DNA from: an uncultured Gammaproteobacteria bacterium
GTDB taxonomy: Bacteria; Pseudomonadota; Gammaproteobacteria; JAURND01
Length of the DNA stretch: 64,000 nucleotides
Reading direction: 5' to 3'
Assembly (NCBI GenBank): GCA_963714975.1
Contig: CAVQQD010000003.1
Location: forward strand, 288,001 to 352,000
Position numbers and translations under genes: made by a program
Shown: piece by piece, positions 1 to 64,000 of the stretch
How the letters are laid out: every line of letters starts with the position of its first letter
Position numbering within the stretch: position 1 is the first letter of the stretch
Notes under the pieces: generated by a model
What the model saw: only the letters and a program-made list of their open reading frames with translations
Database searches by the model: none
Told to the model about the DNA's origin: nothing

Positions 1-1686
1 GGTGATCTGAGATTGCAGGTGTCTTTAAAAGTAATCCATGGGTGGCCGGTTTCATACAACATACTCAACATCTTGCGCCACAGGGTGACTGCAGGCAAAA
101 TTTTGCTACGAATTTCTTTGCGTTTGGCTTTTTCTTCATAAGCTTCGTAGGCTTTTTCAAAATCTAAACCAAAACGATCGTGCAAATCAGGTACTTGATC
201 AGGAGAAAACAAGGTCCAATTTTTATTTTCAAATACCCGCTTCATAAATAAATCAGGGATCCAATTGGCCGTATTCATGTCATGAGTGCGCCGTCGATCA
301 TCTCCGGTATTTTTGCGTAATTCTAAGAATTCTTCGATATCCATGTGCCACGTTTCTAAATAAGCACACACCGCACCTTTGCGCTTGCCTCCTTGATTGA
401 CGGCAACAGCAGTGACGTCAGCAACTTTCATAAAGGGAACTACGCCTAAAGATTTCCCGTTGGTACCCTTAATATGAGCACCCATCGCGCGCACAGGAGT
501 CCAATCATTACCAAGTCCGCCGGCGAATTTAGATAACAACGCATTGTCTTCGCATGGCATCGTAAATTTCACTGAGGCCGTCGTAAATGGTGGTTAAGAA
601 GCAGCTGGATAGCTGTGGGCGAAGAGTTCCTGAGTTAAATAGCGTGGGAGTTGAGCTCATGAAATCAAAAGAAGAAAGCAGCTCATAAAAAGAAATAGCA
701 TATTTTTCTCGATCGTGTTTTTCATTTAAAGCTAAACCCATTGCTACCCGCATAAAGAAGGCTTGCGGAGTTTCAAAATGAATACCTTCCGAATGGATAA
801 AATAACGGTCATAGAGTGTTTGTAAACCAAGGTAGGTGAATTGCTGGTCACGCTCTAGTTTTAGCGCTTGGCAGAGACGGTCCAGATCAAAAGACGCTAA
901 TTGGTTATCCAACAACTCAAGTTGAATGCCGCGTTCAATATAAGCTTTAAAATATTTTGGATATAATTTGTTCTCAATAGTGAGCGTTTTCTCGTCGATT
1001 AAGCCAAGAAATTGCCAGGCTTCAGTATGTAATTGATTCAGTAACAGACGTGCGGAGACATAGGTGTAATTTGGCTCTTTTTCAATTTGCGCGCGTGCAC
1101 TCATAATTAAAGCTTTTTCGACATCTGTTATCGTCACGCCGTCAAATAAATTGCGACAAGTTTCGGTTAAAATGAGTTCTGGATTGACTTCAGTTAAGTT
1201 GTGACAGGCTTCTTGGATAATTTGCGTCAGCCAGGTTGAATCGAGTAAAGTTTTTTGCCCGTTAGCTAAAGTGATATGGAGACGACAGGTTTCTGGTTGA
1301 GTGGTTTTTTCTTGTTCTCGTACTTTGCGGCGTTCTTCACGATACAGCACATAGGCGCGTGCTACCTTATGCTCTCCTGCACGCATTAATTTGAGTTCTA
1401 CCAGGTCTTGGATGGTTTCAATATGGACGTTATCGCCAAAAGGAGCGCGGCGGTGCAGGGTGTTAGTAATATCCTGAGTGATATGGGCCACGGTTTCATG
1501 AATGCGCTGCGAAATTCCAGCGCGATCACCTTCCACGGCCAAGAAGGCTTTCGTGACGGCAACAGCAATTTTGTTGTCATCATAGGGTGTTACGCTACCA
1601 TTACGGCGTATGACGCGTAAATTACCCGGAGTCATAATGTTTAGCTGATTTTCTGACATAGATCTAGACGGGTTCAATGTTTCCAT
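1..1686 (-). CDS. nrdA: Ribonucleotide reductase class I alpha subunit with two N-terminal ATP cones; apparent +1 frameshift near 549; runs off the window's left edge
   Basis: ORF 529..1686 has [18 protein letters not shown] and QLSSCF. After skipping one base the frame continues [17 protein letters not shown]...[19 protein letters not shown]...KDTCNLRSP to position 1. Confidence 0.93.
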
Positions 1687-1735
1687 TATTGGCTCCTAAT
1701 TGGTTTTTTCTTTCTTCCCAGACAGAATGGGTAAA

Positions 1736-1783
1736 ACACAACCCATTGTAGTCAGTTAATTCTAAAACCACAAGATAATGTAC
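1736..1783. promoter_or_regulatory. Tandem NrdR-box-like sites upstream of nrdA
   Basis: acacaacccattgtag (1736-1751) and ccacaagataatgtac (1768-1783) start 32 bp apart and resemble the CACwA..TwGT palindrome. Confidence 0.5.
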
Positions 1784-1826
1784 TATACTTTGGAAAACCA
1801 ATGATCTTAACACGGAGGTTGCGATC

Positions 1827-2822
1827 ATGCCTATCAATCATTCGATGGCCGGCGCGCTGTTGGCATCGACTATCTTTGTTACGTCTGAAATTTGGGGGGC
1901 AGTTTATCCCATGCCCCCACAGGGAAATGATATTGTTGGGGATGTTCTGGTTGTTCGGCCTGAACATGGCGATACATTATTTACTATTGGCAATCGCTAT
2001 GGGGTGGGTATGCACGAAATGCTCGAGGCAAATCCAAATTTGGGGATTGATGAGCATAGTGCTGCCAACCCCATTCGTGGCTGGTCTAAAGTCACCGTAA
2101 AGACCCAGTATATTTTGCCGCCTATTCGTCGTGGTATTGTGATTAATATGCCAGAATTACGCTTATATTATTTCACTCCTGATCACCAGTTTGTTTATAC
2201 CTATCCGGTAGGTTTGGGTCGGGATGAATGGCGCACTCCTTTATTTGAAAGTAAAGTAGCTGCTAAGGAAACTGACCCAACTTGGCACCCACCGGCTAGC
2301 ATTCGGCGGCACGTTCTGGAAGAAACGGGGGATAGCTTGCCGGACGCAGTGCCCCCTGGGCCTGACAATCCCTTGGGTCCTTATGCTTTGCGCTTAAGTG
2401 CGAAGGGCTATTTGATTCATGGGACAAATCAACCGTTTAGCATCGGTAAGTACATCAGCTCGGGCTGCATACGCTTGCATAATGAGGATATCGAAGAGCT
2501 GTTTCATATAGTGCCTACCGGTACACCCGTAACCATCATTAATTACCCCTATAAAGCAGGTTGGCGCCAAGGGTCTTTTTATTTACAAGCCCAAATCCCG
2601 ATGGAGTTGGGGGAAAAGTGGCCCAGCCAACTGAGCCCAGATTCTGTTAAGACAGTGATTGTTCAGGCATTAAAGTCGCATAGAGCCCATATAGATTGGT
2701 CTAAAGTCGATGAAGTTTTGGAAAAACACACCGGGATTCCACAGTTAATTGGAAACTATGGTATACTCCAGTCTGATTTTACCATGATGGAAGATAGGTT
2801 CAGGGAGGCAGAGCGATGGTAA
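1827..2822 (+). CDS. L,D-transpeptidase (ErfK/YbiS/YcfS type) with LysM-like domain
   Basis: INMPELRLYY, PGPDNPLG, IHGTN...SSGCIRL motifs; signal peptide. Confidence 0.9.
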   Translation: MPINHSMAGALLASTIFVTSEIWGAVYPMPPQGNDIVGDVLVVRPEHGDTLFTIGNRYGVGMHEMLEANPNLGIDEHSAANPIRGWSKVTVKTQYILPPIRRGIVINMPELRLYYFTPDHQFVYTYPVGLGRDEWRTPLFESKVAAKETDPTWHPPASIRRHVLEETGDSLPDAVPPGPDNPLGPYALRLSAKGYLIHGTNQPFSIGKYISSGCIRLHNEDIEELFHIVPTGTPVTIINYPYKAGWRQGSFYLQAQIPMELGEKWPSQLSPDSVKTVIVQALKSHRAHIDWSKVDEVLEKHTGIPQLIGNYGILQSDFTMMEDRFREAERW

Positions 2823-2845
2823 CTTATTGATTATAGGTAGGATTT

Positions 2846-3559
2846 ATGAGACGTTTGTTAGGTTTACTAGTGTTCTTTTCCTTGCTGTTAAAGGCCCCGC
2901 TGTTACTTGCCGCGAACGTAAGCAACGCCAAACCAATCAAAGTTAAGGGGCCGACAGCTACCTCCCAATCCTCTTTAGCAGCTTCCATGAATATTGACCC
3001 TAATGTATTAAATTTGGCCTTAAATGCTTATAAATGCGCAGTCAGTACCGGCGTCAGTAAACAAAAATACCTGACGATCATTGATTATTCACGGCCAGCC
3101 ACCAAAAATCGCCTATGGGTGGTAGACACTAGCAAAAATCAGGTCGTATTTAACACTTTGGTGGCACATGGGCAGGGTTCTGGCGGTACTATATCCCAGC
3201 ACTTCTCCAATCGACCGAACTCTCATGCTTCAAGTATTGGTTTGTTTGTAACGGGTAACATGTACCAAGGGGGAAACGGCCCTTCACTCAAACTATTTGG
3301 CCTGGAAAAGGGATTCAATGATAAAGCGGCTTCACGCAATATTGTGGTGCATGGAGCTCCCTATGTGAATCACCAGTTTGCCAAATCAGGTCGCTTGGGG
3401 CGTAGCTGGGGCTGTCCAGCGGTACCACAACATTTAGCTGGGCCTTTGATGAAAACGATCCAAAAAGGTTCTGTGGTATTTTCTTATTACCCTGATACTA
3501 ATTGGTTCAAAAAATCGAAGTATTTGAATTGCCGTGCTGATTCTCTGAAAACGGCTTAA
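2846..3559 (+). CDS. Murein L,D-transpeptidase catalytic-domain protein (YkuD_2 type)
   Basis: IIDYS, VAHGQGS, VVHGA and GRSWGCPA motifs; signal peptide. Confidence 0.85.
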   Translation: MRRLLGLLVFFSLLLKAPLLLAANVSNAKPIKVKGPTATSQSSLAASMNIDPNVLNLALNAYKCAVSTGVSKQKYLTIIDYSRPATKNRLWVVDTSKNQVVFNTLVAHGQGSGGTISQHFSNRPNSHASSIGLFVTGNMYQGGNGPSLKLFGLEKGFNDKAASRNIVVHGAPYVNHQFAKSGRLGRSWGCPAVPQHLAGPLMKTIQKGSVVFSYYPDTNWFKKSKYLNCRADSLKTA

Positions 3560-3565
3560 ACCGGA

Positions 3566-3593
3566 CGTCATCCCGAGCGAAGCGAGGGATCTC
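3566..3593. repeat. Half copy of GTCATCCCGAG palindromic element (family C)
   Basis: cgtcatcccgagcgaagcgagggatctc matches the start of the element at 34831. Confidence 0.75.
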
Positions 3594-3605
3594 AATAACT
3601 TACAC

Positions 3606-4253
3606 ATGGAGGTTTTTATGCAACATGGAAGTGCAGCAGCCCAAGCAGGGGATAATCGCCTGTCTCCTGATAACGCCACCTTATTACTGGTAGATCATCA
3701 AACCGGTCTTATGCAACTTGTCCGAGATTATGGGACGGATGAGTTTAAAAACAATGTATTGGCATTAGCCGACGTCGCCAAGCTTTATAACCTCCCGACC
3801 ATCCTCACCACAAGTGCGGAACAAGGTCCTAATGGTCCGATGTTCCCTGAATTAAAAGCAAAATTCCCTGATGCTCCTTATATTCCGCGACCAGGCCAAA
3901 TTAATGCTTGGGATAATGAGGATTTTGTAACAGCAGTCAAAGCGACTGGGCGTAAAAAGTTAATCATCGCTGGGATTGTGACCGATGTGTGCGTGGCTTT
4001 TCCAGCTATTTCTGCCTTGAGTGAAGGCTATGATGTGTATGTGGTGGTCGATGCTTCAGGCACATTTAGCGAAGCGGTGCGAGAATCGGCTTTGCTGCGT
4101 ATGACGCATGTCGGGGCAATTATGATGAGCTGGTTTGCGGTTTCTGCAGAATTACAGCGGGATTGGCGCAGAGACACTGGCCAAAGACTGGCGCAACTTT
4201 ATGCTGAGCGCGTGGTTGCTTATGGGAATTTAATCAGTAGTCATAATAAGTAA
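3606..4253 (+). CDS. ycaC: Isochorismatase-family hydrolase, YcaC-like
   Basis: LLVDHQTGL, RPGQINAWDN, TDVCVAFPA and ELQRDWR motifs. Confidence 0.88.
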   Translation: MEVFMQHGSAAAQAGDNRLSPDNATLLLVDHQTGLMQLVRDYGTDEFKNNVLALADVAKLYNLPTILTTSAEQGPNGPMFPELKAKFPDAPYIPRPGQINAWDNEDFVTAVKATGRKKLIIAGIVTDVCVAFPAISALSEGYDVYVVVDASGTFSEAVRESALLRMTHVGAIMMSWFAVSAELQRDWRRDTGQRLAQLYAERVVAYGNLISSHNK

Positions 4254-4271
4254 AACTGGGAATACGAATTC

Positions 4272-4478
4272 CGTAACCATTCACCACGATTTTGCCTCTC
4301 CCCTTGTGGGAGAGGCCGCCGCGCCGTAAGGCGCGCGGGTGAGGGGTAAGCAGCAGTTCGCATTTAGCTAATAAAATGCTCCTTGCTGATTTCAAGTTTA
4401 CCCCTCATCCGCCCTTTCGGGCACTTTCTCCCACAAGGGGAGAAGGATTTTTACGCACAAAAATGGTGAATGATTACG
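4272..4478. mobile_element. MITE-like element containing two inverted REP-like units (family A)
   Basis: Terminal inverted repeats cgtaaccattcacca (4272-4286) and tggtgaatgattacg (4464-4478), 14/15 match. The left ~95 bp recurs at 38497-38592. Confidence 0.7.
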
Positions 4479-4569
4479 CTTATTCAGAAAACGCGTAAAC
4501 TACATCCTCTCCGGCCAAAAGAAGTCTCCTCTCCCCCCAACTGTTTTTGTTAGTGGGGAGAGGGGGCTT

Positions 4570-5220
4570 TCAATTGTTATTATTGTTATTAAAGTCACGT
4601 GCAGCAGGGCTAGTTAATTCTAGTTGCTTAGGATCCAGAGCAGTTATTTGCTCACACAATGCTGCAAACTTAGTATACTCCGGATACTTAGCAAGCGAAG
4701 TTTTTCCTGCTCCCAACTGTTTTCCAGCCACATAACTAGTACCACCACCCACCACCAAGGCTCCAAGCAATGTACCTGCAATAATTAAACCAAACAATGC
4801 AAGCACCTCAGAGTTTGGTAAATGTGAAGCGTCAAGCCCGGGCCATTTAGCATTAGGTAATCCGAGTGCACCGCCCATGGCACCTAACCCAGCTCCAAGC
4901 CAACTCCACATTACCCAACGATTATGCTTAGATGCTTGGTTAGATGCTTGGGCAGCCTGTTGGTTAAGCTGACGTACTAAATCTTTAGCATCTAATGCTG
5001 ATGGTTTTGGTTTGACAAGGGCTATAGCGGTGTTCAACTCTGGTAATAACTTATTGGCTCGACCAGAAACAGTTCGCTGATCTGTCTGTGATGTGTCTAT
5101 TGTATGCCAACGTCCTGTAGTTACCAAGTTTTTTATGTCTTGTATAATTTCCGATATTTTCCTGGGCGGCAGGGGTGTGGTGGTTACGAGTATAGTTGTT
5201 CGCTCATGCTGATGTCTCAT
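4570..5220 (-). CDS. Hypothetical protein with two Gly-rich hydrophobic segments; candidate effector
   Basis: 216-aa ORF with a GGAG RBS, two TM-like stretches and an upstream PmrA-like box. Confidence 0.65.
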   Translation of the reverse strand: MRHQHERTTILVTTTPLPPRKISEIIQDIKNLVTTGRWHTIDTSQTDQRTVSGRANKLLPELNTAIALVKPKPSALDAKDLVRQLNQQAAQASNQASKHNRWVMWSWLGAGLGAMGGALGLPNAKWPGLDASHLPNSEVLALFGLIIAGTLLGALVVGGGTSYVAGKQLGAGKTSLAKYPEYTKFAALCEQITALDPKQLELTSPAARDFNNNNNN

Positions 5221-5283
5221 ATATTAATCTCCTGACGTGAAGTTTAATGCTATCTTTAGTGTGGATCATTGTTTGACACTCTG

Positions 5284-5300
5284 TTTATGAAAATATTAAG
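5284..5300 (-). promoter_or_regulatory. PmrA-like box
   Basis: CTTAATATTTTCATAAA on the sense strand, 10 nt before a weak -10 (AACAAT). Confidence 0.5.
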
Positions 5301-5371
5301 AGGCATCTGGATTCTACAGCGAATGTCCTAAAAGCACAAACAAAGTCGGTTTTTTATTTTGATTTAATCTT

Positions 5372-5442
5372 TGTAGGGACAAAAATAATTTCCCCCTTTT
5401 TCAAAGGGGGAAATTATTTTGAGGAGGGATTATTTTTGTTCC
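5372..5442. repeat. Palindromic repeat
   Basis: aaaataatttccccctttttcaaagggggaaattatttt hairpin. The arm gtagggacaaaaataatttc recurs inverted at about 45449-45472. Confidence 0.6.
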
Positions 5443-5502
5443 TTTGGGTTAAGTCGCCCTTAAGAAACATTTGCATTTCAGCCAAAGTCAAGGAATAATA
5501 GC

Positions 5503-5760
5503 AAAGCCTCGGGGGCTTGCGCCTCCGAGGTCGCGCCAAAAGAATGTACGACCATTCTTGAGGCACTTCCAGCAACGAACCTTACTCAAGGAGGTCCGCA
5601 GTGGCTCTAAAAGCTTACTCGATTACGCACTCGCGTAAAACTCTTTTCTGTATGTTAACCAATTTTTTTCACCTGCATTGCGTTGGGCGGATGTTTCGCG
5701 CCTGGAGCAACAAATCTTTACTTAATGGTTTTCCTCGAATGCCACAGCGGTGTTGCTGGC
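5503..5760 (+). ncRNA. Candidate structured leader or ncRNA
   Basis: TTGCAT-17-AATAAT promoter (5471-5499); hairpin 5507-5530; nested long-range pairings 5569-76/5752-59 and 5596-5605/5741-50. Confidence 0.4.
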
Positions 5761-5967
5761 AGGAGGTAGGGATTTGCCGTGGGTTTTTTAGTGGTCAGCA
5801 TTCAGGGCAAGAGGAGGTAGGCTGGTAGCAGAGGAGTTAGGTTAGGGCTTAGGCACTCCTTCTCTTAAGCTAGCGCCTTTGCCCTTGCCTATAAAATCCT
5901 CTGCTGCCGCTTACTTTACTTGGGTTCTGTTGCATTTTCTAACAATAATATCCATCGGAGTACTTTT

Positions 5968-6351
5968 ATGTCTAATCAAATGCACCCCATTAAATTATTA
6001 CTCGTTGAAGATAATTTGATGTGCGCCAAAGCACAACAAGGGCTGTTTAAATGCCTTAAATGCGAGGTAGAAGTCGCCAGAAATATGACCTCTGCCTTGG
6101 AAAAACTCAAAGAACAACTCTTTCAGTTAGTGGTCTGTGATTTAGGCCTGCCCGACGGCAATGGCTTTGACATCGCACGTTATATTCGGCAATGCCCTCC
6201 TCCCATCAACACAACCCCGATTGTAATTCTTACTGCGCATGGTGATGATACCCACAAAGAACAAGCCCGAAAAATTGGTTGTAACGCTTTTGTGGAAAAA
6301 CCCTTAACTTACGAATTATGTGAGGAAATTCTCAAAGAAATGCTGCAATAA
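5968..6351 (+). CDS. Single-domain response regulator (CheY-like receiver)
   Basis: LLVEDN, CDLGLPDGNG, LTA and KP motifs; GGAG RBS before ATG 5968. Confidence 0.9.
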   Translation: MSNQMHPIKLLLVEDNLMCAKAQQGLFKCLKCEVEVARNMTSALEKLKEQLFQLVVCDLGLPDGNGFDIARYIRQCPPPINTTPIVILTAHGDDTHKEQARKIGCNAFVEKPLTYELCEEILKEMLQ

Positions 6352-6428
6352 TCAAAAAGCTATGGCGCACACCTTTGTATATTAAACCCTTATCCCTGCA
6401 GGATGCGGGGATGACGGCATGAGTCCAC

Positions 6429-6474
6429 TACGGTATTGAGTTTGCCATAGACCAGAATATAATAGCCGCATGAA
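6429..6474 (+). mobile_element. Orphan fragment of IS200/IS605 tnpB upstream region
   Basis: tacggtattgagtttgccatagaccagaatataatagccgcatgaa is nearly identical to 39849-39894, just upstream of tnpB. Confidence 0.65.
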
Positions 6475-6581
6475 TCATGAAAATTACACGTCACTAATTA
6501 TGAGTTGAGCCACGAAAAAAATCACACCCATTTTTAGAATGGTGATGTATATTGTGCGCTTTTTTTCTTTCCATATAGACT

Positions 6582-6893
6582 TTATTTTCGTAGTTTCCTT
6601 TTAGGTTTTTTAGCCAATTTCGCAGTCATATTTATGCCAAGAGCCTGCATCACAATGAGCATTGTTTTTAAGGTGGGATTTCCTTTAATGCTAAAAGATC
6701 GGTACAATTGTTCCCTTGATAAACCTGTTTCACGCGAAATATCAGCCATACCCTTAGCACGTGCCACAATACCTAAAGCTTTTGCAATGTAAGTAGCATC
6801 ACCGGTTTCAAAGGCATCTGCCATAAAAACTACGATTGCTTCTTGACTATCTAATGCTTCTGCCGGGTCGTAATTATAAATTTTCTCTGCCAT
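6582..6893 (-). CDS. Addiction-module antidote, HTH protein (HI1420-like)
   Basis: ALGIVARAKGM and TGLSREQLYRS...GNPTL motifs. Confidence 0.88.
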   Translation of the reverse strand: MAEKIYNYDPAEALDSQEAIVVFMADAFETGDATYIAKALGIVARAKGMADISRETGLSREQLYRSFSIKGNPTLKTMLIVMQALGINMTAKLAKKPKRKLRK

Positions 6894-6894
6894 A

Positions 6895-7188
6895 TTAATT
6901 CTCCAATTCTTTAGCTAATTTTTTAGCAACAGTGATATCTCGACTTTGTGTACTCTTGTTTCCTCCACATAGTAGAAGAATAATATCATTGTTTCTTTTC
7001 AGAAAATAAACTCGATAGCCAGGCCCGTAATGAATGCGGAGCTCATTGATTCCATCCCCCACGGATGCAACATCACCCAGGAGGCCATTTGCCAATCGAA
7101 ATAAACGAGCAGCAATAGCAGCCTTTGCTTTTCTATCCCGAAGTTTCTGCTCCCACTTCCTATAAGTTTCTGTTTGTTTTATATCCAT
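6895..7188 (-). CDS. Addiction-module killer, RelE/ParE family (HI1419-like)
   Basis: ELRIHYGPGYRVYF and LLCGGNKSTQ motifs; toxin-first operon with the antidote. Confidence 0.9.
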   Translation of the reverse strand: MDIKQTETYRKWEQKLRDRKAKAAIAARLFRLANGLLGDVASVGDGINELRIHYGPGYRVYFLKRNNDIILLLCGGNKSTQSRDITVAKKLAKELEN

Positions 7189-7366
7189 GGCCCAATTGTA
7201 GTTTATAAATCACAAAATTGCAATATAATTATCGAGATTCCCTAACCTGAATACCTGAATCTTCCAGTAGATTTTGGAGAACTATACTGTAACAATTCAG
7301 TAATTATGCCAATACCGTAATCTACGAGGCCTATTGGAGTTAGTATTTGTTCGCAGGAGGATTTTC

Positions 7367-8497
7367 ATGATTCGTCAACTTTGGTTATTGGTCCTAGGTG
7401 CTTTCGTATTAGGTTTGGATGCCTTTGTACTCGCTGGACTATTACCAGATATGGCGCAGGATTTTGGAACAACACAAGCTTTAGTAGGCTTGGGTGTAGC
7501 TTTGTTCACCGCCGCCTATGCTGTCAGCGCACCAGCATTGGCATCTTTTGCTGGGAAATATTCGACTCGCAAAGCCTTATTAGCAGGACTTGGCTTGTTT
7601 ACACTTGGGAATGTGGCAACAATGCTAGCGCCTTCCCTGGGAGTTTTACTTATTGCTCGATTAGTGGCAGGGGTTGGTGCAGGGCTTTATTCACCACTCG
7701 CTTCATCAAGCGCTGCTAATAGTGTGGAAGCCAGTCAACGGGGTCGCGCTTTGTCTATGGTATTAGCTGGGCTGAGCACAGGAACTGCTTTAGGAGTCCC
7801 TGTAGGATTACTGATAGCAAGCCAGTTTGGCTGGCGCTGGACCATTGGTCTTATTGTGCTACTCGGGCTCATTGCAGCAGCAGGCATCGCTGGTAATACC
7901 CGTAGGTTTCCTGCATCACGACCCATTGCTTGGAAAAAGCGCCTTGCTTCACTTCGTGAGTCTTTTACTCTTGCTACCCTGGGTGTGACTCTGTGGACTG
8001 CTATTGCTTCATTGGGGCTTTATACTTACCTTGCCGAGGTTTCTGCAGCTCGCGGAATGGAAACATCTATAAATGTTTTTATCTGGTTGTGGGGTCTAGG
8101 CGGAATGAGTGGTGCACTACTTATTGGGCGAGTGATTGACTTGTATCTACCTCCGGCAAAAGCCACGCTAGTTTTGCTGACATTCCTTGTCATTGGATTT
8201 GTTTTAGTTTGTTATGGCTCGCAGATATTCGTGGGAATGGGTTGTCTGTTATGGGGTTTAGCAGGCTGGGCTAGCATTGCACCACAACAACATGCATTGG
8301 TGACGAATAATGATACGCTTGCTTCCTCATCTATCGCGTGGAATTCATCAATCAATTACTTAGGAAGTGCTATCGGGACGACATTTGGGGCTGTGGCATT
8401 GAGTGTGCATATATCTGCTTCTTGGTTGCCGATAGGAGCAGTAGCAGCTGTGATTGTAGCGGCAGGAATCCATTTCATTAAGATAAGACAGCGTTAA
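7367..8497 (+). CDS. MFS transporter (DHA1/AraJ-like)
   Basis: About 12 hydrophobic segments, RLVAGVGAG and QRGRALS motifs; AGGAGG RBS before ATG 7367. Confidence 0.88.
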   Translation: MIRQLWLLVLGAFVLGLDAFVLAGLLPDMAQDFGTTQALVGLGVALFTAAYAVSAPALASFAGKYSTRKALLAGLGLFTLGNVATMLAPSLGVLLIARLVAGVGAGLYSPLASSSAANSVEASQRGRALSMVLAGLSTGTALGVPVGLLIASQFGWRWTIGLIVLLGLIAAAGIAGNTRRFPASRPIAWKKRLASLRESFTLATLGVTLWTAIASLGLYTYLAEVSAARGMETSINVFIWLWGLGGMSGALLIGRVIDLYLPPAKATLVLLTFLVIGFVLVCYGSQIFVGMGCLLWGLAGWASIAPQQHALVTNNDTLASSSIAWNSSINYLGSAIGTTFGAVALSVHISASWLPIGAVAAVIVAAGIHFIKIRQR

Positions 8498-8751
8498 CGC
8501 AATCGGGCATGTTTAAATCTGTGGTATCCATTGACTTCGGGAAGAAGGTATAGATTTACAACTTTTCTGCATTTCCATGGCTTCAAATTCCCGCTTATTT
8601 CTTTTTGGTCTGGGTTGGGGACTGCATTTTTTGCGCTTTGCAAATGTTCTAATGGCGCCCATGGAGCTTTTGGGGGATATTTTGGCATAGGGATTTGCAA
8701 CAGGATGTAAGGAACGGGAATAAGTCTCCAAGGAGGGAGTTCCAGGGATTT

Positions 8752-10065
<1,314 letters not shown>

Positions 10066-10117
10066 TCATAACTTAAAGTCCAGAGTCATCATAAGTTACG
10101 AGTTAACACATACGCTA

Positions 10118-10207
10118 TACGCCGGAGGGGTGACGCGTAGAGCAACAACGCCGCGCGCAGTGTGCGAGCACGGCGGGTTGCCCGCACGGCAGGACCCCGC
10201 AGGCGTA
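10118..10207. repeat. GC-rich palindromic element (family D), intergenic copy
   Basis: Ends tacgcc/ggcgta and ggggt/acccc; the core resembles the insert in tsaB (51421-51499). Confidence 0.7.
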
Positions 10208-10220
10208 CGAGGGGAGAAAG

Positions 10221-11159
10221 ATGCAAATTTTATTAGCGAATCCACGAGGTTTTTGTGCTGGTGTGGATCGTGCCATCGAAATTGTTGAACGTGCCTTAGA
10301 GTTACTTGGGCCGCCTATTTATGTGCGACATGAAGTGGTCCATAATCGCTTTGTGGTGGATGGCTTACGTGCTAAAGGTGCCTTTTTTACCGATAATATG
10401 GATGAAATTCCCAATGGAGCAACAGTTATTTTTAGTGCTCATGGTGTCCCTCAGATAGTGCGAACGCAGGCTAAGGCTCGCTCATTGCAAGTATTTGATG
10501 CTACGTGTCCCTTGGTGACTAAAGTCCATCTGGAAGTGGCGCGTTACAGCCGTCAAGGGCAAGAATGCATCTTAATTGGACATGCGGGGCATCCTGAAGT
10601 CGAGGGGACAATGGGGCAATATAGCAATCCTGCTGGGGGAATGTATTTGGTGGAAAATACAGCTGATGTAGCAAAATTACAGATAAAAAATCCCGACAGT
10701 TTGTACTACGTCACCCAAACCACTTTATCGATCGATGATACGGTTCGCATCATTGAGGCCCTAAAACGACGTTTTCCAACCATCCGGGGGCCGAAACATG
10801 AAGATATCTGCTATGCCACCCAAAATCGTCAAGATGCAGTAAAAGCATTAGCCGCAAAAGTTGAGGTGGTGATTGTCGTGGGCTCTACCAATAGTTCTAA
10901 TTCTAATCGCTTGCGCGAACTTGCGGAACGTTTGGGCTGTCTGGCGTATTTGGTGGATAGTGCTGATGAGGTCAATGAAAGTTGGGTAAAAGGGAGGGTG
11001 AGTGTCGGGGTCACAGCCGGGGCTTCTGCCCCGGAGATTTTAGTCCAACAGGTCGTTGAAAAATTGCAAAAATTAGGTGGTGGAGTAGTCAAGGAACTCA
11101 CTGGCACTCAGGAAAACATTATGTTTGCCTTGCCGAAAGAATTACGTTCCGCTGGGTGA
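10221..11159 (+). CDS. ispH: 4-hydroxy-3-methylbut-2-enyl diphosphate reductase
   Basis: [28 protein letters not shown] and SSNSNRL motifs. Confidence 0.97.
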
Positions 11160-11259
11160 GAGTGAGCTGTTGTTGAATTGAATTAACACATAATTGATTT
11201 TCGGAGTAAAAAGTGCTAATTTTGTGCAAATTGTAAGTTACTTGCAGAGAGTAATATAT

Positions 11260-11571
11260 ATGGTAAAGAAAAAAACTGTAGGATATGTAGCGGGGGCAGC
11301 AGGAGTAACACTAGCACTTGGAGCACTTATAGCCATTTGTGTGGTCAATGGCGGCGGCGGCGCTACGGCAAAAAGGATATTTATTGCTCCCTTTCTAGGG
11401 GGGGATATTGATATTCCTCGTAATTTAGACAGTGTATTAGGAAAAACTAATATTGCCCTAGATGTATTGATTGGAGTTGGGGTTTTGTTAGCATTGGTTG
11501 CTGTAATGTATTTAAAACATGTAAAAAAGAATAATACAGAGAATGAACCCTTCATCGCTCCCACTCCCTAA
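11260..11571 (+). CDS. Small hypothetical membrane protein (two TM segments)
   Basis: Two hydrophobic segments; probable ATG at 11260. Confidence 0.55.
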   Translation: MVKKKTVGYVAGAAGVTLALGALIAICVVNGGGGATAKRIFIAPFLGGDIDIPRNLDSVLGKTNIALDVLIGVGVLLALVAVMYLKHVKKNNTENEPFIAPTP

Positions 11572-11664
11572 GCGACATAACCCATTCTATCCAGGGGTTG
11601 GTTATTCATGGCATTAACTGGCTCTATGAAGTTTTGAGTGGGTAGTGCGCCGTAGAAAGCTACA

Positions 11665-12099
11665 TTAACCTTCACCCTTCGATAAAATTTCTGACAATAC
11701 CTTATAATTTGTTAGGACTTTATTTTGGTAGTGTTCGTTTAAATGCGGGGTACGGGAGTGGTATCCTGCTACTCCCTCCCAATAACCTTGATTTGATTCA
11801 GCCAATGTCTCGGCAATCTTACTACTTAAAATCCAGGTGCCCACCATGACGTTAACACAGGGATCGTACTGAATTTGTTGTTGGGTGTAACCATAGGGGA
11901 CAATTTTTGCTAGCCAAATAGTATTAATCTGCATTGGGCCATAATCGTAAGTGCCATTTTTGTTAGGTTTCGCCATGCCCACCTCACCCCCTTCGGTGTT
12001 GAGCACCGAGATAATCACTTGGGCGGGCACATAATAAGTCACAGCGGCTTGATTAATACACTCCACGGGAACTCCATGAATGAGTAAAGCGCTTGGCAT
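11665..12099 (-). CDS. Lytic transglycosylase (SLT; IagB/VirB1-like)
   Basis: Catalytic E in NTEGG, NGTYDYGPMQIN, DPCVNV and GYHS motifs. Confidence 0.85.
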   Translation of the reverse strand: MPSALLIHGVPVECINQAAVTYYVPAQVIISVLNTEGGEVGMAKPNKNGTYDYGPMQINTIWLAKIVPYGYTQQQIQYDPCVNVMVGTWILSSKIAETLAESNQGYWEGVAGYHSRTPHLNEHYQNKVLTNYKVLSEILSKGEG

Positions 12100-12101
12100 G
12101 A

Positions 12102-12677
12102 TTATCCCTCTTCACCCCAGCGTTTGACTGAACCCACTTCAATATCAAATAAATCCAAAACACGTCCTAAGGAATGATGAATAATATCTTCCAGGGTAAT
12201 CGGATTGTTATAGAATGCGGGTATGGGCGGAGCAATGATCCCGCCCATTTGCGTGACTTTTAACATATTTTCCAAGTGGCCCGCATGAAAGGGCGTTTCC
12301 CGCACCATCAAGGCTAATTTACGACGCTCTTTTAACACCACATCCGCTGCACGCGTAAGTAAACTACTGCTAACACCGCTGGCAATTTCCGCTAAGGTTC
12401 GCATCGAACAGGGGGCGATAATCATCCCCAGCGTTTTGTAAGAGCCACTTGCGATTGGAGCGCTAATATCAGAGGGGGCATAACATATATCTGCCAAGGC
12501 TTGTAAAGCTTTAGTCGATAGTTTTACTTCGAATCCGCGGGTTAACTCAGCAGCCTTAGAAACAATAAGATGAGTTTCAATCGGCAGAGGTTGTAATAAT
12601 TCTAATAAACGGATGCCATAAATAATGCCTGAAGCACCGCTAATACCAATGATTAGGCGGCGTGGAGTTGTGGCCAT
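12102..12677 (-). CDS. ubiX: Flavin prenyltransferase
   Basis: GISGASG, APIASGS and [11 protein letters not shown] motifs. Confidence 0.95.
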
Positions 12678-12719
12678 TACGGTATTCCTCTGGCCAGTAG
12701 CGCCGTGTAAGCTGCATAC

Positions 12720-13118
12720 ATGAACAAAGGTTTTACTTTACTAGAGATGATCACTGTATTAGCTATTATTGGCCTGTTGGTCACGGTCAGCTACCCTCTT
12801 TATCTCCATCATATTCTCAAAACACGACGCTCTTCTGCCCAAGTTGCCTTGCTGCAGCTGGCCTCTGGCTTGGAACAATACCGTAGTATACACAATACTT
12901 ATCAGGGTGCGACACTCATGGATGCTGGATTGGATCCCTACACTGAAAACAAATATTACCAGATAGGAATAAAAACCTTGAGCGATGCTAGTTATTTGCT
13001 TGAGACCACTCCTTTAGGAAAACAAACAGAGGATAGTTGTGGGACGTTAGGCTTAGATCATTTGGGTAATAAAAGTGTTTCAGGGAGCGCTCGAGTGGAG
13101 GAGTGTTGGGGGCAATAG
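12720..13118 (+). CDS. pilE: Type IV pilin, PilE-like
   Basis: Prepilin motif KGFTLLEM; C-terminal C...CW. Confidence 0.8.
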
Positions 13119-13195
13119 GCTGAGGTAGATCATACTTCCCAAGCAGCTTAAGCCAATATACAATCAGGCAACAAAACCTATCGAGAACCTATGCC

Positions 13196-14993
13196 ATGAA
13201 ATTCCCCATTGGGATCAGCGATTTTAAAGAAATTATCAAGGGGAATTTTTATTTCTTTGATAAGAGCTTATTTATCAAAGAAGTCCTTGATGACACCAAA
13301 GTCTTATTAATCACCCGTCCGCGACGTTTTGGCAAGACTTTAAATATGTCAATGTTACGACATTTTTTTGCCAAAGCAATTTGGGGTGAAGCCACTGATC
13401 CTACGTTATTCGATGGCTTAAACATTACTCATTGCTCAGCAGAATATCTTCAGCATCAAGGTCGTTATCCGGTGATTTTCTTAACTCTGAAAGATGTAAA
13501 GGATAGTAATTTCGACAGTTTTCTATACCAGTTTTTGCCAGGTGCTTAGCAGGCTTTATTCTGAGCACCGTTATTTGTTAGATAGCGACAGCTTATATGC
13601 TGAAGATAAAAAAGTTTATCGATCTATTCTGGATCAACAAGCCACTTTTGCCAATATTCAGGCTGCTTTAGAAAATTTAACTCGCTATTTGTATCTGCAT
13701 CATAAAATCTCTCCTGTAGTATTAATCGATGAATACGACACTCCGATACAATCAGGCTATGCGCATACTTATTATGATGAGGTGGTTGGATTATTTCGCC
13801 ATTTTTTAGGTGCTGCCTTAAAGGATAATCCTTTTTTATTTAAGGCAGTATTGACGGGAATTTTACGCGTTTCTAAAGAAAGTTTATTTTCAGGATTAAA
13901 TAATATCAAAGTCTATTCAGTATTAAATCCGCGCTATGGTGCGTATTTTGGTTTTACTGAACCCGAGGTTGCGAAATTATTAGCAGATACAAAACTAGAA
14001 TCTTATAAGGAGCGTATTAAAGATTGGTATAATGGCTATCAAATTGGCGAATGTGTTCTTTATAATCCCTGGTCGGTTCTGTCCTGTCTCGATGAAAAAA
14101 TGTTCAAACCTTACTGGGTTAATACCAGCGATAATCTATTAATTAAACAGTTATTCTTACAGTCAAACCTAGGTTTTAAAGAGCGCTTTGAAGATATCTT
14201 GCAAGACAAACCTATTAGCCAACTTATCGATGAAAATTTTGTGTTCCCGGATTTAACAGGTAATAATGCTGCGCAACGAACAAGTTCGTTGCTTGCAATC
14301 AGGGGGGAGAATACCGATTTCTCCCCCCTGATAACCCCCCATCGGGGTTGTGCAGCGAGAACCGCTGCTGGTTTGAGTAAATCTCGTGAATCAGCAGTTT
14401 GGAATTTATTGTTATTGACTGGATATTTAAAAGTGGTTTCAATAGAGCATACGGTAAGAGGGACAATATGTCGATTGACCATTCCCAATCATGAAGTGCG
14501 CGGACTGTTTCAACAAATTATCGAACGCTGGTTGGCTAATGGTTTTGGTTTTGATTGGTACAATGAATTTATTAATCAATTATTGCAAGGAGATATAGCC
14601 AACTTCACCCAAGGTTTGCAAGAAGTGATGCAGCAAACAGCTAGTTTTCATGATTTGGCCAAAGAGCCTGAGGCATTTTATCATGGGTTAATTTTGGGAT
14701 TAACAGCTAGTTTACATGGGCATCCTCAGTATGAAATTCGCTCCAATCGGGAGAGTGGCAAGGGTCGCTATGATTATGCCATTATTGCCCGTAATCCGGA
14801 GCAACTATCATTACTATTAGAATTTAAAAAGGCTACTGATGCCGAATTAACCAAGGCTGCACAAGCTGCTTTACAGCAAATTCATCAACAAGACTATGTC
14901 AGCGAACTAAAACAACGCGGTAAACACGCTATTCTAGGTGTTGGGATTGCTTTTTCTGGCAAGCACTTTGAGGTGGCATATGCGCCGGTGTAA
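13196..14993 (+). pseudogene. AAA-ATPase-like / PD-(D/E)XK nuclease protein, split by a +1 frameshift in a T5 run (13532-13536); contains an in-frame palindromic insert
   Basis: PIGISDF and RPRRFGKTL in ORF1; LIDEYD, YNPWS, SNRESGKGRYD and LEFK in ORF2. Removing one T fuses the two ORFs. Confidence 0.8.
14266..14387. repeat. Multi-hairpin element (family E) inserted in frame in the AAA-ATPase gene
   Basis: Hairpins at 14273-14292, 14298-14332, 14333-14349 and 14352-14368; encodes AAQRTSSLLAIRGENTDFSPLITPHRGCAARTAAGLSKSR. Confidence 0.7.
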
Positions 14994-15018
14994 GCTGCCA
15001 AAGTTCTTAATAGGATGA

Positions 15019-15516
15019 TCAGTACACATAAAACCGCATTAACATCGCAATAGCCATTAAGACCATAGATATATCTTCTATCAATGTAATGACAGACATA
15101 GGAAGTTTTAATACTGCCCCCAAACAGCCGCAAACGATGGTTTGTTTTTTTATTAATGCCTGTGCCACACCAATGCTAGAAAATCCCATTAAAAGAATAG
15201 TAACGACTAAAACTGCAATATTTGCTTCTTGAACTAGATAGGCGATTCCCAACCCTAACTCTAAAAAGGGATAAATATAACCATAATAATGCCAGCGAGT
15301 TGCCAGTACATCATATCTGGCATAGGCCATTGCAAATCCTGGCAAATCAAGTAGTTTAAATGCGGAGAAAACCAGGAAAAAACCAGCCATAAAATGATTC
15401 ATCCAAATGTGCCACGAAGGCTGTCCTGATTGAATGCTGGTGATATAGGAAACCACTGTAATGTAAGCGATAATTAAAACCAATGGATAATAAGTTTTTA
15501 AGTTCTCATTGCTCAT
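15019..15516 (-). CDS. MauE/DoxX-like metal-associated membrane protein
   Basis: FMAGFFLVFSAFK, YPFLEL and CGCLG motifs; divergent from a MerR regulator. Confidence 0.8.
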   Translation of the reverse strand: MSNENLKTYYPLVLIIAYITVVSYITSIQSGQPSWHIWMNHFMAGFFLVFSAFKLLDLPGFAMAYARYDVLATRWHYYGYIYPFLELGLGIAYLVQEANIAVLVVTILLMGFSSIGVAQALIKKQTIVCGCLGAVLKLPMSVITLIEDISMVLMAIAMLMRFYVY

Positions 15517-15552
15517 AAAAATCCTCCCTTGTTATAGCTTGAAAGTGTATAT

Positions 15553-15584
15553 ACAATAAACCCCGTAGCAAGGTACGGAGTCAA
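15553..15584 (-). promoter_or_regulatory. MerR-type long-spacer promoter/operator
   Basis: TTGACT-20-TATTGT with the dyad CCGTA..TACGG in the spacer. Confidence 0.75.
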
Positions 15585-15591
15585 GCGTTTT

Positions 15592-15993
15592 ATGAAAGAT
15601 AAAATAACTATATCTCAATTTGCACGGGCCGGAGGAGTGGGAGTTGAAACGGTGCGTTTCTACCAACGACGTGGTTTACTCCCTATACCTAAAGCAACCA
15701 ATGGATATCGTCATTATGATGAAAGCTTATTGCGGCGATTGCACTTTATTCGGCGAGCCCAATTAGGTGGCTTTACGCTTAAGGAAATTCAAGAATTGCT
15801 GCAATACCATCTCTTAGAACATCGTCAGCAGATTCAGGGTATTGCGCGGACACGTTTGAATAAGCTTATCACTCATATTGGGCAGTTAGAGAATATTCGT
15901 GATGCTTTAGCGCAGCTCGTGGAGCAATGTGAAAAAAATAATACTCAGGGAGTTTGTCCGATTATACAGGCGTTAGATGATAAAGCATGTTAA
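15592..15993 (+). CDS. MerR-family regulator
   Basis: VGVETVRFYQRRGL, GFTLKEI and C-terminal C-x8-CPII. Confidence 0.9.
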   Translation: MKDKITISQFARAGGVGVETVRFYQRRGLLPIPKATNGYRHYDESLLRRLHFIRRAQLGGFTLKEIQELLQYHLLEHRQQIQGIARTRLNKLITHIGQLENIRDALAQLVEQCEKNNTQGVCPIIQALDDKAC

Positions 15994-15994
15994 G

Positions 15995-16155
15995 ATGTAT
16001 TGGGATGTAATTGAAGTTAAAGTAGCAGAAATTTAAGCCTCTATGTTCGTTTTGCCGATGGTACGGAAGGTCGAATACGATTTATGCCACAGCATTTAAC
16101 CGGTGTTTTTGAACCCTTAAAGAACCCGCAATTTTTTAATCAAGTATTCATTTGG
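15995..16155 (+). pseudogene. DUF2442-like protein remnant (frameshifted, truncated)
   Basis: MYWDVIEVKVAE, frameshift, then NLSLYVRFADGTEGRIRF...GVFEPLKNPQFFNQVFI. Confidence 0.6.
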
Positions 16156-16162
16156 GTTCATT

Positions 16163-16645
16163 ATGATAAAATCAAAAAAAATTCTTGAATTGCTACTTAT
16201 TTTGTCATCTTGCTGTGTTAATGTTTATGCTTTTAATACTACCAACGCAAATGTCGATCAATCTAGAGTTATAGCGACCGTTAAGAAGGCAGAAAATTAC
16301 ATTAGAAAATATGGAATAGAAAACGCAATGATGGAGTTTAGAAAAAATCCTGATGATATTTTTATAGCAGATTATAAGGGGGTGTTTTATGCTTCCCCAT
16401 TACATCCTGAATTGATTGGAAGTAGCCAATTTAATTACAAAGATGCTTCAGGTGTGCTTGTCGTTCAAGAAGAAATTGAGAAAGCAAAGGCAGGTGGTGG
16501 TTGGCTTAAAGGGCGTTGGAGAAAAATTCCTCAGACGGGAAATTATCAATGTAGAAAAATTTATATTCTTCCTGTTTCTGACAATTATTTTATTGGCTCT
16601 TGGTATCATTATTCTTCTAGTAAACCAGGAAGTTGTTTAATTTGA
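16163..16645 (+). CDS. Secreted single Cache-domain protein
   Basis: Signal peptide; HPELIG...KDASG...AKAGGGW and FIGSWY motifs. Confidence 0.7.
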   Translation: MIKSKKILELLLILSSCCVNVYAFNTTNANVDQSRVIATVKKAENYIRKYGIENAMMEFRKNPDDIFIADYKGVFYASPLHPELIGSSQFNYKDASGVLVVQEEIEKAKAGGGWLKGRWRKIPQTGNYQCRKIYILPVSDNYFIGSWYHYSSSKPGSCLI

Positions 16646-16743
16646 TTCGCTGGTTGGTTAACATTGCCGAAAATAGCTATTTTCGGCAATGAATTAGTTA
16701 TGCAGCTTCCTCTTCTTGCCATGGATGAACTTCTTTCGATTTT

Positions 16744-19014
16744 TTATTCCTCAGCCTGACTAAACCCACAGCCTTTTTGCGGACAAACTTTTTCTGTACC
16801 GCGGCGTTTGGTGGTTTTCAAAGTGAGAATGAGCCAACCGCACTTGGGGCAGGGCTCAGGCAAAGGTTCATTCCATACGGCGTATTTGCAGGTGGGATAA
16901 GTGGAGCAAGAGTAAAATATTTTTTTGTAGCGTGATTTACGTTTCAGCAGATGGCCTTTCGTGCATTCTGGACAAATGATTCCAGTGTCTTGAGGTTTTT
17001 CCAAGGGTTCCATATGCTTGCAATTGGGATAATTGCTGCAGCCAATAAATTTTCCATAGCGCCCCGTTTTTATTACCAGGGAGGAATTGCATTCAGGGCA
17101 AGTGCGACCTTCAATCACTTCGGGTTCAGCTGCAGCTGTTTCGCTGCTGTCTTCAAGCCCGCGGGTATAATCGCATTCTGGATATCCGGTACAGCCAATA
17201 AAGCGCCCACGTTTTCCTAGGCGAATGACTAAAGGCTTGCCACATTTTGGGCAGGCTTCTTCAATCGCTTCTTGGGTGACATCGCTGCGTTTTACGGTTT
17301 CCTGCGTTTGGGCCACTAGGGATATAAAAGGTTGCCAAAATTCGGCTAACATCGGCACCCATGGATGCTCGCCGCGAGCAATCGCATCGAGTTCGTCTTC
17401 CAAGCGTGCAGTAAAGTCATAGTCAACATACTGGGAAAAATACTGGGTCAAAAATCGATTCACAATACGACCAATATCGGTGGGTTTAAAACGCTTTTGT
17501 TCCAGCGTCACATATTCCCGATGTTTTAGAGTGTAAATAATGCTCGAATAAGTAGAAGGACGACCAATGCCATGTTCTTCTAACGCCTTTACTAAGCTAG
17601 CTTCGGAAAAACGGGGTGGTGGTTCAGTAAAATGTTGTAGCGCTTCTATCGATAATAATTTTACTTCATCACCTTCCTCCATGGCTGGCAGTAACTTACT
17701 GTCACCCTCTTCAGATTTCTTGGGATCGTCGACGTCTTCCTGATAGACCGCAATAAAGCCTGGGTCAGTCACTACCGAACCATTGGCGCGTAAGCGATTG
17801 CCGTCTCCACAACTTAAATCCACAGCCACCGTATCAATGGTAGCAGGGATCATCTGACAGGCCACAGTGCGTTTCCAAATTAAGTCGTAAAGTTTAAATT
17901 GTTCTGGACTTAAAGACTCTTTGAGTGATTCTGGAGTACGTTCCACCACAGTGGGGCGCACTGCTTCATGTGCTTCTTGCGCACTTTTGGATTTGGTGTG
18001 AAAAATTCGCGGACTTTGTGGGACATTCTTTTTGCCGAAGCGTTTGGCAATAAAATCACGAATATCATGAATAGCTTCTTGCGCCAAAGTCACGGAGTCA
18101 GTACGCATGTAGGTGATAAAACCACCTTCATACAATTGTTGGGCAATTCGCATGGTGCGATCGGTAGTAAATCCTAATTTGCGTGCCGCTTCTTGTTGCA
18201 AGGTAGAGGTAATAAAAGGAGGAGCAGGATTGCGTTTACGCTGTTTTTTTTCTACGTGAATCACGCGCAGCCCCTTTTTCCCTACTTTTAACAAGGCTGT
18301 TTCAATAGCTTTAGCTTGCTGCGATTCGGTGATGGAAAATTGTTCTAATTTTGTTCCTTGATATTCCACCAAGCGTGCCATAAAAGGCTGTTGTTCGTGT
18401 TCTGCTTGGGCTTCAACGGTCCAATATTCCTGGGATTGAAATTTCTCAATTTCAATTTCACGTTCGACGATCATGCGTAATGCTGGGCTTTGTACGCGAC
18501 CTGCAGATAAACCAGGTCGGACTTTACGCCAGAGCAGGGGAGAGAGGTTAAAACCAACGAGATAGTCTAGGGCACGGCGAGCTTGTTGGGCATTGACTAA
18601 ATCCATGGAAATATCGCGAGGATATTTAACCGCTTGGTCTACTGCAGATTGAGTAATTTCATAAAAGGCAACGCGGAAAGCTGGCTTTTTAGCCAAGACT
18701 TTTTGCTGGCGCATTAATTCTAGAATGTGCCAAGAGATAGCTTCTCCTTCGCGATCTGGGTCAGTGGCGAGGTAGAGCGCATCTGCGCCTTTCAGCGCTT
18801 TAGCAATCTCAGCAACATGCTTGGCATTCTTTTCGATGATTTCGTATTTCATCGCAAAGTCATGTTCAGGATCCACCGCCCCTTCTTTGGGAATCAAATC
18901 ACGAACATGCCCGTAACAAGCTAATACTTCAAAATGCTTTCCCAAATATTTTTTTATGGTTTTTGCTTTGGCTGGCGATTCAACAACAAGCAAATTTTTT
19001 GATGACATTGTCAA
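16744..19014 (-). CDS. topA: DNA topoisomerase I
   Basis: VVESPAKAKTI, ATDPDREGE, SAGRVQS, ITYMRTDS and C-terminal Zn ribbons. Confidence 0.97.
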   Translation of the reverse strand: MTMSSKNLLVVESPAKAKTIKKYLGKHFEVLACYGHVRDLIPKEGAVDPEHDFAMKYEIIEKNAKHVAEIAKALKGADALYLATDPDREGEAISWHILELMRQQKVLAKKPAFRVAFYEITQSAVDQAVKYPRDISMDLVNAQQARRALDYLVGFNLSPLLWRKVRPGLSAGRVQSPALRMIVEREIEIEKFQSQEYWTVEAQAEHEQQPFMARLVEYQGTKLEQFSITESQQAKAIETALLKVGKKGLRVIHVEKKQRKRNPAPPFITSTLQQEAARKLGFTTDRTMRIAQQLYEGGFITYMRTDSVTLAQEAIHDIRDFIAKRFGKKNVPQSPRIFHTKSKSAQEAHEAVRPTVVERTPESLKESLSPEQFKLYDLIWKRTVACQMIPATIDTVAVDLSCGDGNRLRANGSVVTDPGFIAVYQEDVDDPKKSEEGDSKLLPAMEEGDEVKLLSIEALQHFTEPPPRFSEASLVKALEEHGIGRPSTYSSIIYTLKHREYVTLEQKRFKPTDIGRIVNRFLTQYFSQYVDYDFTARLEDELDAIARGEHPWVPMLAEFWQPFISLVAQTQETVKRSDVTQEAIEEACPKCGKPLVIRLGKRGRFIGCTGYPECDYTRGLEDSSETAAAEPEVIEGRTCPECNSSLVIKTGRYGKFIGCSNYPNCKHMEPLEKPQDTGIICPECTKGHLLKRKSRYKKIFYSCSTYPTCKYAVWNEPLPEPCPKCGWLILTLKTTKRRGTEKVCPQKGCGFSQAEE

Positions 19015-19049
19015 TAGACCCTAGTTTGTGCAGTTCCTACACCTGTGGC

Positions 19050-19520
19050 TTAGTGTAAATGGTTGCGGTTCGCTTGTACCAGGAGTCGCTCAATACAAGC
19101 ACTGAAGAATTCATCGGATTGTTGGTCTAGAACCATTAATACGATCCATTGAATATTTGTCGGTGTAATTTCTTTGGGGGATAGTTGCAACAATTGGTCC
19201 AAAACAAGCTCTCGCGTGACTGGGGTTAAGACGCCACTTTGTTCTAAGTTGATTAAGAGCGCTTGGCAGTATTTATCCATTCTACTGATTTCAAAATCCG
19301 AAAGAACGCGGGTGCCGTGTTGGGCTTGGAGGGGATATTCTTCAATTGGGTACTCAAGTGGCGTGTTATCTTCTCTGCAGGTGACTAGATAAGGTAGCCC
19401 TTCTAAAGGGACTTCTAGGTGGTGTAACTTAGAAACCGTTTGCTGTTCATCCGAAACCACAGGCCAGCCTTCGCTAAGCTGTTCGAAAAAATATAATAAC
19501 ATTTGAAATACTTCGTTCAT
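19050..19520 (-). CDS. smg: Smg / DUF494 protein
   Basis: MLLYFFE and LEQSGVLTPVTRELV motifs; dprA-smg-topA synteny. Confidence 0.8.
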   Translation of the reverse strand: MNEVFQMLLYFFEQLSEGWPVVSDEQQTVSKLHHLEVPLEGLPYLVTCREDNTPLEYPIEEYPLQAQHGTRVLSDFEISRMDKYCQALLINLEQSGVLTPVTRELVLDQLLQLSPKEITPTNIQWIVLMVLDQQSDEFFSACIERLLVQANRNHLH

Positions 19521-19537
19521 ATCAGCGTTGTTAATCC

Positions 19538-20704
19538 TCATGATTTCATATAACCGCCGGGAACTGATGTAATATACGTTTTTAACTCTAAAGCCGACAG
19601 CATAGACGCTAATTTATGTGTCGGCAAGCCACTTCTGCTGCTTAATTGGTCCAATGTAGTCACCTCATAGCCTATACACTCTAACAGCAGCTGGTGATCT
19701 ACATCAAGAGGATTTTTAAGTTCGGCTACTCCTGCCGTCGTCCTGGCATGGATGCCAGGATCCAGCTCGCAAGGATGTGAGACCTGCTTAAAACTGAGTA
19801 AGGAATGTAATTCTTCGAGGATGTCTTGTACCGTTTGGACCAGTTTTGCTCCCTGCCCAATCAGGCGATGACAGCCTCGTGCTAGCGGATTGTGAATGGA
19901 TCCGGGAATGGCAAAAACTTCTCTTCCTTGCTCGCTTGCCAGCCGTGCGGTAATTAAAGAGCCGCTGCGAAGGGTCGCTTCGACTACCAGCACTCCAAGA
20001 CACAGCCCACTGACAATCCGGTTACGCATTGGGAAATGCTCAGCCTTGGCTTGGGCTTCAATGGGTAATTCGGCTACCACGGCTCCTTGGTTGTTGAGGA
20101 TTTTTTCCACCAGACGTTGGTTTTGATAAGGGTAGATATTTTCTAGGCCGGACCCTAATACCGCGATGGTTTTTCCCTGATTTTTTAGCGCTCCTTGGTG
20201 TGCGCTGGTATCAATTCCCAGGGCTAATCCACTGGTAATAGTGAATCCTTGGGCCGATAGTTGTTGGGCGAAATCTTCGGCTGTTTCTTTACCAGTAGGG
20301 GAGGGATTACGGCTGCCCACGATCGCGAATTGTGTTGTCAGCAAAGTTTCGCGTGCACCCTGAACAAAGAGTAAGGGTGGGGGATGACTAATTTCGCGCA
20401 GTAAAGGGGGATAATCAGCCTCTTGCCAGGTAATGAGGTGTTGATGCTCGCCCTCGGCCCATCTTAAGTTTGCTTCGATGCGTTGCCAAGGGGGGGTGGT
20501 GATGACAGCAATAGCCGCTGGTAATAGACCTAGGGCTGCAAGTTCTGAGCTCCCCATGCTAAATAAATCGCACAATTGCGGGAATTCGCTGACCAGTTTG
20601 TAAAAACTCGCCGGTCCAATGCTGGGAGCATAGCAAAGCGCCAAATAGTAGGCTAAATCTGTTTGGGAACGATGGCTTGCGATCATCGACCCAGTATCTA
20701 CCAA
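19538..20704 (-). CDS. dprA: DNA-processing protein DprA (with in-frame repeat insert)
   Basis: AIVGSR, SGLALGID, FPMRNRIVSG and SGSLITA motifs. Confidence 0.95.
   Translation of the reverse strand: MVDTGSMIASHRSQTDLAYYLALCYAPSIGPASFYKLVSEFPQLCDLFSMGSSELAALGLLPAAIAVITTPPWQRIEANLRWAEGEHQHLITWQEADYPPLLREISHPPPLLFVQGARETLLTTQFAIVGSRNPSPTGKETAEDFAQQLSAQGFTITSGLALGIDTSAHQGALKNQGKTIAVLGSGLENIYPYQNQRLVEKILNNQGAVVAELPIEAQAKAEHFPMRNRIVSGLCLGVLVVEATLRSGSLITARLASEQGREVFAIPGSIHNPLARGCHRLIGQGAKLVQTVQDILEELHSLLSFKQVSHPCELDPGIHARTTAGVAELKNPLDVDHQLLLECIGYEVTTLDQLSSRSGLPTHKLASMLSALELKTYITSVPGGYMKS
19736..19780 (-). repeat. Family B palindromic element in frame within dprA
   Basis: 45 nt encoding SHPCELDPGIHARTT; 38/45 match to intergenic 53254-53297. 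Confidence 0.8.
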
Positions 20705-20827
20705 ATGTTGTCACCATACTACTCGTATTCGGAGTATCCCTTCTCCCCAAGGGGAGAAGGGATAGCTTTACATGGAAATATGTTTAAGATAATGTATAAA
20801 AATCAGTCATTAACCTGGAAATAAAGT

Positions 20828-21067
20828 ATGTCAGATCACGAAACCGAAAATTTTAATTTTGAAACAGCATTGGCTGAATTAAATCAATTGGTCGAAAAGA
20901 TGGAACATGGTAATTTGGATCTAGAAAAATCTTTGCGCGATTTTGAACGTGGCATCTTCCTCGTGCGGCAGTGCCAAGATGCCTTGAAAAAAGCAGAACA
21001 AAAAGTTGAAATTTTACTGAAGGATAGATTAACTCCTTATGACCCCGAACGAGAACAAGCTGAGTGA
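20828..21067 (+). CDS. xseB: Exodeoxyribonuclease VII small subunit
   Basis: FETALAEL...LEKSL..FERG...AEQKV; xseB-ispA-dxs synteny. Confidence 0.93.
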   Translation: MSDHETENFNFETALAELNQLVEKMEHGNLDLEKSLRDFERGIFLVRQCQDALKKAEQKVEILLKDRLTPYDPEREQAE

Positions 21068-21945
21068 ACTCCTTTGCTAATTATCAGCAGGAGCGTTCTG
21101 CTCGCGTGGAGCACGCACTAGAACGGCTGCTACCCGCTGAGAATCAATTACCGCAGCGCTTACATCAGGCTATGCGTTATGCCGTCCTAAACGGTGGGAA
21201 GCGCTTGCGCCCCCTATTGGTATATACTGTGGGTGAAATTTTTGTGGCCGAACTCGCTATCTTGGATATTGCAGCGGCCGCGGTGGAATTAATCCATGCG
21301 TATTCTTTAGTGCATGATGATTTACCGGCGATGGATGACGACGATTTACGTCGTGGCAAGCCTAGCTGTCATGTGGCGTTTGATGAGGCCACCGCGATTT
21401 TAGTCGGTGATGCGCTGCAAAGCTTAGCCTTTGCAGCCTTGGCTAATGCCGACTCTATGAGCTGTTCGCAGCGGCTCATCATGCTACAAACCTTAGCCGC
21501 GGCTTGTGGGTCGATGGGGATGGTGGGAGGCCAATGTTTGGACTTGCAAGCGATCCATGCTAAGTTAAGTTTAGAACAAATTGAAATGCTCTATCTGAAA
21601 AAAACTGGCGCTTTAATCAAGGCCAGTGTGCAATTGGCGCTTCATGCCGCTACTCAGGTCACTGAGCAAGAGCAAGCAGCGCTCAGCCGCTACGCCCATT
21701 ATTTAGGCTTAGGCTTTCAATTGCGCGATGATATTCAGGATATTGAAGGAGATATGACTAGCTTGGGCAAACTGCCTGGGAATGATCGTAAACACAGGAA
21801 ATGTACTTATCCAGAGAAGGTAGGAATTCAGCAAGCAAGAGCTTATTTACAAGGGTTATATGACGCTACTTTGACTGCTATTGCGCCTCTGGAAGAAAAA
21901 ACAACTTATTTACGTGAAATTGCACGCACTATGCTGGTAGAGTAA
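21064..21945 (+). CDS. ispA: Farnesyl diphosphate synthase
   Basis: [24 protein letters not shown] and FQLRDD motifs. Confidence 0.95.
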
Positions 21946-23831
21946 TGTATATTGAACTTTTAACCACCATTCAAAGTCCTGCCGACCTGCGGAACCTGTC
22001 TGAAGATCAATTGCCGGAATTGGCACAAGAATTGCGCACCTTTATTTTTTACAGCTTGAATCAATGTGGCGGGCATTTTGCGGCGAGTTTGGGCGCCGTA
22101 GAGCTCACCATTGCGCTGCATTATTTATTTAATACTCCCGAAGACCGGATTATTTGGGATGTGGGGCATCAAGCCTACCCACACAAAATTTTAACTGGCC
22201 GTGCTGATCAATTATCTACAATCCGTTTGACGGATGGATTAGCACCTTTCCCCAGTCGTGAAGAAAGCGTATTTGATTGTTTTGGTACTGGCCATTCTTC
22301 AACTTCGATTAGTGCAGCTTTAGGAATGGCGATTGCGGCACGTCTGCAAAAAACCGGGCGGTCAGCCGTGGCCGTGATCGGGGATGGCGGTTTGACCGGT
22401 GGAATGGCTTTTGAGGCTTTAAATCATGCGGGTAGCATCGATGCCGATTTGCTGGTGGTATTGAATGATAATGAAATGTCAATTTCCAAGAACGTTGGCG
22501 CTTTAACTAATTATTTATCCCGAATTTTATCCAGTAAAGTCTATTGTCATTTTCGTGAGGGTAGTAAAAAAGTTTTGGCGCATCTACCTTCTATGAAGGC
22601 TTTGGCCAAACGTACGGAGGCGCATTTTAAAGGGATGATTACTCCGGGAACTTTATTTGAAGAATTGGGCTTCCACTATTTTGGGCCAATTGATGGTCAC
22701 GATTTAAATAGGCTGTTACCGATGTTGCGCAATATCCGGGAATTAAAAGGGCCTACGTTATTACATGTGATCACAGTAAAAGGCAAGGGCTATCTCCCGG
22801 CGGAAGCCGATCCAGTGGAATACCATGCAGTAAAACCCGGGTTTTATGCGCAGCCAGCGGCATCCGCAGTCACTGTCACTGCACCCAAACCCAAAACTTA
22901 CTCTGAAGTATTTGGGCAATGGCTCTGTGATATGGCATTGCAAGAAGAGCGGTTAGTAGCCATTACTCCGGCCATGTGTGAAGGTTCTGGTATGGTGGCC
23001 TTTGCCCAACAATTTCCTGAACGCTATTTCGATGTCGGGATTGCTGAGCAGCACAGTGTTACTTTAGCCGCGGGTATGGCCTGTGAAGGTTTAAAACCGG
23101 TGGTAGCAATTTATTCTACTTTTTTACAACGTGCCTATGATCAATTAATCCATGATTGTGCTTTGCAAAATCTTGATGTGACTTTCGCGATTGATCGTGG
23201 TGGTTTAGTCGGTGGTGATGGGGCGACGCATAATGGCTGTTTTGATTTGAGTTACCTAAGATGTATTCCTAATCTGATCATTATGGCCCCGGCGGACGAA
23301 AATGAATGCCGGCAAATGCTTTACACAGCCTTCCAACATCCAGGGCCTAGCGCAGTGCGCTATCCTCGTGGGCATGGTCCAGGGATGGCTATTGATTCCA
23401 CCATGACAGCCATTCCGATCGGGCGGGGGGAAATTAAACGCCGAGGAAAGCGCATAGCCATTTTAGCCTTTGGCTCGATGTTAATCCCCTCGATGCAAGT
23501 GGGCGAGTCTTTAAATGCCACGGTAGTCAATATGCGTTTTGTAAAACCCTTGGATTACTCCTTACTGGATGCCCTGGTTGAGCAAGTTGATTTATTGGTA
23601 ACAGTGGAGGAAAATGTGCTTGCCGGTGGCGCAGGCAGTGCTGTGAATGAATATTTAGCCAGCACTGGAAAATCAATGCCTGTGCTCAATTTAGGCCTAC
23701 CAGATCAATTTATTGGCCATGGAAATCCTGCGGATTTACTGGTTGCTTGTGGTTTAGATCCTCAGAGTATTCAGCAACGAATTATGGAGTGCCGGATTTG
23801 TCGTTCCAGCATCAGCAAGGAGGATGTATAA
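21945..23831 (+). CDS. dxs: 1-deoxy-D-xylulose-5-phosphate synthase
   Basis: [20 protein letters not shown]...N and DVGIAEQH motifs. Confidence 0.97.
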
Positions 23832-23853
23832 AACTACCAAGAGAGTAATTAAA

Positions 23854-25314
23854 ATGAGTGATGAAAACAAATTAGAAGCTAAGCAAAAAAATGCCGATTT
23901 AGCTGTGTTTGCTGACATGCAACTATTTTCAAAATTTATGATCGAACCGTCGGCTTCTCTAGAAGACTCTAAGACCCGCGATTCGAAATTCAAATCTATC
24001 CCACATAACAATGATCAGAAAGGACTATCACCAGAATTGGCTCGAATACATAACTTATTTCGAAATGGCGTGTGGTATCTTAATGACAGAAATTTCCAAA
24101 AGGCTTTCCAGTCATTTTCAGAGGCTGCTAAAGAGGGGCATATGGGGGCGGCATGTGAGCTAGGAGGGATGTACCACTATGGCCGGGGAGTGGAAAAGGA
24201 TTGGTTAGCCGCATCAACATTATATGAATTAGCTTCCCGTGGAGGAAATAATTACGCAACATTTGAGTCAACATGGATCCGTATGAAACAAAAAGATGAG
24301 AATGAGCGGAGATATTACTCCACAGGAACGCGAGTATGGTGGGAGAAACTGCAAGACCTAGAGCCATTCTACCCCTACAACTACAATTATGGTCTGATAC
24401 AATTGCCAAAATCAAAAATTGATCAATTAAGCCCAGAAAAACTCTATGAGTGGGGGATGCATTATTTCAATTTAGAGCAGTACGATAAAGCTGTTGAGTT
24501 GTTTTCTATCGCTTATAACAAGAAGGGGGTGAGTGATCCGGGAGTAAGAGCCGCAGCTCAAGCTTTATGGCGGTGTTATAGGTATGGTCTGGGAGTGCCA
24601 AAAGATTTGGAACAAGCTAAGGAACATCTATCTTTAATAAAACCAAAACCAGCAGAAGCAGAGGAGTGGGGTAAAACTTATGCGAAACAAGGATGGTACG
24701 ATCATGCTTTTGAGATGTTTAGTTGTTACGCTGGTATTTCTTTAGACGGTCTATATATGAAGGGTAAAAGACATTTTGCTAAGGGTCAAAAACATTTAGG
24801 GTCTAAAGACTACGTTGAGGCTTTGATGTGGTTTTCCGTAGCTAGTCATCAGGGTCATAAAAAAGCACCCTTTTATTTAGCTCGCTTTTATGAACAAGGA
24901 ATTGGATGCGATAAGGATTATGCAGTAGCGTTTCGATGGTATAAGCAAGCTTATGAACGGGCTGAAGAACGGACAGATATTTCGCGAACAGCAGCGGCTT
25001 TAGCGCGGTGTTTTAAGAGAGGCTTGGGGGTGGAACAAAATTTTTCCAGTGCTGAGTATTACGCTGAACAAGCCGAACGCGCTTCTCAACAACTGCGTTC
25101 ACAAACTACCTCCTCCGCTCAGTCTTCCTCTCTAGCCTCGCAAAGCACTTCATCGTCACAGTCTGTGCAAAGTGTTTCATCCGCACTTTTAACTTATCCG
25201 GGTACACAATTTGCGCAGCCCCCTAGCCCTCCAAAGATTCAAACTGATACGAGACAAATTCTCTTGCAAAATAACAATGATCAGGTTGCAGGGAACCAGT
25301 GCACAAGGAAATAA
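23854..25314 (+). CDS. Sel1-repeat protein, copy 1
   Basis: Repeated LGxxYxxGxGVxKD motifs; Ser/Gln-rich tail. Confidence 0.85.
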   Translation: MSDENKLEAKQKNADLAVFADMQLFSKFMIEPSASLEDSKTRDSKFKSIPHNNDQKGLSPELARIHNLFRNGVWYLNDRNFQKAFQSFSEAAKEGHMGAACELGGMYHYGRGVEKDWLAASTLYELASRGGNNYATFESTWIRMKQKDENERRYYSTGTRVWWEKLQDLEPFYPYNYNYGLIQLPKSKIDQLSPEKLYEWGMHYFNLEQYDKAVELFSIAYNKKGVSDPGVRAAAQALWRCYRYGLGVPKDLEQAKEHLSLIKPKPAEAEEWGKTYAKQGWYDHAFEMFSCYAGISLDGLYMKGKRHFAKGQKHLGSKDYVEALMWFSVASHQGHKKAPFYLARFYEQGIGCDKDYAVAFRWYKQAYERAEERTDISRTAAALARCFKRGLGVEQNFSSAEYYAEQAERASQQLRSQTTSSAQSSSLASQSTSSSQSVQSVSSALLTYPGTQFAQPPSPPKIQTDTRQILLQNNNDQVAGNQCTRK

Positions 25315-25323
25315 AAATGCCAT

Positions 25324-25389
25324 AGGGCGTAGGAAGCGAATCTTTCACATCCTTATGAATTGGATCTCTGCATCCTGCAGGGGACGACG
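25324..25389. repeat. Family B element at the Sel1 duplication junction
   Basis: agggcgtaggaagcgaa...ggatctctgcatcctgcaggggacgacg matches 53233-53297. Confidence 0.75.
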
Positions 25390-25416
25390 TATAAAACTAT
25401 CATGAGGTAAATTAAA

Positions 25417-26681
25417 ATGAGTGATGAAAACAAATCAGAAGCTAAGCAAAAAAGTGCCGATTTAGCTGTGTTTGCTGACATGCAACTTCAGACGCTGCTA
25501 AAGAGGGGCATATGGGGGCGGCATGTAAGCTAGGAGGGTTGTACGCAGCTGGCAAGGGAGTGGAAAAGGATTCTTTAGCCGCATTAAATTTATATCAATT
25601 AGCTTTACGTGGAGGGAATAACTACGGATATGGTGGGTTCGCTGCTCTTTATCAAAACGGCGTTGCTGGGATGCGAAAAGATGAGAATGAGAGTAACTAT
25701 TACCTCCTAGAACAGTACCTATGGTGGATTAAAGTGCAAACCATAGAGCTAATCTCCCCCTACAACTACGATTATGGTTTGATACAATTGCCAAAATCAA
25801 AAATTGATCAATTAAGCCCAGAAAAACTCTATGAGTGGGGGATGCATTATTTCAATTTAGAGCAGTACGATAAAGCTGTTGAGTTGTTTTCTATCGCTTA
25901 TAACAAGAAGGGGATGGTGGTGGGGGTGAGTGATCCGGGAGTAAGAGCCGCAGCTCAAGCTTTATGGCGGTGCTATAGGGATGGTCTGGGAGTGCCAAAA
26001 GATTTGGAACGAGCTAAGGAACATCTATATTTAATAAAACCAGCAGAAGCAGAGGAGTGGGGTAAAACTTATGCGAAACTAGGATGGTACGATCGTGCTT
26101 TTGAGATGTTTAGTTACGCTAATATTTTTTTAGACGATCTATATCAGAAGGGTCAAAAACATTTAGGGTCTAAAGACTACGCTGAGGCTTTCGCGTGGCT
26201 TTCTGTGGCTAGTCGTCATAGTCATAAAAAAGCACCCTTTTATTTAGCTCAACTTTATGAACAAGGAAATGGATGCGATAAGGATTATGCAGCAGCGTTT
26301 CGATGGTATAAACAAGCTTATGAACGGGCTGAAGAACGGACAGATATTTCGCAAGCAGCAGAGGCTTTAGCGCGGTGTTTTAAGAGAGGCTTGGGGGTGG
26401 AACAAAATTTTTCCAGTGCTGACTATTACGCTGAACAAGCCGAATGCGCTTCTCAACAACTGCGTTCACAAACTACCTCCTCCGCTCAGTCTTCTTCTCT
26501 AGCCTCGCAAAGCGCTTCATCGTCACAGTCTGCGCAAAGTGTTTCATCCCCACTTTTAACTTATCCGGGTACACAATTTGCGCAGCCCCCTAGCCCCCCA
26601 AAGATTCAAACTGATACGAGGCAAATTCTCTTGCAAAATAACAATGATCAGGTTGCAGGGAACCAGTGCACAAGGAAATAA
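25417..26681 (+). pseudogene. Sel1-repeat protein, copy 2; a 193-nt 5' deletion shifts the frame (intact ORF from 25512)
   Basis: Near-identical to copy 1 but lacks the segment equivalent to 23925-24117. Confidence 0.75.
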
Positions 26682-26699
26682 CAATGCCATCCTGGTCTG

Positions 26700-27482
26700 C
26701 TACCAAGCAGTCACTTTCCCATCATAAGCATAAAAAGTTCCGGTTTCGGTGACGGTTGCAATGACCTGACGTATACCGCGAACGCTTTCTGCCACGCTCA
26801 AGGGAGCCGCGGTGCCCCCCATGTCAGTTCTAACCCAGCCTGGGTGAACCACTAACACCTGAATTCCTTGTGCTTGTACATCAAAGGCTAAGTTTTTCAT
26901 CAGGCAATTGCCCGCTGCTTTACTAGCTCGGTAACTGTAGCTAAATCCTCCGCTGATATTATCGTGGATACTCGCCAGATTACTGCTGATATAGATGATT
27001 TTTTTCTGCCGACTCATTTCCACCTGCGAAATAAAGGTTTTGGCAATTTCTACAGGAGCGATCGTATTGGTTAAATATAACTGCTCCAGCAATTCTCGCC
27101 TTATGTCACTGTAATGATGATCTTCTCGGCTGACGATACCGGCATTGAGAATTAACACATCAATCGGCATTTTACTGAGGGTTTTAGCTAAGGCAGCGAC
27201 TTGTTCTGGAACGATGACGTCGAGGGGATGAATGCTGAGATCAGGGAATTGAGCAGCCAGAGTATGCAGACTGATGGCTGATTCGGGTTGGCGGCAACTG
27301 GCCAAAACACGCCAGCCAGCTGCGGCATATTGCCTTGCTAGCTCTAAGCCAATGCCACGACTACTGCCAGTAATTAATACCGTGAATGGGGGGTTCAAGT
27401 CCCTTCTCCCACACCGCTTTTCTATGGGAGAAGGTGGCCGCAGGCCGGATGAGGGTGTATCCGATTGGCACTTTATTTCCAT
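26700..27482 (-). CDS. Short-chain dehydrogenase (C-factor/CsgA-like); start uncertain
   Basis: TGSSRGIG, LNAG, YRASK and HPGWVRTDMGG motifs. Confidence 0.9.
   Translation of the reverse strand: MEIKCQSDTPSSGLRPPSPIEKRCGRRDLNPPFTVLITGSSRGIGLELARQYAAAGWRVLASCRQPESAISLHTLAAQFPDLSIHPLDVIVPEQVAALAKTLSKMPIDVLILNAGIVSREDHHYSDIRRELLEQLYLTNTIAPVEIAKTFISQVEMSRQKKIIYISSNLASIHDNISGGFSYSYRASKAAGNCLMKNLAFDVQAQGIQVLVVHPGWVRTDMGGTAAPLSVAESVRGIRQVIATVTETGTFYAYDGKVTAW
27401..27457 (-). repeat. Family A REP-like unit at or within the SDR 5' end
   Basis: ccctcatccggcctgcggccaccttctccca is shared with 34276-34306. Confidence 0.8.
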
Positions 27483-27520
27483 TGATTGCGCTCATTGTCA
27501 TAGCTAGTTTGTTTCGTAGA

Positions 27521-29842
27521 TTAGGCTTCCTGAGGCGCCACATGTATCGTGACTGTATCACTATCTTCTTTTGTTGTTCCAGAAAAATCTTCCTTGTTAA
27601 GCCTTTTTTCTTCCGTTGGGGTTTGCAATGCAGCTAATGCTTTTGCATAATCAGCTTGATTTGCTAAATTCTCCACCTCTAAGTGATAGTTTGGATATCT
27701 TTTCTTATATTCCTTTGTCAGTTCCTGGTTCTGTTGATTGATTTGACATAATTTAATTAAAGCAAACACCAATAAAATCGTACTAACTCCGCATAAACCA
27801 ACGCCTGCATACAAACCTAAGCTGCCAATTGCTAAATTACTTATATCAAGCCCGCTATCAACAAGCGACAATCCCCCGGCTACGTAGCCTAAACTGGTGC
27901 CGAAAAATGCAGACTTACACCAAAACTTAGATCGCAATTGTAGATTAGGGATTGGGGCTATTAGCGTGTCAAGAGGGTAAACTAAAATTTTTTGTAGCTG
28001 CTCCAGTCCTGCATCCGATTGTTTTTTTTCAAGACATCGTACGCGCTCTTGCTGAATTATAAGAAACAATGCTTGTGATTTTTGTTTGCTAGTTTCCGGA
28101 AATATGAAAGATTTTGATACAATGGCCTCATCTAATGCAATAAAATCTTTAAAAATCTCATTTATATTTCGATACTCATTATTATTAGATGTTAGGTTGT
28201 TTCCCTTTAGAGTCTGCAAAAGAGTAGGTAATTTTGGAATTTCAGACTTTGGATTTTTCTCAATTAACTCAATAATTTCCTTGCGTCGTTTATTTAAGCT
28301 TCTAAAGGTGGCAGTGACGTCCAAGTGGGTAAACTTTGGTTTTCCTTTAGTCAAAAAATTAAAGACAAAATCTAAATTTTGATGAAATGACTGAAGCTGC
28401 TGATAAATTTCTTTATCAGCAGGTTGCAAAAGTAGGAAAGGGTCTTCGAGGGGTAATTTACGGGTAGTTAAGTATTGGTCATCAAGATATTCTTCTACCT
28501 CCAAGCGTTCTTCTACTTCTTCTTTAGTAATGGGACCCGTGTGGTCTTGGCGTGAATCCGAACTTGACTCTTTAGAATATTTTTTTTCCTCTTGCTGATC
28601 GTTGGTTGATTTATCTTTATTATTTTTAGGACAGTGATCCTCAACCAAATGATAAATGATTAAGCTTAAATCTTCTGGCGTGGGTTTAAAATCTGCTTTT
28701 TCATATTTTTGCTTTGCAAGATAGTTGCTCACATAATCTAGAGTTAAAATTTCTGGTTCGGGCTTGGATACTTGTTGATAAATTTCATTTGACCACTTTA
28801 CGATATCATCACAAATATCCCCACTAAAAAATTTAGGGTTGATTAGGGCCTCGCTAAGATCAGGCCGTTGCTGAGGATTTTCCTGGGTTAGGCTTTTAAT
28901 TAGCTCCATTAATCGGGTTAATCTGTCTCGGTCTTCTTTTGGTAGGTCTGAATTGGCTAATTGAGATGCTCTTTGCTTAAGCTTTTCTGCAACCATTGCT
29001 GATTTATTGGAAACTCCAATCGCTTGAAATTTTTGAGTACTTTTGATTCCCCAGGCTGGATGATTACGAATTAATTCAGCTAAGCTTTTGTATAGGATTA
29101 TTCCTAAGGAAAATACATCAGCTTTCTTTAGCTTTACCGGGTTTGATTCCAAGAGTTCCGGTGCAAAATAACTGGGTGAACCACACATTTTAACATCAGG
29201 GTTGGTTCCGTTTTCATTGACTCTGACAATAGTGCCAAGGTCACAATACTTGAAGTATAAAGAACCATGGTTGGTTTCGAAGACCAAAAGATTCTCAAAT
29301 TTTATATCACGATGAACCCTATTGTTTCGATGCAACTTATTTGTTAGTTTGATTAAGCTTTTAGCAATAGTTTCGACTGTGGCTAAGCTTAAAGTCTGCT
29401 TATCCATATAATCGAAAAAAGGTATTTTAGCCGCCAGAAAAATTTCTTGTCTAAATATTCCTCGAAACGTCGCCACTGTTTTATGTGCTAAAGGCCAGGC
29501 AATAGTATTCGCAGAGATGTTTTGGTCGGCGAGTTGTTGTTCTAACATTTCGGGTGAAAACACTGTTGATCGCCGGTGAAGACGCACCAAGGCAGCAGTT
29601 CTAGACCCTTTTTCTTCAGTGTTGTAGGGAATTCCCCGAAATTGACAGCTAATTTTTAGTTGTTCGCTTTGGATGCGGTCTACCTTCTGAACCTCGGCAC
29701 CCGTTTCCCCTTCAATTTCTTTCGCATCCTGAAATAAAGAGTTTATGCGTCTAGCATTGAAAGCTGGATTTGGCTTTACAGTTATGGGTTCTGACTGGGT
29801 TACGCGTTCTAGCCGTTCTAACTGTTGCAACTGTTCTAGCAT
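27521..29842 (-). CDS. Eukaryote-like Ser/Thr kinase-domain protein with C-terminal TM segments, paralog 1
   Basis: HRDIKFEN, DLG, GSPSYFAPE and KADVFSLG motifs. Confidence 0.85.
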   Translation of the reverse strand: MLEQLQQLERLERVTQSEPITVKPNPAFNARRINSLFQDAKEIEGETGAEVQKVDRIQSEQLKISCQFRGIPYNTEEKGSRTAALVRLHRRSTVFSPEMLEQQLADQNISANTIAWPLAHKTVATFRGIFRQEIFLAAKIPFFDYMDKQTLSLATVETIAKSLIKLTNKLHRNNRVHRDIKFENLLVFETNHGSLYFKYCDLGTIVRVNENGTNPDVKMCGSPSYFAPELLESNPVKLKKADVFSLGIILYKSLAELIRNHPAWGIKSTQKFQAIGVSNKSAMVAEKLKQRASQLANSDLPKEDRDRLTRLMELIKSLTQENPQQRPDLSEALINPKFFSGDICDDIVKWSNEIYQQVSKPEPEILTLDYVSNYLAKQKYEKADFKPTPEDLSLIIYHLVEDHCPKNNKDKSTNDQQEEKKYSKESSSDSRQDHTGPITKEEVEERLEVEEYLDDQYLTTRKLPLEDPFLLLQPADKEIYQQLQSFHQNLDFVFNFLTKGKPKFTHLDVTATFRSLNKRRKEIIELIEKNPKSEIPKLPTLLQTLKGNNLTSNNNEYRNINEIFKDFIALDEAIVSKSFIFPETSKQKSQALFLIIQQERVRCLEKKQSDAGLEQLQKILVYPLDTLIAPIPNLQLRSKFWCKSAFFGTSLGYVAGGLSLVDSGLDISNLAIGSLGLYAGVGLCGVSTILLVFALIKLCQINQQNQELTKEYKKRYPNYHLEVENLANQADYAKALAALQTPTEEKRLNKEDFSGTTKEDSDTVTIHVAPQEA

Positions 29843-29873
29843 AGTATTCCTGATTTAAGTTGAGTTGCTGAAT

Positions 29874-29906
29874 ATCATAGCAGACCGAGCTTAATGTTTT
29901 CTTAGT
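29874..29906 (-). promoter_or_regulatory. PmrA-like box plus -10
   Basis: ACTAAGAAAACATTAAG-10 nt-TATGAT. Confidence 0.55.
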
Positions 29907-30019
29907 GATTTATGAGTCAACGCGGAGGGCATCTAAAGGGCTGCGATGAGTTATAAATATTCGCTTTATACCTCAGAATAGTTCAAAATCATGAGTTATA
30001 AATCGAGGATGTATAACTC

Positions 30020-30744
30020 ATGATTTGGAATTGGCAACAGAAAGACTGGCCGCATTTTGCATGGTCAAAAACGGCTCTTGAAGATTTGGAGGGACAGTTT
30101 TTGCGTCAGTCCGGGGTTTTTGTTGGAGTTAGTCGACATTTAAGCCAAAAAGACCAAGCACTGCTGACGGTAAATATAATGACAGGTGAGGCTGTTAAAA
30201 CTTCAGAAATTGAGGGGGAATATCTCAATCGGAGCAGCATTCAGGCCTCTTTATGTCGCAATTTCGGGCTGGAAGTAGCCGATCAGCGAATTCCCGCAGC
30301 TGAACGTGGCATAGCCGACATGATGACTGATGCCTATCGGAATTTCTCTCAACCCCTCTCTCATGCGACGCTTTATAAGTGGCACAAATTACTGACCAGT
30401 GGTAGGCATGATTTGCAGGATATTGGTTGCTATCGTCATCATGAAGAGCCTATGCAGATAGTATCTGGCCCGATTGGGAAAAGAAAAATCCATTTTGAAG
30501 CCCCGCCGTCTAAAATTATTAAACAAGAAATGAATCGATTTATATCATGGTTTATTGAAACTGCCCCAACGGGAGAAAATCCGCTTCCTGAGGGTTTAAA
30601 GGTGAGTTAAGTGCAGAAAATTATATTAGTATTACTGGCGCTTCACGCGCTACAGCCACCCGAGATTTGCAAGATTTAGTGGAAAAAATGGTTTTAATAA
30701 AAAGGGGGCAGTTAAAAAGTACGCGGTATTATTTAAATTTGTAA
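30020..30744 (+). pseudogene. Fic/DUF4172 family pseudogene with the catalytic core deleted
   Basis: N-terminal WNWQQKDWPHF and TSEIEGE; no HPFxxGNGR; out-of-frame C-terminal ASRATATRDLQDLV...STRYYLNL. Confidence 0.8.
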
Positions 30745-30749
30745 TTGTC

Positions 30750-33161
30750 TTAGGTTAGAGTGGGGCTTTTTTCCTCGGCGGGCGGGGTTTGCAATGCTGC
30801 TAATGCTTTTGCATAATCAGCCAGATCGGGTAATGCTTTTTGCTGTGTGTGTCGTTCCTCATTATAGATTTTGGTTAGGTCTTGATTTTTCTGATTGATT
30901 ATACAGCACTTAATTAAAGCAATAACCAGTAAAATTGTGCTTCCTCCAAGTACCCCAATGCCCGCATACAAGCCTAGGCTACCGATTGCTAAATTGCTTA
31001 TATCAAGCCCGCTATCAGCAAGTGACAATCCTCCGGCTAGATAGCCTAAACTGGCGCCAAAAAATCCAGACTTACACCAAAACATGGATTGTAATTTTAG
31101 TTCAGGTGGGGTGATATTACAGTGGTAGGTTAGAATTTTTTGTAGCTGCACAAGCCCGTCAGTCGATTTGCCTTGTTGAACAAGCCGTTTTCTTTCTCTC
31201 TGAATTAAGTGAAATAATGCCGTCGAATCTTGTTTTCCAGGATTTTTTGGGTGGTCAATATTTTCTAGCGGGATGAGAGAGGGGGAGGTTGCTTGCAGTG
31301 TAATTTCCTCATCCAACTTGGTAAAATTTTTAAAAATAAGGCTTAAATTAGTATCATCAGCATTAGAGGTAAGCTGGTTGTCTTTTAAGCTCTGCAAGAG
31401 GGGAGTGAACTTTGGATTTTCAGATTGTGGTTTTTTTTCTAAGCTCTCCAAGCGGGTGATTAACTCTGAGTTGGGATTTTCCTCAATTAACGTAATGAGC
31501 TCCTTGCGCTGTTTATTAATGCTTCTAAAGGTAGCAATAACGTCCCGGGAGGTAAAATTTGGCTTACCGTTTGTCAAAAAATTACGGATAAAATCTAAAT
31601 TCAGATGAAATGACTGAAGCCGATGATAAATCTCATTATCCGCAAGTTCTAAGAGTAAAAAAGGGTCCTCGAGGGGTAATTTACGGGTAGTTAAATATTG
31701 GCCATTAAGATATTCATCTATTTCTAAGCGTTTTTCTATTTCTTCTTTAGTAATGGGACCAACTGGTTTTTTCGATAAATTCAAACTTGGTTTTATAGCA
31801 CGTTTTTTCTCCTCTAGCGGACCGCTGGTTGATTTATTCTTATTATTTTTAGGGCAGTGATCCTCAACTAAATGATAGATAATTAAGCTTAAATCTTCTG
31901 GCGTGGGTTTAAAATCTGCTTTTTTATATTTTACCTCTGCAAGATACTCTCTCACATCATCCACAGTTAAAGTGATTGGTTTCGGCAGGGTTACCTGTTG
32001 ATAAATGTCATTTGACCATTTTAGGATATCATCACTAATATCCCCATTAAAAAATTTAGGGTCGGAGAGGACGGTGCTGAGATCAGGTCGATGGCGAGGA
32101 TTTTCCTGGGTGAGGCTTCTTATTAGAGCTATTAATCGCGTTAAACTAGCTTGCTCCTCTGTGGATAGGGTACATTGCTCTTGTTGTGCTTGAGATTCTA
32201 TTTCTTTAAGAGACTCTGCAACAACTTGGCATTTATTACTGCCATCAGTCTTTGAAAATTTGGAAGTAACTTGAACTCCCCAGGCTGGATAGTGAGAAAA
32301 TACCGCAATTAAGCCTTGGTAGAGGGTCATCCCTAGGGAAAAGACATCAGCTTTGGGTAAGCTGGGTGGGAAAATTTGCAGTTGCAAAAGTTCTGGTGCG
32401 CAATATAGGAGTGTTCCAGCCTGGTTACTCGCGTTATTGGCTTCGACCATAGTCCCAAGGTCACAGTATTTGAGGTATTCAGTACCATTATTGGTTCGAA
32501 AAACCAAAAAATTCTCAGGCTTGATATCCCGGTGCACCCAGCCCTTTTGATGTAATCTGTTGGTTAGCGTGATCAGATGTTTAGCAATGAGTTCTAATGT
32601 GGATAAGCTCTTGATTTTTTTGTCAATATAATGAGATAAGTCAAATTCAGCTGCGACAAAAATTTCTTGTGAAATAAATTTTGTTTTTGTGATAGGAAGA
32701 TTCAAATCTTGAATTATCTGAGATTCATAAACTTCTGCAGTCCCAACTGCTCTATACGCTAAAGGCCAGGCAATAATATTGGCCGGCATGTTTTCGTTGC
32801 TTAATTGCTCTAGCGTCTTGAAGGATAACTGCGAATGTCGCTCAAGGCGCACCAGAGCAGAATTTTTCTCCCACACAAATTGGGTTTCTTCGTTAGATAG
32901 ATTTTCCTTGATTTCTTTAGTCTCTGCAGTTTCTTGGGTTGGATAGGGAATTCCGCGAAATTGCTGGCTAATTTTTAGTTGTTTGCTTTGGATGCGTTCT
33001 ACCTTTTTAACCTCGGAGCCCGTTGCCATTATATTTTCTTCCGCATTCTGAAATACAGAGGCTATCCAGCTAGCATTGAAATCTGGATTTGGTTTGACAG
33101 TAAGGGGCTTGTTCTGTGTTAAGCGTTCTAGCTGTTCTAACTGTTGTAACTTTTCTAGCAT
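30750..33161 (-). CDS. Eukaryote-like Ser/Thr kinase-domain protein with C-terminal TM segments, paralog 2
   Basis: HRDIKPEN, DLG, GTLLYCAPE and KADVFSLG motifs; colinear with paralog 1. Confidence 0.85.
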   Translation of the reverse strand: MLEKLQQLEQLERLTQNKPLTVKPNPDFNASWIASVFQNAEENIMATGSEVKKVERIQSKQLKISQQFRGIPYPTQETAETKEIKENLSNEETQFVWEKNSALVRLERHSQLSFKTLEQLSNENMPANIIAWPLAYRAVGTAEVYESQIIQDLNLPITKTKFISQEIFVAAEFDLSHYIDKKIKSLSTLELIAKHLITLTNRLHQKGWVHRDIKPENFLVFRTNNGTEYLKYCDLGTMVEANNASNQAGTLLYCAPELLQLQIFPPSLPKADVFSLGMTLYQGLIAVFSHYPAWGVQVTSKFSKTDGSNKCQVVAESLKEIESQAQQEQCTLSTEEQASLTRLIALIRSLTQENPRHRPDLSTVLSDPKFFNGDISDDILKWSNDIYQQVTLPKPITLTVDDVREYLAEVKYKKADFKPTPEDLSLIIYHLVEDHCPKNNKNKSTSGPLEEKKRAIKPSLNLSKKPVGPITKEEIEKRLEIDEYLNGQYLTTRKLPLEDPFLLLELADNEIYHRLQSFHLNLDFIRNFLTNGKPNFTSRDVIATFRSINKQRKELITLIEENPNSELITRLESLEKKPQSENPKFTPLLQSLKDNQLTSNADDTNLSLIFKNFTKLDEEITLQATSPSLIPLENIDHPKNPGKQDSTALFHLIQRERKRLVQQGKSTDGLVQLQKILTYHCNITPPELKLQSMFWCKSGFFGASLGYLAGGLSLADSGLDISNLAIGSLGLYAGIGVLGGSTILLVIALIKCCIINQKNQDLTKIYNEERHTQQKALPDLADYAKALAALQTPPAEEKSPTLT

Positions 33162-33195
33162 AAAATTCCTAAGGTTTTACGTTGAGTTGTTGAGT

Positions 33196-33228
33196 ATCAT
33201 AGCAGTTCAGGCTTAGTATTTTCTTAAA
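33196..33228 (-). promoter_or_regulatory. PmrA-like box plus -10
   Basis: TTTAAGAAAATACTAAG-10 nt-TATGAT. Confidence 0.55.
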
Positions 33229-33306
33229 GCTAGGTATTTAGATCAGGCAATGCGTTTGTTGGATGAGTGTATTGCTCAGCTAGCAGCTTTTTGCTATGGT
33301 TGCTCC

Positions 33307-33828
33307 ATGCGTTATTTGCTTCCCTTACTGATATTTGCAGCATTGGCGGGCTTGTTCTGGAAAGGATTACAGCAAGACCCACATCAATTGCCCTCGGCTT
33401 TTATTAATAAACCATTACCGACTTTTCGTTACTCGAGTCTTGGGGATTCTTCGCGTATCATCAGTAATCAAGCCTTGTTGGGTCATGTGTTATTGCTGAA
33501 TGTATGGGCAACTTGGTGTGTAACCTGTCGCGCAGAGCACGCGGTGTTGATGGATATCGCTCAATCTAAGCAAGTAAAGGTAATTGGGCTCAATTATAAA
33601 GATGACGAGAAGGCGGCTCAAGCATGGCTCAAGCAGTATGGCAACCCCTATCACGAGGTTATATTTGATCCGCAGGGGACATTGGGTATTGATCTTGGAG
33701 TCTATGGTACTCCAGAAACCTTTGTCATCGATGCGAATGGGGTGATTCGTTATAAACATGTTGGTCCGCTGAGTCCTAGTGCTTGGCGGGAAAAAATTGC
33801 ACCGGTAGTGAGGCAATGGTTAAGTTAA
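33307..33828 (+). CDS. ccmG: Thiol:disulfide interchange protein DsbE/CcmG
   Basis: NVWATWCVTCRAEH and GVYGTPETF motifs. Confidence 0.92.
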   Translation: MRYLLPLLIFAALAGLFWKGLQQDPHQLPSAFINKPLPTFRYSSLGDSSRIISNQALLGHVLLLNVWATWCVTCRAEHAVLMDIAQSKQVKVIGLNYKDDEKAAQAWLKQYGNPYHEVIFDPQGTLGIDLGVYGTPETFVIDANGVIRYKHVGPLSPSAWREKIAPVVRQWLS

Positions 33829-34235
33829 TCCTAATGAGTTTCATTGGCCTATGTTGTCTGGCAGCCGGGGCACAAGCAGTAGAAACTTATCACTTTGCTT
33901 CCAAGCAACAGCAAGAGCAGTTCAGGTCCGTTACTCAGGAATTGCGTTGTTTGGTCTGTCAGAATGAAACCATCGCGGATTCCAATGCCCCCTTAGCCCG
34001 AGATTTACGCAGCCAGGTCTATCAGAAAATTCTTGCTGGAGAAGATAAAACTGCAATAATTCATTATTTAGTCGAGCGCTACGGGCAATTTATTTTATTT
34101 AAGCCCGCCTTTAATTCCGCTACTTGGGTGTTGTGGCTGTTCCCAGTTATCTTTATTTTGCTAGGATTTATTTTTGTGCTACACCTAATTCGCCGCGCTA
34201 AAGCTAGGATCCCCTCTCCTCCGCCTGAGCGTTAG
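33816..34235 (+). CDS. ccmH: Cytochrome c biogenesis protein CcmH
   Basis: LRCLVCQNETIADSNAPLARDLR motif. Confidence 0.92.
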   Translation: MVKLILMSFIGLCCLAAGAQAVETYHFASKQQQEQFRSVTQELRCLVCQNETIADSNAPLARDLRSQVYQKILAGEDKTAIIHYLVERYGQFILFKPAFNSATWVLWLFPVIFILLGFIFVLHLIRRAKARIPSPPPER

Positions 34236-34319
34236 CGAAGGAAGGTGGGAGAGGGGGTGGACGGGCCTGACTCACCCCTCATCCGGCCTGCGGCCACCTT
34301 CTCCCACAAGGGGAGAAGG
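34211..34319. repeat. Family A REP-like cluster overlapping the ccmH stop
   Basis: cccctctcc...gggagaggggg and cccctcatccggcctgcggccaccttctcccacaaggggagaagg. Confidence 0.8.
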
Positions 34320-34336
34320 AATAAGAGAGGCTTACT

Positions 34337-34747
34337 ATGATAATTTTTTGGTCCATCATTATCCTCATGACATTACTGGCAGTAGGAATTTTCTTCTTCC
34401 CATTACGTCACTGGATCTTGCTTAAACCGGGTAGGGCAGTGGCGATTTCCCTTGGAACCACTTTCAGCCTTGGTCTGATGGCGGGTGGGCTCTATTGGAA
34501 ATTAGGCGCTAGTCAGCCGCTTACGGATTATTTATTAGCAGAAAAAAAACAGGCGCAGATTGTGGCCGAATTAGCTCGCTTAGGTAGCGTGGAAAACATT
34601 ATTGCTCAGCTGAAGCAGCGCGTTGAGCAGCACCCTGATAGTCGTGGTTGGTATTTGTTGGGACGTTTGTACTTACAAACTCAGCAATTCGAATTGGCAG
34701 CTCAGGCTTTTGAGAAGGCTAAATCCCTTTTAACCCCCTCTCCCTAA
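34337..34747 (+). CDS. ccmI: Short CcmI/CycH-like TPR protein
   Basis: Two TM segments, GLYWKLGA and a TPR (GWYLLGRLY); follows ccmH. Confidence 0.7.
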   Translation: MIIFWSIIILMTLLAVGIFFFPLRHWILLKPGRAVAISLGTTFSLGLMAGGLYWKLGASQPLTDYLLAEKKQAQIVAELARLGSVENIIAQLKQRVEQHPDSRGWYLLGRLYLQTQQFELAAQAFEKAKSLLTPSP

Positions 34748-34772
34748 CCCTCTCCCCCCTTCTAAATCTCCT

Positions 34773-34914
34773 CTCCACCCCTCCGTCATCCTGAGCTCCA
34801 CCCCTCCGTCATCCTGAGCTCCCCCTCTCCGTCATCCTGAGCGAAGCGAAGGATCTCCTGCAACTGGCATGGAGATCCCTCGTTGCAAGCTCCTCGGGAT
34901 GACGGAGAGGGGGG
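34773..34914. repeat. Family C palindromic element with three 23-bp tandem end copies
   Basis: (ctccacccctccgtcatcctgag)x3, the third copy leading into gtcatcctgagcgaagcgaaggatctcc...ctcgggatgac (34831-34903). Confidence 0.85.
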
Positions 34915-34970
34915 ATTGCCTGTTGACGACACTGCCAAACTTTGCTATCTATGTTTCCCCGTTCTCGGAT

Positions 34971-35047
34971 GCGCCCGTAGCTCAGCTGGATAGAGTACCT
35001 GGCTTCGAACCAGGTGGTCGGGAGTTCGAATCTCTCCGGGCGCGCCA
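34971..35047 (+). tRNA. tRNA-Arg (anticodon TCG)
   Basis: Cloverleaf with cctgg-cTTCGaa-ccagg arm, GTTCGAATC T-loop and CCA end. Confidence 0.95.
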
Positions 35048-35071
35048 AATTTCTCCTGAGGAGACAGCTTT

Positions 35072-35947
35072 ATGTTTCACGGCAGTATGGTGGCCTTAGT
35101 AACCCCTATGCTTGACGATGGCGTAATCGATGTTGAAAACTTACGTCGTTTGGTGGAATGGCATATTGAACAAGGCACTCAAGCTCTAGTCATTTTAGGA
35201 ACCACTGGTGAGGGTTCTACCATTAATCATGCCGAACGTGGTTTAGTCATACAACAAGTAATTGCCCAAGCGCGTGCACGGATCCCGGTAATAGTGGGCA
35301 CGGGTACTAATTCCACCGAAGTCTCTATTCACCGCACCAAAGAAGCCATGGAATTGGGCGCCGATGCTTGTTTGTTAGTGGTTCCTTATTATAGTAAGCC
35401 CACTCCAGAGGGGCTTTATCAGCACTTTAGAGCAATTGCTCAAGCGGTGCCGATTCCGCAAATTCTTTACAATGTACCGGCACGTACTGGCTGTGACTTA
35501 AAGCCAGCTACTATTGCGCATTTAAGCTCCTTCCCTAATATTATTGGCATAAAAGAAGCGAGTGGTGATATCAGTCGACTACAGGAAATTACGAGCTTGA
35601 TTGACCAAGAATTAGATTTGTTTAGTGGAGATGATGCGACTTGTTTCGATTTTATGTTAGCCGGAGGTCGGGGCGTCATTTCAGTGACAGCGAATGTAGC
35701 TCCTAAGCAAATGCGTGCGCTCTGTGATGCCACACTCAAAGGTCGGCAGGACGAGGGTAGAAAATTAAACGAGCATTTAATGGATTTACATAAAAATTTA
35801 TTCGTAGAAAGCAACCCCATTCCGGTAAAATGGGCCTTGCATAAGATGGGCATGATTCCGCGAGGAATACGCCTTCCATTGACCCCTTTATCTGAGGAAT
35901 ATCATCAAGCAGTTGGCAATTCTTTAGATAAGATTATTTCAAGTTGA
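35072..35947 (+). CDS. dapA: 4-hydroxy-tetrahydrodipicolinate synthase
   Basis: GTTGE, YNVPARTG, GIKEA and ESNPIPVK motifs. Confidence 0.97.
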   Translation: MFHGSMVALVTPMLDDGVIDVENLRRLVEWHIEQGTQALVILGTTGEGSTINHAERGLVIQQVIAQARARIPVIVGTGTNSTEVSIHRTKEAMELGADACLLVVPYYSKPTPEGLYQHFRAIAQAVPIPQILYNVPARTGCDLKPATIAHLSSFPNIIGIKEASGDISRLQEITSLIDQELDLFSGDDATCFDFMLAGGRGVISVTANVAPKQMRALCDATLKGRQDEGRKLNEHLMDLHKNLFVESNPIPVKWALHKMGMIPRGIRLPLTPLSEEYHQAVGNSLDKIISS

Positions 35948-35957
35948 GGAGAAACAA

Positions 35958-36614
35958 ATGCAGCGCTATGGAAACTTACCATCAAATCCCCTCTCCCCTT
36001 GTGGGAGAGGGTTAGGGAGAGGGGAGCTAAGACTGTTCCTTTCTTCCCTGATTCTATCTGGAGTCGTAGCTTGTACTACTACATCGCCAGAAAAAGTTGC
36101 AAGCCGAAGTCAGATCCCGCAGATACCCCAGCAGGCTCAACTAGACAGCGTAGCTTCTGTTACGGTTCCGGCGGATTTAAGTGCTTCCAATATCAAAAAT
36201 AATTATGCTATTCCTGAAGCAGAAGCGACTGAACAGCCTAGTTCTTTAGCCCCTCCAGGGAGCAATTTGCAAAAAATTCAGGCGCAAAATCAACCTGCCA
36301 CGGCGCAAGCGGCAACTTTTAGCGGCAGCAGTTTGCAGTTAAATATGCCATTTGCCACCGCTTGGAATAAGGTAGGCAGGGCCTTGCCGGCAGCTGGATA
36401 TCAAGTTATGGAAAAATACAGTTATTCTGGAACCTATTATATTTTGGATAAAGCCGGTACTGGTGGCGTAGTGAAGCGAGATACCCAAATTTATCAAGTT
36501 CATTTGCAGAAAAATGGTGATGCCACAGCCGTTAGTTTGTTAAATGATAAAAATCAGTCTGCAGATTCGGCAATCTCTGGACGTATCTTAGGCGCATTAA
36601 AAAATAAGTTGTAA
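35958..36614 (+). CDS. bamC: Outer-membrane lipoprotein, BamC/NlpB-like, with a REP-derived insert in its signal peptide
   Basis: dapA-bamC-purC synteny, lipobox [13 protein letters not shown] motif; GAGGAG RBS before ATG 35958. Confidence 0.7.
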
Positions 36615-36616
36615 AT

Positions 36617-37357
36617 ATGCTAACTAAGCAAGATTTCCGCTACTCAGGTAAGGCGAAGTCCCTTTATACGACTGAAGACCCGCATTACCTCATTATGGAG
36701 TTTCGAGATGACACCAGCGCCTTTGATGGTAGCAAAAAGGCGCAATTAACGCATAAGGGAGCGATTAATAATTGCTTCAATGCCTTTATCATGCAGCATT
36801 TAGAAGCAGCTGGGGTTGAGACACAGTGGGTCGAGTTATTTTCTGACCATGAATCGGTGGTAAAAAATTTGGACATGATCCCAGTTGAATGTGTGGTACG
36901 CAATATTGCTGCTGGCCATTTATGTAGTCGCGTTGGCGTTGCAGAAGGGATGGACCTCATTCCCCCGACTTTTGAGTTCTTTTTAAAAAATGATGCCTTG
37001 CATGATCCGATGATTAATGAATCAATCATTAGAACCCTGGGTTGGGCCAGTGAAGATGAAATGGCTTTTATGCAGCAACAATCGCTCAAGATCAATGAAA
37101 TATTAAAATCTTTATTTAGTCAGTCTGGGCTGTTGTTAGTCGATTTTAAACTCGAATTTGGGCGCTACCAACAGCATCTAATTTTAGGCGATGAATTTAC
37201 CCCCGATGGTTGCCGGATTTGGGATGCAATAACGCGTAAGAAATTAGACAAAGACCGTTTTCGTCAGGACTTGGGGGGCGTGATTGAGGCTTATGAAGAA
37301 GTATCCCATCGTTTAGGTGTTTCTTACGAAACTGGAGAGGTACCGAAGCGGTCATAA
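36617..37357 (+). CDS. purC: SAICAR synthetase
   Basis: [26 protein letters not shown] and LDKDRFR motifs. Confidence 0.97.
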
Positions 37358-37422
37358 CGGCGCCGACTCGAAATCGGATGGGGCGCAAGCCCACGTGGGT
37401 TCGAATCCCACCCTCTCCGCCA
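37334..37422 (+). tRNA. tRNA-Ser (anticodon CGA)
   Basis: GGAGAGG/CCTCTCC acceptor stem, long variable arm, loop ctCGAaa and GCCA end. Confidence 0.95.
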
Positions 37423-37448
37423 AAATTTAATCTAAGAGGAAATTAAAT

Positions 37449-38480
37449 ATGACAACTGAATTACGCGGCAAAGAGAAGATATTGTACGAATATGCTGTAA
37501 TCCCACCTGAACGTTCCCTTCAAGCAAATCCAGGCGAGAAAACAACAGAAAAATTGCTAGAAGAGCGTATTAATGGCATTTTTCTTAATGAGATTGAGCA
37601 TATTTTAGCCGAGACGAAGGGTGGTCATTCAGAACAAATATTTTTGGGAGATTATCAAGTTACTAGTATCCAAGATGGATTGTCAGAGTCAGCGCAGGGA
37701 TTCCAGCTAACTCATGTCGGGGGTTTAGAGGATGCCAAAAAAAAAGATCGAGAAGTAGAAATTGACGAGCTTGTCGATCTCTTAAAGCAAGACCTCGGTT
37801 TTAAAGGTGGCAAAGCACCTAAATCGCCAATGCGTCGTCCTCATTGCAAAATTTGGGCAGCAGGTCAAAGTCCAATGACAAACGATCCTTTTCCTATATT
37901 TAGATTGGTTGATCCGCCCAAGGAAAATGTTTATACGTTTCTAAAACCTCTTAGTCTGGTCAAGCATTACTACTCCGCAGAGCAGCTGCTAAATGCTAAA
38001 GCTTCTGGAGGAGAATATCACGGGTTTTCTAAGGACAGGACCCGAGCTTGGTCAGATAACAAACCACCATACTATACAGCCCACTATAGGCATCTAGAGG
38101 AGAAGAGGAGCTCAAATACAACCGTACCATACTATCAGCAAGTGAAATGCTCTGATGATGATTTGGGGCATGGACTCAAGGATTTTTATTTTGACTATGA
38201 GGCTTTTAATATAAACAAGTCAACATTTGTTGCAAATACCTATAAACCAGTCAGTGCTATAGCAGCGACGGCGATAGCCGGAAATGTTTTATTTTTTCAT
38301 TTTGTATCACTACAAGACCTGAGAGCACCAATGTTTGGTGCGATCCCTGTTGTACTAGCAGAGGTCCTTCTTTTGTACCTTCTTGTAGTATCAATTAGCG
38401 CGGAATTTACTCGACAACAGGATGAATATTTTGAAACTGCTTGTATTCAAAGAGATCCTGAATCAATAGTACTAACTTAA
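37449..38480 (+). CDS. Hypothetical protein with two C-terminal TM segments, paralog A
   Basis: 343-aa ORF, GAGGA RBS, colinear with 42815..43876. Confidence 0.8.
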   Translation: MTTELRGKEKILYEYAVIPPERSLQANPGEKTTEKLLEERINGIFLNEIEHILAETKGGHSEQIFLGDYQVTSIQDGLSESAQGFQLTHVGGLEDAKKKDREVEIDELVDLLKQDLGFKGGKAPKSPMRRPHCKIWAAGQSPMTNDPFPIFRLVDPPKENVYTFLKPLSLVKHYYSAEQLLNAKASGGEYHGFSKDRTRAWSDNKPPYYTAHYRHLEEKRSSNTTVPYYQQVKCSDDDLGHGLKDFYFDYEAFNINKSTFVANTYKPVSAIAATAIAGNVLFFHFVSLQDLRAPMFGAIPVVLAEVLLLYLLVVSISAEFTRQQDEYFETACIQRDPESIVLT

Positions 38481-38496
38481 GAAATAGTGATGGAAC

Positions 38497-38592
38497 TATT
38501 CACCACGATTTTGCCTCTCCCCTTGGGAGAGGCCGCCGCGCCGTAAGGCGCGCGGGTGAGGGGTAAGCAGCAGTTAGCATTTAGCTAATAAA
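38497..38592 (+). repeat. Left half of the MITE-like element at 4272
   Basis: Near-identical to 4279-4375. Confidence 0.8.
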
Positions 38593-38786
38593 CCTAAAAA
38601 CGGCAGTTGAAGGACTTCCTAACCCATAAAACTCTGATCAAATATCTTCCAACAAAGTACCTTTTTTTCAATTTTATGTGGGTGCTGATAAACCAAGTGG
38701 TGGCTGCAGCGACTTTCCATTTAAATATTTTCCTACTGCTTGACTCAAAATTCGATACCAACATTGATCATGTGTTAACTGCTCCG

Positions 38787-38967
38787 GGTGAGTAGACCAG
38801 GGCATTTCAGCCCCAGCCCCTCTCAGAACAGTGCATGAACCTCTCGATTCACACTGCTCCCATTAAGCAAATTCCCCAATCCAACCCATACGTCAGTGCG
38901 CAAATAAATTTCGGTTAGTTTTAGCAATATTTTCTAAAACTTTTCCTGCTTTCGCTTTACGCCCCAT
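38787..38967 (-). mobile_element. Group II intron 3' remnant (domains V-VI and dead maturase tail)
   Basis: Domain V GAGCAGTGTGAATC-GAGA-GGTTCATGCACTGTTC (38859-38826); domain VI ending CTACTCACC; upstream frame ...KTNRNLFAH*RMGWIGEFA*. Confidence 0.85.
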
Positions 38968-39010
38968 CTAATTCCCATAAATGATACCCTAGGTGCGAAT
39001 AGTAATTTAG

Positions 39011-39301
39011 TCACATTGAGCTTTTTATTTGTTTTTTTAGAAGGCTATAAAAATTTTCGTGAGGGGCAAACGAGACCAAGGTTAATTCATCCGTTTCTTC
39101 TTCATAAAGGTAAGCAAGCAATATTAATTGCTGTAAAATACGAAACTTATAAACACGAATCCCAGCTAAATCTCCCTTCTTTAATTCACCAATAGGAGGG
39201 TCGTTCTCAATTTCCTCAATTGCTTCTTTAAGCGCAACCAATTGATTACGATGCAGCTTTTTCGCTGCGCGTAAGAAAGTATTGGTTCGTAAAACCTTCA
39301 T
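39011..39301 (-). CDS. RelE/ParE-family toxin
   Basis: IGELKKGDLAGIRVYKF and HENFY motifs. Confidence 0.88.
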   Translation of the reverse strand: MKVLRTNTFLRAAKKLHRNQLVALKEAIEEIENDPPIGELKKGDLAGIRVYKFRILQQLILLAYLYEEETDELTLVSFAPHENFYSLLKKQIKSSM

Positions 39302-39522
39302 AATTCATCCGGATCATATTCTTGAACATTACCAAGTCGCACATCTTCGAGACCCAACAAAATTCCTTTAACAGCCTCATAGTTAAGGTCTGGATTTTCT
39401 TCAGCAATACGACCTATTTTGGCCCAGTGCTCGATCTGCTTAGGGACGGAACGGCTTTCTGCTCTAGAATAAGAACGCGCAATACTAACTAAGTCATTAT
39501 CTAAATTAACAGCAATTCCCAT
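39298..39522 (-). CDS. ParD-like antitoxin
   Basis: RSVPKQIEHWAKIGRIAEENPDL motif; overlaps the toxin start. Confidence 0.88.
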   Translation of the reverse strand: MGIAVNLDNDLVSIARSYSRAESRSVPKQIEHWAKIGRIAEENPDLNYEAVKGILLGLEDVRLGNVQEYDPDEL

Positions 39523-39889
39523 GATCTACCTCCAATAATTTACTTAACTAAAGTATACAATATAATATTGCTTAATGCAATAAGGAATTACAATATATAA
39601 CATTACATTAAGCTTGATTATTGACTCTTCAGCCTCATTACCATATCCAACGGTCAAATCCAATTCGAATGACATTAATTAAAATGATACGGAACACTTC
39701 CGCCCTGAGAAAAGGCATAACAATTGCTAAACCCACGTAAAAACTGACTAATCCCTGAGCAAGATCAGTTAAAATCGCAGCCCGGCTCCTATCGGTTCAA
39801 CAAGAAGATAAATGTACTGTAGTGTCTACCTGTTTTGGATTCGCTTTTTACTGTATTGAGTTTGGCTTTGACCAGAATATAATAGCCGC

Positions 39890-41086
39890 ATGAAAATACA
39901 ACAAGCATTTAGATTCCGTATTGAGCCGAATGGTGCGCAAAAACGCGCGATGAGTCAGTTTGCGGGTAATGCACGTAAGGTTTGGAATTTAGCATTAGCG
40001 CGTCAACAAGAGCTCTATGCCGAAAACAAACCGTTTACCCATAGCTTTGGTATGAATCACTGGTTGTTAGTATGGAAAAAAGCAATGCCCTACCTGCAAC
40101 AATCGCCTTCCCAAACCTTGCAACAAGTCACCAAGGACCTTGATCGCGCATTTAAAAACCTCTTCGCCCACCGTGCTGCTTTCCCAAAATTCAAGAAAAA
40201 AGCTCACTCATCAGCTAGTTTTCGTTTTCCACAAGGGTTTAAGCTCGATCAAGATAATAACCGTATTTTTCTGCCAAAGTTGGGATGGATACGCTATCGC
40301 AACAGTCGCGATGTAGTAGGGAAAATTAAAAACGTCATCGTTAAGCAATGCAATGGCTTGTGGTTTGTATCAGTGCAGGCCGAGCGTGAAGAGAGTCAAC
40401 CCTTGCCAACAGCTACTACCCCAGTGGGTATCGATATGGGTATTGCACGTTTTGCTACGATGAGTGATGGGACCTATGTCGAACCCGTGAATAGCTTCAA
40501 AAAACATCAAGCACGTAACGTCGCCTCAAGCGTAAGAAAAAATTTAGTCGTAATTGGATAAAAGCCCAAAGACGGGTTCAAAAGACTCACAACACGATTG
40601 CCAATGTCAGACAAGATTTTCTGCACAAAACCAGCACCGCGATCAGCAAAAACCACGCGCTCGTCTGTGTTGAGGATTTGCAGATAGCTGCAATGTCGAA
40701 ATCTGCCCAAGGCAATTGTGAGCAGCACGGTCGCCAGGTCAGACAAAAGGCAGGTTTAAATCGTGCCATACTGGATCAGGGTTGGGGCGAATTTCGACGC
40801 CAATTAGCTTACAAGCTTGAGTGGAACGGCGGCATTTTTCTGGCGGTGGATCCCGAAAAATACCAGTCGAACCTGTCCTGCCTGTCAGCACGTTTGTGCA
40901 GACAATCGCAAAACGCAAGCTGAGTTTGTTTGCGTGCGTTGCGGCTATAGCCACCATGCCGATGTGGTTGGCGCGATCAATATTTTAGAGCGGGGGCACC
41001 GCTTGCTAGCTTGTGGAGAGAAGACGCAGTCAGGTCGCTCGAGGAAGCAAGAACCCACCGAAGCGAGTTGCGCACAGGTTGCGTAA
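39890..41086 (+). pseudogene. tnpB: IS200/IS605-family TnpB, frameshifted near 40515 and 40860
   Basis: QAFRFR, FPKFKK, GIDMG, VEDL, GLNRAILDQGWGEF, TSRTCPAC, CVRCG and [11 protein letters not shown] motifs across three frames. Confidence 0.9.
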
Positions 41087-41092
41087 CCGCAG

Positions 41093-41121
41093 TAGGAATC
41101 CTCGCCCTTTAGGGCGAGGAG
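41093..41121 (+). mobile_element. IS200/IS605 right-end hairpin, 5' part; the remainder GATGTCAA is displaced to 42347-42354
   Basis: tcctcgccc-ttta-gggcgagga hairpin; rejoined end reads GGAATCCTCGCCCTTTAGGGCGAGGAGGATGTCAA. Confidence 0.85.
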
Positions 41122-41136
41122 ATACCGTCTCATCTG

Positions 41137-42102
41137 TCAAGCTAATTTTAATATATTTTGATCAAACACGGTTTCAGATTTTAGTATCCCGTAAATCATA
41201 TGAACAAGCTTTCTCATTACTGCGCCAATAATAACCATTTTGTGTTTGCCGGTTTTTTCTAGTCGCATAGAAAAATTTCTGAGTATTGGGTTATGTCTCA
41301 TGGCGACAACAGCGGGCATATAAAATGCTTTTCTTAGAGCCGAATCACCTGTTTTAGAGAGTCTAGCTCTACCATTGATAGAGGTTCCTGATTGTCGTTG
41401 CTTGGGATTAAGACCAACGAATGCCGCCAATTCTTTCGCATTATTGAATTTACTCACATTCCCAATAAAAGCCAATATCTGCGCTGTAGTTGCTTCTCCA
41501 ATACCAGGAATAGATTGCAATAGCTTGCTTTTTTTCTTCATGTCAGGATCGCTATTTATGTGATTTTTAATGACATTTTTAACTTCCTTAATATTGTTTT
41601 CTAAGTGGATAATGTTCTCTTGTATGTGCTCCTTTAAACAATCATCAGAGACTTCTAATCGGTTTGCTTCTTGCCTGTGCATAGCGATTAAATCATCCAA
41701 TCTCCTAACCCATTGCTGTAATATTTTAATCGGTTCAGGAGTTGGTTGCCATAATTCTGGGCCTATCAACTTACAAAATCTTGCAATTAATTTTGCATCA
41801 AGAATATCATTTTTAGAGCGGGCTAATTCACTTTGAGAAAATCCTTTAATTCTCGCAGGATTAACAACGCTTATAGGGATTTCTTGAGCATAAAGAAATT
41901 CGGCTAATGCCTGCCCGTAAATACTGGTTGCTTCCATACAAGCTTGAGACAACACGATTTCCTTCTGGTTTAGCCATACAAGTAATTTATTAAAGCCTTG
42001 CTCGTTATTGTTGAATTTTTGAGTTTTTATCTTATCTTCCATTAGCACAGCTACATCAAATGTATTTTTACTGATATCAATGCCTAGAAATGCTTTCTTC
42101 AT
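41137..42102 (-). CDS. IS110 bridge recombinase (DEDD RuvC plus Tnp domain), intact
   Basis: GIDISK, MEATS, KNDILDA, IPGIG and QSGTS motifs. Confidence 0.95.
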   Translation of the reverse strand: MKKAFLGIDISKNTFDVAVLMEDKIKTQKFNNNEQGFNKLLVWLNQKEIVLSQACMEATSIYGQALAEFLYAQEIPISVVNPARIKGFSQSELARSKNDILDAKLIARFCKLIGPELWQPTPEPIKILQQWVRRLDDLIAMHRQEANRLEVSDDCLKEHIQENIIHLENNIKEVKNVIKNHINSDPDMKKKSKLLQSIPGIGEATTAQILAFIGNVSKFNNAKELAAFVGLNPKQRQSGTSINGRARLSKTGDSALRKAFYMPAVVAMRHNPILRNFSMRLEKTGKHKMVIIGAVMRKLVHMIYGILKSETVFDQNILKLA

Positions 42103-42136
42103 AGTAGTATCCTACATGTTGCGAATAGCTTGGATA

Positions 42137-42310
42137 GCTTTATTCGGACCAACCTTGTGAATACAGGATCATTGATATTTACCTCAAGTCCTAAGATACC
42201 GTCCGGTCTGTATGAATAAAGTACGGGGTAAATTGCTAAAATCTCCTCTACAGGCTTAATGCCTTAGGAAGTCACCGGCATATTTACCCCTATCCAAGTG
42301 CCCTTGGATA
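42137..42310 (-). ncRNA. Bridge RNA
   Basis: 5' hairpin, then a target loop (guides TGACTTCCT and GAGGAG) and a donor loop (guides ACGGTATCT and ACAAG) matching the insertion site and element ends. Confidence 0.85.
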
Positions 42311-42368
42311 TTTAACCACATTGAGTGATTGGAATTAAGATACAAGGATGTCAAAACTTTTAGGGGTA

Positions 42369-42438
42369 CCAGAATAAGAGAATAAGTGAAATTTGTTCGG
42401 TAGCAAGGGAACAAATTTCACTTATTCTCTTATTCTGG
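42369..42438. repeat. Perfect 30-bp inverted repeat with 10-nt spacer
   Basis: ccagaataagagaataagtgaaatttgttc / gaacaaatttcacttattctcttattctgg. Confidence 0.85.
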
Positions 42439-42814
42439 GGGAGAGTGGTAGTTATAAAAATATTCTCGGATTCACCTGATACAAGGTTGTAGGCTTTTTA
42501 GTATGGGTCAATTTAATGGGAAGACTAACTATATTACGTTGATGCAACCAAACTAATACTTTGGCCAATCGCTCGGGTTTGCGAAACCTTAATTTTCCTG
42601 TTCCCTGGATCCCTGTATCCATGTAGGGATGACGGGGGCTGCGGTGATTCGCCGAGAATTAGTTAGGTCGTGAATTAAATTCCCACCCTCTCCGCCGATT
42701 CCATTTTAGAATTGCTGCGTGTCGCTGTATCCTAAAATAACTTTGAACAATGTATCAGCATAAATTAGTTGTTTAGAAGGCTGCCCTGGAAACAGGAAGG
42801 GCAGCAATGAGAGT

Positions 42815-43876
42815 TCACTTTATAGTTGTATTTGGCGTTGATTCAGGATCTCTTTCAATAAGAGCAGTTTCTAGATATTCATGCTTTTGTCGATTATATT
42901 CCCCGTCAATTGTTACTATAAGAAGTACAAAAAGGAAGGCTTCCGCGAATATAAAAGGTAGAGGTCCAAGCCCATCCAGCGATCTCCCAATGTCTTGTAG
43001 TGATACAAAATGAAAAAGTAAAACATTTCCTGCTATCGCCGCTGCTGCTATAGTACTAACTGGTTTATAGGTATTTGAAACAAATGTTGACTTATCTACT
43101 TTAAAAGCCTCATAGTCAAAATAAAAATCCTTTAGCCCACGACCTAAATCATCATCAGAGCATTTCACTTGCTGATAGTATGTTACGGCTGAATTTGAGC
43201 TATTCTTGTCTTCTAACTGCTTATAATGGGCTGTATAGTATGCTGATTTGTCTGACCATGATTGTCGTTTCCGTGCCTCAGAAAACCCGTAATATTCTCC
43301 CCCAGGAGCTTTAGCATTTATCAGCTGGTTTGGGGAGTAATACTTGCTTCGACTAAGAGGCGTTAGAAATGTATAAACACTTTTGCTTTCCCCTTGAGGT
43401 GGCTCAAGCAATCTAAATATAGGAAAAGGCTCGTCAGTCATTGGACTTTGACCTGCTGCCAAAATTTTGCAATAAGGACGGCGCGTTGGCGATTTAGGTG
43501 CTTTGCCGCCTTTAAAACCGAGGTCTTGCTTTAAGAGGTCGACAAGCTTGTTAATTTCTACACCATCTTGCTCTTGCTCTTTAGCCTCCTCTAAACCCAC
43601 GACACGTGTTAGCTTGAATCGTTGTCCTGACTCTGACGATTCATCGTTGATACTAGTAACTTGGTAATCCCCCAAGAATATTTTTTCTGAATGACCACCC
43701 TGCGTCTGGTCTAAAATATGTTTGATCTCATTAAGAAAAATGTTATCAATACGCTCCTCTAACAATTCTTTACGTGTTTTCTGGTTTGGTTTAGCTAGAA
43801 CGGAAGGGTCAGGTGGGATTACAGCATATTCATACAATGTCAACTCGTTGTGTAATTCAGTTGTACCTTGTTGCAT
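42815..43876 (-). CDS. Hypothetical protein with two C-terminal TM segments, paralog B
   Basis: 353-aa ORF sharing LKQDLGFKGGKAPKSP and YYQQVKCSDDDLG with paralog A. Confidence 0.8.
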   Translation of the reverse strand: MQQGTTELHNELTLYEYAVIPPDPSVLAKPNQKTRKELLEERIDNIFLNEIKHILDQTQGGHSEKIFLGDYQVTSINDESSESGQRFKLTRVVGLEEAKEQEQDGVEINKLVDLLKQDLGFKGGKAPKSPTRRPYCKILAAGQSPMTDEPFPIFRLLEPPQGESKSVYTFLTPLSRSKYYSPNQLINAKAPGGEYYGFSEARKRQSWSDKSAYYTAHYKQLEDKNSSNSAVTYYQQVKCSDDDLGRGLKDFYFDYEAFKVDKSTFVSNTYKPVSTIAAAAIAGNVLLFHFVSLQDIGRSLDGLGPLPFIFAEAFLFVLLIVTIDGEYNRQKHEYLETALIERDPESTPNTTIK

Positions 43877-44216
43877 ATTTAATTTCCTCTTAGATTAAAT
43901 TTTGGCTAATTTATCAAATAATTCGTTGTTTTACAATTAATTGTTTTTGGGTTAGCGGCAATTTAGTAATGTCTGCTGGAGAGAAAGAAGCCTTATCTGA
44001 GTTATGAAAAGGTGATATTTCTAAATTGCTTTACTATCGAAGGTTATTGGTGGTATTGCGGCCGTGGGCTTATGCCCACGATTCTTGCGATTAATTATGG
44101 CCTTTTTGTGAAAAGCAAATTTTCGTTACAACAGCACTCAACGAAATACGGTATTGATAATTCTCTCTCGACATTTATAGTGAGCAGCCTCTGCCACTAC
44201 TTTATGCGAGAAAATT

Positions 44217-45221
44217 ATGTCCCCCAAAAATAAAACTATTGATCTTCCTGTTCCTAATACTCCTCACGACAATTTTTTTGTGAACTGCTTGTCAGACTTA
44301 ACCACCGCTAAGGAATTTCTATTACAGCATCTTCCACAACCACTGTTGGATGTCTTGGATTTGACCACCCTGGAAATAGATCACAGTCGCTTCGTGAGTT
44401 CTATTTTATGTTCTCGCTATGCCGATATTGTATTTAAGGCGCGACTTAAAAATTCCCAACAAACAGCCTTGATCATTACCCATATTGAGCATCAATTGAC
44501 TCCAAAGAGGGATATGCCAGTACGTGTTTTGCTTTATCAGACCGGAGTTATTAAAGATTATTGGTACCGATGCAAACAAATTCCCCTGGTGTATTCGATA
44601 GTTTATTACAATGGCAAAGAGGTTTGGCATTATCCCACTGACCTTAAGGCGATGATCAATGCGTCAGCGGATCTAATTGACCGTTATTTTCTCCAGCCTT
44701 TTCAATTAATACACTCAAAAGAAGTCCCTGATGAAGCATCAGGGCAAACTTTCCTGTTGGATTTGATGCAAATAACCATGGGGCATATTCACGATAGTGA
44801 TATGCTACCAGTATTTAAAGAGAAAATAATGGGCAGGTTAATTACCGCTGAAAAACACGGTAGACAAGATTTAATCTTAATCGTAATATACTATATTATA
44901 AGTACCGGTGAAATTAGCGATAAAAATGCTTTTTATGCGCTGGTTGATTCCCAATTATCTCAAGAAACTGGAGAAAAAGTTATGACTTTAGCACAACAGT
45001 GGCGTGAAGAAGGGCGCCAAGAAGAAAGAGAAAAAACTATGACTTTAGCTCAGCAGTGGCGTGAAGAAGGACGCCAAGAAGAAAGAGAAAAAACTATGAC
45101 TTTAGCACAGCAGTGGCGTGAAGAGGGGCACCAAGAAGAAAGGTTGATAGTAGCTGCTTCTATGTTAGAACAAGGCTTTAGTCCCGAAGTGATTGCTCAA
45201 GTCACCGGCTTATCTGTGTAA
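44217..45221 (+). CDS. Rpn-family (YhgA-like) nuclease with three C-terminal 19-aa repeats
   Basis: PHDNFF, YADIVF, IEHQ, VYYNG and MTLAQQWREEG x3. Confidence 0.9.
   Translation: MSPKNKTIDLPVPNTPHDNFFVNCLSDLTTAKEFLLQHLPQPLLDVLDLTTLEIDHSRFVSSILCSRYADIVFKARLKNSQQTALIITHIEHQLTPKRDMPVRVLLYQTGVIKDYWYRCKQIPLVYSIVYYNGKEVWHYPTDLKAMINASADLIDRYFLQPFQLIHSKEVPDEASGQTFLLDLMQITMGHIHDSDMLPVFKEKIMGRLITAEKHGRQDLILIVIYYIISTGEISDKNAFYALVDSQLSQETGEKVMTLAQQWREEGRQEEREKTMTLAQQWREEGRQEEREKTMTLAQQWREEGHQEERLIVAASMLEQGFSPEVIAQVTGLSV
44971..45141 (+). repeat. 3 x 57-bp coding tandem repeat
   Basis: Units start at 44971, 45028 and 45085. Confidence 0.9.
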
Positions 45222-45498
45222 AGGTTTATCAAATTGCGCTGAAAAACACCTTCCTTCAGGAAGGTGATGAAAAACGCGCATTTTTCTTTTGATTGTTTTG
45301 TAGGTCAAGAGTATACTTCACGAATGAAATTTTAGCGGCACAAAAATTCGTAATTCTCTTTAATGCAGCTCATCAAAAGTATCCAGGCTATTATCGAAAA
45401 ACTAATCAGGTGAGTAAATGTAGTTCGTACCTCAATCCACTTTCCCTTGGGAAATTATTTTTGTCCCCTACAGAGATGCTGTACTTCTTACTGAGGTT

Positions 45499-45531
45499 GT
45501 TAATATTCAGTTAAGTTTTATGAAATAGAAT
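45499..45531 (+). promoter_or_regulatory. PmrA-like box plus -10
   Basis: GTTAATATTCAGTTAAG-10 nt-TAGAAT. Confidence 0.6.
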
Positions 45532-45577
45532 GGCTTAATATTGAATGGTGAAAACAACCTAATAATGAAACTAGGGT

Positions 45578-48500
45578 ATGGCCAAAACTAACGAGCCCAA
45601 GACACAGGTGCATTCTGTGGTAAATAGTCTTTTTTATCCTAAAACCAAAGCAGGTAAGGTAGCGCTGGTCAGCAGCAAAGCCGTGCTTGTTGGCACTGCA
45701 AGCCCTGCTGTAGTGGCTTTCATCTGTTATGTCCTGCCGCTAGGAATCGATTATTTTGCCGCCAATATTCTAGATAAATCAGATGTAGATGCGGCAGGTA
45801 AGGTAAAAGCTTGGACAATAGAGCATATTGAACAACTGAAATTGACCGCAGAAATTTATGGGGCAGCGATGGGCTTGCTGTTATTAGCAGCTCTTGCTGC
45901 TGCTGCGTATGCCAATTGTCAATCTAAGGTTCCAGATAAGAGTATAGGTTCTCCCGTTGAGGAACGAAAAATAAGGTCCTTCTCCAAGGAAGAGAATCCC
46001 TATACTATCCGAACTCGGCACGATGTAGCAGAGACTGATATCCAAAAATTCCAGAAAGAGAATAAAGAGGCAAAATTAAGGGTTTATGGGCCCGATTGGA
46101 TCAAGGAAGAATTGAACAAAATTTGGGGGGAATTTGCAGGCAAACATTTCAAAATTATAGATGGTCAGGGGGTAGAAATCCAAACCCTTATTGTTCCCAA
46201 AGAGCCCAGCTTAGAATTTTTGCAGTTATTGGCTCGTAATGAAGAAATGAATACCAATGGAGAAATAAAAACAGCTTATTACAATAATTTTCAAGGAATT
46301 AGTCGTAAGGCAGTGCTCACTCTTAAAGATTTGGTAAGGCACACGCTGCTTATCTCTAAAGCAAAATTTAAGAGCGAGGGGGGCTATAAAGGAAGAATAG
46401 TAGAGTATAAAAGACCTAAAGAGGCCTATATCATTGACTTATGTGGCCCTCAATTTCAGCAAAAATATAATTATGGTCGCAATTTATTTATTCCCCAAAC
46501 ACCCTATCCCCCTGATAAGAGCGCCACTGTTTATGAGCGATTAACGGGGCATCCACCCCTGCTTTTTGCTGATATAAAGCAGAAAATAGATCGGGGTGAC
46601 CCCTCTTATACTCAACGATATACCTTTTTCACCTGGAGGGGTGACTTGGGATATTTTGATCGCTATGCGTATAAGCAGATGGTGAGCCAAGATTTTTATT
46701 TAAGTGCCATGGCAATCCAGGATTTGGCCCAAGCAGATCAGCAAGAAATCGATTTTCGTTTTTTATCCTATGGAACAGGCGCTTTTGCCGGCCCATTTGC
46801 TACTATACTCAAAGCCAATATCTTAGATGGGGTGCTGGATGGTCTAGAAAAATTAGCAGCCCAGGGTTTCTTTCCTTCGCAAATCAAACGCCTCACTTTT
46901 CCTCATTACGATGGAGCAAGTTGGGAGCAGAAGCAAAAAATTCAAGCGTTTTGTACGCGTTATGGTCTCGATTGCGAATTCACGAGCCAAGATGCTTTAT
47001 ACCAAAACCCTAATAAAACACCATACACCATCGCTGTTACTTCGACAGGGGACCCGAATGCTCCATTTGCTAATGAAGTCCGGTATCGTAGTAGTGTCGA
47101 TGCCATGTTAGGCTGTAATGAGGTAAATCGGGGTCTGGGTCTGCATCCTCTACTAGTTAAGCCCACTGAGCACTTAATTGCTATTCCAATGGCCCGGCCC
47201 TTGAGTATGGATTACTATAAAGCAGCACAGTATGTGGAGAAGGAGTATAAAGATTCTAACCTTATTCCCAGCTGTGCCAGCTATTATTTCCTGCCTGTGG
47301 TATTGGATTTTCTTATCGCAGATGCTACAGATCCGAAATTAGTAAAGTTTTGTAAAAATATTGCCAGTTCTCCTCAGGCTTTGGCCAGGCTGCGTGCGGC
47401 CCTGCTTTTTACCCTAATCGAAAAATCGAGCGAGTCGCCACCCAATATAGCCCAAAATATGGCTGATTATTTTAGTTCTCAAGGAGTTCCTGTTCACACC
47501 TCCAAAATATTTGCTGAGGCTTTAAGGGAGATGCATAACTCAGAATGCAAATTCTCTTGCCCTGAAGCGAGATACCTTAAAGACTTACTTACTTTCAGCC
47601 ATAAGCTAGTTAAAAAAGTCGACCTGCAAGAGTTACAGAAAGTTTACACAAAAGGGGAAATTACCGGGGAAAAGTTAAAGATTTTACAAAACTATGCAGC
47701 AGAGTTGATCGAAGCTGCGAAGGAAATAAATACTGGGGATAAGGTTTTAGAACAGATGGCGCTTGTACCCAGCCCTGAGTTTTATTCTAGATCGGAAAAG
47801 CTAAAAATTAGGGAATGTAATGAAGTAGTTAGAGCACCCATTGTTGGGTTGAGTCTAGTGAGTCTCTTTGCTAAAAAACCTTTAGCAACCGCTCTTAAGG
47901 GAACTGATTATGTATTTGTGCCCGATCAAAGACAATTTTTGTATGATACCGAACAAACCATCCAGCTTGCCTCGTTACCAATGGAACAAATCCAAGCACA
48001 AAACTGCGCTACCACGTTGCAGAAGCAATTGGATCAACAAGGAGCTTGGGGGCTAGCTGCTTCTATCAATAATGGACGAGTCTATATTACCGGGGACCCT
48101 GAGGTCCTCAAAACTTTGCGGGCCCCCACCGCTGCTGAATTTAAACCAGAACTACCAGACTTCAAGCCTGCTATTCAGGTAGGTAACTTACTGAGGGCTT
48201 TGATTGAGAATAAGTTATCTGCTGGTTTACACGGTTTTGAGGTGCAAGCCAATACTTGTCCGCAAAATGTTATGGCGTTGAGTAATCACTTGAGCATTGA
48301 TTCTGCCGACCAGGCGCGAGAGTTAGGGGGAAAACTTAAAGAACTTAATAAAACTCACCTGCCAGGTTCAGGTGTGTACCTGACTTTAACTCGAAATCAC
48401 GATAATTTGTACCAAATTATGCTGTTAGGTAGTCCCAGAGCCTTGCAGAATTTTATATTTGAGAGCTCTCGTTTGCTCGAAAATCAAAAGAACTATAGGC

Positions 48501-49471
48501 CTCTTATAAAAGAACCGCCGGAAGAGACACCTCAAGAAATAAAGTTTCGGTCCACAAGTTTGCCAGATGCCTCCTCTCAGCAGATTATTGGAAACCTTGA
48601 TAGTGGAAAATCAGGCTTCACAACTACACCATTAGATGAAGCCAAGCAGTATGTTTTCCCCCCAGAATTTTTCCAATCTCCAGGTGCCAAAGAAATTTTA
48701 TCCGAATCCGAGCGAGAAGAATTTGAAAAAGAATATAAACAATTATTAGCAAGGGGAACTTTGATTTATCAAGTAGAAAGCAAGAGAATATCTCTCGTAT
48801 ATATAAAAAATATTGGAGGAGAAGAGGGTTTTGGCACTTCCGCAATGAGTCATTTGATGAAATTAAGCTTTGCTATGAAAAAGCCGCTTTATACTAACGC
48901 GGTTGAATCCTCCCACGGTTTTTACGACAAGATGGGCTGGATTCCAGCACGAAAAACTTGTTCCTATGTTTATGAAAAATATGGAGCACCTGCTGGTGAT
49001 GCGGTAAGTAAGTTATGTTCCTGCTCTCCAGGGGCCGATATAGCTCAGATGGATGGCTTAGATATCAAGGAGTTAAAAAGAATCTTAAGCTCGGAAAAGA
49101 ATTTCCCAACGGAAACAATCACTGCTGACATGCTCCGGGAGGAGCAGGGATGGTTTGCTGAATTACAGAAAAAAACGTTGCCTTACTGTAGCAATTACTA
49201 TATTCCTGCCCGGCTTTTGGCATTGAAAAAAGGTGAAAAACGTGACTCATCTGGATGGATGGACCCTGAGGAGATGATCCCTTCGTCTCTGGGCATAGTT
49301 CGCTGGAAAGAGTCTATAGAGCAGAACAAAAATTTCGAGCCATTTCGTGATTGCGCTCATCTCGTACCCTTTATGACTCCTGAACAGAGAGCAGCGCGAG
49401 ATCAAATTCTTGCTAGCACTGACTTATCTTCTTCCTTATCAAATTCAGTTTCGTTGAGCACGAATAGCTAG
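45578..49471 (+). CDS. Large hypothetical protein (N-terminal TMs, possible macrodomain-like and GNAT-like domains); candidate effector
   Basis: 1297-aa ORF; YGTGAFAG...GDPNAPFANE; GFGTSAM...SHGFYDKMGW. Confidence 0.7.
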   Translation: MAKTNEPKTQVHSVVNSLFYPKTKAGKVALVSSKAVLVGTASPAVVAFICYVLPLGIDYFAANILDKSDVDAAGKVKAWTIEHIEQLKLTAEIYGAAMGLLLLAALAAAAYANCQSKVPDKSIGSPVEERKIRSFSKEENPYTIRTRHDVAETDIQKFQKENKEAKLRVYGPDWIKEELNKIWGEFAGKHFKIIDGQGVEIQTLIVPKEPSLEFLQLLARNEEMNTNGEIKTAYYNNFQGISRKAVLTLKDLVRHTLLISKAKFKSEGGYKGRIVEYKRPKEAYIIDLCGPQFQQKYNYGRNLFIPQTPYPPDKSATVYERLTGHPPLLFADIKQKIDRGDPSYTQRYTFFTWRGDLGYFDRYAYKQMVSQDFYLSAMAIQDLAQADQQEIDFRFLSYGTGAFAGPFATILKANILDGVLDGLEKLAAQGFFPSQIKRLTFPHYDGASWEQKQKIQAFCTRYGLDCEFTSQDALYQNPNKTPYTIAVTSTGDPNAPFANEVRYRSSVDAMLGCNEVNRGLGLHPLLVKPTEHLIAIPMARPLSMDYYKAAQYVEKEYKDSNLIPSCASYYFLPVVLDFLIADATDPKLVKFCKNIASSPQALARLRAALLFTLIEKSSESPPNIAQNMADYFSSQGVPVHTSKIFAEALREMHNSECKFSCPEARYLKDLLTFSHKLVKKVDLQELQKVYTKGEITGEKLKILQNYAAELIEAAKEINTGDKVLEQMALVPSPEFYSRSEKLKIRECNEVVRAPIVGLSLVSLFAKKPLATALKGTDYVFVPDQRQFLYDTEQTIQLASLPMEQIQAQNCATTLQKQLDQQGAWGLAASINNGRVYITGDPEVLKTLRAPTAAEFKPELPDFKPAIQVGNLLRALIENKLSAGLHGFEVQANTCPQNVMALSNHLSIDSADQARELGGKLKELNKTHLPGSGVYLTLTRNHDNLYQIMLLGSPRALQNFIFESSRLLENQKNYRPLIKEPPEETPQEIKFRSTSLPDASSQQIIGNLDSGKSGFTTTPLDEAKQYVFPPEFFQSPGAKEILSESEREEFEKEYKQLLARGTLIYQVESKRISLVYIKNIGGEEGFGTSAMSHLMKLSFAMKKPLYTNAVESSHGFYDKMGWIPARKTCSYVYEKYGAPAGDAVSKLCSCSPGADIAQMDGLDIKELKRILSSEKNFPTETITADMLREEQGWFAELQKKTLPYCSNYYIPARLLALKKGEKRDSSGWMDPEEMIPSSLGIVRWKESIEQNKNFEPFRDCAHLVPFMTPEQRAARDQILASTDLSSSLSNSVSLSTNS

Positions 49472-49645
49472 AGATTTCACTCCTGCGCTTGTATTGTAAT
49501 TTTTTTTTTGGTACATTGCCGTTTGCTATTTTGTGGGATGCTTTAGCTTTCTAGCTAGAGAGGAGCCAAAATAACTCGCGGGATATGGGCTTTCCCTTTC
49601 CAAAATGTTTGAAATAATATTCCTAAATAAATGGAGATTGAAATT

Positions 49646-50284
49646 ATGCGTATTTTCTTGGCTTTTTTGGCAGCTGCGGGAGTAGCTTTAGCTGCAGGTT
49701 GCCAAAAACATGAACAAACCACATCGGCTGAAACTAGCGTTGCTACCCCAGCAGAACCTACAACTACCGGTGATGAAACAGCAACGCCTGCTACCGAACA
49801 ACCGGCTCCCCCTTCGGTTCCTCCGGCTGCCCCTTCGGTTCCTGATACCTCTGGAACTAACAATGCTCCAATAACCGATCAGCAAGTAACTCCGCCGGCG
49901 CCAGTCACGGATCAACAATCGGTTGCACCATCAGTTCCCAATTCTTCAGATCAATCATTAAATACGTTAGATCAGTCTAACACTTCCAATGCGCCTGCTT
50001 TAATTGAGCCAACGCAGCAGCAGTATCCATCAGCTTCTGGTGCTCCTACACCTAACACGCCGTCTACTTCGCCGGGTATGCCTGGTGACACTTCTGCTCC
50101 TGGTGCCGCCCCAACCACACAGCAACCAGCTGCGCCTGCTACTGACATGAACCAGCCATCTACAGTTCCTGGAACAGACAATAACGGCGCTTCGCAACCG
50201 GTACCTGCTTATCCAGCACCTTCGGACAATACAAACCCGAGTTCTGCTGTGCCTGGAACATCAGATCAAACCAATACTGACTAA
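49646..50284 (+). CDS. Pro/Thr/Ser-rich lipoprotein
   Basis: Lipobox AAGC; low-complexity body. Confidence 0.75.
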   Translation: MRIFLAFLAAAGVALAAGCQKHEQTTSAETSVATPAEPTTTGDETATPATEQPAPPSVPPAAPSVPDTSGTNNAPITDQQVTPPAPVTDQQSVAPSVPNSSDQSLNTLDQSNTSNAPALIEPTQQQYPSASGAPTPNTPSTSPGMPGDTSAPGAAPTTQQPAAPATDMNQPSTVPGTDNNGASQPVPAYPAPSDNTNPSSAVPGTSDQTNTD

Positions 50285-50366
50285 ACAGGGGGGTTGGTAG
50301 AATTATAAAGCCGCTATTTGCTGTATAAGTAATAGCGGCTTTGTTTTTTTGAGAAAAACTATGTCT

Positions 50367-50900
50367 ATGTACAAGTGCTTAATTATTTTAATCTGTTCCA
50401 TTTTATTAGTAGCTTGCGCTTCAGTTACACCAGAAGGACTGGGGATTTCTCAGGATCAGTGGAATCAATATAGTCAAGCCCAAAAAGAACAAATTGTTCA
50501 GGGCTATCATGAAGTGCAAAAATTACCAAAACAAAAATACCGAACTAGCCGTAATTCTGTGTTATCGGTAACCATCAGTGGTGGCCAGGCGTTACTGCCA
50601 CCTTTTACCCATTTGCAATCTTATCAGCCAATTGCTTTTGAGATTAAAGAAGGGGATTGCCAGATTAAGCTTCCTGTGAAGCCGTCATCTCAATCTGGGC
50701 AAAAAGGAACTACTTTAAAGGCTTGCTATAAAGGGGGTACCTTATTTCTCGATCCCAGTGTCTATTTGCCCAGTCAAGCAAATGGTTCCATACAATTTGC
50801 TGCTATGCCAGTCTGGAATCGTGGTTTTAATTACCCTGGGGTCAGCAGCTCAGGCATAGTCAAATTGACGCATGTGAATGTTTATATCAAAGAGCATTAA
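50367..50900 (+). CDS. Hypothetical lipoprotein
   Basis: Lipobox LVAC. Confidence 0.7.
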   Translation: MYKCLIILICSILLVACASVTPEGLGISQDQWNQYSQAQKEQIVQGYHEVQKLPKQKYRTSRNSVLSVTISGGQALLPPFTHLQSYQPIAFEIKEGDCQIKLPVKPSSQSGQKGTTLKACYKGGTLFLDPSVYLPSQANGSIQFAAMPVWNRGFNYPGVSSSGIVKLTHVNVYIKEH

Positions 50901-51758
50901 GTGTCGCGTATTTTAGCCATTGAAACTAGTTTGCAGGCCTGCGCTGTCGCCATCCAGATAGGATCACAACAGCATTATCATGCTAAAGTTGCTGGGCAAC
51001 AGCAGTCTCATCATGTCTTGGAGTTAATTGCGCAGGTACTGGCAATGGCTAAGGTTAATTTAAATCAATTAGATGCCCTGGCGTTTGCAGCAGGCCCAGG
51101 GAGTTTTACCGGTATTCGTTTAGCGGCAAGTGTTGCGCAAGGGATTGCCTTTGCTGGGAATTTACCTGTAATCCCGGTGTCTACCTTGCGCACCCTTGCT
51201 CAAGTGGCGCATACCCAATTAGCTGCAAATTTAGTGATGGTAGCGACGGACGCCCATCGGGGCGATATTTACTGGGGAGTTTATCAATTATCTGCGGACG
51301 GAATAATGCATTCGATGCAGAGCGATGCTCGTTGTAAGCCGATTGAGGCTTTTGCCCGTGGGGTGCAGCACAATACTTTGGGAGTTGATCAGCAATTTCC
51401 GCTCTTCTGTAGTGTAGATCCGACGGGTGACGCGCAGGCGGGGACCCCAGCGCGCGCAGGAACGAGCACGGTGGGGTGCCGCAGCGGCAGGACCCGTCGA
51501 GAATCAGGGCTTCAGCGGGAATTGCTGGGAATTGGTGAGGGCTGGAGGCTTTATCAACCAGAATTACAGGCTAGATTTCCACAGATTACGATAGCTTCTG
51601 GGCCTATTGAGGCCCATGCGCAAGAAGTGGCTAAAATAGGCACCGCTGATTTTTTACGCGGTAATTATGTCCGACCTGAAGCAGCCTCGCCGAATTATTT
51701 ATTGGATGCGAGTAGTTGGTCTCCTAAATCCCCCTCTCCCCCACCAAATCCCCCTTAG
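50901..51758 (+). CDS. tsaB: t6A biosynthesis protein TsaB (with in-frame insert)
   Basis: ILAIETS, GPGSFTGIR and VSTL motifs. Confidence 0.92.
   Translation: MSRILAIETSLQACAVAIQIGSQQHYHAKVAGQQQSHHVLELIAQVLAMAKVNLNQLDALAFAAGPGSFTGIRLAASVAQGIAFAGNLPVIPVSTLRTLAQVAHTQLAANLVMVATDAHRGDIYWGVYQLSADGIMHSMQSDARCKPIEAFARGVQHNTLGVDQQFPLFCSVDPTGDAQAGTPARAGTSTVGCRSGRTRRESGLQRELLGIGEGWRLYQPELQARFPQITIASGPIEAHAQEVAKIGTADFLRGNYVRPEAASPNYLLDASSWSPKSPSPPPNPP
51391..51526. repeat. Family D palindromic element in frame within tsaB
   Basis: Outer IR agcaatttccgct/agcgggaattgct and inner IR cgacgggt/acccgtcg; core similar to 10127-10198. Confidence 0.8.
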
Positions 51759-51877
51759 CCCCCTTCTGACCCCCTCTCCCACCTTCCCTCGCTGGCGCTC
51801 GGGTGGGGGAGAGGGGGTCAGAAGGGGGGGTAGGGGGGATTTGGAAGGCGGGAGAGGGCTGGGGAGAGGGGGATTTA
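51725..51877. repeat. About 150-bp family A C-rich/G-rich hairpin between tsaB and hemL
   Basis: taaatccccctctcccc ... ggggagagggggattta. Confidence 0.85.
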
Positions 51878-51892
51878 ATCGGAGGAATATGC

Positions 51893-53176
51893 ATGTCCCA
51901 ATCCATTGCTTTATTTGCTGAAGCACAACGTTACATCCCAGGAGGTGTGAATTCTCCGGTGCGTGCCTTTAAAAGCGTCGGGGGTAACCCCTTGTTTATT
52001 TCCCATGCTCATGGTCCTTATATTTATGATGTGGATCAAACGCAATATATCGATTATGTGGGCTCATGGGGCACTGCATTACTTGGCCACGCGCATCCCA
52101 AAGTAGTGGCTGCGGTGCAAGCTGTGGTTGCTGATGGCTTGAGTTTTGGGGCGCCGACTGCGCGGGAGGTTGAGTTAGCAAGCAAAATTTGCCAACTAAT
52201 GCCAGCCATTGAACAACTGCGATTAGTAAGTTCAGGAACTGAGGCAACGATGAGCGCAATTCGTTTAGCACGCGCTGTCACCGGGCGTAGCAAGATCTTG
52301 AAATTTGCAGGTTGCTATCATGGTCATTCCGATTCGTTATTAGTTGAAGCCGGATCAGGAGGGCTCACTTTTGGGGTGCCCAGTTCTCCTGGAGTTCCTC
52401 TATCGTTAGTGCAAGAAACCTGCGTCGCCACTTACAATGATTTAGATTCTGTGGATGCTTGGTTTCAACAAGTTGGGGAAAAGATTGCGGCCGTGATTGT
52501 TGAACCTGTGGCCGGCAATATGAATTGTGTCCTACCTCAGCCAGGGTTTTTGCAGGGCCTGCGCGATATTTGTGATCGTTATCATAGTCTGTTGATTTTT
52601 GATGAAGTCATTACTGGTTTTAGAGTGGGTTTGCATGGCGCACAAGCGCACTACAGGGTAATTCCAGATTTAACTGCTTTGGGCAAAGTGATTGGGGGGG
52701 GAATGCCTCTGGCTGCTTATGGTGGCAAGAAATCGCTGATGGAACAAATGGCTCCGAATGGACCTGTTTATCAGGCAGGAACTTTATCAGGAAATCCCGT
52801 GGCAGTAGCAGCCGGGTTAGCAACGCTAGAAGAAATCACCCGACCTGGGTTTTATTCTGAATTGACAGCGAAGACCCATACTTTAGTGACTGGCTTAACA
52901 GAACGGGCTCGTGCTGCGGGTGTTCCATTGGTCACTAATGCTATAGGCGGCTTATTTGGTTTCTTTTTTAGCCCCGAACCCGAAATTTTCAATTTAGCCC
53001 AAGTGAATGCCTGCGACCTGACTCGATTCCGCCAATTTTTTGGCAAAATGCTGCAAGGAGGTATTTATCTTGCTCCTTCAGCTTTTGAAGCCGGGTTTAT
53101 GTCCATTACCCATCAAGAGGCAGATATTCAAAAAACTTTGGATAGGGCAGAAGAGGTGTTTGATGAGGACGCTTGA
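51893..53176 (+). CDS. hemL: Glutamate-1-semialdehyde 2,1-aminomutase
   Basis: [20 protein letters not shown] and GKVIGGG motifs; GGAGG RBS before ATG 51893. Confidence 0.97.
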
Positions 53177-53181
53177 AATGG

Positions 53182-53297
53182 TCGTCGTCCCGGCATGAAA
53201 TACTCGTCGTCCCGGCATGGATGCCGGGATCCAGGGCGCAGGAAGCGAAACTTTCACGTCCCTGTGAACTGGATCCTTGCATCCTGCAAGGACGACG
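53182..53297. repeat. Full family B element with duplicated left end
   Basis: (tcgtcgtcccggcatg)x2, then gatgccgggatcca...tggatccttgcatcctgcaaggacgacg. Confidence 0.85.
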
Positions 53298-53319
53298 CTA
53301 ACTCCCGCGAGAAGAGATT

Positions 53320-53604
53320 CTAGTGCGTGTGGTGTGTAGTAGTTTTACGGGCTTCAACGATATCTTTGATATCAGTCAGCGTGTCGTTGATGGTGAATAG
53401 CACAATCACATATTCACAGACCATCCTGACAAACAATGGCCCTAAAATAAGTAGGATCAATCCCGGTAACCATTCTTTTTGGGTAAAATTAAAAATTGCC
53501 AACAGAATGGCTGCTGCCACACCAATCCAAAAAATAAATCGCACTAAAGTAGGGATCAGCATCCGCTTAAAGCTGAAAAATTCCTTGATAGATCTTTTAA
53601 CCAT
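53320..53604 (-). CDS. DUF4282-like membrane protein
   Basis: FFSFKRML.P and RMVCEYVIVLF.I motifs. Confidence 0.7.
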   Translation of the reverse strand: MVKRSIKEFFSFKRMLIPTLVRFIFWIGVAAAILLAIFNFTQKEWLPGLILLILGPLFVRMVCEYVIVLFTINDTLTDIKDIVEARKTTTHHTH

Positions 53605-53708
53605 TATTTCCTCCTAGGTTGAAATAGCTGTTACAAAAAGGCTTGACCTTTACAGACTGAAGGAGTTAGTCTCCTCACAAAAATCGTTCCTATTGTATTC
53701 GATAACTT

Positions 53709-54971
53709 ATGCGTAATCTATATTCATCGCTGTTTTATTTAGCGCTGCCCTTTATTTTTTTTCGCCTATGGTGGAAAGGGCGGCGAACTCCAGGTTACCG
53801 TCAGCGCTGGCGTGAACGCTTGGCTTTAATTCCTGCTTTGCCGGAGCGGCAGGGGTGCGTTTGGGTTCATGCTGTTTCTTTAGGGGAAATGATTGCAGCC
53901 AAGCCGCTGATTTTAGCGTTGCAGAAAGGTTATCCCGATTATAATTTTGTCATTACTAACATGACTGTCACGGGTTCTGGGATGGCTAGCCAATTAAAAG
54001 GGGAGAATATCTTTCATTTTTATGTTCCCTATGATCTTCCTGATGTGGTGGAGCGTTTTTTGGAGCGGGCGCGGCCAAGCATGGCTATTATCATGGAAAC
54101 TGAATTATGGCCAAATTTACTGCATTATACGGCTGCAAAAGGTATTCCTATTTTCCTTGCCAATGCACGCTTGTCTGATCGTTCGTTACAAGGTTATAAA
54201 CGCATCCGAAGTTTGGTTACTCCTATGCTGCAGTCCTTTATTTTAATTTTGGCGCAAACCCAAGAAGAGGCGAGGCGTTTTATTGAATTAGGGGCAGATC
54301 CGCAAAAAGTGCAGGTGACAGGTAGTATTAAATTTGATGTGCCTTTACCAACAGAATTAGTAGCAAAAGGTCGAGCGTTGCGTGTGAGTTGGGGAGAGCG
54401 ACGACCCACGTTGATTGCTGCCAGCACCCATGGCGGTGAAGAAGAAAAAATATTGCGGGCTTTTGCCGAATTGCGAGCAGTGTGGCCTACTGCGTTGTTG
54501 GTTTTAGTACCCCGGCATCCAGAACGCTTTAATGAGGTTGCCTTATTGTGTCAAAAACATAATTTTCAGCTGATTCGTCGCACGCAAAATCTCCCTTGTC
54601 AGCAAGATACCGCGGTTTTTCTTGGCGATACCTTGGGAGAATTATTTGCCTTTTATGCTCTAGCAGATATTGCCTTTGTGGGTGGGAGTTTTGTTGCCGT
54701 GGGGGGACATAATCTCTTGGAGCCTGCTGCTTTAGCTCTGCCAATTATCACCGGCCCGAATTTGTTTAACTTTACGGAGATTTTTAATTTGCTTAATCAA
54801 GTAGGAGCTGTGGTCCAGGTGGAAGACGAGCAGCAATTAGTTGAAGCCTGCGAAGCATTACTGGCAGAGCCAGAACGAGGACAGGAAATGGGAACCCGAG
54901 CACTCAAAGTTGTTGAGCAAAATCGTGGTGCTTTGCAAAAGCATTTAGATTATATTGAAGCAACATCATGA
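53709..54971 (+). CDS. waaA: Kdo transferase
   Basis: WVHAVSLGE, ETELWPN, ASTH.GEE and GGHNLLEPA motifs. Confidence 0.96.
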   Translation: MRNLYSSLFYLALPFIFFRLWWKGRRTPGYRQRWRERLALIPALPERQGCVWVHAVSLGEMIAAKPLILALQKGYPDYNFVITNMTVTGSGMASQLKGENIFHFYVPYDLPDVVERFLERARPSMAIIMETELWPNLLHYTAAKGIPIFLANARLSDRSLQGYKRIRSLVTPMLQSFILILAQTQEEARRFIELGADPQKVQVTGSIKFDVPLPTELVAKGRALRVSWGERRPTLIAASTHGGEEEKILRAFAELRAVWPTALLVLVPRHPERFNEVALLCQKHNFQLIRRTQNLPCQQDTAVFLGDTLGELFAFYALADIAFVGGSFVAVGGHNLLEPAALALPIITGPNLFNFTEIFNLLNQVGAVVQVEDEQQLVEACEALLAEPERGQEMGTRALKVVEQNRGALQKHLDYIEATS

Positions 54972-56281
54972 AGTATCTGGAAGAATACCAACACCGTCGC
55001 CAACAGGTCTTACGAGAAATAGGGGGAGATGCGGTGGCGATTATTCCCGGGGCGAAGGAAAAACAGCGCAATGCAGATAACACCTACCCATTTCGTCAAT
55101 ACAGCGACTTTTACTATTTAACGGGATTCAATGAGCCCGAAGCAATCGCAGTTTTAGCTCCAGGTTGTGAAAAAGGACCCTTTCTTTTATTCAATCAACC
55201 ACGTGATCCAAACAGCGAAATATGGCATGGCGCTCGAGCTGGCCAAGAAGGCGCTTGCGAGATTTATGGAGCTGATGGTTCTTTTCCTATTGAACAACTC
55301 GATGCCGAACTACCCAAATTATTACGCCAGGCTCAACGCGTTTATTACCCCTTTGGGCGTGATATGGCTTTCGATCGGCGTGTGTTCTCCTGGATCAACT
55401 CGGTTCGTTCGACAACTCGCGGCGATACCAACGTACTCAATACAATTGTGAATGTGGAACCCATTATCCATGAGATGCGGCTACACAAGAGTCCACTGGA
55501 ACTGCAGTTGATGCGCAAAGCAGCGGCAGTATCGGCTGAAGCACATTGTGCGGCCATGAAAATTTGTCGGCCTGGTTTGCATGAGTATGATTTAGAGGCT
55601 GAGCTACAATATTGGTTTACTCATTATGGTAGCCGGGCTCCTGCTTACAACCATATTGTAGGGACGGGCGCCAACACCTGTACACTCCATTACAATGCCA
55701 ATAATGCCTTGATCCAAGATGGAGATTTGGTACTAATTGATGCAGGAGCCGAATTTGATTATTATGCCGCAGATATTACCCGGACATTTCCTGCCAATGG
55801 GCGCTTTAGCCCGACGCAGCAAGCCGTTTACGAGGCAGTGCTAACGGCGCAGCTGGCGGTGATTGATTTAATTAAGCCAGGGGTTCCCTGGGGGAAATTG
55901 CAGGAAGAATCGGATCGTGTCATTACTGAGCAATTGTTACATTTAGGACTGTTATCTGGGAATCTTGCTGAATTATTGGAAAAAGGGGCCGCACGTAAGT
56001 TTTATGTGCATAAAATTGGCCACTGGTTAGGCCTTGATGTGCACGATGTGGGCAGTTATCGGAGCGATGGTCAATGGCGCCTGCTGGAACCCGGCATGGT
56101 CGTGACGGTTGAACCAGGGATTTATATCCCTGCAGGTAGCGAGGGGGTAGCAGAAAAGTGGGGGAATATTGGGGTACGGATTGAAGATGACGTTCTAGTG
56201 ACCGATCAGGGCTGTGAAGTGTTATCCGCAGGCGCTCCCAAAACGGTAATGGATATTGAGGCACTAATGGAAGGTATTTAG
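54968..56281 (+). CDS. pepP: Xaa-Pro aminopeptidase
   Basis: FRQYSDFYYLTG, DITRTFP, GHWLGLDVHD and GVRIEDD motifs. Confidence 0.96.
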   Translation: MKYLEEYQHRRQQVLREIGGDAVAIIPGAKEKQRNADNTYPFRQYSDFYYLTGFNEPEAIAVLAPGCEKGPFLLFNQPRDPNSEIWHGARAGQEGACEIYGADGSFPIEQLDAELPKLLRQAQRVYYPFGRDMAFDRRVFSWINSVRSTTRGDTNVLNTIVNVEPIIHEMRLHKSPLELQLMRKAAAVSAEAHCAAMKICRPGLHEYDLEAELQYWFTHYGSRAPAYNHIVGTGANTCTLHYNANNALIQDGDLVLIDAGAEFDYYAADITRTFPANGRFSPTQQAVYEAVLTAQLAVIDLIKPGVPWGKLQEESDRVITEQLLHLGLLSGNLAELLEKGAARKFYVHKIGHWLGLDVHDVGSYRSDGQWRLLEPGMVVTVEPGIYIPAGSEGVAEKWGNIGVRIEDDVLVTDQGCEVLSAGAPKTVMDIEALMEGI

Positions 56282-56282
56282 G

Positions 56283-56996
56283 ATGAAGCTATACAAATTG
56301 ATTCTCACTATTATAAGAAATTATTTCGTCATCTATCCTCACATTTGGATTTTAGTGGCGCTTTCTTCAGCAGCACATTTGATAGTGCCATGGTTTTTCG
56401 TCTTAAACCCAGCTTATGGCTTAGTGGCGTTTATTGGCTTCGTGCTGTTAACTTGGTTTTTCTATACGGCTATTTTAAACACTTCCCAGGTGGCATTGCA
56501 GGGAGGGCACATGAAGCTCAAGGCAGCATTTCGTTTATCGCGCCAGCGCTATCTTTATATCTTGGGTAGTAACTTATTATTTTTTGCCATTGGCGCTTTA
56601 TTAATAGTTTTTGAATATGGCTTGAATCTGTTATTTGACCTAGTCCATCAATTTCCTATTTTTGTTGGGTTGATCGTGATTATTAATGTCTATATTTTTG
56701 TCAGGCTTTATTTTGCTATCCCTTTGATTGTCTTAGATCATGGGATGCGTATATGGGCAGCATTTGTTGAAAGTTTTCAGATGGTGAGACATCATTGGTG
56801 GCAAACTTCTATCGTGTTATTTCTAGTTGCGATGGTGATTCTAGGTTTTGAGGCTTTGGGCATTTTAGTGACTGGCAAAGATCGCATGGTTTTATTTACG
56901 CTCTATCACTTTTTATTGCAGATGCTATTTTATCCGCTGATCATTTCTGCCACTTTGGTGTTGTATCGTGATTTAAAGCCCGACGAAGATATATGA
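56283..56996 (+). CDS. Hypothetical polytopic membrane protein
   Basis: About six hydrophobic segments; in the pepP-ubiH operon. Confidence 0.7.
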   Translation: MKLYKLILTIIRNYFVIYPHIWILVALSSAAHLIVPWFFVLNPAYGLVAFIGFVLLTWFFYTAILNTSQVALQGGHMKLKAAFRLSRQRYLYILGSNLLFFAIGALLIVFEYGLNLLFDLVHQFPIFVGLIVIINVYIFVRLYFAIPLIVLDHGMRIWAAFVESFQMVRHHWWQTSIVLFLVAMVILGFEALGILVTGKDRMVLFTLYHFLLQMLFYPLIISATLVLYRDLKPDEDI

Positions 56997-57004
56997 GAGG
57001 GGGC

Positions 57005-58198
57005 ATGAAAAACGACTTCGACATCCTAATCATTGGCGGTGGCTTGGTGGGTGCTTCTTTGGCTTGTGCTTTGGCTAATCGGCCCATAAACATAGGCATC
57101 ATCGAATCTCATCCCCTCGGCACTGCGCGTGGTATTGATTGGTCCTTAGGGCTTTCTTTGCCCAGTGTGCGGATCTTGCAAGCTTTAGAACTTTGGCCTG
57201 CTCTTAAAACTTATGCAACCCCGATTGAGCAAGTACATATTAGCAATGCGGGACAATTTGGGACTGCACGCTTTTCCGCCCAGGACTATCATGTGAATGC
57301 TCTAGGCTATGTCATTCCTGCGCAAACTTTATTGCGTGTTGTGCAAGAGCAAAGTTTAGCTTCTAATGTGCATTGGTATTGTCCAGCAGAATTACAGGCT
57401 CTTGAACCCAGTCCCCAAGGTTATTCTGTTAGAGTGCAGGTTCCCCCCCGTCATCTCGAGGAGCTTGCGACGACGGGAGATATGCAGCTCACGACTCGTT
57501 TGTTGGTAGCGGCAGATGGCAGTGATTCTTGGGTGCGTCGATGTTTAAATATCCCAGTGAAAATTCAGGATTATTCCCAAGTGGCGTTAATTGCCAGAGC
57601 GGATTTGGCCCGTTCCCACCAGCAGATTGCTTATGAACGATTTAATCAAAACGGTTCCATAGCGGCTTTACCTTTGTCAGGCAACCGCAGCGGTATCATT
57701 TGGGTGCTTGATGCAGCCCAAGCGAATCGTGTTGCGGGTTTAAATGCTTTAGATTTTAGTCAGGAATTGCAAGCTGCTTTGGGGGGGCGGTTGGGGCGTT
57801 TACTGCGGGTCGAGCGCCAAGGAACGCTGCCCATTAAAACTGTAGCGGCGGAACAACAGATTCAGAACCACTTAGTATTATTGGGGAATGCCGCGCATAT
57901 GCTGCATCCAGTTGCGGCACAAGGATTTAATTTGGGTTTGGCAGATATGTTTTGTTTAGCTAAAACGCTCATTCAAGCGACGCAGCAAGGTACTGAGATT
58001 GGCGCCCCCGCAGTTTTACAAGCTTATTTGCGTAAACGTCGCCGCAAGCAAAAAATTGCCCAGGGCTTTACTTCAGGGCTCGTGAAGGTATTTTCCCCAC
58101 AAACTTTCCCACTTCCACACCTGCGAGGTCTGGGTTTGTATGGACTAGATAATGCGGCTTGGCTTAAACGAGCCTTAGTCAGGCATATTTTAACCTAG
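57005..58198 (+). CDS. ubiH: UbiH-family FAD-dependent hydroxylase (with short in-frame repeat insert)
   Basis: GGGLVG, AADG and LGNAAH.LHPVAAQGFNLG motifs; pepP-ubiH synteny. Confidence 0.88.
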   Translation: MKNDFDILIIGGGLVGASLACALANRPINIGIIESHPLGTARGIDWSLGLSLPSVRILQALELWPALKTYATPIEQVHISNAGQFGTARFSAQDYHVNALGYVIPAQTLLRVVQEQSLASNVHWYCPAELQALEPSPQGYSVRVQVPPRHLEELATTGDMQLTTRLLVAADGSDSWVRRCLNIPVKIQDYSQVALIARADLARSHQQIAYERFNQNGSIAALPLSGNRSGIIWVLDAAQANRVAGLNALDFSQELQAALGGRLGRLLRVERQGTLPIKTVAAEQQIQNHLVLLGNAAHMLHPVAAQGFNLGLADMFCLAKTLIQATQQGTEIGAPAVLQAYLRKRRRKQKIAQGFTSGLVKVFSPQTFPLPHLRGLGLYGLDNAAWLKRALVRHILT

Positions 58199-59146
58199 TT
58201 ATTCCGAAAACATCGAACTGACCGATTCTTTATGGATCACGCGATAAATAGTTTTAGCTAACAAGCTACTAATGCTAAGTTGGCGAATTTTCTTGATTTT
58301 TGTTGCTTCCTGGGTCAGGGGGATAGTGTTTGTAACCACAAGTTCATCCAACATCGATTGCTCGATATTAATAAGCGCATTGCCTGAGAGTACCGGGTGA
58401 GTACAATAAGCTGTTACCGTGGCCGCGCCACGTTCTTTTAAGGCCTGCGCCGCTTGGCACAAGGTTCCGCCGGTGTCGACCATATCATCCACTATGATGC
58501 AATTGCGGTTTTCAACTTCACCAATGATATTCATCACTTCGGCTTGATTGGGTCGTGGCCGACGCTTATCAATAATGGCTAGATCACTATCATTCAACAA
58601 TTTGGCAGTCGCCCGCGCCCTTAAAACCCCCCCCACATCTGGGGAAACGACTAAAGGGTTGGTTTTGCCCTGATAAGCAATATCTTCCAGCATAATAGGA
58701 GTCGCATAAACATTATCGACTGGGATATAGAAAAAACCTTGAATCTGATCCGCATGAAGATCGACGGTGATGATGTGATTAATCCCGACGATCGACATCA
58801 TATCAGCTACTACTTTTGCTGTGATCGGAACGCGAGCAGAGCGAGCGCGCCGGTCTTGGCGGCCATAACCAAAGTAGGGTACCACGGCGGTGATGTTAGA
58901 GGCGGAAGACCGTCTTAGGGCATCGGCAATCACCAGTAATTCCATGAGACTATCATTAATGGGCGCGCAGGTGGGCTGGATAATGAAATTTTCATAGCCA
59001 CGAACATTTTCCAGAATCTCTACTAAAGTTTCGCCATCACTAAATTTGCCCACAATGGCTTTGCCTAACGAAGTTTGTAGGTGCTCAGCTACTTGTTTAG
59101 CAAGTTCTGGGTGGGCATTACCCGTGAAAATTTTCATTTTAGGCAA
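58199..59146 (-). CDS. prs: Ribose-phosphate pyrophosphokinase
   Basis: FSDGE, YGRQDRR, VSPDVGG and DDMVDTGGT motifs; TTG start. Confidence 0.97.
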
Positions 59147-59177
59147 GGGACATCTCTCTTAAAATAGTGTAGGAAAT

Positions 59178-59252
59178 TGGCTGGGATGCTAGGATTCGAA
59201 CCTAGGTATGCGGGGATCAAAACCCCGTGCCTTACCGCTTGGCTACACCCCA
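59178..59252 (-). tRNA. tRNA-Gln (anticodon TTG)
   Basis: TGGGGTGTAGCCAAGCGGTAAGGC...TTTTGAT...GGTTCGAATCC...GCCA; upstream of prs. Confidence 0.95.
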
Positions 59253-59310
59253 AAATGAAGAAGCGCTTATCTTATCGGATGATTTGCCGATACTCAAGAC
59301 CATTATTCCT

Positions 59311-59485
59311 CTCTTCGTCATTCCGAGGAGCTGGTCTTCGTCATTCCGAGGAGCTGGTCTTCGTCATCCCGAGGAGCTGGTCTTCGTCATCCCGAGGAGC
59401 TTGCGACGAGGGATCTCCATGCCAGTTGCAGGAGAATCCCTCGCCGTTGCTCGGGATGACGAAGAGTGGGCGGGATGACGAAGAG
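59311..59485. repeat. Family C palindromic element with four 23-bp tandem end copies
   Basis: tcttcgtcatYccgaggagc units at 59312, 59335, 59358 and 59381; core 59386-59460 is the inverse of 34831-34903. Confidence 0.85.
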
Positions 59486-59516
59486 CCGGGGGGGAAATTA
59501 TTTTTCTCACCTTCTT

Positions 59517-59549
59517 ATTAATACTCTTTTAAGTTTACGGTGGTAATAT
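59517..59549 (+). promoter_or_regulatory. PmrA-like box plus -10
   Basis: ATTAATACTCTTTTAAG-10 nt-TAATAT. Confidence 0.55.
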
Positions 59550-59579
59550 AGAAACTATCGAAAATTACGGGGGGGTGTT

Positions 59580-59975
59580 ATGCCTGATGAAGATAAAGAT
59601 AAAGATAAAGAAAAATCTAAAGCATGGTCCACAGGTAAAAAAGTTGCTGTTGGTGTTGTTGGACTAATGATAGCGGAACCTGTAATAGCGTTAGGGAGTC
59701 GAATCTACAATGACCTCCAGGGTGACACGCCTGCTGAGGAAGCGGATTTTACTACGCAAAATACCAATCCTGATTCTCAGGCGCTTAGTGATGTTCAAGC
59801 GCCAGTGCAGGCTCAAGCTCCTCCTTCGTGGATGAATTCTGCGAATGATGCCTCCAAGGGTCTAGACCTTTCCGGCGTAGATGCCGCTGGTACTGATCTT
59901 GGCGCCGGCGCCGGTACTGGCTTGGAAGGAGCTGATGTGGGTGCTGATCTCTCTCAAATACCTATTCCTTTCTAA
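59580..59975 (+). CDS. Small acidic hypothetical protein with one TM segment
   Basis: 131-aa ORF downstream of a PmrA-like promoter. Confidence 0.65.
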   Translation: MPDEDKDKDKEKSKAWSTGKKVAVGVVGLMIAEPVIALGSRIYNDLQGDTPAEEADFTTQNTNPDSQALSDVQAPVQAQAPPSWMNSANDASKGLDLSGVDAAGTDLGAGAGTGLEGADVGADLSQIPIPF

Positions 59976-60225
59976 TTCAGAAAAAAACCAACAAAAAAGC
60001 CCCAATCTTCAGCACATTAGGCCTTCTCGCTACGACATCAACTGCTTTTTTTAGGTTGAAATGGCTTTTAGCGTTTTGAAACACTCTTATCCTGTCTACG
60101 GCTAACTTCTTTGATCGAAAGCGCTCCGAAAAAAAGATTGTAAAATTAGTCGAAAAAAGCTTATAATCTCGCAATTACTTAGGTTGAGCCGGGAGAATTC
60201 CCGTAAATTTAACATGAGATAGCCT

Positions 60226-63200
60226 ATGCAAGAACACAAATCGAAATCGAACGGCGTGAACAACTCTTTGAATCCTCCTCTTACTAGCTGGATTGCAATA
60301 GGGTCACTAGATCTATTTGCAAATTTGGCAGCAGGTTATTTTTTGTGGCAGAATTTTGGGTTGGCAGGGATAACTATCACTATCTCTATTGTGGCGATAC
60401 AAGCAGCACTGGCTTTAACAATCGCAGTTTATAGGTGGCAAAAAGTCCACCCTGAACCTGTGCAAAAAGTAAAAACAAGGAGAGTTGTCCACGAGCAAAA
60501 GCTTAATCTGGAGGATAATAACCAACAACAACAGGCGATACTTGCACCAGAGTTACTACGCAGTGAGGAGGCTGAATCAAGACTTGCTAGCAATAACTCC
60601 TCAGCAGCAAGCAGGTATTCTTTGCTCATCCCAAAGCCACAGGAAAACAGCCGAGTAATTATTGAAAATTTTCCAAGAAGAAATCAGGAGAAACGTCATT
60701 CTAGAAAGCGCCATCAGCGGAGATCTGATTCATCTACTGTATCGGAAAAAGGAGGGTCAGACTCCGGCATTCCCAAAAAAAGATCCATTTCTCCCCGGCA
60801 GCAGAGCAGTACCAAGAAGGAAGAATTTTCTGTTGACGAACCGGGACAAAAAAATCAAACGGTAATAAGTAACAATAACCCTCCAGCTTTACTGGTAGAG
60901 TCTAAATCAGACGTTTCCCCTCCAGATATTTCACCACCCCCTAATGATATGGACATTCCAAACATTCGACTTGATCATCAATTGAATAAGGGAGAGATTT
61001 CGACAATTAGCACAAATATTATAAGAGGGACATTTGCCACTCCAAGCAGTTATGAGAAGAAAAAAATAACCTCTTCAGCAGATAACTTATTGGAAAAGCA
61101 AGAGCCAGGCACGGTGGAGTTAAATCAATCAGATAATGAATCTAAGACCCTCCAAAACAACGATCTTTCCATCCCTGAGCAAAGAGGCCGCAGAAAGATG
61201 CTTGCATGGGAGGATCTGCCTGAGGGGCTAGGGGAGTTTATAAGCTTTCGACGGCCTACTTCTCAGGACCTGCCTTTTAATGCGAGCATAGTCGTGGAAT
61301 CAGAGGAGGAAATAGCAGGCTATGATGCAGTTCCCCATTCCAAGAAGCCGCCGGTTGAAGATCAGAACATTGGTGTGAGATCAGAGGATGAAAGAGCTGA
61401 CCACGTAGCTCTCAATCCAGTACCGGAAGGTAAAGGTAACGGGCAATCACCATCGCCAAGCTCTGCACCAGATCCATCATTGAATAATCCATTTAATCTC
61501 AATTTCGATGTAATACCCTTAGAGTCCATCAAAAATCCATCCGGCTCCAATCCCCCTCCCTCTATATCCAGCACAGTATCAGAGATTTCGAAAAGTAACG
61601 AGTGGCAGCCAATTCGCCCCCCATCGCCACCTAAACAGCCTAAGCCGGAGGTAAAAGTTACCGCTGAGGCGGCAGACCCTATTGAAGTGATGCTTAAGTC
61701 CACTGAAGAGACACTGGCCCTCATGGAAAGTAATTACAAAAGAGAAAAAAGCAAACTTGGACAAGCGATTAAAGATTCTAACAAACAAGGACTTGACGCA
61801 ATCTTTGGGTTGTTATCAGATAGCATTAATTTACGGCGGCAGATAAATGAGCAGAAAGTTGCTCGCAAGCAGTCAATCACGCAATTTGCACTGGAGGCAA
61901 AAACTACGGCTGCGGATGATGATAACAAGCAGTTGCTTGAAAGTTTTGAAAAGGATTTTGTCGAGATTGCGTTAAAGGAACTTAAAAACAATGTTGACGA
62001 TGTTGTAAATCAGAATAAATTCACAGTAATATTCGAAATGTTATTCGATATCATTGCTCTAAGGCAGAAACTTGGCCTAGATCCTGAGCCAATAGTGGAA
62101 AAGTTTACTCCTAACTTTAATCTTAAGGATACTGATAGTTGCTGGGTTATTTTTAAGATGACTTTACCTCAGCCTATCGAATTCATGGACGATTTCATAA
62201 AGAACAAAGAGACACCGTTATTGGCAGATATATTCACAGCAATCAAAAGCAACTTGACGAACGCTATGGAAGCGCAAGCATTTAAAGCCCTTACCAGTTC
62301 AACTTGGATGAATAGATCACGAGTAGAAAATTTCAAATCGGGATTTCAACAATTATTAGGCGTCATTCAGTTAAGGAAGCGACTTGGGCTAGATACTAGT
62401 GTAACAATAGAAAAATTTAAATGTACTGAGTCGGATATTTTTAAGTTGACTTCCTCTGTTGACATTAAGAGGGTGCAGACCTTCTTGCAGGAGACACAGG
62501 AAATTGAAGCTGTTAAAGCCATACCTGGTTTAGTCTCGGCAATTGAACAAATCCGAGAAAAGTTGTCGGCACAATTAACAAACAATTTTCAGGGGTCAGT
62601 AGTTGAGGAAAAAGGTACTCATAATGTGGACTCTGATCAGGCGACTACTCCTGGGAGCGTAACTCCTGACGAAGATAAAGGAACAAACAAACTTAAAGAA
62701 ATGGAACAGGAACTTAAACCTAAGTTAGTAGGACTTACCTCGACGTGGCTTGATAAGAGCACAGAACTTGCTCAACTTGAAAAGGTGAAAAATTTCCAGG
62801 ATACATTGGATTTTCTAGTAGAAAAAGTCAATGAGTTAACTTCTGATTTTTCTTCGGATTCCGACAAACTAATTCCGCAATTAGTAAAGAATTTTACCTA
62901 CAATGCTAATTGGGCAATCGCTAAGCTTACTTCTTGCCAGGCCATTGCGCAGGTGCAGGATTTCTTAGGTGAAAAGTTAAAGGCTATTCAAAATTCCGAT
63001 AAATTAAAACCTTTAGCATCTAACATCCAAGATATACAGAAAAAGTTGCAGGAGAAGCGAGATAAGGATATTGCGGGATTATTAGAGCAGATAAATAAAC
63101 CCGGATGGACGTTAACAAGCCCTATTCCCAACTTTCTCAATAATATAATGAATAGAGCTGAGCTTCGCACGTACCTTGGAAAGGCTCTTGAGGAGAATAA

Positions 63201-64000
63201 ACTTACGTACGATAAGGCTTTAAACATTGTGGATGAAGCTAAAAGAGCTGCATTATTTGATATGGCGACAGATACAGAACGTGGAAAAGATTTAAGTTTT
63301 TATGAGGTGATTGCAAGGGATGTTGCTTCAGAAAAGAAACAGTTGGGTACCTCAGAATTAAAACAATTGAACTCCGTTCCCGGTGGCGGCTTGGAAAGTA
63401 CACCGCCAAAAGAAAAGTCATTTGCCTGGGGGCGCTTTTTTTCTTCTTCAAAGAATACAGCAAGCCCTCTGCTCGCGGAAGCTACTGGCGAAATAAAGCC
63501 TAAATCTCTCGAGGGTGCGCTGGAAAAGCTAAAGATTGAGTCTTCGATGAAATTGCCGCTAAATGATGCTGCTAGAGTGGCAGATTTTAAAGCAGCATTC
63601 GAACAACTATGCCTTCTTGAATCTCAGGACCAAGATCCTGCCATAAAACAATTTAAATTCGATCCTGATTGGGCTATTTTTAGCTTGTCTTCAATGGTCG
63701 CTATCGACGATTTGCAAAAATTCTTAGAGAAACAGCAGGAAATCATTAAAGAATCACACCATTTAAATCCATTGCTTAAGCAAATTTTAAAGAAATTTCA
63801 GCAGCTCAAAGATGACGTAGATGATGAAGATGACGATAGTGATGAGGTGAATAGGTATCAGCAGTATCAGGATATTAATCTGCTCTTAAAAAAATATCAG
63901 ATGAAGGAGCTCGAGCTGCATGAAGTCAACGGATTTGCCGCAAACATTCAGGATAAGGATGAGTTGAATTGGTTTCTTGCCAATGCTATTCAAAACGGGT
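60226..64000 (+). CDS. Large hypothetical protein (>1250 aa, runs off the window's right edge): two N-terminal TMs, Pro/Ser-rich linker, helical repeats
   Basis: Open frame from ATG 60226 (MQEHKSKSNG...) to the window end; absent from the ORF track because it has no stop. Confidence 0.85.
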   Translation, partial: MQEHKSKSNGVNNSLNPPLTSWIAIGSLDLFANLAAGYFLWQNFGLAGITITISIVAIQAALALTIAVYRWQKVHPEPVQKVKTRRVVHEQKLNLEDNNQQQQAILAPELLRSEEAESRLASNNSSAASRYSLLIPKPQENSRVIIENFPRRNQEKRHSRKRHQRRSDSSTVSEKGGSDSGIPKKRSISPRQQSSTKKEEFSVDEPGQKNQTVISNNNPPALLVESKSDVSPPDISPPPNDMDIPNIRLDHQLNKGEISTISTNIIRGTFATPSSYEKKKITSSADNLLEKQEPGTVELNQSDNESKTLQNNDLSIPEQRGRRKMLAWEDLPEGLGEFISFRRPTSQDLPFNASIVVESEEEIAGYDAVPHSKKPPVEDQNIGVRSEDERADHVALNPVPEGKGNGQSPSPSSAPDPSLNNPFNLNFDVIPLESIKNPSGSNPPPSISSTVSEISKSNEWQPIRPPSPPKQPKPEVKVTAEAADPIEVMLKSTEETLALMESNYKREKSKLGQAIKDSNKQGLDAIFGLLSDSINLRRQINEQKVARKQSITQFALEAKTTAADDDNKQLLESFEKDFVEIALKELKNNVDDVVNQNKFTVIFEMLFDIIALRQKLGLDPEPIVEKFTPNFNLKDTDSCWVIFKMTLPQPIEFMDDFIKNKETPLLADIFTAIKSNLTNAMEAQAFKALTSSTWMNRSRVENFKSGFQQLLGVIQLRKRLGLDTSVTIEKFKCTESDIFKLTSSVDIKRVQTFLQETQEIEAVKAIPGLVSAIEQIREKLSAQLTNNFQGSVVEEKGTHNVDSDQATTPGSVTPDEDKGTNKLKEMEQELKPKLVGLTSTWLDKSTELAQLEKVKNFQDTLDFLVEKVNELTSDFSSDSDKLIPQLVKNFTYNANWAIAKLTSCQAIAQVQDFLGEKLKAIQNSDKLKPLASNIQDIQKKLQEKRDKDIAGLLEQINKPGWTLTSPIPNFLNNIMNRAELRTYLGKALEENKLTYDKALNIVDEAKRAALFDMATDTERGKDLSFYEVIARDVASEKKQLGTSELKQLNSVPGGGLESTPPKEKSFAWGRFFSSSKNTASPLLAEATGEIKPKSLEGALEKLKIESSMKLPLNDAARVADFKAAFEQLCLLESQDQDPAIKQFKFDPDWAIFSLSSMVAIDDLQKFLEKQQEIIKESHHLNPLLKQILKKFQQLKDDVDDEDDDSDEVNRYQQYQDINLLLKKYQMKELELHEVNGFAANIQDKDELNWFLANAIQNG

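Follow-up and report, generated by a model that had tools for sequence, protein, structure and literature searches.

The window, meaning here the whole 64,000-nucleotide stretch of DNA that was analysed, contains a mobile element that interrupts the right end of another. The host transposon is a TnpB-only element of the IS605 family (family A; 39811..41121, plus strand) with a decayed body. Its tnpB gene lies in three ORFs (39890-41086, plus strand), the pieces of which match the Pfam domains HTH_OrfB_IS605, OrfB_IS605 and Cas12f1-like_TNB; compared with the 402-aa paralogues in the same genome, the gene carries a 13-bp deletion and a 1-bp insertion. An intact 402-aa paralogue contains the HTH_OrfB_IS605, OrfB_IS605 (RuvC) and zinc-ribbon/TNB domains. 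The outer left-end hairpin, found in three TnpB paralogues and in family B, is missing from the window copy, whose homology to the paralogues begins at approximately 39811.

At the right end, GAAT (41096..41099, plus strand), which corresponds in letters and position to the right guide GR of IS608, stands directly 5' of a subterminal hairpin, CCTCGCCC-TTTA-GGGCGAGG (41100..41119, plus strand). TnpA presumably binds this hairpin, which would also form the final stem in the scaffold of the TnpB guide RNA; on the minus strand, the first hairpin arm reads as the right target (CCTC) of the inserted element. The tip of the right end, GATG plus TCAA (42347..42354, plus strand), is displaced and on the minus strand reads as the left target, UGACAUC. 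TnpA presumably cleaves at its TCAA (42351-42354, plus strand), and the adjoining flank (42355..42374, plus strand) would, judging from its position, be the source of the guide in the TnpB guide RNA were the right end intact. The layout GAAT-hairpin-AGGATG-TCAA is comparable to that of IS608, in which GR is given as GAAT and CR as TCAA (Fig. 1 legend, PMC5934647). The 3' end of sotRNA (RF02656) gave a weak, sub-threshold Rfam match to 41098-41120 (E = 0.13), a mere hint. Three matches to Y1 TnpA (PF01797), one of them without a stop, were found in the genome, within a tnpA+tnpB element of 1.77 kb whose ends are similar. The host family thus resembles transposons of the IS608/ISDra2 type in its GAAT 5' of the subterminal hairpin and terminal TCAA (as in IS608), in the HTH, RuvC and TNB domains of its TnpB and in the presence of a Y1 TnpA in the genome, but differs in that most copies in this genome are TnpB-only; these were probably moved in trans.

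The inserted element (41122..42346, minus strand; 1225 bp with one core copy counted) is an IS621-like member of the IS110 family (IS110 group), which separates the hairpin (41100-41119) from GATG-TCAA (42347-42354). Its recombinase gene (41137..42102, minus strand) encodes 321 aa with matches to PF01548 (3.5e-24) and PF02371 (9.5e-29). Residues 4-315 align with the solved proteins of ISCro4 (9t56, E = 2.3e-74) and IS621 (8wt6, E = 1.3e-72), and the GID, MEAT, D..DA and SK.G motifs are kept in the ISCro4 alignment. The left end comprises the 244 non-coding nt upstream of the gene and the right end 15 nt. Terminal inverted repeats are absent, and a 2-nt CT core is present at each junction (right end, 41120..41121, minus strand, AG on the plus strand; left end, 42345..42346, minus strand); the core is kept at both junctions in homologues. 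When the two ends are joined, TTGACA, a 17-nt gap and TATCTT can be read by eye, and these are candidate -35 (41135..41140, minus strand; kept in the relative L060 discussed below) and -10 (42337..42342, minus strand) boxes of a putative circle-junction (RE-LE) promoter. A promoter is described as forming at the circle junction of IS621 (PMC11208160). The TTGACA of the right end also recreates TGTCAA 14-19 nt past the junction.

The left end is predicted to encode a bridge RNA. The closing stem of its target loop consists of a 5' arm, GGGGUAAAU (42282..42290, minus strand), indicated by the fold, the homologue alignment and the comparison with L060, and a 3' arm, AUUUACCCC (42225..42233, minus strand), indicated by the fold and by two compensatory pairs relative to L060. 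Within the loop lie the left target guide (LTG) UGACUUCCU (42266..42274, minus strand), with U at position 42270 where two other copies have A, and the right target guide (RTG) GAGGAG (42243..42248, minus strand), possibly extended to GUAGAGGAG (42251-42243). An earlier reading made from the sequence alone (the sequence-only reading) had proposed both guides at these coordinates as well as the closing stem, and the sequence and the fold agree with it: the minimum-free-energy fold contains the target-loop stem (z = -3.2), and 0 of 200 shuffles were as good. Beyond that account, a donor-binding loop is also present, with a left donor guide (LDG) GACGGUAUCU (42194..42203, minus strand) identical to the right end of the element plus the CT core, and a right donor guide (RDG) ACAAG (42154..42158, minus strand) whose reverse complement, CT+TGT, occurs at the left end. 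AC-AAGG in the RDG is nearly invariant among homologues, as is the CTTGT that opens their left ends. The guide matches amount to 8-9/9 for the LTG, 6/6 for the RTG and 10/10 for the LDG, and the predicted guides share alignment columns with the guides of distant homologues. A consensus of 18 sequences (RNAalifold) recovered both stems of the donor loop and the inner hairpin of the target loop, with pairing kept through double-sided changes in 8 of 16 pairs; the outer target-loop stem was not recovered from these sequences, since the alignment of the clades is out of register, and is visible as complementary arms in the homologue alignment. An Rfam scan of 39500-43000 with E values up to 1 found no bridge-RNA or TnpB guide-RNA families and no family of any kind at threshold; the traJ-II and mir-1006 matches lie on an unrelated perfect palindrome and were taken as chance.

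Removal of 41122-42346, which the sequence-only reading had expected to restore a typical IS200/IS605 right end, yields hairpin-GAGG-AG-GATGTCAA. The four uninterrupted paralogous right ends in the genome are alike, reading G(A/G)GGAG|GA(C/A)GTCAA, as is a public metagenome contig (X4; single and of low depth) that carries the insert-free form ...GAGGAG|GATGTCAA.... The IS110 element itself occurs at six places in the genome, as four full copies, one truncated copy and one remnant, and the full copies differ pairwise at 2-9 of 1225 positions. In five of the six, the left-end junction lies directly against a G(A/T)GTCAA tip, at different loci and with different distal flanks. The proposal that the IS605 right end serves as a multicopy landing pad is supported. 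On the opposite side, the TnpB hairpin-GAGGAG is present in three of the four full copies, and all of the TnpB-end insertions share one position and one orientation at different loci. The sixth junction is a look-alike site, CT-CCTCTAC, which pairs with the extended right guide. The possibility that this site is itself a decayed right end was rejected: its local alignment score was 17, where shuffles averaged 16.6 (sd 2.1) and 218 of 500 scored as high, no significant similarity to a TnpB end was found beyond the site itself, and a recognisable hairpin is absent.

A whole-genome site search found no perfect TGACTTCCTCCTC. The five sites with one mismatch to it comprised three TnpB right ends and two sites with a broken CT core; the empty sites that keep the core and have at most one mismatch, three in number, are all TnpB right ends. 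Right ends whose right target is CCCC (three) or CTCC (three full family-B copies) are empty. A site in C3 at approximately 268.4 kb (TGACGTC-CT-CCTC) is empty too, although its right target is perfect and its left target has only one mismatch. From the single mismatch of the window copy, the sequence-only reading had also foreseen a preferred end variant, GAAGTCAA. This variant exists at three loci, one of which holds the truncated IS110 copy with a U guide; the other two are empty, each with a right-target mismatch. Left-target position 5 seems tolerant of mismatch and right-target position 2 does not.

Position 5 of the LTG agrees with the target base in four of the five copies in the genome. 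It is A in two copies, both at TGACATC, and U in three, at TGACTTC, GTCCTTC and TGACATC. The 8/9 match originally given for the left guide holds for the window copy, which has one mismatch, but not for the two other copies with the LTG UGACAUCCU, which match their own targets at 9/9. The covariation of guides and targets that had been predicted for a table of homologue flanks was likewise observed: across 11 left-guide classes, guides matched their cognate flanks at 6.3 of 7 positions and non-cognate flanks at 3.2 of 7, and the match was 7/7 in 27 of 34 scorable rows (the window element plus homologues). Of the 46 rows in this comparison, 12 had no scorable left flank (end motif missed, or contig end), and one retained row (L034, 4/7) has a misaligned non-coding region.

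One relative is a metagenomic element, L060, with 76% aa identity and a left end 93% identical in nt, which sits at the corresponding place of an IS605 element with both tnpA and tnpB; the adjoining TnpB and Y1 tnpA frames are both open. Its RTG is GGGGAG and its right target CCCC, compared with a GAGG guide in the window element, and the two target-loop stems differ by the two compensatory pairs mentioned above. In a single contig of low depth (X3), the IS110 right end is joined to a family-B-type hairpin. The known members of the lineage are those of the source genome and L060 only, plus this one low-depth contig. At the other 91 homologue loci, no TnpB neighbour was found on the right-end side; in one set of 50 loci, 49 had no match and one had a weak distant match, and such a neighbour was absent from 24/25 and 17/17 loci in further homologue sets. 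The DNA of the IS110 element was not found in 60 related genomes (61 searched, the source genome being the sole match). A protein search of 400 genomes of the class found none closer than 55%, with matches at E <= 1e-60 in 14/400, the source included; locus L098 (genome G302, flagged as unpublished), on which nothing else here depends, is counted in both the 14/400 and the set of 17 without a TnpB neighbour (0/17). Among more distant relatives, the target abuts a hairpin in the cyanobacterial elements (palindrome arm AAACCCGCCCC) and, in the flank, in the enterobacterial elements, where the flank looks REP-like.

Taken together, these comparisons make it very probable that an IS621-like IS110 element, with a bridge RNA encoded in the 244 nt of its left end, is programmed to enter the right ends of IS608-like IS605/TnpB transposons. 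RNA-guided targeting of IS605 right ends is well supported, and the earlier proposal of guided rather than chance insertion gains support because the insertions recur, guides and targets covary in 11 classes, the U/A polymorphism at LTG position 5 agrees with the target base in four of five copies and L060 has a compensating change in the RTG. Against this reading stand the mismatch between the guide of the window copy and its own site, the empty C3 site near 268.4 kb, the copy outside any recognisable TnpB end and the small number of lineage members. The target-binding loop would pair with 5'-TGAC(W)TC-CT-CCTC-3', in which the left guide matches the tip of the transposon, as the reverse complement of GAWGTCA, the CT core corresponds to the AG just 3' of the hairpin, and the right guide would pair with the first of the two hairpin arms. 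The other loop, for the donor, would pair with the joined ends of the IS110 element itself, and recombination at the CT core would insert the 1225 bp of the element in a single orientation, with the hairpin on one side and the TCAA motif on the other. The bridge RNA may be expressed from the promoter rebuilt in the excised circle, and that of one IS110 copy may act on another copy. Insertion would be expected to stop excision by TnpA and to part the TnpB guide-RNA scaffold from its guide, a prediction based on the anatomy together with what is described of the TnpB guide RNA (10.1101/2023.03.14.532601) and of IS608 (PMC5934647).

The recurrence of the insertions would be silent on targeting if it stemmed from a single ancestral insertion, after which a composite TnpB::IS110 unit was copied by TnpA, recombination or segmental duplication. 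All three occupied full-length sites share the GATGTCAA tip, which is absent from all four empty copies, and the pair of IS110 copies with the A guide, the closest in the genome, differs at 2/1225 positions and shows 0/295 mismatches in the 3' parts of TnpB, as copying would allow. However, the TnpB parts of the closest pair differ at 8/379 positions plus indels, and the 5' TnpB part of the occupied copy C2_655k is nearest to that of the empty copy C2_610k (0/379 mismatches, vs 8/379 to the occupied C3_470k). Likewise, the TnpB bodies of two occupied copies are 3.4% apart (42/1229), against 0.6% (7/1225) for their IS110 elements, and an indel separates the hairpins of occupied copies. The truncated copy at a GAAGTCAA tip and the copy that lies outside TnpB also speak against copying, as do L060 and the X3 contig, both separate events in other IS605 types, and copying by TnpA would require the hairpin and TCAA to function over 1.2 kb. 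We therefore largely reject this course of events as highly improbable and regard the insertions as repeated and independent. We likewise give very little credence to a site choice made mainly by DNA structure or protein contacts with the hairpin, with guide complementarity secondary or a by-product. The target does abut a hairpin both here and in the cyanobacterial and enterobacterial relatives, and ISPpu10 is described as needing a target stem-loop in addition to bridge-RNA pairing (10.64898/2026.03.19.712850); yet guides and flanks covary in the 11 classes and relative to L060, hairpin-bearing right ends with one or two right-target mismatches are empty, and the look-alike site has no recognisable right-end hairpin. 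The hairpin may nevertheless be a helper in target choice.

What RNA-guided insertion means for the host transposon is a different question. It is quite possible, if short of probable, that the relationship is not antagonistic and that the right end is a repeated harmless site in TnpB copies that were already dead. Two of the three occupied tnpB genes are broken, the two occupied full-length TnpB copies have no outer left end and thus no left hairpin, which excision requires, and the third (C2_655k) has lost its 5' part; moreover, none of the three TnpB-only copies that retain a complete left end is occupied, and the relatives use repeated non-gene palindromes. On the other side stand the occupied C3_470k copy, which keeps an intact 402-aa tnpB, and the IS605 host of L060 with its open tnpB and tnpA frames. 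A somewhat more doubtful proposal from the comparative data is that the IS110 lineage lives as a dedicated parasite on IS605/TnpB elements, silencing its hosts by insertion and engaged with them in a sequence arms race. If so, the guides would track the variants of the end, with U/A in the LTG facing T/A in the tip and GAGG/GGGG in the RTG facing CCTC/CCCC in the hairpin foot, and the TGTCAA recreated past the junction could mislead TnpA cleavage. The three TnpB-only copies with a complete left end are all of the GGGGAG variant and could be escape variants, because the resident guide mismatches GGGGAG.

In the literature, supplementary target tables aside, we found no description of an IS110 element targeting the ends of IS200/IS605 or TnpB transposons. 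The bridge mechanism is canonical and the target class appears to be undescribed; since the mechanism is already known, what is gained concerns ecology and evolution rather than mechanism. The locus would be a natural case in which the guide-RNA-encoding end of one mobile element is the programmed target of another RNA-guided element, with reprogramming visible at single-nucleotide resolution both within one genome and between two samples. It would add IS200/IS605 right ends to the list of IS110 targets (REPs, attC sites and the ends of other transposons), offers a natural experiment on mismatch tolerance and would allow the silencing of TnpB transposons by bridge elements to be probed.

With IS621 and ISCro4, the window element shares two protein domains and similarity over the full protein length, a left-end bridge RNA in which a target loop (LTG, inner hairpin, RTG) precedes a donor loop, and a CT core without inverted repeats; a promoter may likewise span its circle junction. 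It differs from them in hitting an IS605/TnpB right end rather than a REP element, and in an RTG whose pairing covers the core and a further 4 nt, or 7 nt at one site; its nearest enterobacterial relatives are approximately 45% identical at the protein level.

The use of another transposon's conserved end as a specific site also has parallels in the IS110/IS1111 superfamily. IS4321 and IS5075 reportedly target the inverted repeats of the Tn21 family, and IS1383 is said to target those of IS1384. In contrast to the window target, these are terminal inverted repeats of other types of transposon, namely DDE transposons, whereas the target in the window is the hairpin end of a single-strand transposon, which also encodes a guide-RNA scaffold. 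According to a general statement, the guide RNA of IS4321/IS5075 lies downstream of the gene (PMC11187229).

A likeness in the choice of site is also offered by the REP-targeting elements ISPpu9, ISPpu10 and IS621, which, in the accounts we drew on, also enter beside a repeated hairpin and spare genes. REPs are moved by IS200-like Y1 transposases. The case in the window suggests that elements of this clade land recurrently on Y1-transposase substrates made up of a hairpin and a motif. The difference is that REPs are non-coding relics, whereas the hairpin targeted in the window belongs to a transposon in which an RNA-guided nuclease is still encoded.

In the window, an IS200/IS605-family tnpB gene, split into three ORFs (39890-41086, plus strand), is followed 3' of its stop codon by GAAT (41096-41099, plus) and a perfect hairpin, CCTCGCCC-TTTA-GGGCGAGG (41100-41119, plus), then AG. 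An unrelated 1225-bp sequence is inserted at 41122-42346, past which the TnpB element is taken up again with GATGTCAA (42347-42354, plus). On its minus coding strand, the insert encodes a 321-aa recombinase with both IS110 domains (PF01548 and PF02371), which aligns over nearly its full length with the solved ISCro4 (E = 2.3e-74) and IS621 (E = 1.3e-72) proteins. The non-coding left end comprises 244 nt 5' of the gene, with just 15 nt 3' of it, an arrangement found in the IS110 group, whose bridge RNA is described as encoded 5' of the recombinase gene (PMC11208160, PMC11187229), and a CT core present at both junctions bounds the element as in IS621. On all features that could be tested, the insert belongs to the IS110 group. 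Over the joined circle ends, a candidate promoter read by eye (TTGACA at 41140-41135, a 17-nt gap and TATCTT at 42342-42337) would fit the promoter reported at the IS621 circle junction (PMC11208160). The same candidate -35 box reads TGTCAA on the plus strand of TnpB (41135-41140), 14-19 nt past the junction; it is similar to the transposon's own displaced TGTCAA tip, is kept in a related metagenome element (L060) and could act as an alternative TnpA cleavage motif.

The sequence-only reading had placed the insert after the hairpin and before the last 8 nt of the TnpB element, and this position proved exact. The source genome (contigs C1 to C3, 2.56 Mb) contains additional TnpB element copies, and four of these paralogues show an uninterrupted right end, G(A/G)GGAG|GA(C/A)GTCAA, followed by unrelated flanks. 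A single low-depth contig (record 9) of the public metagenome run X4 reads ...GAGGAG|GATGTCAA... without the insert, which is the exact variant around the window copy. The window right end follows the plan of IS608, which has GAAT as its right guide sequence (GR) 5' of the hairpin and TCAA as its cleavage site (CR) (PMC5934647), with identical letters at matching places.

A near-perfect palindrome of ~77 nt (42366-42442) begins 12 nt past the TnpB right-end tip, and its Rfam matches to traJ-II and mir-1006 are at chance level. Two inverted paralogous ORFs, 37449-38480 (plus; 343 aa) and 42815-43876 (minus; 353 aa), similar from the N-terminus on and with zero NCBIfam family matches, point towards each other and bracket the TnpB relic, the IS110 and a putative toxin-antitoxin pair. 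Small overlapping genes of 96 and 74 aa (39011-39522, minus) adjoin the relic, the larger protein being weakly like YafQ-type addiction toxins (E = 1e-4, below the cut-off). An Rpn-family nuclease/putative transposase ORF (44217-45221, plus) ends in three tandem ~19-aa peptides (MTLAQQWREEG.QEERE.), and two large ORFs (27521-29842 and 30750-33161, both minus) contain Ser/Thr kinase-like regions. Their matches to several kinase families, among them a Dot/Icm effector kinase model, are weak and fall below threshold, and may hint at an intracellular lifestyle.

The left end of the IS110, read on the minus strand, folds better than shuffled sequence (z = -3.2; 0/200 shuffles as good). In the predicted fold, the stem GGGGUAAAU/AUUUACCCC surrounds the internal target loop, whose 5' side carries the left target guide (LTG) UGACUUCCU (42274-42266, minus) and whose 3' side carries the right target guide (RTG) GAGGAG (42248-42243, minus), both assigned from fold and sequence, with a small hairpin between them; the target of the window copy on this strand is TGACATC-CT-CCTC. 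Sequence further places a left donor guide, GACGGUAUCU (42203-42194, minus), in a second loop 3' of the target loop, identical to the last 8 nt of the element plus the CT core, and a right donor guide, ACAAG (42158-42154, minus), complementary to CT+TGT at the element start. This loop order and guide sense match IS621, in which a target-binding loop precedes a donor-binding loop, and left guides are in top-strand sense and right guides complementary (PMC11208160).

BLAST located the IS110 at six places in the source genome: four full copies that differ pairwise at 2-9/1225 positions, a truncated copy of 713 nt and a left-end remnant of ~33 nt. Three full copies lie within TnpB right ends, bordered by hairpin-GAGGAG at one junction and by GATGTCAA at the opposite one; the truncated copy adjoins GAAGTCAA and the remnant GATGTCAA. 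The copies share one orientation, and their distal flanks differ. A single TnpB::IS110 composite copied around the genome is opposed by the differing TnpB bodies, parts and hairpins. The TnpB bodies of two occupied copies are 42/1229 apart, compared with 7/1225 for their IS110s; for the closest IS110 pair (2/1225), the TnpB remnants are 8/379 apart with indels in one part, and one of them is identical over that 379-nt part to an empty TnpB copy. The hairpins of occupied copies also show an indel difference. On these comparisons, the recurrent insertions are best read as independent events rather than as a copied composite.

The fourth full copy occupies a look-alike site, ...GTAGAGGAG|GAAGGACA..., outside recognisable TnpB ends (element strand GTCCTTC-CT-CCTCTAC). 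Its left target matches at just 4/7 positions, and the guide, if extended to GUAGAGGAG, pairs with its right target; such longer RTGs have been described in IS621 (PMC11208160), and a preprint abstract reports off-target insertion at half-matched sites. That this site is a decayed TnpB right end was not demonstrable by sequence comparison. The truncated copy (C1:90926-91638) lies inside a 311-aa open frame extending past the IS110 match, and at a distance of 7.7 kb there is a TnpB right-end fragment, oriented alike and cut within its hairpin (C1:83134-83200), which suggests a later insertion or rearrangement between the two.

LTG position 5, which falls at position 77 of the element and 42270 of the window, is among the 13 columns that vary across five IS110 copies. 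The copies at C3 ~468 kb and C2 ~654 kb carry A and both sit at TGACATC (9/9). U is found in the truncated copy, a perfect match to its TGACTTC, in the look-alike-site copy, whose target has T at that position, and in the window copy, for which it is the sole mismatch to TGACATC. This mismatch may indicate that position 5 is tolerant; alternatively, the window copy may have been placed by the bridge RNA of an A-type copy, and the IS621 bridge RNA is reported to act in trans (PMC11208160).

Genome-wide, TGACTTCCTCCTC has no perfect match and five one-mismatch sites, of which three are TnpB right ends and two have a broken core. Three right ends of family A, the TnpB-only elements including the decayed window copy, carry CCCC as right target and are empty, as is TGACGTC-CT-CCTC (C3 ~268.4 kb), with a perfect right target and one left-target mismatch. 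Also empty is the site TGACATC-CT-CTCC of family B in 3/3 full copies read (three further fragments stand outside this count). Family B, a second, 1.77-kb IS605 type with Y1 tnpA and a 390-aa tnpB product 44% identical to the family-A protein, has complete copies at C2:659100-660867, C2:507708-509476 and C1:106237-108004, among which there is a single tnpA frame without a TAG stop. Its ends are similar to the TnpB-only ones, and family B therefore probably supplies those elements with TnpA in trans.

Recombinase homologues were drawn from 50 loci in named genomes at 36-56% protein identity (chiefly cyanobacteria, Microcoleus among them, with two enterobacteria), 25 metagenome loci and 17 loci in other genomes of the class, and their left ends were alignable with that of the window element. 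Donor guides and element termini (CTTGTAT... and ...ACAGTAT-CT) are near-invariant; the LTG-aligned columns are variable and change together with the 7 nt preceding each element. Among 34 scorable rows (own element and 33 homologues), the LTG matches its own flank at 7/7 in 27 and 6/7 in six, the remaining row, L034, being misaligned at 4/7. Over 11 guide classes, the mean match is 6.3/7 for cognate versus 3.2/7 for non-cognate pairs; the RTG columns covary more weakly (2.4/4 versus 1.7/4), with L032 (AAA) and L033 (AGG) as clear cases. An RNAalifold consensus of 18 sequences recovered the two stems of the donor loop as well as the hairpin inside the target loop, with pairing kept through double changes in 8/16 pairs. 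As the clades align out of register, the outer target stem is absent from this consensus; several clades show it as complementary arms differing in sequence. The guide positions proposed from the window thus occupy the same columns as the homologue guides, with LTG columns covarying with flanks.

Guide/target covariation, anticipated by the earlier reading, was upheld in the homologue flanks. Outside the source genome, insertions at IS605 right ends were seen in L060 and in a low-depth contig of run X3. Beside the element right end, a TnpB gene had no match in 49/50 named-genome loci (one weak, distant match in the other), 24/25 metagenome loci and 17/17 class loci. The cyanobacterial relatives sit in an arm of a repeated palindrome (...AAACCCGCCC-CT-AC...); in the L007-L056 upstream flanks, this is the right arm of GGGGCGGGTTT...AAACCCGCCCC-TAC. 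As more uninterrupted motif copies occur nearby, the palindrome is probably REP-like. The flank of one enterobacterial relative resembles an E. coli-type REP. Given these flanks and the lack of TnpB at other loci, IS605-end targeting appears to be a reprogramming inside a putatively REP-targeting clade and no general clade property. In the Microcoleus-type loci L008-L053, some 230-520 nt 5' of the recombinase gene, a ~20-21-nt GCGATCGTACCGACAATCAG-like repeat forms arrays of variable copy number that separate the left terminus from the bridge RNA.

L060, a 2868-nt metagenome contig, carries a second member of the lineage (recombinase 76% identical in protein, left end 93% in DNA) at TTGACGTC-CT|...|CT-CCCCGCCCTGAAGAGGCGAGG. 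Its neighbours are a TnpB of 383 aa, encoded on the opposite strand, and a Y1 tnpA of which the contig holds the start. The L060 LTG equals that of the window element, with one mismatch, again at position 5, while its RTG is GUCGGGGAG versus GUAGAGGAG, and so pairs with CCCCG of its own target; its loop stem has two compensatory pairs (GGGAUAAGU/ACUUAUCCC). The X3 contig, whose cover leaves out the target loop, links an IS110 of 95-99% similarity, through its right end, to a hairpin of the family-B type (...CTCCGGCATTTATGCCGGA-GAG|), and the junction is placed equivalently.

In TnpB guide RNAs, a scaffold derived from the right end is joined to a guide encoded by the flank. In IS608, the cleavage site is recognised by base pairs with the hairpin-adjacent guide tetranucleotide (PMC5934647); excision requires intact ends, a mutated end motif leading to excision at another look-alike motif, and the TnpB guide is transcribed from the flank past the boundary of the right-end scaffold (10.1101/2023.03.14.532601). 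From these properties, 1225 bp between hairpin and TCAA should block or misdirect excision and split scaffold from guide. This may or may not matter here, since 2/3 occupied tnpB genes are broken, the outer left-end hairpin is missing from two occupied full-length copies and the 5' part from the third. A complete left end is found in three copies, each of them empty and with the non-matching GGGGAG, a pattern that fits escape from the IS110, decay following insertion or merely a preference for old copies.

In the literature searched, supplementary target tables being outside its scope, no IS110 element was described with an IS200/IS605 or TnpB end for its target; within that literature, the IS110-group mechanism is known and the target class, IS200/IS605 right ends, is new. 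The case is of interest for the interplay between two RNA-guided transposons and for guide changes observed in nature, with no new mechanism. REP targeting is reported to be common in IS110 elements (PMC11208160), and IS110/IS1111 members are also recorded as using the end of another transposon as target: IS4321/IS5075 the Tn21 inverted repeats and IS1383 those of IS1384 (works listed in PMC11208160 and PMC11187229).
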